Source of the DNA: a virus
IMG/VR virus record: IMGVR_UViG_3300003319_000229
Coordinates: 1-39,083 of that record
Length of the DNA stretch: 39,083 nt
Strand: one strand, 5' to 3'
The number at the start of each line of letters is the position of its first letter. Position 1 is the first letter of the stretch. The notes beneath the pieces were generated by a model. It saw only the letters and a program-made list of their open reading frames with translations. It ran no database searches and was not told the origin of the DNA. Below, in pieces: positions 1 to 39,083 of the stretch. The translations under genes and the position numbers were made by a program.

Positions 1-235
1 CGTATCTTCAGGGTCTATAGAGAAAAATTACAGTAAGTAAAAATCCTATGATGAATGGTTTCATATTTATCCTTAATAAATGGGTTTATTTGATTCAGTA
101 TAGTATAGATCAATTTACTATTGAATAGTAAACCCTTACTAAAACAAATTGAACGCTTGATCCTATAAGTATGTTTTCCCAATTAGAAAAATTAAAAATA
201 GATTGAATCATTATCATAATACCAAAACCGAAAAT
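1..235. repeat. Terminal direct repeat, left copy (identical to 38849..39083)
   Basis: cgtatcttcagggtctatag...accaaaaccgaaaat occurs at both ends of the window. Compared base by base, the 235 nt are identical. Confidence 0.97.
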
Positions 236-286
236 GCATAGAAATAAGAATTCAATAAAACGAAAGAATAGAAATAATGTTTTCAT
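110..286 (-). CDS. small hydrophobic membrane protein, 58 aa (below ORF-track cutoff)
   Basis: Hand translation gives MKTLFLFFRFIEFLFLCIFGFGIMIMIQSIFNFSNWENILIGSSVQFVLVRVYYSIVN. Its ATG overlaps the stop of the upstream phosphoesterase gene (ATGA). It crosses the inner boundary of the terminal repeat. Confidence 0.35.
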   Translation of the reverse strand: MKTLFLFFRFIEFLFLCIFGFGIMIMIQSIFNFSNWENILIGSSVQFVLVRVYYSIVN

Positions 287-858
287 TTTAATTCTTCCAA
301 TGCTTTTAAAATAATATCCGCGTGTATCGGCGTTAAGTCATTTTGTTCACATGAAACGTTAAAATAATTTGGGTCATCTTCTTTTATATGGATGCAGGTT
401 GCGCCGTCCGGATATTCATACAATCTTTGAATTTTTTTACTATGCAAATGCCCATGAACATTTAATATTTTTTTTGAAGTAATTCCGTATGATTCTAAAT
501 GCCTTGATAAGTTATATTCGTGAACTGGAATATGTGTGAGAAGACAACCTTTCCAGTAAAATGCGCCATATATTTTTTGAAAGTAGGGCGTATAACAATT
601 AATAGGGTACATGTCGTGATTGCCCATAATAAGTCTTTTTGATCCGTTTAATTTTTCTGCAATTTTTATGTTTTCTTTGCCAAACGCAAAATCACCTAAA
701 TGATAAATAATATCTTTTGGCTTAACTGTTTTGTTCCACCTTTCTATGATAGTATCATGCATTTCCTGTAAAGTATCAAATGGACGATGTTCTTTTTCAT
801 ATTCGATAATTTTCTTGTGTGAAAAATGAGTATCTGAAATAAACCAAGTATTAATCAT
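283..858 (-). CDS. calcineurin-like metallophosphoesterase
   Basis: Ordered metallophosphoesterase motifs are present: SDTHF, GDFAFG, GNHD, HGHLH. Confidence 0.85.
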   Translation of the reverse strand: MINTWFISDTHFSHKKIIEYEKEHRPFDTLQEMHDTIIERWNKTVKPKDIIYHLGDFAFGKENIKIAEKLNGSKRLIMGNHDMYPINCYTPYFQKIYGAFYWKGCLLTHIPVHEYNLSRHLESYGITSKKILNVHGHLHSKKIQRLYEYPDGATCIHIKEDDPNYFNVSCEQNDLTPIHADIILKALEELK

Positions 859-917
859 AAAGGTTTTTCACTAAAAGTGTCGCAATATTCATATTTTAAC
901 GGCATCCTTTTTAAAAA

Positions 918-1214
918 TTAATTCATAGTTTGCTTAATATAAGAATCTATTATCTTACAAAATATAATTTTTGCGTTTTCAAATAAAGCTTTTTTAGTAG
1001 CAATAGCTTGATCAATTGAAATAACAAAGCAAACATTAGCTGCGTGCGATAGAGCTGCGTTCATAATTAGAGAAGCATTTTCTTTATCAACAGTATTATT
1101 GAAATTTTTTTCAATATAATAATCTGTTGCCTTAGATAAATGCTTTATCAAATCAATCATGGGCTTGTCTTCTTTCGACGTTTCTTCTTTTGTTGATTTT
1201 ATGTAATAATTCAT
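918..1214 (-). CDS. small helical protein, paralog family member 1
   Basis: ATG at 1214 has AAGGAG upstream and an ATGA overlap with the preceding gene (the track start at 1220 is TTG). The central segment ASLIMNAALSHAANVCFVISID aligns with the other family members. Confidence 0.6.
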   Translation of the reverse strand: MNYYIKSTKEETSKEDKPMIDLIKHLSKATDYYIEKNFNNTVDKENASLIMNAALSHAANVCFVISIDQAIATKKALFENAKIIFCKIIDSYIKQTMN

Positions 1215-1507
1215 TGACAAATCTCTCCTTTTAAAACGTGTGATTTAAAACTTTCTATCGAATCATTCAATGTTGATTGAATTTGTTCAATAAGTTTTTT
1301 GTGTCCTGTCTTATTTTTTAATAAAAATATGGAGTTTTTCATACAATGCAGAACAAGTCCCGCAGCTGCTCCATTACTTAAGGCTACAAATGTGCCACTG
1401 CTAATAGAGTCATCATTTAATATAAGTTCATCACGGAATTTATTTGAAGAAATCACCAAGGTTTCAACATATTTTTCCATTAAATTTTTAAATTCTTCTT
1501 CTTTCAT
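1211..1507 (-). CDS. small helical protein, paralog family member 2
   Basis: EEFKNLMEKYVETL...SGTFVALSNGAAAGLVLHCMKN aligns with member 3 (KKYFKLMKSLHESL...SKAFLSINHGAATAFVLSLINR). Confidence 0.65.
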   Translation of the reverse strand: MKEEEFKNLMEKYVETLVISSNKFRDELILNDDSISSGTFVALSNGAAAGLVLHCMKNSIFLLKNKTGHKKLIEQIQSTLNDSIESFKSHVLKGEICQ

Positions 1508-1519
1508 TTTGTTACCTTC

Positions 1520-1807
1520 TTATTTAACAATCCTTAATTCAAATTCTCTCAACGCTTTATTAATATTTGAAACTAATAGATCAAACATTATTTTTTTTTC
1601 TTTCTTTTCATCTTCCTTGCAAATCAATAAAGTTCTATTTATAAGTGATAGAACAAATGCTGTTGCTGCGCCGTGATTAATACTTAGAAATGCTTTTGAA
1701 TCTATATCGTCATCATCCTCAAGATATTGCTCGGAAAATTCTCTTGCTGCTGTTTCAAGGGATTCGTGAAGGCTTTTCATTAATTTAAAATATTTTTTTT
1801 CTTGCAT
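1520..1807 (-). CDS. small helical protein, paralog family member 3
   Basis: Same length class and conserved core as 1211..1507. Lies in tandem with it. Confidence 0.65.
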   Translation of the reverse strand: MQEKKYFKLMKSLHESLETAAREFSEQYLEDDDDIDSKAFLSINHGAATAFVLSLINRTLLICKEDEKKEKKIMFDLLVSNINKALREFELRIVK

Positions 1808-2208
1808 TTTTTATTCCCCTTTATTAAATTTTTCATGTCATTTTTTATTTCCTTCAAATGTAAATAATGCTTAGTTTTGGCGATATCAATAAATTTTGAA
1901 GCGTCCCCTCTAACAAAAAACATATCTGATTCATTTCGATATTTTATTTTTATAGCGTCAAAAACTTCATTCATTGATTCTATTATAGACTTCTCACTTT
2001 TGTTTAAAGACGCTTCATAATAATATATATTTTTCTTATCCTTGCCGGAAAAGGGGTCGAACTCTTCCTTGTTCTCTTTGTTATATCTAAATGTTTGTTG
2101 AATTATCCATTTTTCATTGGTTTTTTTCACAATGCCATAACAACAATCGAGATTATAGTCACTTGCAAACCAAAATCCTAAAATATAATCTCCTTCTTGT
2201 AATTCCAT
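1780..2208 (-). CDS. hypothetical protein (142 aa)
   Basis: Long ORF co-oriented with the leftward block. No motif recognised. Confidence 0.55.
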   Translation of the reverse strand: MELQEGDYILGFWFASDYNLDCCYGIVKKTNEKWIIQQTFRYNKENKEEFDPFSGKDKKNIYYYEASLNKSEKSIIESMNEVFDAIKIKYRNESDMFFVRGDASKFIDIAKTKHYLHLKEIKNDMKNLIKGNKKCKKKNILN

Positions 2209-2249
2209 TAGGGCTCCTTATTGATCTGGCACTTCATATTTAAAAATTT

Positions 2250-2543
2250 TCATTCTAATGGTTCGCTTAAAAACCCGCATGGCCAAAATTCATTAACATT
2301 AAAAATGTTGCAACAAACTATATGTGTGTACCAGCCACATCTATCATCAAAACTTTCCTCTAAAGAGCCATTATAAGGTATAGAGATTTTTATTTTAAAA
2401 TTTTCGAAATTTTTAGCAGTTAGCATAGGATCGTCACTATATTGTTTAATAATCGCATGACGAAGATCATTTATATTTTTAACAATTACCGATGTTCTAA
2501 GAGAGTCAGAAAGAAGTTCTCGATTTTTTCTGTAAAGCGCCAT
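2250..2543 (-). CDS. hypothetical protein (97 aa)
   Basis: Co-oriented ORF in a tightly packed gene array. Confidence 0.5.
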   Translation of the reverse strand: MALYRKNRELLSDSLRTSVIVKNINDLRHAIIKQYSDDPMLTAKNFENFKIKISIPYNGSLEESFDDRCGWYTHIVCCNIFNVNEFWPCGFLSEPLE

Positions 2544-2552
2544 TTTTTCTCC

Positions 2553-2651
2553 TTAAGGCATATTTATAAAATAAATACAAAAAACAATAGCCGCACATGC
2601 GGCGATGCCCACCAAAGTAAATGCTTGTGGCCAGTTTATAATTTGTTCCAT
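2553..2651 (-). CDS. possible 32-aa single-pass membrane peptide
   Basis: Hand translation gives MEQIINWPQAFTLVGIAACAAIVFCIYFINMP. Its ATG overlaps the stop of the upstream gene by 1 nt (TAATG). It fills an otherwise empty gap. Confidence 0.3.
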   Translation of the reverse strand: MEQIINWPQAFTLVGIAACAAIVFCIYFINMP

Positions 2652-2878
2652 TATTTATCCTTTTTAATATCAGGTATTTTGATCTCGTCAGATTTAAGTT
2701 TTTTTGAAAGTTCTTCTATTTCAGATTTTTTAAACAAAAAATCTTCTTTTGTTATTCTTCTTAATGAGCCATCGATCAATGGAATATAAGCATACCCATT
2801 TTTAAAAACATCTTCACAAATATGCCTAGGAATCTGAATTATTTGATCGTTTTTGTATCGTTTTCCTGTTTTTTTCAT
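2651..2878 (-). CDS. hypothetical protein (75 aa)
   Basis: Co-oriented ORF. No motif recognised. Confidence 0.5.
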   Translation of the reverse strand: MKKTGKRYKNDQIIQIPRHICEDVFKNGYAYIPLIDGSLRRITKEDFLFKKSEIEELSKKLKSDEIKIPDIKKDK

Positions 2879-2894
2879 AGAATCGCTTCTTTAA

Positions 2895-3104
2895 TTATGA
2901 TTTCCAATGTGTTACCCATTTTGTAATATCGTCGCCTTCATGTATGAAATGATTATTTATAAAAAGACAGTCAACTATTTCCTTATATAAAATATTGCAT
3001 TTACATTGGATATAGGTATCATTTGTCGGCAATATTTTTTTCGCGTCTAACCACTGATTGCTCATTTTAAATACCCTCATTTCTCTCACGGCCGGTAATA
3101 TCAT
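2895..3104 (-). CDS. hypothetical protein, weakly DUF551-like
   Basis: QWLDAKKILP...KWVTHW resembles the W-I-S-V-K-D-R-L-P...W pattern of the two clear DUF551 genes. An internal ATG at 3065 with GAGGG upstream may be the true start. Confidence 0.4.
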   Translation of the reverse strand: MILPAVREMRVFKMSNQWLDAKKILPTNDTYIQCKCNILYKEIVDCLFINNHFIHEGDDITKWVTHWKS

Positions 3105-3113
3105 TTACCGGAG

Positions 3114-3365
3114 CTAATTTTTTATTTCACCGGTATCTTCATCATGTGTAATTTTTTTACTTTCTCGTTGATCGCTTAAAAATGAAATATTTGGCATACT
3201 GTCTCGCATTTGGTGATATTTCATATCAAGCTGAACAGTTTGCATAAATTTCCCCACTAAATTTGATACGGCATTGGCTTGATTAGGAGCAACACTGCCG
3301 TCTATTACTTTTTCTAAAACTCCACTTAATAAGTTCCTAAGCTCATCAGTATTTCTAATCGCCAT
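3114..3365 (-). CDS. hypothetical protein (83 aa)
   Basis: Co-oriented ORF overlapping the upstream gene by 11 nt. Confidence 0.5.
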   Translation of the reverse strand: MAIRNTDELRNLLSGVLEKVIDGSVAPNQANAVSNLVGKFMQTVQLDMKYHQMRDSMPNISFLSDQRESKKITHDEDTGEIKN

Positions 3366-4071
3366 GCCTCACCTTCCTTTGTTTTCTAAGTTCTCGATTA
3401 AGTTTAATTTGTATTTTTCTCAGCTCAATTATTTCTTGAGGTATTTGTATTCCTTTCATATAAAAACGTGTTTGATTATTTTTTCCTCCTCTTTGATACA
3501 CTCTTATTTGCGATCGCACATAAGCATCAGAAAGAGAGTCTCTAGCTTTTTGAGCGCTCTTTCTCTGCTGCTCAAGCATTTTTTTATTCAATAATGGATT
3601 ATTTTTTTTATTTTTATATATTGCTTTGTCTGTTGGTTTTCTCTTTGGTTTGTAATTTAAAGCATATTGCTTTAATTTCTCAGGATTTCTTTTTCTCCAT
3701 TCTCTGCATTTTTTTATATATTCTATTTTATTTTTATTTACACTATTTTTTTTATTCTCGTTGTCACAAATTTTGCAAATAAGAGTTCCTCTTGTATCTA
3801 TTCTGATTCTATCTAGTGGGATATCCCCATGCTTTTTGCAATTTTTTTTAACATTTCCATTTTCTAATTCTTTCAGTGCTGAATATTTTCTTTCTGAGCC
3901 CCATTTTTTATATTTTTCAGGATTTCTTTTTTGCCAATCCTTTTTATATCCTTTTCTGCAAATCGAGCAAGCACGGGCGGTATTTCCTGATTTGGAATTA
4001 ATTAAATACGTGTTCTCTACTGTTAGTCCCCCATGTTTTTTGCAAATCTTAATTATATCATCCGCTGACAT
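3355..4071 (-). CDS. Lys/Cys-rich protein with internally duplicated putative zinc-binding module
   Basis: Two modules align with each other: ICKKHGGLTVEN...ACSICRKGYKKDWQKRNPEKYKKW and NCKKHGDIPLDR...LICKICDNENKK...CREWRKRNPEKLKQY. The C-terminal half is very basic. Confidence 0.6.
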   Translation of the reverse strand: MSADDIIKICKKHGGLTVENTYLINSKSGNTARACSICRKGYKKDWQKRNPEKYKKWGSERKYSALKELENGNVKKNCKKHGDIPLDRIRIDTRGTLICKICDNENKKNSVNKNKIEYIKKCREWRKRNPEKLKQYALNYKPKRKPTDKAIYKNKKNNPLLNKKMLEQQRKSAQKARDSLSDAYVRSQIRVYQRGGKNNQTRFYMKGIQIPQEIIELRKIQIKLNRELRKQRKVRHGD

Positions 4072-4120
4072 ATTCTATTTTCTTAAATTTAACGTGTTAA
4101 AAAATATTGCGTATAATGAT

Positions 4121-4156
4121 ATTAACGAAATTGTTTCGTAAGAAGAGAAACGAAAA
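4121..4156. promoter_or_regulatory. cluster of AACGAAA-type motifs upstream of 3355..4071
   Basis: attaacgaaa (4121-4130) is the same 10-mer as 7076-7085 in the repressor control region. It is followed by tttcgt (4134-4139, inverted) and aaacgaaaa (4148-4156). Confidence 0.35.
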
Positions 4157-4207
4157 TACCATCCCACTGGAAAAACAATTATGCAAGACATAGTCCAATT
4201 AAGCATA

Positions 4208-4495
4208 TTAATGGATTCTTCCTCTATCGATTTTTTCAAAAAATGTTTCAAGAAGTTTATCTAAATCTTTTTTAAATACCTCTACTACGGATGAAAAAAT
4301 CGGTTTTTTAATTTCGCTTTCTAAAATTTCTAAATGAAAAACCATTGCATTGGCAAATCCAAAAATAGTGAAATACAATGCTTGTTTTATAGTGGAGTCA
4401 ATTCCTTCTTTAAAATTTTCAGTTATAAATTTACTTCCGGATTCTGTAAGGTAGCGACTAAATTTTTGTATCAGATCATCATCAATCTTTTTCAT
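4208..4495 (-). CDS. small helical protein, paralog family member 4
   Basis: DDLIQKFSRYLTESGSKFITENF...ALYFTIFGFANAMVFHLEIL aligns with members 1-3. Confidence 0.6.
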   Translation of the reverse strand: MKKIDDDLIQKFSRYLTESGSKFITENFKEGIDSTIKQALYFTIFGFANAMVFHLEILESEIKKPIFSSVVEVFKKDLDKLLETFFEKIDRGRIH

Positions 4496-4823
4496 TACAG
4501 CTCTCCGATTTTTTTATTGATGCTTTATATAATTCATCTGCTGTTTCTATAAATTGTTTTATACACTCATCTATCGTTTCTTTTATAGAGCTAATTATTT
4601 GTTGGTTCTTTCCTCCTTCTTTTGGAATAACTGATAAAACAACAAGGTTTAACAAATGTGAACTTATCAGTTGAATTTGAGAATTTAGAATTGATAAAGA
4701 TGCTTCGTCAATCCCGGATTTAATTAATGCGACTGTAGCATAGGTTATTGAATCTGAAGCAAACCCAATTCTTTCATGATGATTGCTGTTTTTAAAGTTT
4801 GATTGTTCTATTTCAAATTTCAT
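4482..4823 (-). CDS. small helical protein, probable distant paralog (member 5)
   Basis: Adjacent to and overlapping member 4. SITYATVALIKSGIDEASLSILNSQIQLI occupies the equivalent position. The similarity is weaker. Confidence 0.45.
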   Translation of the reverse strand: MKFEIEQSNFKNSNHHERIGFASDSITYATVALIKSGIDEASLSILNSQIQLISSHLLNLVVLSVIPKEGGKNQQIISSIKETIDECIKQFIETADELYKASIKKSESCNEKD

Positions 4824-4840
4824 TTATCAAATCCTCAAAA

Positions 4841-5098
4841 TTATATTAATCTTGTAACTAGCCCGTCATTTATTTCAACCTGTCTGTGAGTTTTTTCGTT
4901 TTCTAGTTCATTCGCAATAATATTTTTTTCTATGACAATTTCAAAAATATTTTTTTCTGAGTTTAGTATATCTTTTAGAAGAGAAACCGCCTGATCTATT
5001 TTAATTAAAAAATGATGGGTCTCGCCGAAATCATTTTTTAATAAGTTTAATGATTCAATGGTTCTTTCTAAAAAGTCAATTCGATACTTTATGTACAT
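4841..5098 (-). CDS. hypothetical protein (85 aa)
   Basis: Co-oriented ORF. Confidence 0.5.
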   Translation of the reverse strand: MYIKYRIDFLERTIESLNLLKNDFGETHHFLIKIDQAVSLLKDILNSEKNIFEIVIEKNIIANELENEKTHRQVEINDGLVTRLI

Positions 5099-5429
5099 TT
5101 TGTAATTCCTTATTTAGTTTGAGAATTTTAAATTCATTCGCTCTGACCGTATGAATTAATGTTATTTTTCCATTTTCTTCAGCTATTCGATTATCGTTTT
5201 CTCCGCTGATAAAAATGGTTTCTCCTACTTGCGTGTCCATATATGCTCTTTCCGCGAGCTGCCTGTAAAAGTTAACTACATGCCATGCGGTTCGTGTTTT
5301 ATTAATTCCTTGTGAACTTTTATAAGTTTTGCTTGTCACAAGTTCAATCTGACAAAACTGATCGCCGTATTTTGTTGTTTTTAAATTCTTCTTTAACAAT
5401 GTGCCGATTAATATAACTTGGTTAATCAT
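5076..5429 (-). CDS. ssb: single-stranded DNA-binding protein (OB fold)
   Basis: MINQVILIGTL...TAWHVVNFYRQLAERAYMDTQVGETIFISGE follows the SSB pattern (N-x-V-x-L-I-G, W-H-x-V-x-x-F, L-A-E, G-x-x-x-x-x-x-G). Confidence 0.7.
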   Translation of the reverse strand: MINQVILIGTLLKKNLKTTKYGDQFCQIELVTSKTYKSSQGINKTRTAWHVVNFYRQLAERAYMDTQVGETIFISGENDNRIAEENGKITLIHTVRANEFKILKLNKELQNVHKVSN

Positions 5430-5950
5430 TTAGGAATCTCTATCAGATCATTTTCTGCTAAAAATATAATTTGTTTGGATAATGCGTTTGCCGGGTTTTC
5501 ATCATAGATTGGTCTTGTTAATCTTTCGCCAAACATATACGGCCTTGGTTCGGTAGGGCGCCATGTATCACATATATAATTTACAGAATATTGTAATGAG
5601 GTTTTTAAATTTTCTTTTTCTACTTCTGCCTTAATAAAAGTTGTTAATGAAAACATAAAATTATTAAAAGGTTCATTTTGCTTTATATCAATATGTTTAG
5701 GTATTATTTCTAATAATTCAGAGACAGTAAAAGCTGAAATAAAGTTATCGGGTTTTTGTTCTTTGTTTAATCTTAATGATTCGTTAAAAAGCAAATCTTT
5801 AGAGCTAACGATATGCCATTCTAAATCATCATAACAATACACATCATGGTGCAAATAAAAATAGCTTTCTTGTTTAATGCCAAGGTCTTTTAATTTTTGC
5901 GATAGCTCAAGGTTAGTAACAAGTGACTTTTGTTTTTTAATGAAATCCAT
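5426..5950 (-). CDS. hypothetical protein, paralog of 16958..17434
   Basis: LSQKLKDLGIKQESYFY / ISAFTVSELLEIIPKHI / ANALSKQIIFLAENDLIE match LSKRLRELGVKQESLFC / MAAFTVGELGELLPKRI / ANARAKMIIYLIENGLIE. Confidence 0.65.
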   Translation of the reverse strand: MDFIKKQKSLVTNLELSQKLKDLGIKQESYFYLHHDVYCYDDLEWHIVSSKDLLFNESLRLNKEQKPDNFISAFTVSELLEIIPKHIDIKQNEPFNNFMFSLTTFIKAEVEKENLKTSLQYSVNYICDTWRPTEPRPYMFGERLTRPIYDENPANALSKQIIFLAENDLIEIPK

Positions 5951-5956
5951 TTTTAT

Positions 5957-6238
5957 TTAATCCTTGTTTATTTGAATAAAATGAATAGTTAACCATATTG
6001 TATTTAGCATCCAAAATATAGCTTTAATAATTTCTTGGCTACAAAAATCGCCGCCCTTTCTTCTTTCAGGGTCTGGGGTGGGAATACCAGCCATTTTTAA
6101 ATCTTGATAGACTTGCTCATTTTCCACATAAATTGATACAACGATGCCTTTCTTATTTTTATTTCTACCTATAGTGTAAGCTATAACTTTGTCACGGTGT
6201 TTTGGTAATCTATCTTTAACGCTAATCCAGTTTGTCAT
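5957..6238 (-). CDS. DUF551-domain protein
   Basis: The N-terminus MTNWISVKDRLPKHRDKVIAY carries the characteristic W-I-S-V-x-D-R-L-P signature. Confidence 0.7.
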   Translation of the reverse strand: MTNWISVKDRLPKHRDKVIAYTIGRNKNKKGIVVSIYVENEQVYQDLKMAGIPTPDPERRKGGDFCSQEIIKAIFWMLNTIWLTIHFIQINKD

Positions 6239-6381
6239 TTTACAAATTCCGTTGTTTTTGATGAAATCTCAGCATATTTTCTTCCGCATGCTATATAAAT
6301 TTGTTGTAAGGCAGCTTGATCATCAATAAATTTAATTACATCAAACACTATTTTTATTAACTGATTATTATAGATATTCAT
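6235..6381 (-). CDS. hypothetical small protein (48 aa, below track cutoff)
   Basis: Hand translation gives MNIYNNQLIKIVFDVIKFIDDQAALQQIYIACGRKYAEISSKTTEFVK. Its stop overlaps the next ATG (ATGA). Confidence 0.4.
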   Translation of the reverse strand: MNIYNNQLIKIVFDVIKFIDDQAALQQIYIACGRKYAEISSKTTEFVK

Positions 6382-6382
6382 T

Positions 6383-6559
6383 TTAATCCTTATCTTTCTC
6401 TTTAATTTCTAACGTGTAAATTTTATCGTTTGAAATAGTAAATGCTATAATTGTGCTAAAGCACCTGCCTATTACTAACAGTCCTTCAGGTTGCTTGAAT
6501 ATTTCATAATCATATTCTTCGGGAAGAGTAGCTAATAATTTAAAGTCGTTTACTTTCAT
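6383..6559 (-). CDS. hypothetical small protein (58 aa, below track cutoff)
   Basis: Hand translation gives MKVNDFKLLATLPEEYDYEIFKQPEGLLVIGRCFSTIIAFTISNDKIYTLEIKEKDKD. Its ATG overlaps the stop of 6556..6738 (ATGA). Confidence 0.4.
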   Translation of the reverse strand: MKVNDFKLLATLPEEYDYEIFKQPEGLLVIGRCFSTIIAFTISNDKIYTLEIKEKDKD

Positions 6560-6738
6560 AAATATTTATAACCTTTTCCATCACAATCTGAACATTTAAC
6601 TGTTTTTCCAGGGCCATCTCCGACCCACCATTCGCCCATTCCTTTGCACCATTTACAAGAGATTTTAATTTCTACTTTTTTATCTTTCAGTGAATAAGAT
6701 TCTTCATCCCAAACGCTTATGATGGCTTTCATTTTCAT
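6556..6738 (-). CDS. DnaJ-type zinc-finger mini-protein (2 x CxxCxGxG)
   Basis: CKWCKGMG and CSDCDGKG are both exact CxxCxGxG motifs. Confidence 0.6.
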   Translation of the reverse strand: MKMKAIISVWDEESYSLKDKKVEIKISCKWCKGMGEWWVGDGPGKTVKCSDCDGKGYKYL

Positions 6739-6823
6739 CCTTAATAAATGGTGGTAAATTCACCTTTGTTCATATGAAAAAGCTACTCTGTACTACGTAA
6801 TATTTTCGGCCGTAAACTATATT

Positions 6824-7033
6824 TTAATCGTTCCTTATATCGCTGTATTTCACATCGATCCCTTTCTGATTAGCAAGATCAATCACTTTTTTAAGTGTAA
6901 TAAGATTTGGCTTTATTTTGCCCATTTCATAACTGGAAATGCTGGCCTGTCTAATATCTAGCATTTTTGCAAGTTCTGATTGGGATGCTAAGCAGGTCAT
7001 TCTTAAGGTCTTAATTAGGTCTTTAAATAGCAT
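6824..7033 (-). CDS. XRE/Cro-CI family helix-turn-helix transcriptional regulator
   Basis: SQSELAKMLDIRQASISSYEMGKIKPNLITLKKV is a canonical HTH_3 pattern. It sits at the divergent junction of the leftward and rightward blocks. Confidence 0.85.
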   Translation of the reverse strand: MLFKDLIKTLRMTCLASQSELAKMLDIRQASISSYEMGKIKPNLITLKKVIDLANQKGIDVKYSDIRND

Positions 7034-7209
7034 ATTTACCTCCGTTTTCGTTAATGCGCGCCCAAGTTTATCAATATTAACGAAATTTAATATAACTTTA
7101 CAAGTCTTTATTCATAATAATACTTTATAATATTTTTTTATTCATTTCTATTGATTTTTATACGCTCTTATATGATAATATTATTTTAAACTACAAATAA
7201 GGATAAAGC
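7034..7209. promoter_or_regulatory. divergent early control region with inverted-repeat operator
   Basis: A 10-bp inverted repeat, tttcgttaat (7046-7055) / attaacgaaa (7076-7085), lies here. A rightward promoter candidate is TTGATT (7151-7156), 17 nt, GATAAT (7174-7179). A leftward TTGTAA..TAATAT candidate overlaps the repeat. Confidence 0.5.
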
Positions 7210-7440
7210 ATGAATCATTTAAGCAGTGAAGGCAGTTACAAAGCAAAAGAAGAACGCGGCGCGATGGCTATTTGTTTTGAATCACTCGGATTTTCAAAAA
7301 TGGCTGAAATGGTTAATAACCCTAAAACAAAACCAGAGCATATCCCAACGTTTTTAAATATAATTAAAAAGATAGCGATTGATAAAAAAAGACATGATGT
7401 CATTGAAATACTTCAATTCGCTGGTCTTATTTACGGTTAA
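7210..7440 (+). CDS. hypothetical protein (76 aa), first rightward gene
   Basis: Occupies the Cro-like position, divergent from the XRE gene. No motif recognised. Confidence 0.5.
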   Translation: MNHLSSEGSYKAKEERGAMAICFESLGFSKMAEMVNNPKTKPEHIPTFLNIIKKIAIDKKRHDVIEILQFAGLIYG

Positions 7441-7452
7441 GGAGAACCAAAA

Positions 7453-7851
7453 ATGAAAAATAAACTACGTGATTTTGCTCGTGATTGCGTTAAGCACTAT
7501 GCTGAATTTGATGATGGTCAATATGATTTAGATGTAGATGTTCTTCCAGATTTTGTCTTAGAAGAATTTGCATCTCTCATCATGTCTGATCCTTCATATG
7601 CTTCTGAAGCAACCGGCACAGATAATGCTTTCTACAAAACCAAAATGCTTCCCGCGCTTTTAAAACTTTTAAAAAATTCGAATGATCAAGATGAAAAAAT
7701 CGAATTTATTAATGCGTGGCGCGAGGGATGTCGAGAATACAACAAAACTTATCTTGCAGACTTAATCAAAGACGCATTGATTTATTACAACGCTGATCAA
7801 ACTTGTGCTCCTGTTAACGACTATCAATTTACCTACCAGCTCGGCGCTTGA
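7453..7851 (+). CDS. hypothetical acidic protein (132 aa)
   Basis: ORF with GGAG upstream. No motif recognised. Confidence 0.55.
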   Translation: MKNKLRDFARDCVKHYAEFDDGQYDLDVDVLPDFVLEEFASLIMSDPSYASEATGTDNAFYKTKMLPALLKLLKNSNDQDEKIEFINAWREGCREYNKTYLADLIKDALIYYNADQTCAPVNDYQFTYQLGA

Positions 7852-7939
7852 TAAATGCTACAGAGACATTCGAAAGAGTGTCTCTTATGGATTTATTAAT
7901 CAGACCAATAGGGTCTTACTTAAACTAAAGAGGTGTTAT

Positions 7940-8800
7940 ATGTCGTTACGTGCAAAAAAACCAGAAGCAATACAGAAAAGATTAAAAGCTTTTTTCTACG
8001 GAGGCGCGAAGGTTGGAAAAACTACTGCATCTATTCAGTTTCCCAAACCATATCTTATTGATACTGAACGCGGCGCTGAAAATGATAAATATGTAAAACT
8101 ATTAGAGCAAAGTGGTGGCGTAATATTTCAGACAAATGATTTTGATGACGTGTTAAAAGAAGTAACTTCCCTCTTAACTGAAAAACATGAATATAAAACT
8201 CTTATTATCGATCCTATGACCGTTTTATATGACAATCTTTTAGAAAAATGGTCAATCAAGGTTGGAACTGATTATGGTAGACACGCTAATTATGCTGCTA
8301 AGCAAATGAAAAATCTTTACAGTCTTTTATTACGTTTGGATATGAATGTCATTATTACTAGTCATGCTAAAGCACAGTATCAAATGATTGGCAAAGAATT
8401 AACATTACTCGGCAATACTTTTGATTGTTATAAAAAAATGGACTATATGTTTGATCTTATTCTTGAAATACAAAAGAGGGGATCAAGTAGAATTGCAATG
8501 ATCAAAGGTACTAGACTTACTGGTTTTAAAGAAGATGAAACATTTGATTTTAGCTATGAAGAAATAAGCAAAAGATATGGTGTTGAATTATTAGAAAAAG
8601 ATTGCATTTCTCAAACACTGGCTAGCGAAAATCAAATAAAAGAGATGAAACATTTAGTTTCATTATTGCATATACCACCCGAAACTATTGATAAAATGTT
8701 ACAGAAGGAAGAAGCTGAAGACTGGACATATTTATCTAGTGCGTATATTCAAAAATGCATTGATCATTTTAAATCTAAAATTCAAGGAGAAGCAGCATGA
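7940..8800 (+). CDS. AAA_24 / Sak4-like RecA-fold ATPase
   Basis: Walker A FYGGAKVGKTT and Walker B-like TLIIDPMT are present. ATG at 7940 follows AAAGAGG. The track start at 7805 lies inside the preceding gene. Confidence 0.75.
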   Translation: MSLRAKKPEAIQKRLKAFFYGGAKVGKTTASIQFPKPYLIDTERGAENDKYVKLLEQSGGVIFQTNDFDDVLKEVTSLLTEKHEYKTLIIDPMTVLYDNLLEKWSIKVGTDYGRHANYAAKQMKNLYSLLLRLDMNVIITSHAKAQYQMIGKELTLLGNTFDCYKKMDYMFDLILEIQKRGSSRIAMIKGTRLTGFKEDETFDFSYEEISKRYGVELLEKDCISQTLASENQIKEMKHLVSLLHIPPETIDKMLQKEEAEDWTYLSSAYIQKCIDHFKSKIQGEAA

Positions 8801-9243
8801 GATTCACCCCTAAATCAGAATCTGAAATTCAAAGAAGCAATTTAATAGATGCAGGTGTTTATAACTTTCAAGTCATTGCTGCCAAAGATACCGTTTCAAA
8901 AAACGGAAATGAAATGATTGAACTGCAACTAAATGTTTGGGATATGAATGGCCGTGAACATTTTATTTATGACTATTTGCTTGAAGCAATGTCCTTTAAG
9001 CTTCGTCATTTTGCAGAGTCTACGGGATTATTGGGTAGATATGAAGCAGGCGAGCTTGTGGCTAATGATTGCATAGGAAAATCTGGTAATGTTGAAATTT
9101 CTATTCAAGCTGGTCGACCAAATCCAAATGGCGGAACTTATCCAGATAAAAATTCGGTAAAGGATTATATTGTTAAGTCTGAATCAGATAAGCCAATCTG
9201 TATTGATGATATTCCTTTTAATGACGATAGTATTCCGTTTTAA
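8797..9243 (+). CDS. DUF669-like protein (usual partner of Sak4-type ATPases)
   Basis: LIDAGVYNFQVIAAKDTVSKNGNEMIELQLNVWDMNGRE fits the pattern remembered for this family. It is translationally coupled (ATGA) to the ATPase gene. Confidence 0.45.
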   Translation: MRFTPKSESEIQRSNLIDAGVYNFQVIAAKDTVSKNGNEMIELQLNVWDMNGREHFIYDYLLEAMSFKLRHFAESTGLLGRYEAGELVANDCIGKSGNVEISIQAGRPNPNGGTYPDKNSVKDYIVKSESDKPICIDDIPFNDDSIPF

Positions 9244-9250
9244 AAATATT

Positions 9251-9280
9251 AAACCGCTAGTTAGCGCTAGCGGTTTTTAA
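9251..9280. terminator. bidirectional intrinsic terminator between convergent genes
   Basis: A perfect 10-bp stem aaaccgctag / ctagcggttt has a 6-nt loop, an A-run before it and a T-run after it. Confidence 0.75.
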
Positions 9281-9283
9281 ATA

Positions 9284-9583
9284 TTAATACATTTTTGCTA
9301 TAGCTCTTTTTTTTCTAGCTTCTTTTGTTTCATCAGTGATTAAAATATTATCGGCTATCTCTTTGCTCTCAAAGATAATCTCTAATTCTTTTCTTAGCTC
9401 ATCTTCTGTATTAAATTTTGCGGCTACAGAGTATCCAGTAAGCTCGATATTTAATAAGTACTTTATTCCATCCTCATCTGCATCATAATAGCATGCGCCA
9501 GCAGATACAATTTTATCTTTTTTGATTATGGCATCACCTATTTGTTCTCGTACATAAGTTGATTTCAATAAATAAAACGACAT
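9284..9583 (-). CDS. hypothetical protein (99 aa)
   Basis: Last gene of a three-gene leftward operon. Confidence 0.5.
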   Translation of the reverse strand: MSFYLLKSTYVREQIGDAIIKKDKIVSAGACYYDADEDGIKYLLNIELTGYSVAAKFNTEDELRKELEIIFESKEIADNILITDETKEARKKRAIAKMY

Positions 9584-9618
9584 TGCTTTTCTCCTTTTGT
9601 TAAAAATAAAATTAATCC

Positions 9619-9834
9619 TTAGTTATTTTTTTTATATAGACCCATATGAATTGTTTCTAAATAAAGTGTCATAAATATTCTTTCTTCTAGCTCTTGTCGT
9701 GCTTTTCTCAGCTCTGGGAAATATTTATCCATTATTCTCACAATATCTTCACAACATAACTCAAGGCGGTATTGATCTTTTTCGCTTAATTCGTCTATTT
9801 TGGGAAACTCTCTCATCAATGAGCTTTCTGTCAT
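9619..9834 (-). CDS. hypothetical protein (71 aa)
   Basis: ATG at 9834 is preceded by AAGGAGAT. The track start at 9888 overlaps the upstream gene. Confidence 0.5.
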   Translation of the reverse strand: MTESSLMREFPKIDELSEKDQYRLELCCEDIVRIMDKYFPELRKARQELEERIFMTLYLETIHMGLYKKNN

Positions 9835-9835
9835 G

Positions 9836-10261
9836 CTATCTCCTTTGTTGTTTTTTAAATGTTTGACTTTCAAAATCGCTGCTCTCATGAATAGCTTTTT
9901 GTTTTTTATTAGCAGGAAACTTCAATGAAATAATATTTTTCTTTTCTTCTTTAAGAAAAGTCTCTGCCTTGATAGGTATTATGGTTGAATTTGAATTTGT
10001 TACCCTTGGAAGTTTTTCATTTATTAATCGATAATGATTTTTAAATGTTTCATTTTCATTAATGACTTTGTTGTGTCGAGCAACTCTTTTGTTGTATTTT
10101 CTGATTTCATTTTTAAGCATTAAACAGGCTGATACGAATAGTAAGCTTGCTCCAGAAATAAGAAGGTAAAAAGCAAATTGTTCTTCAATAATCATTGGTT
10201 TCTCATATAAAGAGGAAGTCGGCCGGAATTGCACCGGCTTAGTCTCTTTAGTTTCAATCAT
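9836..10261 (-). CDS. single-pass membrane protein (141 aa)
   Basis: ATG at 10261 is preceded by GAGGGTGA. The hydrophobic segment is FAFYLLISGASLLFVSACLML. The 48 extra N-terminal codons in the track run through the GC-rich RNA-like island and are probably not coding. Confidence 0.55.
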   Translation of the reverse strand: MIETKETKPVQFRPTSSLYEKPMIIEEQFAFYLLISGASLLFVSACLMLKNEIRKYNKRVARHNKVINENETFKNHYRLINEKLPRVTNSNSTIIPIKAETFLKEEKKNIISLKFPANKKQKAIHESSDFESQTFKKQQRR

Positions 10262-10370
10262 TTCACCCTCGATTGTAGGGATGCCTAAACGTTCCCGCGA
10301 TGAGACCCCGCAGGCTAGATCGCACGTCACTGTCCGTGCCGCGACTTCCATAAAGCCTCTGTCAAAGTGT

Positions 10371-10473
10371 GGAAATCGGAAGGAATTGAACCTTCTTATG
10401 AGCACCCTACTAGCCGACGCTCATGATCTGCTAGTCGCTTTAGGGTCGCGTTTCCAAAACGCCAACGACTTCC
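10371..10473 (-). ncRNA. tRNA-like structured RNA with non-canonical, extended anticodon region
   Basis: Read on the minus strand: an 8-bp acceptor GGAAGTCG/CGATTTCC (one G.U); a D-arm GCGT-TTTGGAA-ACGC containing GG; ACCCTA...TAGGGT enclosing about 31 nt; a canonical T-arm GAAGG-TTCAATT-CCTTC. No standard anticodon arm and no encoded CCA. Confidence 0.35.
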
Positions 10474-10541
10474 ATAAGATTGCATCATACAGTAAACTTT
10501 AGGTGTTTCAAAATTATAGGACATAATTTGAAGGATAACTC

Positions 10542-10823
10542 ATGGATATTCGTTATGTTACAGATGCTGAAAAAAGAGGCTACATAGATCGTGTAAATCA
10601 AAGTTTCGAAGATATCAAGAAAACCATTATTACACTTTCGCATGATATGGAAAGTGATGATCTAAAGACACAAGCAACAGCGGTATGGATAGGTGGCCAA
10701 CTTTGTAGTTGGTATTCTGATTTTATCAAAGAAATCAGAAAACTCGATCAACTCGAAAAAACACGGAAGGATTTGGAATCTGAAATCAAAGGAGCTGTAG
10801 AACATGACACAACCATCAACTGA
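10542..10823 (+). CDS. hypothetical protein (93 aa)
   Basis: ORF with AAGGA upstream. Confidence 0.55.
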   Translation: MDIRYVTDAEKRGYIDRVNQSFEDIKKTIITLSHDMESDDLKTQATAVWIGGQLCSWYSDFIKEIRKLDQLEKTRKDLESEIKGAVEHDTTIN

Positions 10824-11100
10824 TTTAAAGACGATATCTGGCGAAATTGAGCATCCATTAGGTAAATTCTGGATTAATGAAAAAGCGTTTGTTTTTAATC
10901 CTGATATGCAGCCTCTCATTGTTGATTTTCATATTAAAGCAATTCAGGAGCAAAATGGTTCCATCTTCTATACTCAGGACAAACAAAAATGGGTAAGAGA
11001 AGATTTCGTTTATAAGAACCGCTATTCGGCTTATCGCGCATTGATTAAACAAGCTGAAAGTGAGATAATTGAGCCAATTAACACTACTCCCGTAGAGTAG
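10804..11100 (+). CDS. hypothetical protein (98 aa)
   Basis: Overlaps the upstream gene by 20 nt. Confidence 0.5.
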   Translation: MTQPSTDLKTISGEIEHPLGKFWINEKAFVFNPDMQPLIVDFHIKAIQEQNGSIFYTQDKQKWVREDFVYKNRYSAYRALIKQAESEIIEPINTTPVE

Positions 11101-11111
11101 CGAGATAAAAA

Positions 11112-11140
11112 AGCCCCGAGCTTTGAGTCTCGAGGCTTTA
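11112..11140 (+). terminator. weak terminator-like hairpin
   Basis: agccccgag / ctcgaggct form a stem with one mismatch and an 8-nt loop, followed by ttt. Confidence 0.35.
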
Positions 11141-11330
11141 GAGCTTTACTACCTACATAAACGTAATCGACTACCAATCGGATAACAGTCTATGTCCCAT
11201 CATTTTAACAACACAAATTCTCATTGCAAGCCTTTTCTTTCCGGATCATATTATGGTTTTCCGCTATTTGCGCATTGGAAGCGCGGGGTTTGCTTATTTT
11301 TTTTACTTTATTTGAAAAGGAAATTTTAAA

Positions 11331-12077
11331 ATGGAACATCATTTTGATGTTGACCTTGCTAAACAGCATGGGGTCAATGCTGCAATATTTTTAAATAATA
11401 TCGCTTTCTGGATTCAAAAGAATGTAGCCAATAAACGCCATCTCAAAGATGGTAGTTTTTGGACATACAACTCCCAGGAGGCATTCACCAAATTGTTTCC
11501 ATACTGGTCACGCCAAAACATCCGAACCATTATAAATTATTGTTTAAAAAATGATCTTATTGTCTTAGGAAATTTCAATGATAAATCTTACGACAAAACA
11601 ACATGGTATTCATTGACAGATAAATCACTTTTATTCTTTCCTCAATTGAAAGAATTGATATCGGAAACCCTTGGTTGGAATCAACCAAAGGATAGGTTGG
11701 AATCAACCAAGCCTTTGGTTAGAACTAACCAACCTATACCAGATAATAAACCAGATAATAAACCAAATAGTGCTCCTGCATCTGTGGATAACTCTGGCGA
11801 GAACACCAAAAAAAGCGGCACTCTTTGTTTATTACCTTATGATTTTTTTCCTAACGAGGCTTGTCTAAAAGCTCTAAATGAACATGCAGTTAGATGCGGT
11901 ATGACGACACATGAGCTTTTTGATAAATTTTTTAAGGTTCATCGAGACAAACATGAAACCAAGTCTAAAAATTGGCAGAAGAAATTCATTCAATTTCTCG
12001 AATCTGAGCTACCAAAGCGAAAATATGAAGACAAAACAGGAAAACAACGCCGCTACGACGATAAACCGTTATACTAG
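11331..12077 (+). CDS. replication initiator / replisome-organizer-like winged-helix protein
   Basis: The N-terminus GVNAAIFLNNIAFWIQKN...DGSFWTYNSQEAFTKLFPYWSRQNIRTIINYCLKNDLIVLGNFNDKSYDKTTWYSL fits a phage replication-protein N-domain pattern. The gene carries iterons internally, as in lambda O. Confidence 0.55.
   Translation: MEHHFDVDLAKQHGVNAAIFLNNIAFWIQKNVANKRHLKDGSFWTYNSQEAFTKLFPYWSRQNIRTIINYCLKNDLIVLGNFNDKSYDKTTWYSLTDKSLLFFPQLKELISETLGWNQPKDRLESTKPLVRTNQPIPDNKPDNKPNSAPASVDNSGENTKKSGTLCLLPYDFFPNEACLKALNEHAVRCGMTTHELFDKFFKVHRDKHETKSKNWQKKFIQFLESELPKRKYEDKTGKQRRYDDKPLY
11671..11762. promoter_or_regulatory. candidate origin: three palindromic iterons plus AT-rich 12-bp tandem repeat
   Basis: The iterons are ttggttggaatcaaccaa (11671-11688), ggttggaatcaaccaa (11695-11710) and ttggttagaactaaccaa (11715-11732), with centres about 22 bp apart. 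They are followed by ccagataataaa x2 (11739-11762). Confidence 0.6.
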
Positions 12078-12091
12078 GGGGAGACAAAGCC

Positions 12092-12364
12092 ATGTCATGG
12101 ATGTCACGGCTAAAGAGCTTTAAAGCTTATTGCGAGCAAAATGGATATGAGTTACTGGCGGACGATTACAAATTTTTGTACGACGGAATGTTCAGCCTTC
12201 CTAAAAATGATTCTAGGCGCGTTCTGGGGCGTTATCTTGCGGAGTGGTGCTCTGGTATGGGGAGAGCGAAAAAACCGTCTGAGCGCCAAGGATTTGGCCG
12301 TAGAGCTGCGAATACGTGGTACCGAGAATACCTTGACCACTATAAAGATCGAAATGCTGGTTAA
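12092..12364 (+). CDS. hypothetical protein (90 aa) downstream of initiator
   Basis: Strong GGGGGAG upstream. No motif recognised. Confidence 0.55.
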   Translation: MSWMSRLKSFKAYCEQNGYELLADDYKFLYDGMFSLPKNDSRRVLGRYLAEWCSGMGRAKKPSERQGFGRRAANTWYREYLDHYKDRNAG

Positions 12365-12396
12365 AAAAGAAGCGCCATTGAGTAATGACGCCTCTT
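12363..12396 (-). terminator. intrinsic terminator of the leftward accessory operon
   Basis: On the minus strand, the stem aagaggcg/cgcttctt (one mismatch) is followed by TTTTTT. Confidence 0.55.
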
Positions 12397-12402
12397 CTCA
12401 AT

Positions 12403-12597
12403 CTATGCAGACTTACAGTAATGAGCTAGATCAGAGATCAGATCAGATTTCTGGGTGCTCTTAAAAGTCTTTTGACGTCTAAAGCGTTCTTTAATATTGA
12501 TGACAACTTCGTTATCGATGTTGTGTATATTGATTGAACATTTCTTTGTTTCAATTACCTGATTCAAGATTGGTAATAATTCTTTGATCAATTCCAT
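12403..12597 (-). CDS. hypothetical protein (64 aa)
   Basis: Last gene of the leftward operon. Overlaps the upstream gene by 10 nt. Confidence 0.45.
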   Translation of the reverse strand: MELIKELLPILNQVIETKKCSINIHNIDNEVVINIKERFRRQKTFKSTQKSDLISDLAHYCKSA

Positions 12598-12791
12598 TTG
12601 AGAACTCCTTTGGCTTCCTTGATTTTTTCATACACTATCCCGAAAAACATTTTAACTTCCATTAAGCGCTGTAAGTTTTTTTCACCCGCTCTTCGCATAC
12701 CTTCTTCTATTTCAGCACCGGTGCACGTTAAGAGCAATGTTTCTAGTAGCTCTTCGTTAGTTTTATATTCCACATCACATTTCATTTGCAT
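12588..12791 (-). CDS. hypothetical acidic protein (67 aa)
   Basis: AGGAGG upstream. Confidence 0.5.
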   Translation of the reverse strand: MQMKCDVEYKTNEELLETLLLTCTGAEIEEGMRRAGEKNLQRLMEVKMFFGIVYEKIKEAKGVLKWN

Positions 12792-12875
12792 TTGAAACCT
12801 CCTATTTTTAAAACGATTGAAACATCATAAGTTTGAAATGTTGCTACTACTCCCGTCGTTTTGTGCCTGAAGATT

Positions 12876-13106
12876 CTATAAAGTTTTTGGGATAAATATT
12901 ATTGATTGATGTCTTATTTCTTGTTCATTTCTGAGATCAATTAATACATCTCGAATTAAATACCCATTTCTGTATTCGGCTTCTTCTGTATATTCAACTG
13001 ATAATACTCTGTTGAAAGTGTCTAATTCTTCGTTATAAAAAATATTTTTCCAAGTTAGTTGATTTGTATCAATCATAGGTAATGCACTTTCTATAAATGG
13101 TTTCAT
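12876..13106 (-). CDS. hypothetical acidic protein (76 aa)
   Basis: Its ATG overlaps the stop of the RHH gene (TAATG). Confidence 0.5.
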   Translation of the reverse strand: MKPFIESALPMIDTNQLTWKNIFYNEELDTFNRVLSVEYTEEAEYRNGYLIRDVLIDLRNEQEIRHQSIIFIPKTL

Positions 13107-13261
13107 TATTTACTTTCCTTTTTTAAGTTTGAATAAAGCTCTTGTATCGCCCGCTTAATTACTTGATTTGCGTTATCGCCTAGCTCTGATTTCAGAAACT
13201 CTAGTTGTTTAAGCGTTTCTTTTGTTAGAGCTACTGTGACGCGTTTTATGGTTGTTGACAT
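13106..13261 (-). CDS. ribbon-helix-helix (CopG/Arc-like) DNA-binding protein, 51 aa (below track cutoff)
   Basis: Hand translation gives MSTTIKRVTVALTKETLKQLEFLKSELGDNANQVIKRAIQELYSNLKKESK. The beta strand KRVTVAL followed by two helices is the classic RHH layout. Confidence 0.6.
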   Translation of the reverse strand: MSTTIKRVTVALTKETLKQLEFLKSELGDNANQVIKRAIQELYSNLKKESK

Positions 13262-13272
13262 GGGGTTCCTTT

Positions 13273-13479
13273 TTATTTTTCGTTACGAATAAAATTCCAA
13301 GTATCTATGTATTGTTTCCATGTTAGAGGTGCTTTTCCTTCCTTTTGCATAGTGTCTTGATACCTTAAAAAAGCTATTGATAAATCATCAAAAGTTTTTA
13401 TTTTATTTTCCATAATTTCATTGTTTATTAATTGAACTGTTCTTTTTGCTGATTCTATTTGTGAGGACATTGAAGTCAT
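13273..13479 (-). CDS. hypothetical protein (68 aa), first gene of leftward operon
   Basis: GGAG upstream. Confidence 0.5.
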   Translation of the reverse strand: MTSMSSQIESAKRTVQLINNEIMENKIKTFDDLSIAFLRYQDTMQKEGKAPLTWKQYIDTWNFIRNEK

Positions 13480-13514
13480 TGCTATATCTCCTTAACTGTT
13501 AATTAATCACTCTT

Positions 13515-13547
13515 TATAATTACCATAGTAATACTATAGTAATTATA
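13515..13547. promoter_or_regulatory. 33-bp near-perfect palindrome (operator candidate)
   Basis: tataattaccatag - taata - ctatagtaattata, with 13 of 14 arm positions complementary. Lies 36 bp upstream of the 13479 start. Confidence 0.5.
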
Positions 13548-13580
13548 AGTCAACACTTTATTTAAAATATTTTTAAATAG

Positions 13581-13628
13581 TTTCATTACCCCACTTATCA
13601 CCCCGAATATCACCCCACTTATCACCCC
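13581..13628. repeat. 4 x 12-bp tandem direct repeat (A/G)NNTATCACCCC
   Basis: The units are tttcattacccc, acttatcacccc, gaatatcacccc, acttatcacccc, in exact 12-bp register within the divergent intergenic region. Confidence 0.85.
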
Positions 13629-13705
13629 AACATATTTTTTATTGATGCAATTTAATAGTTTTTATACGATACGCACTTTAAAAAGTTAATAAGGATTGTT
13701 TTTTT

Positions 13706-13951
13706 ATGAGAAACAGAGATTTTCAATTAATAAAAGCTTTTTGGGATGCGCCGATTCAAGAATTTTTTACAGACAAAACAGTTTCGCGCGTTGTAGGCCG
13801 TAGCAGTAAAGAGCTTCAATTTGATCGCATCAGCCAGCAAGGGATAGATTTTGTATATATGGATGGTAAAATTTTTTATAGAAAATCTCATGTTATTGCA
13901 TGGCTCAACGAGCGCTCTAATTCTCAATCAAAAAGCTTTTCTTCTGAATAA
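13706..13951 (+). CDS. AlpA/excisionase-like helix-turn-helix protein
   Basis: TDKTVSRVVGRSSKELQFDRISQQGIDFVYMDGKIFYRKSHVIAWLNE resembles the HTH_17 pattern (HTH, then a G-x-x-x-Y-x-x-x-x-V-x-x-W-L tail). Confidence 0.4.
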   Translation: MRNRDFQLIKAFWDAPIQEFFTDKTVSRVVGRSSKELQFDRISQQGIDFVYMDGKIFYRKSHVIAWLNERSNSQSKSFSSE

Positions 13952-14064
13952 ATTTTGACATTAATGCTCAAACCCGCTACGCTCTAAGTGCTATAATCCT
14001 TATTACCAGAGTTTTCCACAGAAAATGTTGATAACTCTGGCTTTTTTAGTAGGATATTTATACA

Positions 14065-14337
14065 ATGGATGAGAATTTAATACGCTGTGTACGCTGCAAA
14101 GGACGGAAAAAACTATTTAAAGTTCATGGCGCGTATTCCATGACCAACACGGGTGGCACTGAAGTGACATGCCCGATGTGTAATGGTCTCGGCAAAATGA
14201 AAACCTTGGAACACGCAAAACAAGACATTGAGGGAATGCAGGATGCAATCCGACAATCAGAGTCAAAATCCCAAGCAAGACGAAAAGCCCATCAAAAAGA
14301 AACATCCCGGCGGAAGACCGACGAAGTACACACCTGA
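14065..14337 (+). CDS. zinc-finger mini-protein (CxxCxGxK / CxxCxGxG) with basic tail
   Basis: CVRCKGRK and CPMCNGLG are present. The 3' 95 nt overlap terS in another frame. Confidence 0.45.
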   Translation: MDENLIRCVRCKGRKKLFKVHGAYSMTNTGGTEVTCPMCNGLGKMKTLEHAKQDIEGMQDAIRQSESKSQARRKAHQKETSRRKTDEVHT

Positions 14338-14764
14338 GCTTGCTAAAGAAATATGTCGAATTGTTGCAATAACTCCTTTTGGAATAAGAAAGATTTGCGC
14401 TATGCATGAATGGATGCCTAACGCTGATACTATTCGCGAATGGCGGTTCGATTATCAAGAGTTTTCCGCCTTGTTCGATAAAGCCAAAAGGCAACAAGCT
14501 GATATTTTAGTTGAAGACACAATTGATATTGCAGACGACTCAAGCCAAGACTATATTGTAGGCGAAGATGGTAAAGAAAAAGTTAACACTGAACTTGTTG
14601 CACGATCACGCTTAAAAATCGATACTCGAAAGTTCATGGGAATTAAATTACTTCCTCGAATTTACGGAGACTATGAAGAAGTGAAAGAACAGAACGAAGA
14701 ATTGAAAGAACAAAACAGACAGCTTCGCGCTAAGCTTGATGCGCAGAATAAAAAGGATTATTGA
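14243..14764 (+). CDS. terS: terminase small subunit
   Basis: KKKHPGGRPTKYTPELAKEICRIVA...DTIREWRFDYQEFSALFDKAKRQQADILVED is a typical TerS HTH N-domain. ATG at 14243 has GAGGGA 8 nt upstream (the track start at 14228 is TTG). Confidence 0.75.
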   Translation: MQSDNQSQNPKQDEKPIKKKHPGGRPTKYTPELAKEICRIVAITPFGIRKICAMHEWMPNADTIREWRFDYQEFSALFDKAKRQQADILVEDTIDIADDSSQDYIVGEDGKEKVNTELVARSRLKIDTRKFMGIKLLPRIYGDYEEVKEQNEELKEQNRQLRAKLDAQNKKDY

Positions 14765-15150
14765 TGTCAGAATACAAAAATCCTAAAGAAATAAATACTA
14801 AGTATAGCTATCATAGTCTTCCCTTTGATGAGAATTTTAAATTTCCTGATCCAGAAGAAGTTTATCTTTTAACAAGCTTAATTGAAAAGATTTCTCATGA
14901 GTGCGGAGATATTGCAATAAGTTTTAAATTTCAAGTTTCTAGCGGAGAAAAAACAAACACAAGAATTCAATACAGTCTCTATATAGACCACAGAATTTTT
15001 GAAATGATAGTAGGTTATAGGCATGCTTATATTGATTCATCTTTAGATTGTGCTGATCTTCTATATAAATTTCGTGAAGTTTATTATCACAATAAAGAAA
15101 ATTTAGAGCACGGAATGTGTAATATAGTTTCAATTAAAAAGGACTATTAA
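14764..15150 (+). CDS. hypothetical protein (128 aa)
   Basis: Its ATG overlaps the terS stop (TGATG). Confidence 0.5.
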   Translation: MSEYKNPKEINTKYSYHSLPFDENFKFPDPEEVYLLTSLIEKISHECGDIAISFKFQVSSGEKTNTRIQYSLYIDHRIFEMIVGYRHAYIDSSLDCADLLYKFREVYYHNKENLEHGMCNIVSIKKDY

Positions 15151-15350
15151 TGTTTAACATAATCGACAAACTAAAATCACATATAAAATCCGAAATAGAA
15201 TGCACTCATAATGATTTTATTTTAGCTATTGATTCCGAATCAATTACAAAAGTAAATGATTTCGAGCTTGGGCTCTATAAAGGCAAGATTGAAGCTTTAA
15301 AAGATTTATTAGTCGAGATTAATAACCTACTTCCGAGAGCAGCCAGATAA
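15150..15350 (+). CDS. hypothetical protein (66 aa)
   Basis: Coupled to the upstream gene (TAATG). Confidence 0.5.
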   Translation: MFNIIDKLKSHIKSEIECTHNDFILAIDSESITKVNDFELGLYKGKIEALKDLLVEINNLLPRAAR

Positions 15351-15361
15351 AGGACTAAGCT

Positions 15362-15481
15362 ATGTCAGACGCATTAAAGATTATCATCGAAACTATGATT
15401 AAAGAGTTTGTAGAGAAGCTATATGAGCATTTTAAGAATGAAAGCAAAAATGATCAAGCGCCTCAAGAGCCGAGTTTGTAA
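15362..15481 (+). CDS. possible 39-aa protein (below track cutoff)
   Basis: Hand translation gives MSDALKIIIETMIKEFVEKLYEHFKNESKNDQAPQEPSL. It fills a gap, with AGGA upstream. Confidence 0.3.
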   Translation: MSDALKIIIETMIKEFVEKLYEHFKNESKNDQAPQEPSL

Positions 15482-15483
15482 TC

Positions 15484-15783
15484 ATGGAGCTAAAAATATG
15501 TTGTCCTATTTGTGATAACGAGTTTAAAAAAGAAAATTTCGTAAATTTATTAAGAGAACTTGAAAGAAAAATTAACTCTTTAAGCTCTACATTAAGCTGT
15601 GACATTCCTAGAACAATGAGAAGTTTGTTTGTCGAAATTTATAAAGATATTAAATATGCACAAATAAAAATGAGGCCTTTATCAAATATGATGGAATCAC
15701 AAAACTCAGCTGCTTCGTCAGATGAAAGCTTTAAGAACGAATCTAGCGATAAAAATGAAGAAAACAAACAAGAGGCGCTCTGA
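15484..15783 (+). CDS. hypothetical protein (99 aa) with N-terminal CCPIC
   Basis: ORF only. Confidence 0.5.
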   Translation: MELKICCPICDNEFKKENFVNLLRELERKINSLSSTLSCDIPRTMRSLFVEIYKDIKYAQIKMRPLSNMMESQNSAASSDESFKNESSDKNEENKQEAL

Positions 15784-15983
15784 TGCTGTATAAGATCACA
15801 AATTCTTTTTATATTGATTTTGATGACATTCAGGTTGTTTCTGTTTCTAATGATAATGAGGTTATTATCCGGTTAAAAGGCTCTGGAAGAGAGATATGTA
15901 TCACTATGACTCCGGAAATTTTAAAGAAATTTTTAATGAAGTTGGATGAATTTGTAGGAGATCAGCATTGGTTAAATGTATAG
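15783..15983 (+). CDS. hypothetical protein (66 aa)
   Basis: Coupled start (TGATG). Confidence 0.5.
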   Translation: MLYKITNSFYIDFDDIQVVSVSNDNEVIIRLKGSGREICITMTPEILKKFLMKLDEFVGDQHWLNV

Positions 15984-16095
15984 TATGCAAATCTGATGCC
16001 CCTAATCAAAATGATCGTTATTTTATTATTCCAGGCTACATTAGCTATTATAGACATGAAGTCTAAAACAAATAACATTAAAAAGGAGATTTATT

Positions 16096-16248
16096 ATGCC
16101 ACTAATAAAAGGAAAGAAAGCTAAAACCAAGCAAGGTATTTCTGAGAATATTCGCCGTGAACGAAATTCAGGAAGGCCGGAAAAGCAAGCTATAGCTATC
16201 GAATTTAGTAAAGCTGGAAAGTCGAGGAAAAAGAAAAAGGGTAAATAA
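16096..16248 (+). CDS. small lysine-rich protein, 50 aa (below track cutoff)
   Basis: AAGGAG lies 7 nt upstream. Hand translation gives MPLIKGKKAKTKQGISENIRRERNSGRPEKQAIAIEFSKAGKSRKKKKGK. It replaces the antisense 90-aa track ORF. Confidence 0.65.
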   Translation: MPLIKGKKAKTKQGISENIRRERNSGRPEKQAIAIEFSKAGKSRKKKKGK

Positions 16249-16251
16249 CTC

Positions 16252-16632
16252 ATGAGCGAAAACAAAATGCCATTAATGAGCGCTTTTGATGGCGAAAAAG
16301 AATTATTTTGCACTAATTGTTTGGCTGGATTAGAAGTCTGTCATTGCACATGGGCTGCTATTAGACAGCTTCAAAAAGATGTTCTTGATAGTGAAGAAAG
16401 AATTGGCAGATTAAATAGCTTTGTATGTGAGCAGTCATATAATCAGCATTCTTTAGACAAGAAAATAGAATCGAGACTTGATGAAATGGAGAAAAGATTC
16501 AGTGAATTTGAAAAGCGCTGGAGACAAGGCGCAGCAGAAAGAATAGGTATTTTAGGTAAAGCCTTGAATTATCTATCAGAAGAAAATGAAAGGTTAAGAA
16601 AAACTCCGCATAAATGCCCTAATGGAAAATAG
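16252..16632 (+). CDS. coiled-coil protein with Cys clusters; ends at an in-frame TAG
   Basis: The N-terminus has CTNC...CHC and the C-terminus ends ...HKCPNGK-TAG. The 14 codons after the TAG encode IDCYCCKGTGIVWG. Confidence 0.55.
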   Translation: MSENKMPLMSAFDGEKELFCTNCLAGLEVCHCTWAAIRQLQKDVLDSEERIGRLNSFVCEQSYNQHSLDKKIESRLDEMEKRFSEFEKRWRQGAAERIGILGKALNYLSEENERLRKTPHKCPNGK

Positions 16633-16667
16633 ATCGATTGTTACTGTTGCAAAGGAACCGGAATAGT

Positions 16668-16886
16668 ATGGGGATGAAAGAATGGATTAGTGTTAAAGAT
16701 CGATTGCCTGAAAAAAACCAAAAAGTTTTGGTTTATGCAAAAGATAAAGATTCTTATTTGATAGAATTAGCAGAGTTTTTACCTGATCAATCTTTCTGGT
16801 TTATAGGAGAAGGATGGAACAATAAATATATATCAAATTTGATAAAATGCTGGATGTCTTTGCCCGAGCCGCCGAATGAATCTTGA
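16668..16886 (+). CDS. DUF551-domain protein
   Basis: MGMKEWISVKDRLPEKNQKVLVY...CWMSLPEPP. ATG at 16668 follows AAGGAA (the track start is TTG). Confidence 0.7.
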   Translation: MGMKEWISVKDRLPEKNQKVLVYAKDKDSYLIELAEFLPDQSFWFIGEGWNNKYISNLIKCWMSLPEPPNES

Positions 16887-16957
16887 GACAATTGAAAACA
16901 TAAATAAATATTCACCTAACTTATTAGAGTTTTACTTACTGTGCGAGGCTAACAAAT

Positions 16958-17434
16958 ATGCTATTAGAAAAACAAGTTTGTTCGTTACAATTATCCAAGC
17001 GATTAAGGGAATTGGGCGTTAAGCAGGAAAGTTTATTTTGTTATCAAGCTATAAAAAATTCTAAACATGAGATATGGCCTAGAAAATTTAATTTGAATGA
17101 GTTTTTTGAGCCATCAGAAGATGAAAGAATGGCTGCTTTCACCGTAGGAGAGCTTGGTGAGCTGCTTCCAAAAAGAATTTTTATAACAGCAGATAATTCA
17201 AAATATCCGGTTACTGATAATGCATCTCTATTATTGAGCTATGATCAAGCAATATATCCATTATACTCAGATATTTTTGGACTCTGTAAAGCGATTCATC
17301 CTCAATACGAAGATAATGAAACAGAAGCCAATGCCCGCGCAAAAATGATAATATACTTGATTGAAAATGGTTTGATTGAAGTGAGGAAAATAAATCATGA
17401 AAGAACCTTATATGGAAAAATGCAAAATTCTTGA
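16958..17434 (+). CDS. hypothetical protein, paralog of 5426..5950
   Basis: See 5426..5950. It has the same position relative to a DUF551 gene. Confidence 0.65.
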   Translation: MLLEKQVCSLQLSKRLRELGVKQESLFCYQAIKNSKHEIWPRKFNLNEFFEPSEDERMAAFTVGELGELLPKRIFITADNSKYPVTDNASLLLSYDQAIYPLYSDIFGLCKAIHPQYEDNETEANARAKMIIYLIENGLIEVRKINHERTLYGKMQNS

Positions 17435-17696
17435 TGATATTGTAATGATTATTGATAATCATACACAAAAACATGATTCTGAATATTATATGCTCGAATT
17501 TTCAATTAACTGGATTATAATTATAAATTCTGGAATTAATTTTTTAAACCATATAAAGGATGAATTTTTAAAACTTTCGATAGAATCAGGATATTCTGAA
17601 AATTCATTTTATAAAAAAATATGCGAATTTTTAGAATCTATTAAAAATGTTCCATTAATAAAAAACGAGAACTTAAAAAGCCATGATCCAACTTAA
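17397..17696 (+). CDS. hypothetical protein (99 aa)
   Basis: ORF only. The start is uncertain (alternative ATG at 17412). Confidence 0.45.
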   Translation: MKEPYMEKCKILDDIVMIIDNHTQKHDSEYYMLEFSINWIIIINSGINFLNHIKDEFLKLSIESGYSENSFYKKICEFLESIKNVPLIKNENLKSHDPT

Positions 17697-17795
17697 TTTA
17701 CCAATCCCTATGAAAACGTTAGATTATAAAGAGCGACTTGATCGGCTATTGAAACAAATGAAAAAAGGAAGACTGATAAGATAAATTGCTGTTTA

Positions 17796-17821
17796 ATGTT
17801 AATTAACATGGATGTTAATTA
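17796..17821. promoter_or_regulatory. 14-bp perfect palindrome plus extra half-site immediately upstream of terL
   Basis: atgttaattaacat (17796-17809) is followed by atgttaatta (17812-17821). Confidence 0.35.
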
Positions 17822-17822
17822 G

Positions 17823-19367
17823 ATGGAATTCGACTATGAAAAGGAACAAGAAGCTGCTCGTCTTCGCGGCAGTCTCATTGAGTTTACCCGTTACTTTTTT
17901 CAGCATATTACTGGCCGTGAGTTTCTGGTATCAGCCCCCATCGGAAGAGAGAGTCATCATGTTACAGTGTGCCGCTCGCTCACCCACGTACAACGACTTG
18001 AGCGGTTAAGGGAAATACTAAATCTTCCGCCCGGCTCAGGTAAATCTACTTTAGTCTCGATGTTTATTGCATGGTGCTGGGCAAGCTTTCCTGACTCCAA
18101 TTTTCTGTATATTTCTTACTCTCATGAGGTTGCAAAAAAACATACGAGTTTTGTTAAAAGTATTGTATCCTCGCGCATGTATAACTATCTGTTCGATATT
18201 TCGATTGATTCAGACAGCAGGGCAAAGGATGCCTTCAAAACTAATCATGGCGGCTTTTTAAGGGCTTTCGGAAGCTCCGGCGCGGTCACAGGCCAAGACG
18301 GCGGTTTGCCAGCGCTAGATCGATTTAGCGGCGCTGTCATTATTGATGACGCCCATAAGCCAGATGAAGTTCATTCAGATACGATTCGACAGGGAGTGAT
18401 AAAGAATTATGATGAGACGATTCGTCAGCGTGTTCGCGGCATTAATGTGCCAATTATCTGTATTGGTCATAGGCTTCATGAGTCTGACCTATTTGACTAT
18501 CTTATAAGCGGTAAAGACACCGATACATGGCATCAAACAGTCTTGGAATCCATTGATGGGGCAGGGAATGCGTTATATCCCGAAATGATGCCGCTTGAAA
18601 AACTTTTAGCGCTTCGTGAAAAATCCCCATATGTCTATTGGAGCCAGTATCAACAAAAGCCTGTTCCTTCAGGCAATGCTTTATTTAAGCCAGAATGGTT
18701 TGTTGAGCTTGATCAAGAACCCCAATTTCTCTCAACCTTCATTACAGCAGATACCGCCGAAACAGATAAATCATGGAATGATGCGACTGTATTTAGCTTT
18801 TGGGGCGTATATGAAATTGAAAACTACGGCAAGAAAACAGGTAAACTCGGGCTTCACTGGCTAGATTGCGTTGAAATGCGAATAGAGCCTAAAGACCTAG
18901 AATCAGCCTTCATTGATTTTCATGCAAATTGTACACTTCATCCTGTCCAGCCTTTGATGGCCGCCATTGAAAAGAAATCAACAGGAGTAACCCTTGTCAG
19001 CGTATTAAAAAATATCAGAGGGCTTTCTGTTCGAGAGGTTGAAAGAACGCGAGATTCTGGAAGTAAAACGAAACGTTTTCTTGAAATGCAGCCTTACATT
19101 GCCGAAAAACGCATATCCTTTACGACAGGCGCTAAGCACAAAAACCTCTGTATTGATCATATGTCTAAGATTACGGCCAATGATGCCCACAGACATGACG
19201 ATATAGCAGATACCCTTAGTGATTCGATACGTATCGCGCTTATTGAAAAAACGATATACAATATTGACACGAGACAGGAGTCTCAGAAACGGATTTACAT
19301 AGGCTTGAATAATCAATTGCGCAAACGGATTCGCGCGAGCGAGGCAAGGAATGCCCGAATTAGCTAA
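17823..19367 (+). CDS. terL: terminase large subunit
   Basis: Walker A LPPGSGKST and Walker B AVIIDDAHKPDE are present. The C-terminal nuclease-type acidic residues include ITADTAETDK and HDDIADTLSD. Confidence 0.85.
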   Translation: MEFDYEKEQEAARLRGSLIEFTRYFFQHITGREFLVSAPIGRESHHVTVCRSLTHVQRLERLREILNLPPGSGKSTLVSMFIAWCWASFPDSNFLYISYSHEVAKKHTSFVKSIVSSRMYNYLFDISIDSDSRAKDAFKTNHGGFLRAFGSSGAVTGQDGGLPALDRFSGAVIIDDAHKPDEVHSDTIRQGVIKNYDETIRQRVRGINVPIICIGHRLHESDLFDYLISGKDTDTWHQTVLESIDGAGNALYPEMMPLEKLLALREKSPYVYWSQYQQKPVPSGNALFKPEWFVELDQEPQFLSTFITADTAETDKSWNDATVFSFWGVYEIENYGKKTGKLGLHWLDCVEMRIEPKDLESAFIDFHANCTLHPVQPLMAAIEKKSTGVTLVSVLKNIRGLSVREVERTRDSGSKTKRFLEMQPYIAEKRISFTTGAKHKNLCIDHMSKITANDAHRHDDIADTLSDSIRIALIEKTIYNIDTRQESQKRIYIGLNNQLRKRIRASEARNARIS

Positions 19368-21474
19368 GATTCATGCTGATCGTTTAGTCGATCTTAAGCA
19401 GAAAGTTGAAGAAGCACAGAAAGCAAACAGAGCAAACGTCGATCGTTTTGAAAAGTTTGTTAAGTTTGTCTTTAAAACCTCTCTTACGGATGATCAAGCA
19501 GGCACACTGGCCGACAACGGTTATCCCACTCTCGAATTCAACATCCTAGAATCATTCGTATCAAGAAAACGCGGTGAGTTTGCTAAGCAGCAACCAAGCT
19601 TAACCGTTCGTGCAGCCGATGGCATTCCGCTCAATCTCTTAAATGATGAATTCATTGCGACACTGAATGTTGTTGAAGCGCACTTGCGAGCCATCTTCTT
19701 CGATGGCGCAAATGACATGCTTGATTATAACGTATTTTCTGATTTGCTGGCAGGCGGATTTTCAGTTCTTCGCGTATATACCGACTACGTTAACGAAATG
19801 AGCTTTGAACAGAATATCTGTGTTGAGCGAGTGTTTGATCCAACGCTTACTGTATTTGATCCATTAGCAAGAAAATCTCATAAAGGTGATGGACGCTTTT
19901 GCGCTGAAATTTATCCCATGACACAGAAACAATTCGAGGATGAATTTGGCGAAGAAGTTGCGCAGGAAATGAAATATACGCGTAATTTATCAGGCTTTGA
20001 CTGGTCATTTGAAAATGAAAGAGAAAAAATAGTTTTAGTATGTGATTTTTACGAGAAAAAAACAAAGCCCGCAACGATTTATAAGTTATCTAATGGCCAT
20101 AGCATTACAAAAGAAGAATATGACAAATTTAAAGAACAATGGGATGCATCAGGCTATGTTGAACAAATGCCAATTCCCATTCATAAACGTAAAACAATTA
20201 TCGAATATATTTGCCGATATCGATTTTGTGAATCGCGGGTATTGGAATATAAAGAAACTGATTTTAAATATTTACCCCTTGTCTTTATCGATGGCAATAG
20301 CGTTGTTATAAAAGATGGGAGCAACTATACACAGATGACGCGTCCTTATGTTTATCATGCAGAAGGTATTCAGCGATTAAAGAATTTTGCAGGACAGTCG
20401 CTTGGCAATGAACTGGAAAATACGATTCAGCATAAATTTATTGTGGCCATTGAGTCCATTCCGGAAGATTATCAAGACGCATATCAGAATGTACAGAAAG
20501 CCGATACGCTGGTATACAATCATTTTTTAGATACCAATAATCCCAATGTCACGTTGCCCGCACCGCGTGAAGTTGCGAGAACCCCTATTCCCCCTGAGAT
20601 CACTAATACATTTAAAATGTCTGATGAGATGACGCAGACTATTTTAGGATCGTACGATCCTTCGATGGGAATGAATAATGCTGCGATGTCCGGTATCGCA
20701 TTTGCGAGAAGCGCAATTCAGGGAGATGGCGCATCTGTTCCCTATATTGTTGGATACATTAAAGGATTAAATCGTGTGGCACAGATAATTGTTGATCTTA
20801 TTCCAAAATATTATAGAACTCCTCGAAGCCTTCCTATTCTAAAACCAAATGGCGAGAGATCATTTGTTGAGATCAATAAACGCGGATCGCTTTACATGAA
20901 TTACGATCCGAACTCCTTGCAAGTGAAGGTCGAAACAGGCGTTAACTTTGCGATGCAAAAAGAAATGGCATTACAGACTGTGATACAGCTTTCACAAGCT
21001 AACAAAGGATTTGCAGAATTCTTTAATGAAGAAGGATTGCCTACATTGCTTGATAATATCGAAATGCGCGGTATTGATGAGCTCAAAGAAAAAGCCAATA
21101 AGTGGATGGCTCAACAAAAACAAATGAAAGCAATGGCGATGCAGCAACAACAAGGCCAAATGCAAATGGAAGCTAAAAAGCAAGCCATGGAAATGATGGC
21201 AATGCAAAAAGAGATTCAATCTCCAACAGAAGCTCAAGTGGGTCTGATGATGATCCAAGAAAAAGCACAAAACGATGCTGCAAACTTGGAATTAAAAGAA
21301 CGCGATTCACAAACTAAATTCTTAGAGACAATCAGTAAGATCAGAAATGCAGACGTACAAAACGAATTAAAAGCAGCTGAACTTGATGCAGAGAATACCC
21401 GAAGTGCGGTTGAGGCTGCAATCAAGGTCAGTAGTCATATTCAAGAACAATTGAGGCCACAAACGCATGTTTAA
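19351..21474 (+). CDS. portal protein
   Basis: A 707-aa protein overlapping the terL stop. It has a Gln/Met-rich helical C-terminal tail (MAQQKQMKAMAMQQQQGQMQMEAKKQAMEMMAMQKE), as in long-barrel portals. Confidence 0.75.
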   Translation: MPELAKIHADRLVDLKQKVEEAQKANRANVDRFEKFVKFVFKTSLTDDQAGTLADNGYPTLEFNILESFVSRKRGEFAKQQPSLTVRAADGIPLNLLNDEFIATLNVVEAHLRAIFFDGANDMLDYNVFSDLLAGGFSVLRVYTDYVNEMSFEQNICVERVFDPTLTVFDPLARKSHKGDGRFCAEIYPMTQKQFEDEFGEEVAQEMKYTRNLSGFDWSFENEREKIVLVCDFYEKKTKPATIYKLSNGHSITKEEYDKFKEQWDASGYVEQMPIPIHKRKTIIEYICRYRFCESRVLEYKETDFKYLPLVFIDGNSVVIKDGSNYTQMTRPYVYHAEGIQRLKNFAGQSLGNELENTIQHKFIVAIESIPEDYQDAYQNVQKADTLVYNHFLDTNNPNVTLPAPREVARTPIPPEITNTFKMSDEMTQTILGSYDPSMGMNNAAMSGIAFARSAIQGDGASVPYIVGYIKGLNRVAQIIVDLIPKYYRTPRSLPILKPNGERSFVEINKRGSLYMNYDPNSLQVKVETGVNFAMQKEMALQTVIQLSQANKGFAEFFNEEGLPTLLDNIEMRGIDELKEKANKWMAQQKQMKAMAMQQQQGQMQMEAKKQAMEMMAMQKEIQSPTEAQVGLMMIQEKAQNDAANLELKERDSQTKFLETISKIRNADVQNELKAAELDAENTRSAVEAAIKVSSHIQEQLRPQTHV

Positions 21475-21487
21475 AGGAGCAATCATA

Positions 21488-21667
21488 ATGGTTAAGAAAT
21501 GGATTCAGAAAGCTATAAGCCCTTCTGGTAAAGGCGCACTTCGAAAAACAATGGGCGCGAAAAAAGGAAAACCGCTTGAGATGGGCGAGTTAAAAAGTGA
21601 AGCAAAAAATGCCAAAACTAAAAAAACGCGAAAGCGGGCAAACTTAGCGATTAATTTGAAAAAATGA
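21488..21667 (+). CDS. small basic protein (59 aa)
   Basis: ATG at 21488 follows AAAGGAG. Translation: MVKKWIQKAISPSGKGALRKTMGAKKGKPLEMGELKSEAKNAKTKKTRKRANLAINLKK. Confidence 0.55.
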   Translation: MVKKWIQKAISPSGKGALRKTMGAKKGKPLEMGELKSEAKNAKTKKTRKRANLAINLKK

Positions 21668-21679
21668 AATAAATAAAAA

Positions 21680-21706
21680 AGCCGCAGAGCTCATCACTTT
21701 GCGGCT
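21680..21706. terminator. hairpin whose U-tract lies on the minus strand
   Basis: The stem agccgca/tgcggct has a 13-nt loop. AAAAAA precedes it on the plus strand, which is TTTTTT after it on the minus strand. Both neighbouring genes are on the plus strand. Confidence 0.4.
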
Positions 21707-21787
21707 TAGTCTGCTCCATATAGCGTTCTCGAAACGCCCACAGAAATTGAATGGTATCATTAATTTTCTTGTTTGAATAGGTGTTTC

Positions 21788-22054
21788 ATGGCTTCCACCC
21801 GAAAGTTTGAAAATAGCATTTATAAAGAGCTGCACTACGCGTATGAATCAATCGACTGTATTTATGAAAAACTTAAATTTTTAATCGACAATGAGCGGGA
21901 TTTAAAGGAAGTGGATCGCGTGAACCTCTATACATACGGCATTGATAAAGCAAAAATCGATCTTGTAAGAATGCTTAATATGAAAAAGTCGCTAGAGGCA
22001 ATCAACAAAAAATTTAAAAAATATCATGAAAAAACTATTGACATTGACACTTGA
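21788..22054 (+). CDS. hypothetical protein (88 aa)
   Basis: ATG at 21788 follows AGGTG (the track start is TTG). Confidence 0.45.
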   Translation: MASTRKFENSIYKELHYAYESIDCIYEKLKFLIDNERDLKEVDRVNLYTYGIDKAKIDLVRMLNMKKSLEAINKKFKKYHEKTIDIDT

Positions 22055-22240
22055 CAGTATAAGATAGAATTAGGGTTTAGTTTTAATTTATCAATATATC
22101 TCCTTAAGACTTATTGTAATGAAACGCCCTGTACCAGAGATAACTGGGTTATCAAATCAAACTTACCGCAGACTAGCGGGTCAAAAAAAGTCGTTACCGC
22201 TGATGAAAGCGGGTCAAAAAATCATCATGGAAGATGAAAA

Positions 22241-22960
22241 ATGGACGAAAGTCAAGTTAATGGAATGGATGTACAAGGTGGTATGTCTGGAAAGCCGCAG
22301 GATGCGGAAAAGCTATTTACTCGGGATGAGTTAGCCCAGATTGTTGCCACTCAGAGAAATGCCGCTGCACGAGAGACTGAAGAGCGTTTGAGAAAACAGC
22401 GAGAAACAGAAGCTATCCAAGCTGCACAACAGCAAAGGAATAGCGAAGTGCCTCGCGATGTTGATACAGATGCTATCTATCAAAAAGTGCAGGAACGCTT
22501 TAACCAAGACTTACAAAAGAGAGCAGAAGAGGAACGCCATCAGGCCATCAAGGATGCTTGGCACCAAGCTGCAACGTCGTATGTAACGAAGGTAAACGCA
22601 GGCAAATCTCAGTACTCCGATTTTGACGAAGTAACGAAAGATTTTGACCCCGCTGCCTTTCCGCAATTGATGTATTTAATTTCCGGAATGGATAACGCAG
22701 CAGATATCGTCTACGACCTTTCGAAAAATTCGTTAAAAATGGCCGGACTTGACAGGCTAGCTGAACGTAACCCACGACAAGCGACCGCTGAATTAGCAAA
22801 GCTCGCTCAATCGATCAATGCTAATAAACAAGCTCAGATGGATGCTGAATCTCAAGTTACGAATGCGCCACTCGACCGTTTGAAACCTTCCGTTGTTTCG
22901 GGAAGCAACGGAAAGATGAGCATTCAAGACCTGCAAAACCAACCTTGGCTTAGAGGTTAG
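22241..22960 (+). CDS. scaffolding protein (putative)
   Basis: Charged, helical, Gln/Glu/Ala-rich sequence (ERLRKQRETEAIQAAQQQ...), placed between the portal and capsid genes. Confidence 0.55.
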   Translation: MDESQVNGMDVQGGMSGKPQDAEKLFTRDELAQIVATQRNAAARETEERLRKQRETEAIQAAQQQRNSEVPRDVDTDAIYQKVQERFNQDLQKRAEEERHQAIKDAWHQAATSYVTKVNAGKSQYSDFDEVTKDFDPAAFPQLMYLISGMDNAADIVYDLSKNSLKMAGLDRLAERNPRQATAELAKLAQSINANKQAQMDAESQVTNAPLDRLKPSVVSGSNGKMSIQDLQNQPWLRG

Positions 22961-23011
22961 AACTCATAACCGTTGCAATTTGATTCTCCACATGGACAGG
23001 GAGCATTTGCA

Positions 23012-23442
23012 ATGCCAGTCAATATTTTGCAACAGGTTCAGACGTATAACGACTCGAACCTTGCCTTACTACTTAACTCATTTGCTTTTATTAGCACTAG
23101 TAACAAAAAGTTCGAACGGTTCAATGATAGTGTTCCGAAAAATTTGGGCGACACGGTTACGTTTGATCTACCTCCGCGATTCACCACTACGAATAGCTTG
23201 ATTGCAAGCTTTCAGGGTGCAGAACAGCGCGTACAACCATTAAAAGTTGATAAGCAGGCATCAACTTCTTACGAATTTACAGCGCAACAATTTATTTTTA
23301 ATGTTCGCGATTACATGGAAAAATTCGGTAAATCAGCGATTGCGGAACTTGGCACACAAGTAGAAGCAGATGTCGCAGAACTTGCCGAAACGAATACTTT
23401 CCGTTTTTATGGGGATGGTGTAACACCGATTTCGACATACCT
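23012..23442 (+). CDS. major capsid protein, exon 1
   Basis: ATG at 23012 follows GGGAG. It reads MPVNILQQVQTYND...FRFYGDGVTPISTY and ends at a U that can pair with G of an internal guide. The track ORF runs on to a TAG inside the intron. Confidence 0.65.
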
Positions 23443-23694
23443 TAAGTTTAGGGTCGCTGCCTAGTAATAGGCAGATGTAACTGGGTGAACTCAGGGGAAA
23501 TCTCAAGTAGATAATCCTGATCCAAGCCTCAAAAGATCGAGGAAGGAGCAACGACTAGGTCGAAAGACCGTACTCTCAAGTGAGAGGAAGCGCCCAGCTC
23601 CACGAAAGTGGATGAAGATATAGTCTAATCTACCGAGAGATCGGTAGCAGCCGAAAGGCGAAGCAAGATTAACGACCTTGTTTGAATATGAATG
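23443..23694 (+). ncRNA. group I self-splicing intron, ORF-less (IA-like architecture)
   Basis: A P1 with a U.G wobble, R-like gcaacgactagg and S-like gaagatatagtc (P7), a ctggg/cccag P3 and several GNRA-capped hairpins are present. The terminal base is G at 23694. Length is 252 nt (a multiple of 3), and removal restores one ORF. Confidence 0.75.
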
Positions 23695-24508
23695 ACAACT
23701 CGCAAATGCATTAGCCTTCTTTAGAAACTTTGGGGCTGCTAAAGATAATACTAAAGGCTATTTGTCTGACTTGACTTTCCCTGCTGTCGTAAACAGTGGA
23801 TTAAATCAATTCACTTTGAATCGCGGCAATCGCGAAGCAAATAGCTGGGAAATTGGTGCATTCTCTAATTGTGAATGGTATCAATCAAATCTTTTGAAAA
23901 CCCATGTAGCGGGAACTGAGGGTAACGCAGGTGCTGCTTTAACTGTCGTAAGCGTTGTAACCAATGCAGATGGCGGCGTGATACAAATTACTTTTAGTGG
24001 TACAACTGCTGCAAGTGATCCTGATTCCATTAAAGCCTATGACAAGTTCATGTTTAGTGATGGCATTTCTGGAAAGCCAAATCTTCGCTTCTTAACATTC
24101 ATCGGACACAAACCAAGTCAAAGCCCTGTGCAATTCAGAGCAACTGCTGATGCTGCATCTACCGCTGGCTCTCAGGTAACAGTTGATATTTATCCACCCT
24201 TACAAGCGACAGCTGGAAAGAACCAAAACATCAACAATGCGATTGTTGCAGGCATGCAAGTAACCGTACTGCCTGATCATCGATGCGGTTTGATTATGTC
24301 TGGTAATCCGTTGTTTTTAGCTATGCCAAAGCTTCCGGAAGAAGTTCCCTATCCAACATCTGATTCGATGGATCCAAATAGTGGTGCTTCTATTCGTATG
24401 TACTACGGCTCGCTCTTTGGACAGAATCAACGTGGAACCATTCATGATGTCATCTGGGGTAAAACGTTGGTTGATGAATATGCAATGATGGTCGCATTGC
24501 CAGTTTAA
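23695..24508 (+). CDS. major capsid protein, exon 2
   Basis: The frame is open from 23696 (QLANALAFFRNFGAAKDNTKGYLSDL...), well upstream of the TTG at 23762 used by the track. It is in the same frame as exon 1. The spliced product would be 414 aa. Confidence 0.65.
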
Positions 24509-24516
24509 CATACAAA

Positions 24517-24540
24517 TGACCCCTATGTAAATAGGGGTCA
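24517..24540 (+). other. strong stem-loop after the capsid gene (no U-tract)
   Basis: A 10-bp stem tgacccctat/ataggggtca is capped by GTAA. Confidence 0.6.
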
Positions 24541-24574
24541 AGTAAAATATTAAAAAATTTTCAGGAGAATCAGC

Positions 24575-25375
24575 ATGAGCGCGATCCCTCAGACGCCAAT
24601 TGTTAATGCTGGCAATGTTTACGTAAATGGACTTAATGTGGGATGGGGAAGCAATTCAACCATCACTATTACTCAAGGTCTCGCAAGAGACAGTCTGAAT
24701 GTAAATGATATTATTTTAGGTACATTTGATACTGGATCGCCTTTGTGGACGAACATAGCAGCCACAATTGATGGAGATGTTATTGGTGCAAATGGAATGG
24801 ATAGAGCGGTCGCTGCGGTTAGCACACGATACTCTGTTTTTGTCATAGGGGATTCTACAGGATACCACCCAAGCGCGGGCTTATTAAGCCCAAGCTCGAA
24901 TAATCCTATCCTTCCGCTTGGCTATGACATGTTCAGACGAATCGGTGTAGTTGCAACTGATGGATCAGCCCATTTCTTAAAGATATCACAATACGGACAA
25001 GGGCTTTATAGGACTAATTTTTTAGATGTTGGGATCAATGTTTTAACAGCAGGAAACGCCACATCTTTCACCGAATTAAATTTAGAAGGTCTTGCAAAGG
25101 CATTTCCATCTATCCCATGCAAAGCCTATCTCAAAGTTAATTATACACCCGCTTCTGCCACCAATATAGCTCATTTCTTGCCATTCGGATCAACTGCAAC
25201 GAATGGAATAGTGGTTTTTGGCACAGGCGTTGCGGGAGCGCAGCAAGGAATTATTGAAGTTCCCACCGCAGGTGGCCCGGGAGCATCTTCAATACTTTAT
25301 AAAGTATCCAATGCAGGGGATTCTTTAACCCTCGATGTCATTGGTTTCGATGATTATTTATACGGAGCAGCTTAA
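24575..25375 (+). CDS. virion structural protein, tandem paralog A
   Basis: MSAIPQTPIVNAGNVYVNGL...ARDSLNVNDI...GANGMDR...YSVFVIGDSTGY...PILPLGYDMFRRIG aligns throughout with the next gene. Confidence 0.6.
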   Translation: MSAIPQTPIVNAGNVYVNGLNVGWGSNSTITITQGLARDSLNVNDIILGTFDTGSPLWTNIAATIDGDVIGANGMDRAVAAVSTRYSVFVIGDSTGYHPSAGLLSPSSNNPILPLGYDMFRRIGVVATDGSAHFLKISQYGQGLYRTNFLDVGINVLTAGNATSFTELNLEGLAKAFPSIPCKAYLKVNYTPASATNIAHFLPFGSTATNGIVVFGTGVAGAQQGIIEVPTAGGPGASSILYKVSNAGDSLTLDVIGFDDYLYGAA

Positions 25376-25390
25376 TTCAAGGAGATTAAC

Positions 25391-26173
25391 ATGACTGCAA
25401 TTCCCCAAACCCCGATTGTAAACGCAGGTGAACGATATATTACAGGTCTGTCACTTGCATGGGTTGATGATACACATATTACGATCAGCGAAGGTCAGGC
25501 AAGAGATAGCTTAAATATTAATGACATCAGTCTTGGCACTTATGTTTTTAATGAAGAAACAGTAGGTGCAACCATTAATATTGGTGTAGTTGGCGCGAAT
25601 GGAACAGATCGTCCAGTTGCGGCTAGTTCACGTTATGCAATTTTCGTAATCGGTGACTCGACAGGATATAATGCATCAGCAGGTCTCGCATCTGTTAGCA
25701 CAAATGATCCCATCCTTCCCAAAGGCTACGATATGTTTAGACGTGTTGGATTTGTTTCAACCGATGGATCAACGCATATCAGGAAGTTCTATCAATATGG
25801 CGAAGGAATGATTCGATCATATTACTTCGATGTTCCGGAAACTCTTTTGTCAGGTGGAAGTGATACTTCTTTTACAGCTGTCACATTAACAGCAAGTTTA
25901 GGCGGCCTTCCTATCTCTACTGAAGTGCTTTTAGGAGTGACATATACACCTAATAGCGCTGCAAACGTAGCTCATTTCTTGCCAGATGGCTCAACGGCTA
26001 CAAATGGTTTAGTTCGCTTTGGGTGTGGTGTTGCAGCCGTACAACAAGGAACTATTACTGTGCCTGCGATCGGAGCACTTGGAACCACTAAATTTCTTTA
26101 CAAGGTCTCTGCAAGCGATTCATTGACGCTGACAATGGCTGGCTATAAAGATTATTTATATCCGCCTCAGTAA
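25391..26173 (+). CDS. virion structural protein, tandem paralog B
   Basis: MTAIPQTPIVNAGERYITGL...ARDSLNINDI...GANGTDR...YAIFVIGDSTGY...PILPKGYDMFRRVG. Confidence 0.6.
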   Translation: MTAIPQTPIVNAGERYITGLSLAWVDDTHITISEGQARDSLNINDISLGTYVFNEETVGATINIGVVGANGTDRPVAASSRYAIFVIGDSTGYNASAGLASVSTNDPILPKGYDMFRRVGFVSTDGSTHIRKFYQYGEGMIRSYYFDVPETLLSGGSDTSFTAVTLTASLGGLPISTEVLLGVTYTPNSAANVAHFLPDGSTATNGLVRFGCGVAAVQQGTITVPAIGALGTTKFLYKVSASDSLTLTMAGYKDYLYPPQ

Positions 26174-26187
26174 ACAATCGATTATTA

Positions 26188-26205
26188 AGCCCTCGAAAGA
26201 GGGCT
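26188..26205 (+). other. GAAA-capped stem-loop
   Basis: A 7-bp stem agccctc-gaaa-gagggct with no U-tract. Confidence 0.5.
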
Positions 26206-26219
26206 AATAGCGAGGTTAT

Positions 26220-26927
26220 ATGGCCTACACGACAACAGAATTGATTGTTGGGTCTTTCACTGCGAGCGGCGTTGTTTCAAAAGAATTTGAAACAGTGAGC
26301 GGCGAGCAAATACACGAAGGACTTCTCTGGTTAAACGATATCATTGGCGAAAAAGATGTTGATCAAGCCATGATACCGTATGAAAGCACTTATACGGCGA
26401 ATTTTGTAACCGGACAAGAAATTTACAGTATTCCGAATCTTATTACAGTAGATACGCTCGTCTTTTATTTAGACCAAGTGCGATACGCGATGCAATATAC
26501 AAAGCGTAATAAGTATTTCGGTTCCAGTCGTGTAGAAAACATCCAAACCTTACCATTTGAATGGTATTTTGAAAGGGAATTTGGCGGTGGAAATCTTTAC
26601 ATATATTTTAAACCAGATCGAAATTATCCGATGGAAATTCATGGTATTTTTCGGCTACCCTCGGTTACGCTTGGGCAAGACTTAAGTTTAACGCTTGATC
26701 AATTTTATAGAACCTATTTACGCTATGCATTAGCAGATCGTATTTGCTCGGAATATAACTTTGCAACTCCTCCGAATGTGATTCGTCAATTAAGTAAATA
26801 CGAATCATGGATTGCCAAAAAATCTCGATTGATTGATCTTCGCTTAACGAAATCATCCACTCTACAAAAACGTGGTGGCTTTAACTACGCGTTCGCGAAT
26901 TTAGGAAAAGGCTGGTGGCCAGTATGA
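26220..26927 (+). CDS. head-to-tail adaptor-like protein (putative)
   Basis: Assigned from its position just upstream of the hub-like gene and its size (235 aa). The LNDIIGEKDV segment is reminiscent of podovirus adaptor N-termini. Weak. Confidence 0.35.
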   Translation: MAYTTTELIVGSFTASGVVSKEFETVSGEQIHEGLLWLNDIIGEKDVDQAMIPYESTYTANFVTGQEIYSIPNLITVDTLVFYLDQVRYAMQYTKRNKYFGSSRVENIQTLPFEWYFEREFGGGNLYIYFKPDRNYPMEIHGIFRLPSVTLGQDLSLTLDQFYRTYLRYALADRICSEYNFATPPNVIRQLSKYESWIAKKSRLIDLRLTKSSTLQKRGGFNYAFANLGKGWWPV

Positions 26928-28510
26928 GCGCTTCACGAGCCGTACAAAATGCTGAACAAGTGCCTATCAATATCGTAGGTTCAAGCACGTTTGGGATTTA
27001 TCCTAAAATTAGCGCTGAACGCACTTACAATATGTTTATCTCCGATGGTTGGTTAATTAATTACGCTGGATTTAAAAAGAAAATTCAGTTCACATCAACC
27101 GGCCAAGGAAGAGCGTTATTTCGTTCAATACGCGGTGGATTTTTAATCGCGGTTGAAGGAAATAGCGTTTTTCGTTTGAATGATAATTTAGTTCCGATTC
27201 TTTTAGGACAGTTAAATACTACCACTGGATTTGTGTCGATTGCTGAAAACCTATCAAGCCAAATATGTTTGGTAGATGGTGAAAAAGCATATATTTATAA
27301 TTACTCAAACAATACATTTACCGTTCAGAGTTTAGTGTTTGTTGGAAATCCTGTCATACCGAATTATGTGAGCTATCACAATTCATTCTTTTTAATAGCA
27401 TCATCTAAGACAAGCATTAATCCGCAGTTTTGGTATGCTTTTGAACGTGATACCGATACTACAATCAAGGTTAATAAACAATTTGAAATTCAGACTAAAT
27501 CAGATTTTGCATTATCGGTTGTGCGTCTTCCTGGGAGAGGAAATAACGTTATTGTGCTTGGATCAAGTGTAGCAGAGATTTGGACGCAAGTGGGCGCCGA
27601 AGAAAACTATAGACGTGTTCAGTCATTCAATATCGATAATGGCGTTGTTTCTGTCGAGACAATTGCAGCAAGTGAGGAGTTTGTAGCGTGGCTTGCACAA
27701 AATGAAAATAATTCCCCTGTCATTATGGTAACAGATGGCGGATCAACAAAAAGAATTTCAACAGATGGGATAGACCATATTCTTTCGCTGATCACTCATC
27801 CTGATCAATCAAGCGGATTTTTCTATCGACAAGATGGGCATTTGTTTTATCAACTGACGTTTTACCATCCTGATGACAATCTAACATTGATTCATGACTT
27901 CACAACCAATATGTTTTTTGATGTGGTTGATGAAAAGATGAATTACCATCCAGCGCGTCAGGTGGTTTATTTCAATGAACGTACTTATTTCACATCGATC
28001 AATGATGCAAGTATTTATGAAATGAGCCCTTCTCTTATTACATATGATTATGATACGACGCCTAATACAGTGGGTAATGAAATACCACGCATTAGAATTT
28101 GTAAATCTGTCAGAAAAGAAGATTCATCTATTTTTCGAGCAGGAATGTTTACGTTTTGGATCGAGCAAGGCGTTAATAAATATTATCTGACTTCTGATCC
28201 TACAGATTGCCAAGGCTTTGTTATAGCACAAAACGGTGATTTTATTATCGCGCAAAATGGAGATTTCATTATCACAGAAGATTTTGCATGTAATGATAAT
28301 CAATTTATTCCACGTGTTGATATGTCATTTTCAAAAAATGGCAATCAATCATTTAGCAATATTGTAGGACGAGAGCTTAATCCAGCAGGAAAATATCGTA
28401 ATCAGATTCGTTGGTATCAGATGGGTCAAGCGAATGAATTTACGATTCAGTTGCGCTTCTGGGGATTTCAAAGATTTGTATGTGGCAATGGCGTTTTGGA
28501 GGTGTATTGA
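26924..28510 (+). CDS. tail hub / DNA-stabilization-type protein (P22 gp10-like, putative)
   Basis: The 528-aa product has repeated beta-strand blocks. Its C-terminus, SFSKNGNQSFSNIVGRELNPAGKYRNQIRWYQMGQANEFTIQLRF, resembles the C-terminal pattern remembered for P22 gp10. The ATG at 26924 overlaps the upstream stop (ATGA). Confidence 0.45.
   Translation: MSASRAVQNAEQVPINIVGSSTFGIYPKISAERTYNMFISDGWLINYAGFKKKIQFTSTGQGRALFRSIRGGFLIAVEGNSVFRLNDNLVPILLGQLNTTTGFVSIAENLSSQICLVDGEKAYIYNYSNNTFTVQSLVFVGNPVIPNYVSYHNSFFLIASSKTSINPQFWYAFERDTDTTIKVNKQFEIQTKSDFALSVVRLPGRGNNVIVLGSSVAEIWTQVGAEENYRRVQSFNIDNGVVSVETIAASEEFVAWLAQNENNSPVIMVTDGGSTKRISTDGIDHILSLITHPDQSSGFFYRQDGHLFYQLTFYHPDDNLTLIHDFTTNMFFDVVDEKMNYHPARQVVYFNERTYFTSINDASIYEMSPSLITYDYDTTPNTVGNEIPRIRICKSVRKEDSSIFRAGMFTFWIEQGVNKYYLTSDPTDCQGFVIAQNGDFIIAQNGDFIITEDFACNDNQFIPRVDMSFSKNGNQSFSNIVGRELNPAGKYRNQIRWYQMGQANEFTIQLRFWGFQRFVCGNGVLEVY
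28226..28273 (+). repeat. 2 x 24-nt tandem repeat inside the hub-like gene
   Basis: gcacaaaacggtgattttattatc / gcgcaaaatggagatttcattatc encode AQNGDFII twice. Confidence 0.8.
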
Positions 28511-28860
28511 TGACTATTACAGCGCTTCCTGCGTTTTTTGATATGGACTATACGGATAAGAACGGAAAGATGACTAATGATGCGTATCTCTATAATGATC
28601 AAACGTTTCAGGTTTTGAATTTATTGATCAATATGTTTAATGGATTTGCGCAAACACTCACAGTCGATCAGGCAGCGTTACAGGCGGTAGGAATTAATGC
28701 ACCAGCTTTATTGGGCATTACGCCACCGTCTTACACAACGGCGCAGATTACGGCAATAGAGCCATTCGTGATTGTAGGTACACAATGGTTTAACACGAGC
28801 ATTTCAAAGTTGCAGGTTAAAACAGCGAGCGGTGTGATTGAAACAATTACCAGTACGTAA
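28510..28860 (+). CDS. hypothetical virion protein (116 aa)
   Basis: ATG at 28510 overlaps the upstream stop, with GGAGG upstream. Confidence 0.5.
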   Translation: MTITALPAFFDMDYTDKNGKMTNDAYLYNDQTFQVLNLLINMFNGFAQTLTVDQAALQAVGINAPALLGITPPSYTTAQITAIEPFVIVGTQWFNTSISKLQVKTASGVIETITST

Positions 28861-28871
28861 AGGATTACGAT

Positions 28872-29510
28872 ATGGGAATATTTGATGATTTATTTGGGGG
28901 CGGCAAAAATCCAGCGGATGCCGCAATGCCTTATTACAAGCAAATCGCCCCGATGGAAAGGCAAAATTACAATCCGTACATTCAGCGTGGAAATGCGGCT
29001 TACGATATATTTAACCCTATTTATAGCTCTATGGCGTCTGACCCCGCTGCATTTCTTCAAAAGATGATGGGTGGCTATACAGCCTCAAAAGATTATCAAT
29101 TAAAACGTGATGAAATGAATCGAGCCGCTGGAAATACAGCAGCAGCAGGCGGCATGCGCGGGAGCTTATCGGATATATCAAACGAAGCTCGCATTGATGA
29201 TTATCTTATGGGTCAGGATATGCAGAACTGGCTAGCGAATGTCATGAAGCTTCAAGGAGCTGGCTTAGAAGGAGAACAGCATCTCTACGATACCGGATTT
29301 AATGCAACGCAAGGATTAACTAGCGATTTAGCCAATATATTTGGAACACAAGGCCAATTGGCATTTCAAGGACAGCGTGAAAACAACCAATCACGAAATG
29401 ATTGGCTTGAAGGAATCATGAAAGGAATTGGGACTGTTGGTGGATTTGAAATGCCTACAGGTGGTCAGGGCGGCAGTATTTTTGGTCGATTTGCCAGTAA
29501 GTTTTTTTAA
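28872..29510 (+). CDS. internal virion / ejection protein candidate (212 aa)
   Basis: Gly/Gln/Met-rich sequence, placed after the tail hub as in podoviruses. Confidence 0.4.
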   Translation: MGIFDDLFGGGKNPADAAMPYYKQIAPMERQNYNPYIQRGNAAYDIFNPIYSSMASDPAAFLQKMMGGYTASKDYQLKRDEMNRAAGNTAAAGGMRGSLSDISNEARIDDYLMGQDMQNWLANVMKLQGAGLEGEQHLYDTGFNATQGLTSDLANIFGTQGQLAFQGQRENNQSRNDWLEGIMKGIGTVGGFEMPTGGQGGSIFGRFASKFF

Positions 29511-29519
29511 GAGGTTAAT

Positions 29520-30605
29520 ATGCCATTTCAACCTATTAACTATGCAAACATTCAGCCACAAGGTTCGCCTTGGTTGCGGAATCTTTTTGATAATCTTGCA
29601 TCAGGATATCAGATTGGGCAAATGCCTGCGCAGATGGAAAGAGATGCTCAGAAGCAAAGATTGCTTAATGCTTTTCAGGAAATGAAGAACCAAGAAGAGC
29701 CGCAACGATTCAGTTCAGAGCAGCTCAATGATAAAACCAGAAGAGCATTTGAAGAAGCGCAAATCGGGAAAATTAATCGAGAAGCTTCACTTCCTTTTGG
29801 CGGTAAAATTCCACCCGGAAGCATAGGACAAGCCATTTGGGTAGATATGATCGGAAAACAATATGGATCAAACAGCCCTCAATATATTGCCGCAAAGACT
29901 GCTTATGATACTGATTTACATAAAGAGCAAACCTTGGATGCTTATTATAACAAGTTGCTCAGCACCGCAGACAAACGAGCTTCTAGCCCGCTTGCCAAAG
30001 TTGATCAAGATTTAGAAGACGCGCAGGAAGGTTTTATGCCGGGAACTGGGCGTACAAAGCCAATATCAGGCAATGAACAACAAGATATTGTTAATACTCT
30101 TATGCTAGATAGGCAGAAAAAAGTATCTGATTATCAAACAAGAGCAAAAACACTGTATGCAAAAAATATAGAGGCAACCATAGGTCAAATAGATTCTAAA
30201 GATTTAACACAATACGGCGGCCTTAATGGTCAATTAAAATTAAAAGCAGATACGGCAGCGGCTTCTGTTGGAAGACCTCCTGATAGATATTTGAATTATC
30301 AAAAAGCCGTAACAAACGCACAATTAATGGCCAAACAGGTAAGACAATTCTATGGCGACTCCATACAACCTTCTGTTGGCGAAGAGCTGAATTATTTATC
30401 TAATCCAGTCTCATGGACTAATGATCCGAAAACCGCCTTAACAAGATATAACGCCTTTATAAAAACTCTTGGAATCGAAACCGGAACTTATACGAGGGCT
30501 CTTAAATCACCCTCTGCTTATGAAGGTGTTCCGACACCACCAAATAAATTCGATGGTGTTTCAACGGAAGAGCTGATGAGGCAATACAAGAGAGGTAAGA
30601 AATAA
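29520..30605 (+). CDS. internal virion / ejection protein candidate (361 aa)
   Basis: Assigned from position and composition only. Confidence 0.4.
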   Translation: MPFQPINYANIQPQGSPWLRNLFDNLASGYQIGQMPAQMERDAQKQRLLNAFQEMKNQEEPQRFSSEQLNDKTRRAFEEAQIGKINREASLPFGGKIPPGSIGQAIWVDMIGKQYGSNSPQYIAAKTAYDTDLHKEQTLDAYYNKLLSTADKRASSPLAKVDQDLEDAQEGFMPGTGRTKPISGNEQQDIVNTLMLDRQKKVSDYQTRAKTLYAKNIEATIGQIDSKDLTQYGGLNGQLKLKADTAAASVGRPPDRYLNYQKAVTNAQLMAKQVRQFYGDSIQPSVGEELNYLSNPVSWTNDPKTALTRYNAFIKTLGIETGTYTRALKSPSAYEGVPTPPNKFDGVSTEELMRQYKRGKK

Positions 30606-32395
30606 TGGATTACTCTCATGATGAGGTAGAGCAAGAGCTTATTAGGCGAGGAGCGTTGCCTCCTAATGCGCCCAGCTTTTCTCAACAAGAAATTGAGGAC
30701 GAATTAAAAAGAAGAGGAGTTAACCCAAGTCCTAATTCGATTGACACTTTTCTTGGCGCGATGGAAAAGCCAACGTCTGATATGTTTAGTCCAGATGAAA
30801 CAATGATTAATCAAATGACATTAATGGCTATGCCCGAAGGAAGAATAATTTCGCCTCTTCTTAAAACAGCACGCAATATTCCATTTGTCGAAAAACTTGC
30901 GGGGATGATAGATCAAAGTCATCCTTTTGCTAGGGGAATTTTAAAATCATTAGGCGCTGGAACAGAAGGGGCAATAACGGGCGCTGCGGCTTTTCCTCTT
31001 GATAAAACAGCCGGCGCACTTGCCGGTCTAGCTTTTGGAGGAGTTGGATATCCTTTATTTAAAGGCGGTCAATGGGCTTTTAATGCATTAAGGCCGTCAA
31101 ATTTATTTCGGGGAAACGCGACACCTGAGCAGATGGCCCGAAATGTTGAAGCGGCCCAAGGTGTTCCTGTTGGTCTTGGAAATATAGTTGAAAATCCGTT
31201 AATGAAAGCCGGAATCGAAAATCTAGCTGCAAAACTTCCTTTCTCTGGCGCGCATCAAAAACTTGCTGAAACAGGGCAAGCTATAAAGAATCAAGCAGAA
31301 GATATAGTTTCAAACTATCTTCCTGAAAATATTCCGCCATCAGAGGTAAGTGAAAAGCTTGGAGAGGCTTTGATAAATGCAAAAAATCAGGCTGAAAAGA
31401 CGAAACGAAATGCATACAAATCAGCGAATAATATGGCAGAAAAAGAAGGGCTACAATTAACTCTTCCACGTTTTTCAAAAAGCGCAAATAAATATGTTCA
31501 ATCTATCGAAAATACAACAATGCTTCAATATGAACCAGAAACAAAGGCATTAATTCAACGATTGAAAAATTATAAAAATCCTGTCAAATCTTCTTCGTCC
31601 GAAGGTTTGATTGTCGACAAAGAAGGAAATCCAATAATAAATGAAACCAATGTTAAGTATCCATCTTTGGAAGAAGCTAATACTCTAGCTGGAAGACTAA
31701 ATGAACTTTCAAGAAAATTTAAGTCATCTGTAGATTCAACACAAAGAGGTGCTGGCACTATATTAGGAAAACTTGGAAGCGCTCTCAAAACTGATATAAA
31801 ACGATCAATTGATAAAAGCGGATCAAGCGAATTAAAAGAAGAGTTTGAGAATGCAGAAAAAAATTATGCAGAAAATTATCATCCCTTTTTAGATAAAGAC
31901 CTTTTGCAATTTACAGAAAACAACAGGCCACCTGAAGATATTGTGGCAACTTTTTTACAAAATTCAAAAAAATCCGACAGAGTAACTCAGCTCTCTAAAT
32001 TATTAGATAGACTTAATGAGGATCAAAAAGATTTAGTGCGCTATAGCTATTTTTCAAGGGCTCTCGAAGGAGAAGAGGATGCAAAAACAGTTAATCCAAA
32101 TAAATTAAAAACATTGTGGTCTAGCTTGGGGGACAATCAAAAAAGAACTCTTATTCCAAACAAAGCCGAAAGACAGAAATTTGATAATTTTTCAAATTTA
32201 ACAGGGAGCAATCAAGCTGCGTTGAGCTTGATGTCTAATCCAATAACAGGTCATCAATTAAGTGTTAAATATTTACTAAAAGCACCTTTCGGAATCGCAG
32301 CAAGACCATTTGTTAATAAATTAACTTCAGAAGAGTATAGAAATAAAATTGTTAAACAAATTATGGAAAGCTATCAAAAAGAGAATAAAGCTTAA
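30605..32395 (+). CDS. internal virion / ejection protein candidate (596 aa)
   Basis: Coupled start (TAATG). It has a Gly/Ala-rich hydrophobic segment (GAGTEGAITGAAAFPLDKTAGALAGLAFGGVGYPLF). No lysozyme motif was seen. Confidence 0.4.
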   Translation: MDYSHDEVEQELIRRGALPPNAPSFSQQEIEDELKRRGVNPSPNSIDTFLGAMEKPTSDMFSPDETMINQMTLMAMPEGRIISPLLKTARNIPFVEKLAGMIDQSHPFARGILKSLGAGTEGAITGAAAFPLDKTAGALAGLAFGGVGYPLFKGGQWAFNALRPSNLFRGNATPEQMARNVEAAQGVPVGLGNIVENPLMKAGIENLAAKLPFSGAHQKLAETGQAIKNQAEDIVSNYLPENIPPSEVSEKLGEALINAKNQAEKTKRNAYKSANNMAEKEGLQLTLPRFSKSANKYVQSIENTTMLQYEPETKALIQRLKNYKNPVKSSSSEGLIVDKEGNPIINETNVKYPSLEEANTLAGRLNELSRKFKSSVDSTQRGAGTILGKLGSALKTDIKRSIDKSGSSELKEEFENAEKNYAENYHPFLDKDLLQFTENNRPPEDIVATFLQNSKKSDRVTQLSKLLDRLNEDQKDLVRYSYFSRALEGEEDAKTVNPNKLKTLWSSLGDNQKRTLIPNKAERQKFDNFSNLTGSNQAALSLMSNPITGHQLSVKYLLKAPFGIAARPFVNKLTSEEYRNKIVKQIMESYQKENKA

Positions 32396-32433
32396 AATTA
32401 AAAAATAAATGCTGAGATTGTCAAGGAGGACAA

Positions 32434-34605
32434 ATGGCATTAGACGAACGATATATAGTTGCAAGCGACATCGAGCAATTTTTTGTCGATAAAGTTGATG
32501 GTCTTCCATTGGCAAACGGAAAGATAAAATTTTTCAAAGATATTGCGCGCACTGTGCCAAAAGCTGTTTTTCAGCTATCAGGTTCTCCCCCTGCTTATAC
32601 TTATACTTCCATGGGCTCTGTTATCACATTAAGTGCCGTTGGTACGGTACAAAATTCAGGTGGTGATAATGAAGTTATTTACTACTATCCCTATGATGAT
32701 GATGGTAATCTTGAGCTTTATTATATTCAAGTGTTTGACGAAAATGACGTGCCACAATTCACGCGTGAAGCATGGCCGAACATTACAAATGGAAGTGATC
32801 CAACACGCAATCAGGTGGGGTTGCACAATCAGATTTCAAATCCTACTTTCACAAACGTATTCATCAACGAAGATCGATCTACGACATTTTCGGTTTCTTC
32901 CGCAACAAATGAAGTGTTCGAGTTCGCGCCTAACTGGGATTTTGTTATTAGCGGTACAGGAAATGTAACGGTTCAACGGATAGCTGTTACAGGTAATGAT
33001 AAAGTTCCTACAAGCCCACCTTACATTTTAGACGTTCAAGTGGGAGCAGGTATCACAGCTTGTTATCTAAGACAGCGATATTTTTACAATTCAGGGCTAT
33101 GGGCTAGTACATCAAATGTCAGTTTGTTTTTATCCGGCAGTGTTTTAGTGCGTAATGAAAATTTAGGAACCACCGGTATTCAGATGTTTTATAACGAATC
33201 GAGTGGCGGCACTCCTGTGACGATCATCGATGGGACATTTGAATCAAGCTATAAAATTTTGACAGGAGCATCAACCGATGCAATTCCTTTATCTAATGAT
33301 ACGAATAGTGGCCGCGACGGCTTTGTTGATATTTATTTGTCTTTTACTTCAAACTCCCATGTAAGGGTAAGCGCCGTACAGGTTGTTCCAACGACTGGAA
33401 AATCCATTGACCTTACAAGTTTTGATTTAGATTCATCAAATCGAAATGAAGCTTTTCAAGGCGATTACTATATCCCGAGAAATAATTTCAAAAGAGTATC
33501 GAGTTATTTAGTCGGATGGGATTTTCCTTTAAATCCTTATCAGTTTGGAACATCGGGAAGTGTTGGAACAACAGCTGACTACATTGCAGATCAAACGATT
33601 GCATTAAGACAATCCGGCGGGGCTATCACTTATCAATTATCGGCAACCACTAACGGATTAACTTTTGTTTGCGCTGGAACAAATAATTCTTTTTATATTC
33701 AGCAATATTTAAGCGGTGCTGAAGTTAAAGCGATGATCGGCACGAGACTTTCCGTTAATGTATTTTCATACTTTGGCGCAGCAAACGATGCGGTAACAGC
33801 TAGAATATATTTGTATCGTGGAAGTTCTGCCGCAACTATCCCAACTCTTCCGACTAATATTGCAACGTTAGCGGTTGATGGAACCCTTACATTAACGGCC
33901 GCTAACTGGACATTGATACCAAGAAGTGGTCTTGATATTCCTACTTTTAATTTAAAGAAAATTTCTGACAACACAGAAATTAATAGCGGGCAGCATGATT
34001 ATGGATTTTCAGGGTGGGAAATTGTAGACGCGACTCAAATAGGTGATACCGACAAGTTTGCTATTTTTGTGACGTTCCATTATCCCGATGCATCGACACA
34101 GATAACAGTAAATTCTGTTTCGTTAATTTCGGGCGATATCCCATGCAGACCAGCGATTGAATCGAAAGATGAAGTATTGAGAAAGTGCCAATATTATTAT
34201 GAAAAAACATATTCTCCCAATACACCTATTGGGAGCATTACAGAAGTGGGAAATGTTATTCATAACGCGCCATTGGTGCTTAATGGAGGAAATGACGACC
34301 TTTATGCAAAAACTTTTTCTATAACTTATAAAACGGCAAAGCGTTCTACGCCAGATTTGAGTTTCTATTCTCCTACTTCTGCCACATTGAATTTAATTCA
34401 TTGTGTTATTACTGTGCCAGGAGGCGGCGACACTACTGCTAATCAACCATTTAATTCATTTTGGAATGCAATCGCTATAAATGAATATAGCGTTGAAATT
34501 GAAGCGATTAGCGCAACTCTTTTGCTTGCAAGAGCATATAACCTTGCAAATCAAGGTTATTACCAATTTCACTATGTAATAGATTCGAGACTCGGAATTG
34601 TTTAA
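32434..34605 (+). CDS. large tail fibre / tailspike-like protein (723 aa)
   Basis: Ser/Thr/Asn/Gly-rich beta-type composition. First gene of the fibre cluster. Confidence 0.5.
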   Translation: MALDERYIVASDIEQFFVDKVDGLPLANGKIKFFKDIARTVPKAVFQLSGSPPAYTYTSMGSVITLSAVGTVQNSGGDNEVIYYYPYDDDGNLELYYIQVFDENDVPQFTREAWPNITNGSDPTRNQVGLHNQISNPTFTNVFINEDRSTTFSVSSATNEVFEFAPNWDFVISGTGNVTVQRIAVTGNDKVPTSPPYILDVQVGAGITACYLRQRYFYNSGLWASTSNVSLFLSGSVLVRNENLGTTGIQMFYNESSGGTPVTIIDGTFESSYKILTGASTDAIPLSNDTNSGRDGFVDIYLSFTSNSHVRVSAVQVVPTTGKSIDLTSFDLDSSNRNEAFQGDYYIPRNNFKRVSSYLVGWDFPLNPYQFGTSGSVGTTADYIADQTIALRQSGGAITYQLSATTNGLTFVCAGTNNSFYIQQYLSGAEVKAMIGTRLSVNVFSYFGAANDAVTARIYLYRGSSAATIPTLPTNIATLAVDGTLTLTAANWTLIPRSGLDIPTFNLKKISDNTEINSGQHDYGFSGWEIVDATQIGDTDKFAIFVTFHYPDASTQITVNSVSLISGDIPCRPAIESKDEVLRKCQYYYEKTYSPNTPIGSITEVGNVIHNAPLVLNGGNDDLYAKTFSITYKTAKRSTPDLSFYSPTSATLNLIHCVITVPGGGDTTANQPFNSFWNAIAINEYSVEIEAISATLLLARAYNLANQGYYQFHYVIDSRLGIV

Positions 34606-34626
34606 TTTTTTAAAGGACTAAAATTT

Positions 34627-34986
34627 ATGATACCTACCCCTTATTTATCACAGCAACCAGTCGATGATTTTGGCCTGCGATTTGCAAATTTAAAATATAA
34701 CGCATCACTTGCTGCAACGACTGATACAACACTAACAGTTCCATCCGATGCACAGCGTTATAAAGCTGTCATGAAAGTAGAAAACAACGGACTTGTTTGG
34801 GTTGCGCTTAATGCAACAGCAGCGGTTCCAGTGGGTGGAACATTTGCATCAACTACTTCCGAGTTAATTAATGATGCAAAAAGTTTATGTCGAGAAGTCA
34901 AAGCAGGAGATGTTTTGCATTTTTATACAGCTACGGCAGGAACAGATGTGAGTGTTGTGTTCTATTCGTTAGGAACAAATAACTAG
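34627..34986 (+). CDS. hypothetical small structural protein (119 aa)
   Basis: ORF within the fibre cluster. Confidence 0.45.
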   Translation: MIPTPYLSQQPVDDFGLRFANLKYNASLAATTDTTLTVPSDAQRYKAVMKVENNGLVWVALNATAAVPVGGTFASTTSELINDAKSLCREVKAGDVLHFYTATAGTDVSVVFYSLGTNN

Positions 34987-35009
34987 TAATTTAATTCGAG
35001 GTGCCAAGG

Positions 35010-36152
35010 ATGGCTAACCTAAAATTTGATCAGTTTACTGATGGCGGAGAATGTCGCTTCGGCGATGTAGTTGTGGGATTAAGATCAAGCGATCTAGTCA
35101 ATAACTATAAATTTGCATTTCCGGGTCTTGGAATAAAAGATGTTTCCGGTAACTACATGCTTCAGTATGCCACTGCGGGTGTTTCTGCTGTTAATTATCC
35201 CAAGCTCATTAATTCTTTGACTGGAACCGCGGTCATCTACACGGCACAAGGCTCAGATACCGATATTGATATATCTATTCAGCCTAAAAATAATGGCGCA
35301 ATTATTTTAGATGAATTGACATGGCCAACATCGGACGGTGCAGCTGGAACATTTATTAAAACAGATGGCGCTGGGAATCTTAGCTTTACCTCCGCGCCCG
35401 TTGTAACAGATATAGAAGGCACGGCAAATCAAGTTTTAGTGAACGGAACTTCCGGAACACCTACGGGTGGATCGGTCATCTTAACAACGCCGCAAGATAT
35501 CGCTCCAACCAGCAGTGTGACATTTAATGATTTAACTCTTTCTTCTCCTTTGACGGGAGATAATGGTGGAACCGGATTAAGCTCACTTACTCCGAACGGA
35601 ATATTTTTTGGATTAGACACTGTCACATTTTCACAAGTGACACCTCAAAATAGCGCTGTTTTGGTAACTGATAATAGCGGAGTCCCAACGCTGACGCCCT
35701 CCCTTTCTAACGGTCAAATTGTTATAGGATCAACTGGCGGAACACCCACGCCCGCAACACTAACGGCTGGCACAGGTATTTCTATTACCAATGCCGCAGG
35801 GTCGATCACTATTGCGGCATCGGGAGGCGGCGAATCTTGGACGGAAGTTACAGGCACTTCTCAATCTATGGCTGTCGATCATGGATATATCGCAAACAAC
35901 GCAGGTCTTGTTACCCTCACTATTCCTGCAAGTGTCGCCATTGGGCAACAGTTTGAAATCGTTGGAAAAGGTGCAGGTGGATGGCTAGTTCAAGCTAACA
36001 CTGGGCAAACAATTTATTTTTCTACCGCTACATCGTCAGTGGCTGGATCAATTGCTTCAAGTCATCGCAGGGATTGCGTGGGAATTCGATGCATCACTGC
36101 TAACACTGAATTTGAGGTTTATTCATCCGTGGGATCACCGACCGTCGCATAA
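35010..36152 (+). CDS. tail fibre protein
   Basis: ATG at 35010 follows GAGGTG. Fibre-type motifs are present: GTANQVLVNGTSGTPTGG, LTGDNGGTGLSSLTPNG. Confidence 0.55.
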   Translation: MANLKFDQFTDGGECRFGDVVVGLRSSDLVNNYKFAFPGLGIKDVSGNYMLQYATAGVSAVNYPKLINSLTGTAVIYTAQGSDTDIDISIQPKNNGAIILDELTWPTSDGAAGTFIKTDGAGNLSFTSAPVVTDIEGTANQVLVNGTSGTPTGGSVILTTPQDIAPTSSVTFNDLTLSSPLTGDNGGTGLSSLTPNGIFFGLDTVTFSQVTPQNSAVLVTDNSGVPTLTPSLSNGQIVIGSTGGTPTPATLTAGTGISITNAAGSITIAASGGGESWTEVTGTSQSMAVDHGYIANNAGLVTLTIPASVAIGQQFEIVGKGAGGWLVQANTGQTIYFSTATSSVAGSIASSHRRDCVGIRCITANTEFEVYSSVGSPTVA

Positions 36153-36161
36153 GGATATGTT

Positions 36162-37697
36162 ATGGCAACTATGAACGCTGTAAGCACGACACTTTCTGGG
36201 CAATCCGGCACTGGATCATTTGCCGGTACTACTTCGCCTGTTTTTACAACACCAAATATCGGAACTCCGAGCGCGGGCACCCTGACAAGCTGCACTGGTT
36301 TGCCTATTTCAACAGGTGTCAGTGGTCTCGCGGCCAACATGGCGACATTTCTTGCAACACCCTCTAGCGCCAATCTTGCTGCAACGGTTACCGATGAGAC
36401 AGGTATAGGCTCTCTTGTTTTTGCAACGAGCCCTACGCTGGTAGCCCCTATATTGGGCACGCCCACCTCAGGAACTCTTACAAATTGTACTGGGTTACCT
36501 ATTAATGGCGTTACGGGTCTTGGCACGGGTGTTGGAACATTTTTAACTACACCTACTAGTTCAAATTTAGCTACGGCTGTGACCGATGAAACTGGATCTG
36601 GTTCTTTAGTCTTTGCGACTAGCCCAACCTTGGTTACACCTGCCCTTGGAACGCCTTCTAGCGGCACTTTAACGAGCTGTACGGGCTTGCCTATTAGTAC
36701 GGGTGTCAGCGGTCTTGGAACAGGGATTGCGACATTTCTTGCAACGCCGAGTAGCGCAAATTTAGCGAGCGCAGTAACGGACGAGACTGGTATAGGAGCT
36801 TTAGTTTTTGCTTCGGGGCCGACTTTGGTTGCACCAATTCTTGGAACGCCAGCGTCTGGAACTTTAACAAACTGCACAGGTCTCCCAATCAACGGCGTAT
36901 CGGGTCTCGGAACCGGGGTTGGCACTTTTTTAGTAACTCCGAGTAGCGCTAATCTTGCATCCGCCATGACAGATGAAACCGGAAGCGGTTCATTAGTATT
37001 TGCAACTTCCCCTACTTTGGTGACGCCTCTTTTGGGAACCCCAACTTCAGGTACGCTAACGAATTGTACGGGTTTACCAATAAGCACAGGGGTTAGTGGT
37101 TTAGGAACTGGTATAGCGACATTTTTGGCGACACCATCAAGTGCGAACTTGCTAACCGCAATGACGACAAAAACGGGCACGGGAAGTCTAACTTTTGCAA
37201 CAAGTCCGACTTTCACAACACCCGTACTTGGGGCAGCGTCTGCTACAAGCATTACGTTTACATCAACCACTGGAATTGTCGGTACCACTACAAATGATGA
37301 TGCAGCAACAGGAAGTGTTGGCGAATATTTAACGAATACTTCTAGCGGTATTTCATTAACAAATAATACTGATGCTAATACAGCGAGCATCTCGTTAACC
37401 GCTGGAGACTGGGATATATGGGGTCAGGTTGAATATAAACCGGGTGCCACTACAGTCACTACGGTAATTAAACATGGTATTACAACCACGTCTGGAACAT
37501 TACCAGCGTCTCCCGATGGTGGCTCATATTTTCAGCTGGCTGTTGCGTATACAGGAGCAACCAATATTGACCTTCCCGTTAATACTAGACGTCTTATTCT
37601 ATCTGGAACAACAACCGCTTATCTTGTTGTGAATTGTACTTTTTCAACAAGTACTTTAACGGCGGTGGGATTTCTTGCCGCAAGACGTGTTCGATAA
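36162..37697 (+). CDS. tail fibre protein with five 64/65-aa tandem repeats
   Basis: The unit GTPxSGTLT(N/S)CTGLPI...LATPSSANLA.AVTDETG.GSLVFATSPTLV.P.L is repeated. Confidence 0.65.
   Translation: MATMNAVSTTLSGQSGTGSFAGTTSPVFTTPNIGTPSAGTLTSCTGLPISTGVSGLAANMATFLATPSSANLAATVTDETGIGSLVFATSPTLVAPILGTPTSGTLTNCTGLPINGVTGLGTGVGTFLTTPTSSNLATAVTDETGSGSLVFATSPTLVTPALGTPSSGTLTSCTGLPISTGVSGLGTGIATFLATPSSANLASAVTDETGIGALVFASGPTLVAPILGTPASGTLTNCTGLPINGVSGLGTGVGTFLVTPSSANLASAMTDETGSGSLVFATSPTLVTPLLGTPTSGTLTNCTGLPISTGVSGLGTGIATFLATPSSANLLTAMTTKTGTGSLTFATSPTFTTPVLGAASATSITFTSTTGIVGTTTNDDAATGSVGEYLTNTSSGISLTNNTDANTASISLTAGDWDIWGQVEYKPGATTVTTVIKHGITTTSGTLPASPDGGSYFQLAVAYTGATNIDLPVNTRRLILSGTTTAYLVVNCTFSTSTLTAVGFLAARRVR
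36261..37229 (+). repeat. coding tandem repeat array, alternating 65-aa (ISTGVSGL) and 64-aa (INGV[TS]GL) units
   Basis: Units cover aa 34-98, 99-162, 163-227, 228-291 and 292-356, giving a higher-order period of 129 aa. Confidence 0.85.
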
Positions 37698-37730
37698 AAG
37701 GAATTTTATTTTTAACTCAAGGAGAGAGAA

Positions 37731-38483
37731 ATGCGTTTATTAAACTTTAATTTAAACTTAGCTGGCCAACCTGGATTAACACCTAAGTTCATCTTTTTTG
37801 ATACAAATGACACTGTTGCGCAGGTTACGACAGCTGGGTATCTCAATAATTTTGTTCAGCAAGGTAATAAAATCAGTGAAACCGACATGGCGGTAGTAGC
37901 TACTCGCGCTACGCCTAACGCTAAATCGGCAGCAGTTAACTTATTTAATGTGACATATTCGGGAGGAGATTGGTCTTTCACCTCGAACTCAACCCCATTG
38001 TCACTTGCTGATGGCCAGATTTTCGTAGGAAATTCAGGTGGTGTTGCAACAGGGGTCACTATGTCAGGAGATGCTACTATTTCTGATACAGGCGTTTTAA
38101 CAATAGCTAATCTTGCTGTAACAGCTGCTAAATTAGCGGCTAATGCTGTGACGACCGCTAAAATTCTTGATGCTAATGTTACAACCGCTAAAATCCTCGA
38201 TGCGAATGTTACTCTCGCTAAATTGGCTAGCGGTATCACTCCAAGTCATGTGGTTAAATTTGCAGGACTGCATACGACGGCGGGTGGAAGTGCGTCTGAA
38301 AGTTTTACCGTAACAGGAGCCGTAAGCGGGGACTTGCCATTTATCCAAATGATTGACAATGGAACAGCGAATGTTACTGTTGTTCAAGCAGCGGTTGGCA
38401 CTAATTTATTATCTGTAACATTTAGCGCCGATCCCGGGAATGATACTGTTATTGCTTACCAATTACTTCGTGCAGCGAGCTAA
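37731..38483 (+). CDS. tail fibre-like protein (250 aa)
   Basis: Contains LADGQIFVGNSGGVATGVTMSGDATISDTGVLTI plus a 10-aa repeat (V-T-x-A-K-[IL]-[LA]-x-x-N). Confidence 0.5.
   Translation: MRLLNFNLNLAGQPGLTPKFIFFDTNDTVAQVTTAGYLNNFVQQGNKISETDMAVVATRATPNAKSAAVNLFNVTYSGGDWSFTSNSTPLSLADGQIFVGNSGGVATGVTMSGDATISDTGVLTIANLAVTAAKLAANAVTTAKILDANVTTAKILDANVTLAKLASGITPSHVVKFAGLHTTAGGSASESFTVTGAVSGDLPFIQMIDNGTANVTVVQAAVGTNLLSVTFSADPGNDTVIAYQLLRAAS
38118..38237 (+). repeat. 4 x 30-nt coding tandem repeat
   Basis: The units encode VTAAKLAANA / VTTAKILDAN / VTTAKILDAN / VTLAKLASGI. Confidence 0.85.
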
Positions 38484-38868
38484 CGTTATACGTGGAACAT
38501 TAAAAAACGGTGAAATATCAGAGGCGTCTATTCAGGCATCAATACTTGAATGGGCGTCTATTGATCCTATAATTAAAAAATATAGGCGTTTTATTATTCA
38601 TTTTCCTAATGAAGGTAAACGCACGCGTTGGTATGGCGCCCATCTCAATCGTTTAGGAATGAGAAGGGGTGTTTCTGATATTTTTATAGCGGTTCCTCGA
38701 CATGGATTTGGTGGCGCATGGATTGAGCTTAAAAGTAAAAACGGTAAATTAACAGATGATCAAATAAAATTTATTGATGACATGAAATCTCAGAATTACT
38801 ACACTGAAGTGTGCCGGTCTTTTGAAGAGGCTCAAGCGAAAATCTTGGCGTATCTTCAGGGTCTATAG
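38440..38868 (+). CDS. VRR-NUC domain nuclease
   Basis: GVSDIFIAVPRHGFGGAWIELKSKNGKLTDDQIKFIDDMKSQNYYTEVCRSFEEA matches the VRR-NUC core (D...E-x-K, then Q). There is no in-frame ATG/GTG/TTG after the upstream stop, so the start at 38440 overlaps the fibre gene by 44 nt and is uncertain. Confidence 0.7.
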   Translation: MILLLLTNYFVQRANVIRGTLKNGEISEASIQASILEWASIDPIIKKYRRFIIHFPNEGKRTRWYGAHLNRLGMRRGVSDIFIAVPRHGFGGAWIELKSKNGKLTDDQIKFIDDMKSQNYYTEVCRSFEEAQAKILAYLQGL

Positions 38869-39083
38869 AGAAAAATTACAGTAAGTAAAAATCCTATGAT
38901 GAATGGTTTCATATTTATCCTTAATAAATGGGTTTATTTGATTCAGTATAGTATAGATCAATTTACTATTGAATAGTAAACCCTTACTAAAACAAATTGA
39001 ACGCTTGATCCTATAAGTATGTTTTCCCAATTAGAAAAATTAAAAATAGATTGAATCATTATCATAATACCAAAACCGAAAAT
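38849..39083. repeat. Terminal direct repeat, right copy (identical to 1..235)
   Basis: See the left copy. The repeat begins 20 nt before the VRR-NUC stop codon. Confidence 0.97.

Follow-up and report, generated by a model that had tools for sequence, protein, structure and literature searches.

Tandem tRNA-shaped modules upstream of a leftward phage gene belong to a widespread RNA family of uncultivated phages

The locus

The window (the whole stretch of DNA analysed here, 39,083 nucleotides) is an entire metagenomic contig, and represents a novel phage. The portal and coat proteins are P22-like, the large terminase has about 33% identity to its best cultured-phage match, and among the early genes are those for Sak4, SSB and a DnaD-like replication protein. 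An island of structured sequence is found about 860 bp upstream of the replication-initiator gene. Its GC content is 51–54% (10201–10475), compared to a window average of 36.8%. An earlier note on this DNA had singled it out as GC-rich; this holds against the average, but some of the late coding regions reach a comparable GC content. A blastn comparison of the region 9800–10900 with cultured phages gave no match.

The first gene of the leftward operon (minus strand, 9836..10195) encodes a single-pass membrane protein, of 119 residues if read from the AUG at 10195 (MIIEEQ...) and of 141 residues if read from 10261. The protein is an orphan: searches returned the protein itself alone, and synteny based on this flanking protein was therefore unusable. 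The earlier note accepted 10261 as the start of the gene. However, as described below, this start is overlapped by a structured element, and once that element is included the non-coding stretch runs from approximately 10196/10214 to 10541, rather than from 10262 to 10541.

A sigma-70-like promoter is predicted on the minus strand at 10484..10511, with a −35 sequence TTGAAA (10511..10506), a 16-nt spacer and a −10 sequence TATGAT (10489..10484). It matches the consensus at 10 of 12 positions, a quality of site that is no more common in the region than shuffled sequence would lead one to expect. We infer that this is the leftward promoter. Transcription is then predicted to start near 10477, which is 3–4 nt before the first nucleotide (G1) of the first structured element, G1 itself lying about 10 nt past the end of the −10 sequence at 10484. 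This agrees with a suggestion already made, that the structure is part of the 5′ leader of the leftward operon. The inferred order, going leftward, is the promoter, a first module (W1), a 21-nt spacer, a second module (W2), a further 18 nt, and the AUG at 10195.

Two modules with a tRNA-like frame

W1 is 103 nt long (minus strand, 10473..10371). The acceptor 5′ strand GGAAGUCG (10473..10466) pairs with the acceptor 3′ strand CGAUUUCC (10378..10371), including one G.U pair. Between them are a D arm GCGUUU-UGG-AAACGC (10462..10448), a central domain (10447..10396) in which an (A)CCCUA/UAGGG(U) helix surrounds about 31 nt and is followed by a linker UGCUCAUAA, and a T arm GAAGG-UUCAAUU-CCUUC (10395..10379). 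This is the fold proposed in the earlier note, and it stands up well: all the helices listed there are present in the sequence, and the unconstrained minimum-energy fold is exactly the cloverleaf frame, at −34.2 kcal/mol (z = −2.5, with 1 of 200 shuffles as stable). Sequence and fold also bear out that W1 has neither an encoded CCA nor an anticodon arm.

The same note described a single element, whereas there are in fact two. W2 is 136 nt long (minus strand, 10349..10214), starting 21 nt downstream of W1. The spacer between them, ACACUUUGACAGAGGCUUUAU (minus strand, 10350..10370), ends in UUAU, so that UUAU precedes G1 in both modules. They share a 5′ block UUAUGGAAGUCG at 12 out of 12 nucleotides, visible on the plus strand as a direct repeat CGACTTCCATAA at 10342 and 10466, and a 28-nt 3′ block, 79% identical, which covers the T arm and the acceptor 3′ strand. 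In a repeat search the W1/W2 blocks recur about 125–157 nt further left. In W2 the acceptor 5′ strand, again GGAAGUCG (10349..10342), is followed by CG (10341..10340), a D arm GCACG-GACAGUGA-CGUGC (10339..10322), a central domain of 82 nt plus a terminal A (10321..10239), a T arm GCCGG-UGCAAUU-CCGGC (10238..10222) and, directly after this, the acceptor 3′ strand CGACUUCC (10221..10214). Here too the minimum-energy fold is the frame.

A structural scan was run on both strands of the window and of the first 25 loci collected (about 250 kb), requiring an 8-bp acceptor, a 5-bp T stem, a TNCNANN loop and a D hairpin. It gave a match only at the W1/W2 region. One further match was without a D arm.

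These modules are not normal tRNAs, as had been recognised from the first. ARAGORN finds no tRNA or tmRNA genes in the window, the general tRNA model of Rfam gives no match there, and an anticodon arm is absent. Its place is taken by about 50 nt in W1 and about 82 nt in W2, and the 7-nt loops that can be found in them (CAUGAGC and GGUCUCA) are without U33. The best Rfam match is to tRNA-Sec (RF01852), which in a permissive scan aligns end to end over 10371–10473, with a score of 26.6 bits, under the cut-off of 47; the E-value is 0.0045 in a scan of 551 nt and 0.32 over the whole window. At the curated thresholds of Rfam, the sole match in the window is a group I intron, located elsewhere.

A number of other identities were considered. 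The idea of a miniature tmRNA has to be given up, since neither ARAGORN nor Rfam calls one (tmRNA_permuted scores 10 bits, E = 9.4), and the modules lack a short tag reading frame ending in a stop, as well as G3.U70 and CCA. A Y-RNA-like identity has no Rfam support. The C4 antisense RNA of phages P1 and P7 is an RNase P-processed leader RNA that acts on its own operon. There is no Rfam match to C4 in the modules, and a search for antisense targets of W1 and W2 in the window found nothing above chance, with no plausible target complementary over 12 nt or more.

A family of modules in uncultivated phages

Searches guided by proteins or by exact patterns initially gave nothing useful. None of the loci found as relatives of the replication protein (L001–L023) carries a module, exact and loosely degenerate patterns for the T arm and acceptor of W1 gave nothing or one chance coding match in viral contigs, and blastn-short found no relatives of W1. 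Relatives were first found by means of a pattern for the T arm and acceptor 3′ strand shared by the two modules, the first true ones (L035/L055 and L045) being located in soil-type metagenome contigs. This acceptor-specific pattern was run on metagenome and genome contigs, and most of its matches were chance or coding.

One of these first relatives (L055), together with five IMG/VR contigs (L062–L066), is akin to the window phage: the p93 homologue is 52% identical and the terminase about 75%. Each of these phages has three to five early-region modules, of which some follow promoters in a divergent arrangement and others lie between genes; L062 has five. A much larger set was obtained using short sequences. 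An 18-mer from the D arm, GCGTGGACAGTGACACGC, occurs exactly in 95 viral-contig stretches, compared to about two estimated by chance, while a 17-mer from the T arm, GCCGGTKCAATTCCGGC, occurs in at least 120, in which canonical tRNAs are mixed with modules. The two patterns together yield more than 100 distinct module copies, as a minimum count.

A covariance model was then built from 27 members, none of them from the window (model R2). It gives 90 matches in 83 loci, with scores of 30–91 bits. W2 matches this model at full length over exactly 10349..10214, with 73.8 bits and E = 5.1e-18. W1 also matches at full length, over 10472..10372, with 21.5 bits and E = 6.6e-4. A model from which the insert had been removed (R1) did not bridge long inserts and gave half-modules only, and was replaced by R2; it matched the two halves of W2 (E = 1.3e-6 and 3.7e-5) and the 3′ half of W1 (E = 0.0057). 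W2 is thus a typical member of the family, and clearer than W1, with the CG linker, the 5-bp D stem and the 8-nt loop GAYRGUGA characteristic of the family. W1 is a divergent copy that fits only weakly: the linker preceding its D arm is UUG rather than CG, its D loop is shortened, and its T loop is the canonical UUCAAUU. It does retain the A preceding the T stem, and the acceptor 3′ strand directly after the T arm.

No family in Rfam 15 covers the element, and when 18 module-bearing loci were scanned at the curated thresholds the matches were ordinary tRNAs only. Searched against cultured phages and E. coli genomes, the family consensus finds nothing, and against plasmids it has a single chance match; no published description of such a family was found in the literature searched. 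W1 and W2 therefore belong to a widespread RNA family of uncultivated phages that is absent from Rfam. It is set apart by its abundance in these phages, by a D-arm and T-loop signature of its own, and by a hypervariable insert at the position of the anticodon arm.

Conserved structure and covariation

The consensus order of the family is an acceptor of 7–8 bp, CG, a D arm GCGUG-GACAGUGA-CACGC, the variable domain, A, a T arm GCCGG-UGCAAUU-CCGGC, and the acceptor 3′ strand. In the first set of members, acceptor and T pairing were selection criteria, and that set is biased for pairing. A second set was chosen on the D arm alone, which makes it unbiased for other features. It comprises 88 unique instances, and in 70 of them a T-like 5-7-5 hairpin occurs within 330 nt. 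Among these 70 there are 63 in which the 8 nt upstream of CG pair at seven or eight positions with the 8 nt following the T arm (8/8 in 47 and 7/8 in 16). The CG linker is present in 68 of the 70 and the T loop UGCAAUU in 60.

In this set the outermost acceptor position pairs in 76% of members and the other seven in 91–100% each, from which we conclude that the acceptor has a core of 7 bp with an optional extra pair. The 8-bp acceptor previously noted is therefore correct for W1, but is not a defining feature of the family. The sequence of the acceptor is highly variable among members, although the outermost pair is G:C in half of them. Unconstrained folding gives the frame in 24 of 26 members tested.

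The helices are not only conserved in the relatives but also covary. In an alignment of 27 sequences, 17 of 18 stem pairs vary on both sides, with 117 compensatory cells (a statistic that ignores kinship). All three stems, acceptor, D and T, show covariation; none of 500 shuffles reaches the observed values, and controls with the partner strand slid pair at 31–39%. A second alignment gives a similar picture, again with kinship ignored. In the D-arm-selected set, exceptions to Watson–Crick pairing in the stems are G.U in 10 cases and A.C in 2. This is a strand-specific pattern, which points to an RNA read from the module strand.

It is also possible to see signs of tertiary structure. The fourth base of the D loop and the second base of the T loop covary, being A:G in 18 members, G:U in 5 and A:U in 1 (Fisher p = 1.4e-4, ignoring kinship). 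These positions are the equivalents of 18 and 55 in tRNA, and next to them are an invariant G and an invariant C, the counterparts of G19 and C56. The sequences thus argue for a tRNA-like elbow between the D and T loops, and hence for an L-shaped RNA. In most members an A:G pair would stand in for the G18:U55 contact of the tRNA elbow.

These observations bear on a proposal that the island works at the level of DNA, short palindromes making up, for instance, an origin, operator or recombination site. Of the readings that we have considered this is the least credible. It has in its favour the replication-initiator gene about 860 bp away and the 8-mer GGAAGTCG, which occurs four times in both orientations; but the excess of G.U over A.C and the 18:55 covariation are features of RNA, and DNA-binding sites do not need long-range pairing over variable distances, with an acceptor that varies freely.

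The central domain and the genomic setting

In place of the anticodon arm, members of the family have a hypervariable central domain of approximately 50–250 nt. In the first 26 members it is 49–185 nt long, with a median of about 75 nt, and is never below 49; full-length matches of up to 307 nt imply that longer inserts exist. It is often enriched in GC in phages that are AT-rich. The domain ends in A in 77 of 79 members, and these 79 have no other motif in common. Its folding z-scores are mildly negative (mean −0.5). Subfamilies of the domain are nevertheless conserved across differing acceptor stems. For example, L142 and L202 share most of the central domain, while their acceptor and T stems differ. 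Since the insert is retained, and is conserved within subfamilies, this suggests that the RNA, if released as proposed below, has a role of its own.

The modules are intergenic and have the same orientation as the flanking genes. Some follow promoters and some are within tRNA arrays, and canonical tRNA genes adjoin them in 4 of 18 loci. A strong promoter is found directly upstream in only 3 of 79 members, and so this is not a general feature of the family. Of 63 members, 25 have a U/A-rich leader (UUAU, UAAU or UUAC) ahead of position 1. An in-register CCA is encoded by some modules, as A-CCA or C-CCA; one of these is L202, whose acceptor is identical to that of W2. In many members a Shine–Dalgarno (SD) sequence and start codon are found 17–39 nt past the module. 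No conserved neighbouring protein was found around the modules, which suggests that the host supplies the partner.

This setting helps to decide where the leftward gene begins. The AUG at 10195 is 18 nt past W2 and has a weak SD. The alternative AUG (10261..10259) is preceded by an SD-like GAGGGUG (both within 10259..10272, minus strand) and is located within the central domain of W2, where a local hairpin CCCU-ACAAUCG-AGGG is possible and would cover the GAGG of this SD. On the basis of the spacing of 17–39 nt between module and start codon that is typical of the relatives, 10195 is favoured. An unprocessed transcript could yield the 141-residue form from 10261. It should be added that a strong SD and an in-frame AUG within W2 count against processing, because excision of W2 would destroy the reading frame that starts at 10261.

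The reading frame is open further still, up to 10405 (189 residues), and the public gene call is of 171 residues. W2 covers the AUG at 10261 and overlaps both of these calls. It could be argued on this basis that the region is translated as the N-terminus of a protein of 171–189 residues (9836..10351/10405), but we give this very little credence. The ORF is without homologues, its extension falls exactly on two modules recognised by a model that was trained on unrelated phages, and stops should be scarce in GC-rich sequence inserted into an AT-rich genome. In other phages the ORFs that overlap modules are short, vary in frame and strand, and are not conserved. The suggestion in the earlier note, that the 189-residue extension is a by-product of GC-rich, stop-poor sequence, is thus upheld. 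Gene callers at present annotate modules as protein-coding, in this contig as elsewhere, and the covariance model can be used to correct such over-calls.

A possible function for the modules

On the basis of these observations we hypothesise that the two tandem modules form the 5′ leader of the early leftward transcript, and are processed into stable RNAs carrying a variable payload. We believe this a little more than we doubt it. The constant part of each module would be a frame, consisting of the acceptor of 7–8 bp stacked on the 5-bp T stem, together with the D arm and the elbow, with the anticodon and variable region replaced. RNase P would cut on the 5′ side of each module, at UUAU|G; this is suggested by the likeness to tRNA and by the co-location with tRNA genes. 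The 3′ side would then be trimmed, and CCA possibly added. Stable RNAs of about 103 and 136 nt would be released, in which the variable domain is the functional payload, and the downstream mRNA would be left with a short, defined leader. Processing by host maturation enzymes is proposed because the only parts of the tRNA to be conserved are those that such enzymes recognise, namely the acceptor-T helix and the elbow. Processing of this kind would mean that phages use the host tRNA pathway both to make stable non-coding RNAs and to shape their early mRNAs.

The main rival to a released RNA is that the modules act purely in cis, as punctuation or stability elements comparable to t-elements or the RNase III sites of T7, and that any RNA excised is without function. 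They could direct endonucleolytic processing of polycistronic early transcripts, or provide a nuclease-resistant fold that caps the 5′ end of the mRNA. Such a role would fit well with modules that are intergenic and co-oriented, often followed within 17–39 nt by an SD and start codon, with the location of W1 directly after a promoter-like site, and with conservation limited to the parts that a processing enzyme needs. Short intergenic distances are however normal in phages, and the closeness of the ribosome-binding site therefore carries little weight. More difficult to explain are the central domains: compact genomes keep at least 49 nt of it in all of the first 26 members, and subfamilies of the domain are conserved across different acceptor stems. 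In addition, tandem copies such as W1 and W2, or the five in L062, would be redundant if one cut suffices. We therefore regard a purely cis-acting role as unlikely, but as deserving serious attention.

A second alternative is that, after addition of CCA, the modules act as decoys or surrogates for tRNA, the target being, for example, a toxin or defence nuclease that reads the acceptor, T arm and elbow, an aminoacyl-tRNA synthetase, EF-Tu or the ribosome. The reading of W1 as a tRNA mimic had been put forward already, and in so far as it concerns shape it has fared well, since the acceptor, T arm, D arm and elbow are all conserved and there is no anticodon arm. The conserved elbow, the A-CCA or C-CCA in register in members such as L202, and the outermost G:C pair, which resembles G-1:C73 of tRNA-His, are all what one would look for in a decoy. 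On the other hand, the copies in the window are without CCA, the missing anticodon arm is accompanied by a lack of G3.U70 or of any conserved identity element in the variable acceptor, and the large variable domain is left unexplained. A decoy function is accordingly improbable.

Finally, the modules might be functionless relics, either decaying tRNA pseudogenes or remnants of attachment sites, derived for example from selC or tRNA-Met. Phage tRNA arrays do decay, there is a weak similarity to tRNA-Sec, and W1 does contain the heptamer CUCAUAA, which the earlier note had connected with initiator tRNA. This heptamer has no counterpart in the relatives, where the central domain is hypervariable, and descent from tRNA-Met is thus not supported. 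Descent from tRNA-Sec is at odds with the D arm of the family, which has 5 bp and an 8-nt loop rather than the 6 bp and 4-nt loop of tRNA-Sec. No integrase was matched among 30 ORFs (10 early-region ORFs searched against PHROGs and 20 against Pfam), and a single scan of genomes with the acceptor-specific pattern found no host tRNA that could be the progenitor of W1 or W2. Most importantly, more than 100 independent copies retain one particular D arm and T loop that are not those of tRNA, with compensatory changes in the stems, which makes decay very hard to believe.

Comparison with known systems

RNAs that resemble tRNA are known from phage T4, plant mitochondria, MALAT1 and plant viruses. 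The closest match in Rfam, tRNA-Sec, has in common with the modules a helix of 13 bp formed by acceptor and T stem (8/5), the 5′ sequence GGAAG and, in W1, the canonical T loop. It differs in that the modules have no anticodon stem-loop and no UCA, that the match reaches 26.6 bits, far short of the 47 required, and that in the family the eighth acceptor pair is optional.

The species 1 RNA of T4 (rnaC, 139 nt) is a stable RNA from the end of the tRNA cluster of that phage, for which we know of no function. Like the modules it is a phage RNA that adjoins tRNA genes, has a large central domain where an anticodon arm would be, and lacks CCA. Its T arm is canonical (CCGGG-UUCGAAU-CCCGG), and the strand after it pairs imperfectly with the 5′ end (5 of 7 acceptor positions, by reading the sequence). 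The family model has no match in the T4 tRNA region, however, and the D arm with GACAGUGA is absent. If the modules are processed as proposed here, they would provide a large comparative data set for the species 1 and 2 RNAs of T4, which have been a puzzle for 50 years.

RAGATH-21 (RF03097) has, to our knowledge, no assigned function. One module of L062 (3684..3596) aligns weakly with it, at 19.5 bits compared to a cut-off of 70.3. The similarity consists of a closing helix followed by a hairpin with a UGCAAUU loop, and of shared AAUAGAA and AGGUUGA stretches. The modules of the window have no match to RAGATH-21 at E ≤ 10, and we regard this resemblance as a lead only.

The mechanism proposed for the modules has clear precedents in the t-elements of plant mitochondria and in the mascRNA and menRNA of MALAT1 and NEAT1. 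In these, according to the accounts cited, tRNA-like folds occur within longer transcripts, and RNase P and RNase Z create the ends (PMC1920247, PMC8457004). They share with the modules a tRNA-like fold embedded in a transcript. They differ in being eukaryotic or organellar, in having unrelated sequences and in having no known hypervariable insert; and their processing has been demonstrated, whereas that of the modules is proposed here by analogy.

The design of the modules is that of an engineered system. In the tRNA scaffolds of Ponchon and Dardel, the acceptor, D and T arms are reportedly kept and the anticodon arm is exchanged for a cargo RNA, the cell then processing and stabilising the chimera. 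That system is artificial, and the natural parallel is hypothetical. We put forward tentatively, as a possibility that goes some way beyond the processing scheme itself, that phages run a natural tRNA scaffold system, in which the frame hijacks host maturation and the inserts are fast-evolving effectors, with several per phage expressed from early promoters. Such effectors may, for example, regulate mRNAs of the host or the phage, or serve as RNA decoys against defence systems.

Further features of the window

The acceptor 5' strands of W1 (10371-10473) and W2 (10214-10349), the tandem tRNA-shaped modules on the minus strand, are identical. It follows that the W1 5' strand could pair perfectly with the W2 3' strand (8/8 Watson-Crick), and this pairing could produce an alternative 260-nt fold enclosing both modules (10214-10473).

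The T-loop sequence of the family also occurs in the window at 24126-24138 (plus strand), as a hairpin CUG-UGCAAUU-CAG within a late ORF. The covariance models of the family match it in the T-loop hairpin part only (E about 1-2.5), and it is therefore probably a chance match. Within the family, some central domains, those of the modules at loci L137 and L148, have T-loop-like sequences inside them (GGUUCAAUUCC, GGUUCGAUUCC), a hint that pieces derived from tRNAs may have been nested or recombined there.

A group I intron is identified by Rfam at 23433-23647 (plus strand, 72.4 bits), with ORFs at 22973-23464 and 23762-24508. The gene that it splits looks like a P22-like major coat protein gene. 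The ORF upstream of the intron matches positions 3-133 of PF11651, with a score slightly under the Pfam cut-off. A P22-like portal is encoded at 19351-21474.

Features of the related contigs

In the early region of L055, a relative of the window phage, a 77-aa ORF consisting almost entirely of GSGDGSGY-type repeats (7886-8119, minus strand) is flanked by two family modules. In L062, another relative, two modules are separated by about 300 nt of GC-rich, non-coding sequence (3285-3594, minus strand). At its end, GGCCGA.../...UUGGCC pair in the manner of an acceptor, and G-CCA comes next. No Rfam match was found for this stretch, which may be a further structured RNA; similar sequence is present at 3304-3390 of L045, a further module-bearing metagenome contig.

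L045 also carries a 77-nt element (3398-3474, plus strand), with a family module immediately downstream. The element scores 43.1 bits against the Rfam tRNA model, above the cut-off, but despite this ARAGORN makes no call; its anticodon region is 3 nt longer than normal and a normal arm is not formed. The inner part of the L062 module at 3596-3684 (minus strand) contains an anticodon-like hairpin, ACGGA-UUUUAAA-UCCGU, with a UUA triplet at the anticodon position. This inner part also bears a weak likeness to the RAGATH-21 motif (19.5 bits).

Follow-up and report, generated by a model that had tools for sequence, protein, structure and literature searches.

Among the small group I ribozymes of phages, those of T4 td and Staphylococcus phage Twort orf142 are of the IA2 type, possess P7.1/P7.2 together with P9.1/P9.2, and lie in essential phage genes; the td intron carries an endonuclease ORF, and orf142 holds several related ORF-less introns in a single gene. 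Capsid genes of phages are also already known to be interrupted by group I introns. The major head protein gene of lactococcal phage Tuc2009 and the capsid subunit gene of mycobacteriophage LittleE, in fact, each contain one, and a 265-nt ORF-less intron, without an endonuclease, is found in a tail gene of BAKA (PMC3706429, PMC2504315). Splicing was shown experimentally for the LittleE and BAKA introns (PMC3706429, PMC2504315), and some huge phages are rich in small ORF-less introns (PMC12880540). How introns that lack an endonuclease reach new sites is a question that reviews call unresolved; a review from 2014 noted that mobility through reverse splicing was without direct experimental support, the case for it being circumstantial and based on related rDNA introns at different sites (PMC3984707).

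The window analyzed here is the whole 39,083-nt stretch of DNA of IMG/VR virus record IMGVR_UViG_3300003319_000229, and its intron adds another member to those already described in capsid genes. Based on sequence evidence, we consider it highly probable that positions 23443..23694 are a functional self-splicing group I intron, the splicing itself being what we infer, and a 252-nt ORF-less IA-type ribozyme would thus interrupt a P22/Sf6-like coat gene. The predicted organization of this gene is as follows:

23012..23442, plus strand: exon 1, codons 1-143 and the first two bases of Leu144 (by translation; aligns to homolog residues 1-144)
23443..23694, plus strand: predicted ORF-less group I intron (IA-type), 252 nt, with terminal G23694 (by the Rfam family RF00028, the gap in the intron-less homolog L001 and the covariance model R1, all discussed below)
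23695..24508, plus strand: exon 2, third base of Leu144 to the stop codon (by translation; aligns to homolog residues 145-414)

When likened by description, the introns of Tuc2009, LittleE and BAKA resemble that of the window in being group I introns in virion structural genes. They differ from it, however, in belonging to siphoviruses of Gram-positive hosts, and the LittleE intron is 819 bp long with an endonuclease gene, whereas the window intron is 252 nt long and has none. The statement in the initial annotation that introns in capsid genes are uncommon is tempered by these published examples, and by the presence of an insertion in 6 of 80 related contigs.

A scan of the whole window at the Rfam gathering threshold returned one match only, to RF00028 (Intron_gpI), at 23433-23647 on the plus strand. 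The score was 72.4 bits, above the gathering score of 50, with an E value of 1.2e-16 and model positions 1-253 of 253 covered, in agreement with the group I intron that had been proposed for this stretch. The folding z-score of the region was -5.06, and none of 200 shuffled sequences folded as well. The region had been described as GC-richer and ORF-less, and it is both: its G+C content of 46.4% exceeds that of the exons (41-43%) and that of the whole window (36.8%), and stop codons interrupt all six frames, with nothing of endonuclease size in 23443-23694. The longest stop-free run within it, about 60 codons, is on the minus strand and has no start codon. No match was obtained when 22900-24600 was used in a near-identity DNA search of GenBank phages, nor when an exact 38-mer of the intron was used as query against IMG/VR.

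The secondary structure that we propose for this element, together with the main evidence for each helix, is given here:

23439..23454, plus strand: P1 hairpin (Rfam alignment; in isolation the hairpin takes the predicted fold, -4.4 kcal/mol)
23457..23474, plus strand: P2 hairpin, which holds an in-frame UAG at 23462-64 (6 of 6 pairs compensatory)
23481..23487, plus strand: P3, 7 bp, 5' strand, with its partner at 23591-23597 (2 of 7 pairs compensatory, 100% paired)
23491..23547, plus strand: P4-P5-P6-P6a domain (A4 alignment, see below)
23491-96/23515-20, plus strand: P4 (invariant, 100% paired)
23501-03/23509-11, plus strand: P5 (the outermost pair, 23500/23512, is not conserved in relatives)
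23521-23/23545-47, plus strand: P6 (compensatory changes)
23527-30/23539-42, plus strand: P6a (4 of 4 pairs compensatory)
23553..23557, plus strand: P7 5' strand, GACUA, with its partner UAGUC at 23621-23625 (invariant in the five aligned sequences, 100% paired)
23558-61/23566-69, plus strand: P7.1, with a GAAA loop (2 of 4 pairs compensatory)
23573-77/23582-86, plus strand: P7.2 (3 of 5 pairs compensatory)
23591..23625, plus strand: P3 3' strand, P8, J8/7 and P7 3' strand (Rfam alignment, A4)
23599-603/23608-12, plus strand: P8 (compensatory changes)
23628-29 with 23692-93, plus strand: P9.0, which encloses P9, P9.1 and P9.2 (93.5% paired, double changes, 77 sequences)
23630-36/23641-47, plus strand: P9 (4 of 7 pairs compensatory)
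23650-52/23657-59, plus strand: P9.1 (compensatory changes)
23663-67/23677-81, plus strand: P9.2, with the conserved loop UAACGA (4 of 5 pairs compensatory; the hairpin folds alone)

These pairings were evaluated in an alignment of the window and four relatives (A4) obtained with MAFFT from sequence only. Standard pairs accounted for 98.8% of 321 cells, and 30 of the 66 pairs showed changes on both sides; these pairing and double-change values were reached by none of 500 shuffles, and when the 3' partners were slid by 1-3 columns as a control, pairing fell to 30-41% with no more than three double-change pairs. R1, the covariance model built from A4, found a single copy in the window, at 23455-23694, with 267 bits. 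In a larger alignment of 77 distinct family members, which was fitted to R1 and therefore leans towards the structure, 94.2% of cells were paired (40-42% when slid) and 57 of 59 pairs had double changes. Compensatory changes in relatives affect P2, P3, P6, P6a, P7.1, P7.2, P8, P9, P9.1 and P9.2, and those in P9.0 and P5 were seen only in the larger, model-fitted alignment.

The hairpins read initially from the sequence (23457-74, 23558-69, 23573-86, 23600-11 and 23630-47) are all present, and so are the two core elements, gcaacgactagg at 23548-59 and gaagatatagtc at 23614-25. The gacta and tagtc halves, to which P7 had been attributed, proved invariant and fully paired in the five aligned sequences; P7 lies inside the conserved elements of the Rfam alignment, forms a pseudoknot with P3, and is expected to be the guanosine-binding helix. 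For P3, the pairing of ctggg (23481-85) with cccag (23593-97) is there as had been claimed, but its length of 5 bp had been underestimated, as the helix spans 7 bp (23481-87/23591-97). P4, P5, P6/P6a, P9.1 and P9.2, which had not been listed, are all present as well. The suggestion of an IA-type layout, in which P7.1 and P7.2 separate P7 from the 3' strand of P3, is confirmed at the level of sequence by the compensatory changes in both hairpins, which have 98-99% of their cells paired in the 77-sequence set; P7.1/P7.2 count among the features that define group I classes (PMC3984707). Read from the layout only, the intron would be IA2-like rather than IA1 or IA3.

At the 5' splice site, exon nucleotides ACCU and intron nucleotides UA pair with the guide sequence UAGGGU to form P1, and the U23442.G23451 wobble within ACCUUA/UAGGGU falls at the splice site. 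This is the arrangement that had been predicted from acct at 23439-42 facing gggt at 23451-54, and the isolated hairpin does fold. In the minimum-free-energy fold, the guide sequence (23450-56) pairs with CGACCUU at 23673-79 and not with the exon; this pairing was considered as a functional alternative to P1 and rejected, because it is absent in L212 (one of the sister introns described below), clashes with the covarying P9.2 and is not conserved in relatives. At the protein level, two junctions would give Leu144, namely 23442/23695 (CUA) and 23443/23696 (CUU). The first was chosen because of the U.G wobble, the terminal G23694 and the homology of the 3' end, where GAAUAU(G/A)AAUG is common to the window and to sister introns L212, L164 and L167. 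The placement of the intron end at G23694 in the initial annotation thus holds, given this conserved 3' end and the covariation, in the 77-sequence alignment, of the 2-bp P9.0 just 5' of the terminal G. The P10 pairing of agtt (23445-48) with aact (23697-700) fared less well: the two sequences are there, but the candidate helix has 4 bp, is two bases off the splice site and is not evident in L212, and P10 of the window intron should be regarded as weak.

If the chemistry is that of group I introns in general, a free guanosine bound in P7 would attack the RNA backbone at the phosphodiester that follows U23442, exon 1 would then attack after G23694 through its liberated 3' OH, and the exons would be ligated; P9.0 and the weak, offset P10 might help position the terminal G23694. 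The ligated RNA would read ...UAC CUA CAA CUC... (Y-L-Q-L), and the spliced junction would be expected to appear in reads as ...CGACAUACCU followed directly by ACAACUCGCAAAU...

As initially reported, the ORF list places the two ORFs on either side of the intron (22973..23464 and 23762..24508) in one frame, and the downstream frame can be followed back without a stop codon to 23696, where it is preceded directly by a TGA at 23693-95. Joining 23012..23442 to 23695..24508 gives a protein of 414 amino acids. This length had been correctly anticipated, but the ORF had been started at TTG 22973, and ATG 23012 is most likely the start codon, as it gives 414 amino acids as in homologs. The removal of 252 nt to restore a single frame is supported by the colinearity of homologs and by the closest intron-less homolog DNA (L001), which shows a clean 252-nt gap at the intron, the junction being TAT TTA CAG CTT in L001 and TAC CT/.../A CAA CTC in the window. 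The phrog_283 major head protein aligns to the spliced product as a single stretch (residues 5-406, E 1e-21), and with tblastn the product matches, in one piece, the coat proteins annotated in Vibrio and Shewanella phages. In a large protein collection, 2799 candidates were found for it at E <= 0.001; nearly all of the best 120 of these are 414-416 amino acids long (404-425 overall), they are 81-87% identical, and most cover the whole query. Alignments free of gaps, in fact, were obtained between the spliced product and more than 100 uninterrupted capsid homologs. In an alignment with 13 homologs there is no gap at the junction either, so that intron-less homologs are colinear with the spliced product as the initial annotation would have it, and L144, Q145 and L146 are invariant. 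The junction itself, STYL/QLANAL, and the surrounding ...GDGVTPISTYLQLANALAFFRNFGAAKD... are the same as in the best match, and the spliced coat protein would contain the junction-spanning peptide ...TPISTYLQLANALAFFR...

With regard to the fold of this protein, the profile of alignment A1 matched the Sf6 gene 5 coat protein structures in the PDB (5l35/7sp4, residues 41-337, E 1.4e-5), which is why we assign the host gene to the P22/Sf6 type; a single-sequence PDB search with the spliced protein returned noise only, and no Pfam family was found for it at E <= 0.01. The source names of homologs include "P22 coat protein - gene protein 5" and "Major capsid protein Gp5". Relatives of the coat protein were also seen in a Legionella maceachernii isolate contig (62%) and in a Coxiellaceae MAG (49%), which is only a hint as to the host.

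Translation of the unspliced RNA would halt at the UAG at 23462-64 in P2, seven codons into the intron, and yield only a 150-amino acid fragment; capsid production would therefore depend on efficient splicing. Because few phage proteins are expressed as heavily as the coat protein, an intron in its gene must in fact splice efficiently, an argument already made for mycobacteriophage LittleE (PMC3706429).

The gene resides in a genome that is P22-like and of podovirus type. The first 235 nt of the window are identical to the last 235 nt, and due to this terminal overlap we regard the genome as closed, with a size of approximately 38.8 kb. The landmarks around the coat gene are the following:

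14228-14764: small terminase
17823-19367: large terminase
19351-21474: portal
22241-22960: scaffold, which adjoins the coat gene upstream and has a PHROGs match to head scaffolding protein
After the intron-bearing coat gene: two paralogous ORFs
26915-28510: head-closure protein

The downstream neighbour of the coat gene had no PHROGs match. No HNH, GIY-YIG or LAGLIDADG Pfam domain was found in the 30 window ORFs scanned, a search that divergent endonucleases could escape; these 30 include both small ORFs between portal and scaffold, while the direct neighbours of the coat gene were scanned against PHROGs only.

That the intron has decayed and no longer splices, and that the capsid gene is a pseudogene of a phage genome that is defective or was wrongly assembled, is very unlikely in light of these results. 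The absence of the genome's exact proteins from the public protein collection could be read this way, and so could the weak P10, but no core helix is disrupted, and where the window departs from its relatives the changes are compensatory. Both exons, moreover, are intact and in frame, are 81-87% identical to functional-looking homologs and keep the invariant blocks, and the genome closes with its exact 235-nt overlap and has a full structural module. It is more improbable still that the locus encodes two separate capsid polypeptides, the structured RNA between them being an intergenic regulatory element. Homologs are single-chain and uninterrupted, and single-chain homology reaches the stop at 23693-95, 22 codons before the first possible start at 23762, even though a mechanical listing shows two ORFs with possible TTG starts; no split without an insertion was seen among the full-length homologs listed or in 80 contigs, and the covariance-model score of the RNA in between is that of a complete group I ribozyme.

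The coat gene was also examined in related phages. The spliced protein was mapped onto 80 loci retrieved from IMG/VR for their coat gene of this family, and in 6 of the 80 the gene is interrupted:

L164, L165 and L167: 247 nt between codons 46 and 47, group I, ORF-less
L212 and L204: 248 nt between codons 146 and 147, group I, ORF-less
L206: 203 nt between codons 91 and 92

The insertion in L206 was considered as a fourth copy of the lineage, but had no Rfam match at E <= 1 and no R1 match. The other five sister introns score 75-83 bits with Rfam and 275-280 bits with R1, are 78-90% identical to the window intron over 234 aligned positions, and have the same helices. Their removal leaves a 1245-nt in-frame CDS for 414 amino acids in L212, L164 and L167. 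What differs among the copies is only the P1/guide segment (GGGU/ACCU in the window, GAGC/GCUU in L212, GCCU/AGGU in L164); the U.G at the 5' splice site is found in the sister introns too, and for each of the three insertion sites a P1 hairpin containing this wobble folds. That an assembler joined a foreign group I intron into the capsid gene is likewise very improbable, in that the metagenome-type look of the window assembly and an intron G+C of 46%, above that of its flanks, are outweighed by boundaries falling exactly at U and G with removal restoring the frame to the base, by a guide sequence complementary to this particular exon, and by sister introns at equally precise sites of the gene family in independent contigs from other samples.

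The site in L212 is 7 nt downstream of that in the window, and that in L164 about 293 nt upstream; the window's exact site is occupied by an intron in none of the 80 loci. Every insertion site falls in an invariant protein block. Among 38 intron-less alleles, the upstream hexamer ATACCT was present in 3, and the T before the window's site in all. We also considered whether the intron might have slid between the window's site and that of L212, where the 7 nt A CAA CTC are downstream of the intron in the window and upstream of it in L212; sliding was rejected because point mutations at splice sites cannot move 7 nt across the intron. Nucleotide identity of the host CDSs is 69-73%, below the 78-90% of the introns. 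An intron identity above that of the CDS fits horizontal spread, and stronger constraint on the ribozyme could be an alternative explanation.

In the absence of an endonuclease, the intron might be inherited passively, or be moved by help in trans or by an RNA-level route, and the presence of sister introns at two further positions in this gene family indicates that the lineage has changed position. One possible reading, which we offer tentatively and with more doubt than conviction, is that one ORF-less lineage moved among at least three sites of one gene (between codons 46 and 47, inside codon 144, and between codons 146 and 147) with its guides retargeted. If true, this would be natural evidence, from a protein gene, of endonuclease-independent transposition of a group I intron, and possible routes would include reverse splicing followed by guide adaptation, or recombination swapping the P1 segment. 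Simple reverse splicing does not explain the differing guide sequences. What is less ordinary in these results is that one lineage is spread over several sites of one protein gene, and three sites, differing guides and many intron-less alleles make up a compact natural system for the study of how introns spread without an endonuclease.

These findings also have implications for annotation. Gene callers will annotate a coat gene of this kind as two fragments, and recognising the intron restores the 414-amino acid coat protein. The same error is present in GenBank for Phage C72C1 (OQ984150.1). There, an ORF-less intron related to that of the window, with an R1 score of 186 bits and 74% identity across 61% of the query, interrupts a gene whose two parts are entered as separate "major head protein" CDSs, the gene for a head scaffolding protein lying just upstream. 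The C72C1 record has no intron annotation, and its likeness to the window is drawn from the intron alone.

Other relatives are found well beyond this capsid family. A metagenome scan for the pattern of the P7-P7.1 segment returned 10 loci, none of them in the capsid family, and the sister introns of the coat gene came to light only when capsid homologs were retrieved and inspected for matches of excess length. The intron of L122 (R1 231 bits) lies in another capsid-like gene, where the protein frame places the splice junction at either U271/...G533 or U272/...G534, and that of L130 interrupts a gene which, from its N-terminal sequence alone, reads as a tail sheath. Related introns also occur in the DNA polymerase genes of Pseudoalteromonas phage pYD6-A and Acinetobacter phage vB_Ab_1137_KEN_02 (R1 170 bits for the latter), and in the large terminase gene of Vibrio phage qdvp001. 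The introns of these three phages are 68-72% identical to that of the window over 61-86% of its length, and some of them have HNH endonuclease genes nearby.

Group I introns related to that of the window were found in deposited genomes of other phages. In Phage C72C1 (GenBank OQ984150.1), a sibling intron lies at positions 2477-2724 of locus L229, with a score of 186 bits against R1, the covariance model built from the window's intron and four relatives, and is unannotated in the record. The 'major head protein' of this phage (L229:2152-3353) was deposited as two CDSs; the intron lies between them, in a stretch where small reverse-strand hypothetical ORFs are annotated. The DNA polymerase of Acinetobacter phage vB_Ab_1137_KEN_02 (GenBank PP841130.1, L230:1095-4318) is annotated as three CDSs; related introns, which score 170 and 92 bits with the same model, and HNH endonuclease genes occupy the gaps between these CDSs and the stretch beyond the last one. 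Tandem IA-type intron matches were also seen within a few kb in two IMG/VR loci of low G+C, at least 13 in L114 and six in L108, and Glutamine-II riboswitch matches (L124:511-570 and L128:5662-5717) are separated from a related group I intron by a few hundred bases.

In the sister capsid-gene introns of L212 and L164, the terminal intron AUG (L212:1302-1304 and L164:2883-2885) is in frame with exon 2, and the second gene fragment is therefore called from inside the intron; in the window's intron, the terminal AUG is out of frame with exon 2. The motif UAACGA in the loop of hairpin P9.2 (the loop is at 23668-23676 in the window) is conserved across the subfamily, with UAGCGA in some members, and the stem of the hairpin covaries. 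We found no convincing conserved pairing partner for this motif; a pairing of the loop with GUCG at 23453-56 is possible in the window and is not kept in L212 or L164.

A related capsid gene (66-74% amino acid identity) carries a 203-nt insertion at codons 91|92 (L206:1476-1678). This insertion contains a P7-like ACGACUA...AUAGUCU and has a fold z-score of -2.84, and it gave no Rfam match at E <= 1 and no match in a search with R1. Possibly this is a group I intron in strongly reduced or divergent form.

The following genes were located around the capsid and terminase genes of the window:

14228-14764, small terminase, Sf6-type
17823-19367, large terminase
24575-25375, first paralogous tandem ORF, 266 aa, directly downstream of the capsid gene
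25391-26173, second paralogous tandem ORF of the pair 3' of the capsid gene, 260 aa

The two tandem ORFs are 56% identical to each other, and neither has a PHROG match; in relatives, the ORFs downstream of the capsid gene appear variable in number and sizes. Immediately 3' of the capsid stop codon, at 24517-24540, is a 10-bp G+C-rich hairpin, TGACCCCTAT-GTAA-ATAGGGGTCA, with a T-run only on the minus-strand side. The ~3 kb separating the terminase genes (14764-17823) holds small ORFs without family matches.

Because positions 1-235 are repeated exactly at 38849-39083 (235 nt), the window represents a closed genome, circular or terminally redundant, of ~38,848 bp. Capsid homologs were found on an isolate contig of Legionella maceachernii ATCC 35300 (NZ_FUXJ01000015.1, L224; 62% identity) and in a Coxiellaceae MAG (L227; 49% identity), a hint, along with the G+C content of 37%, that phages of this group infect Legionellales.
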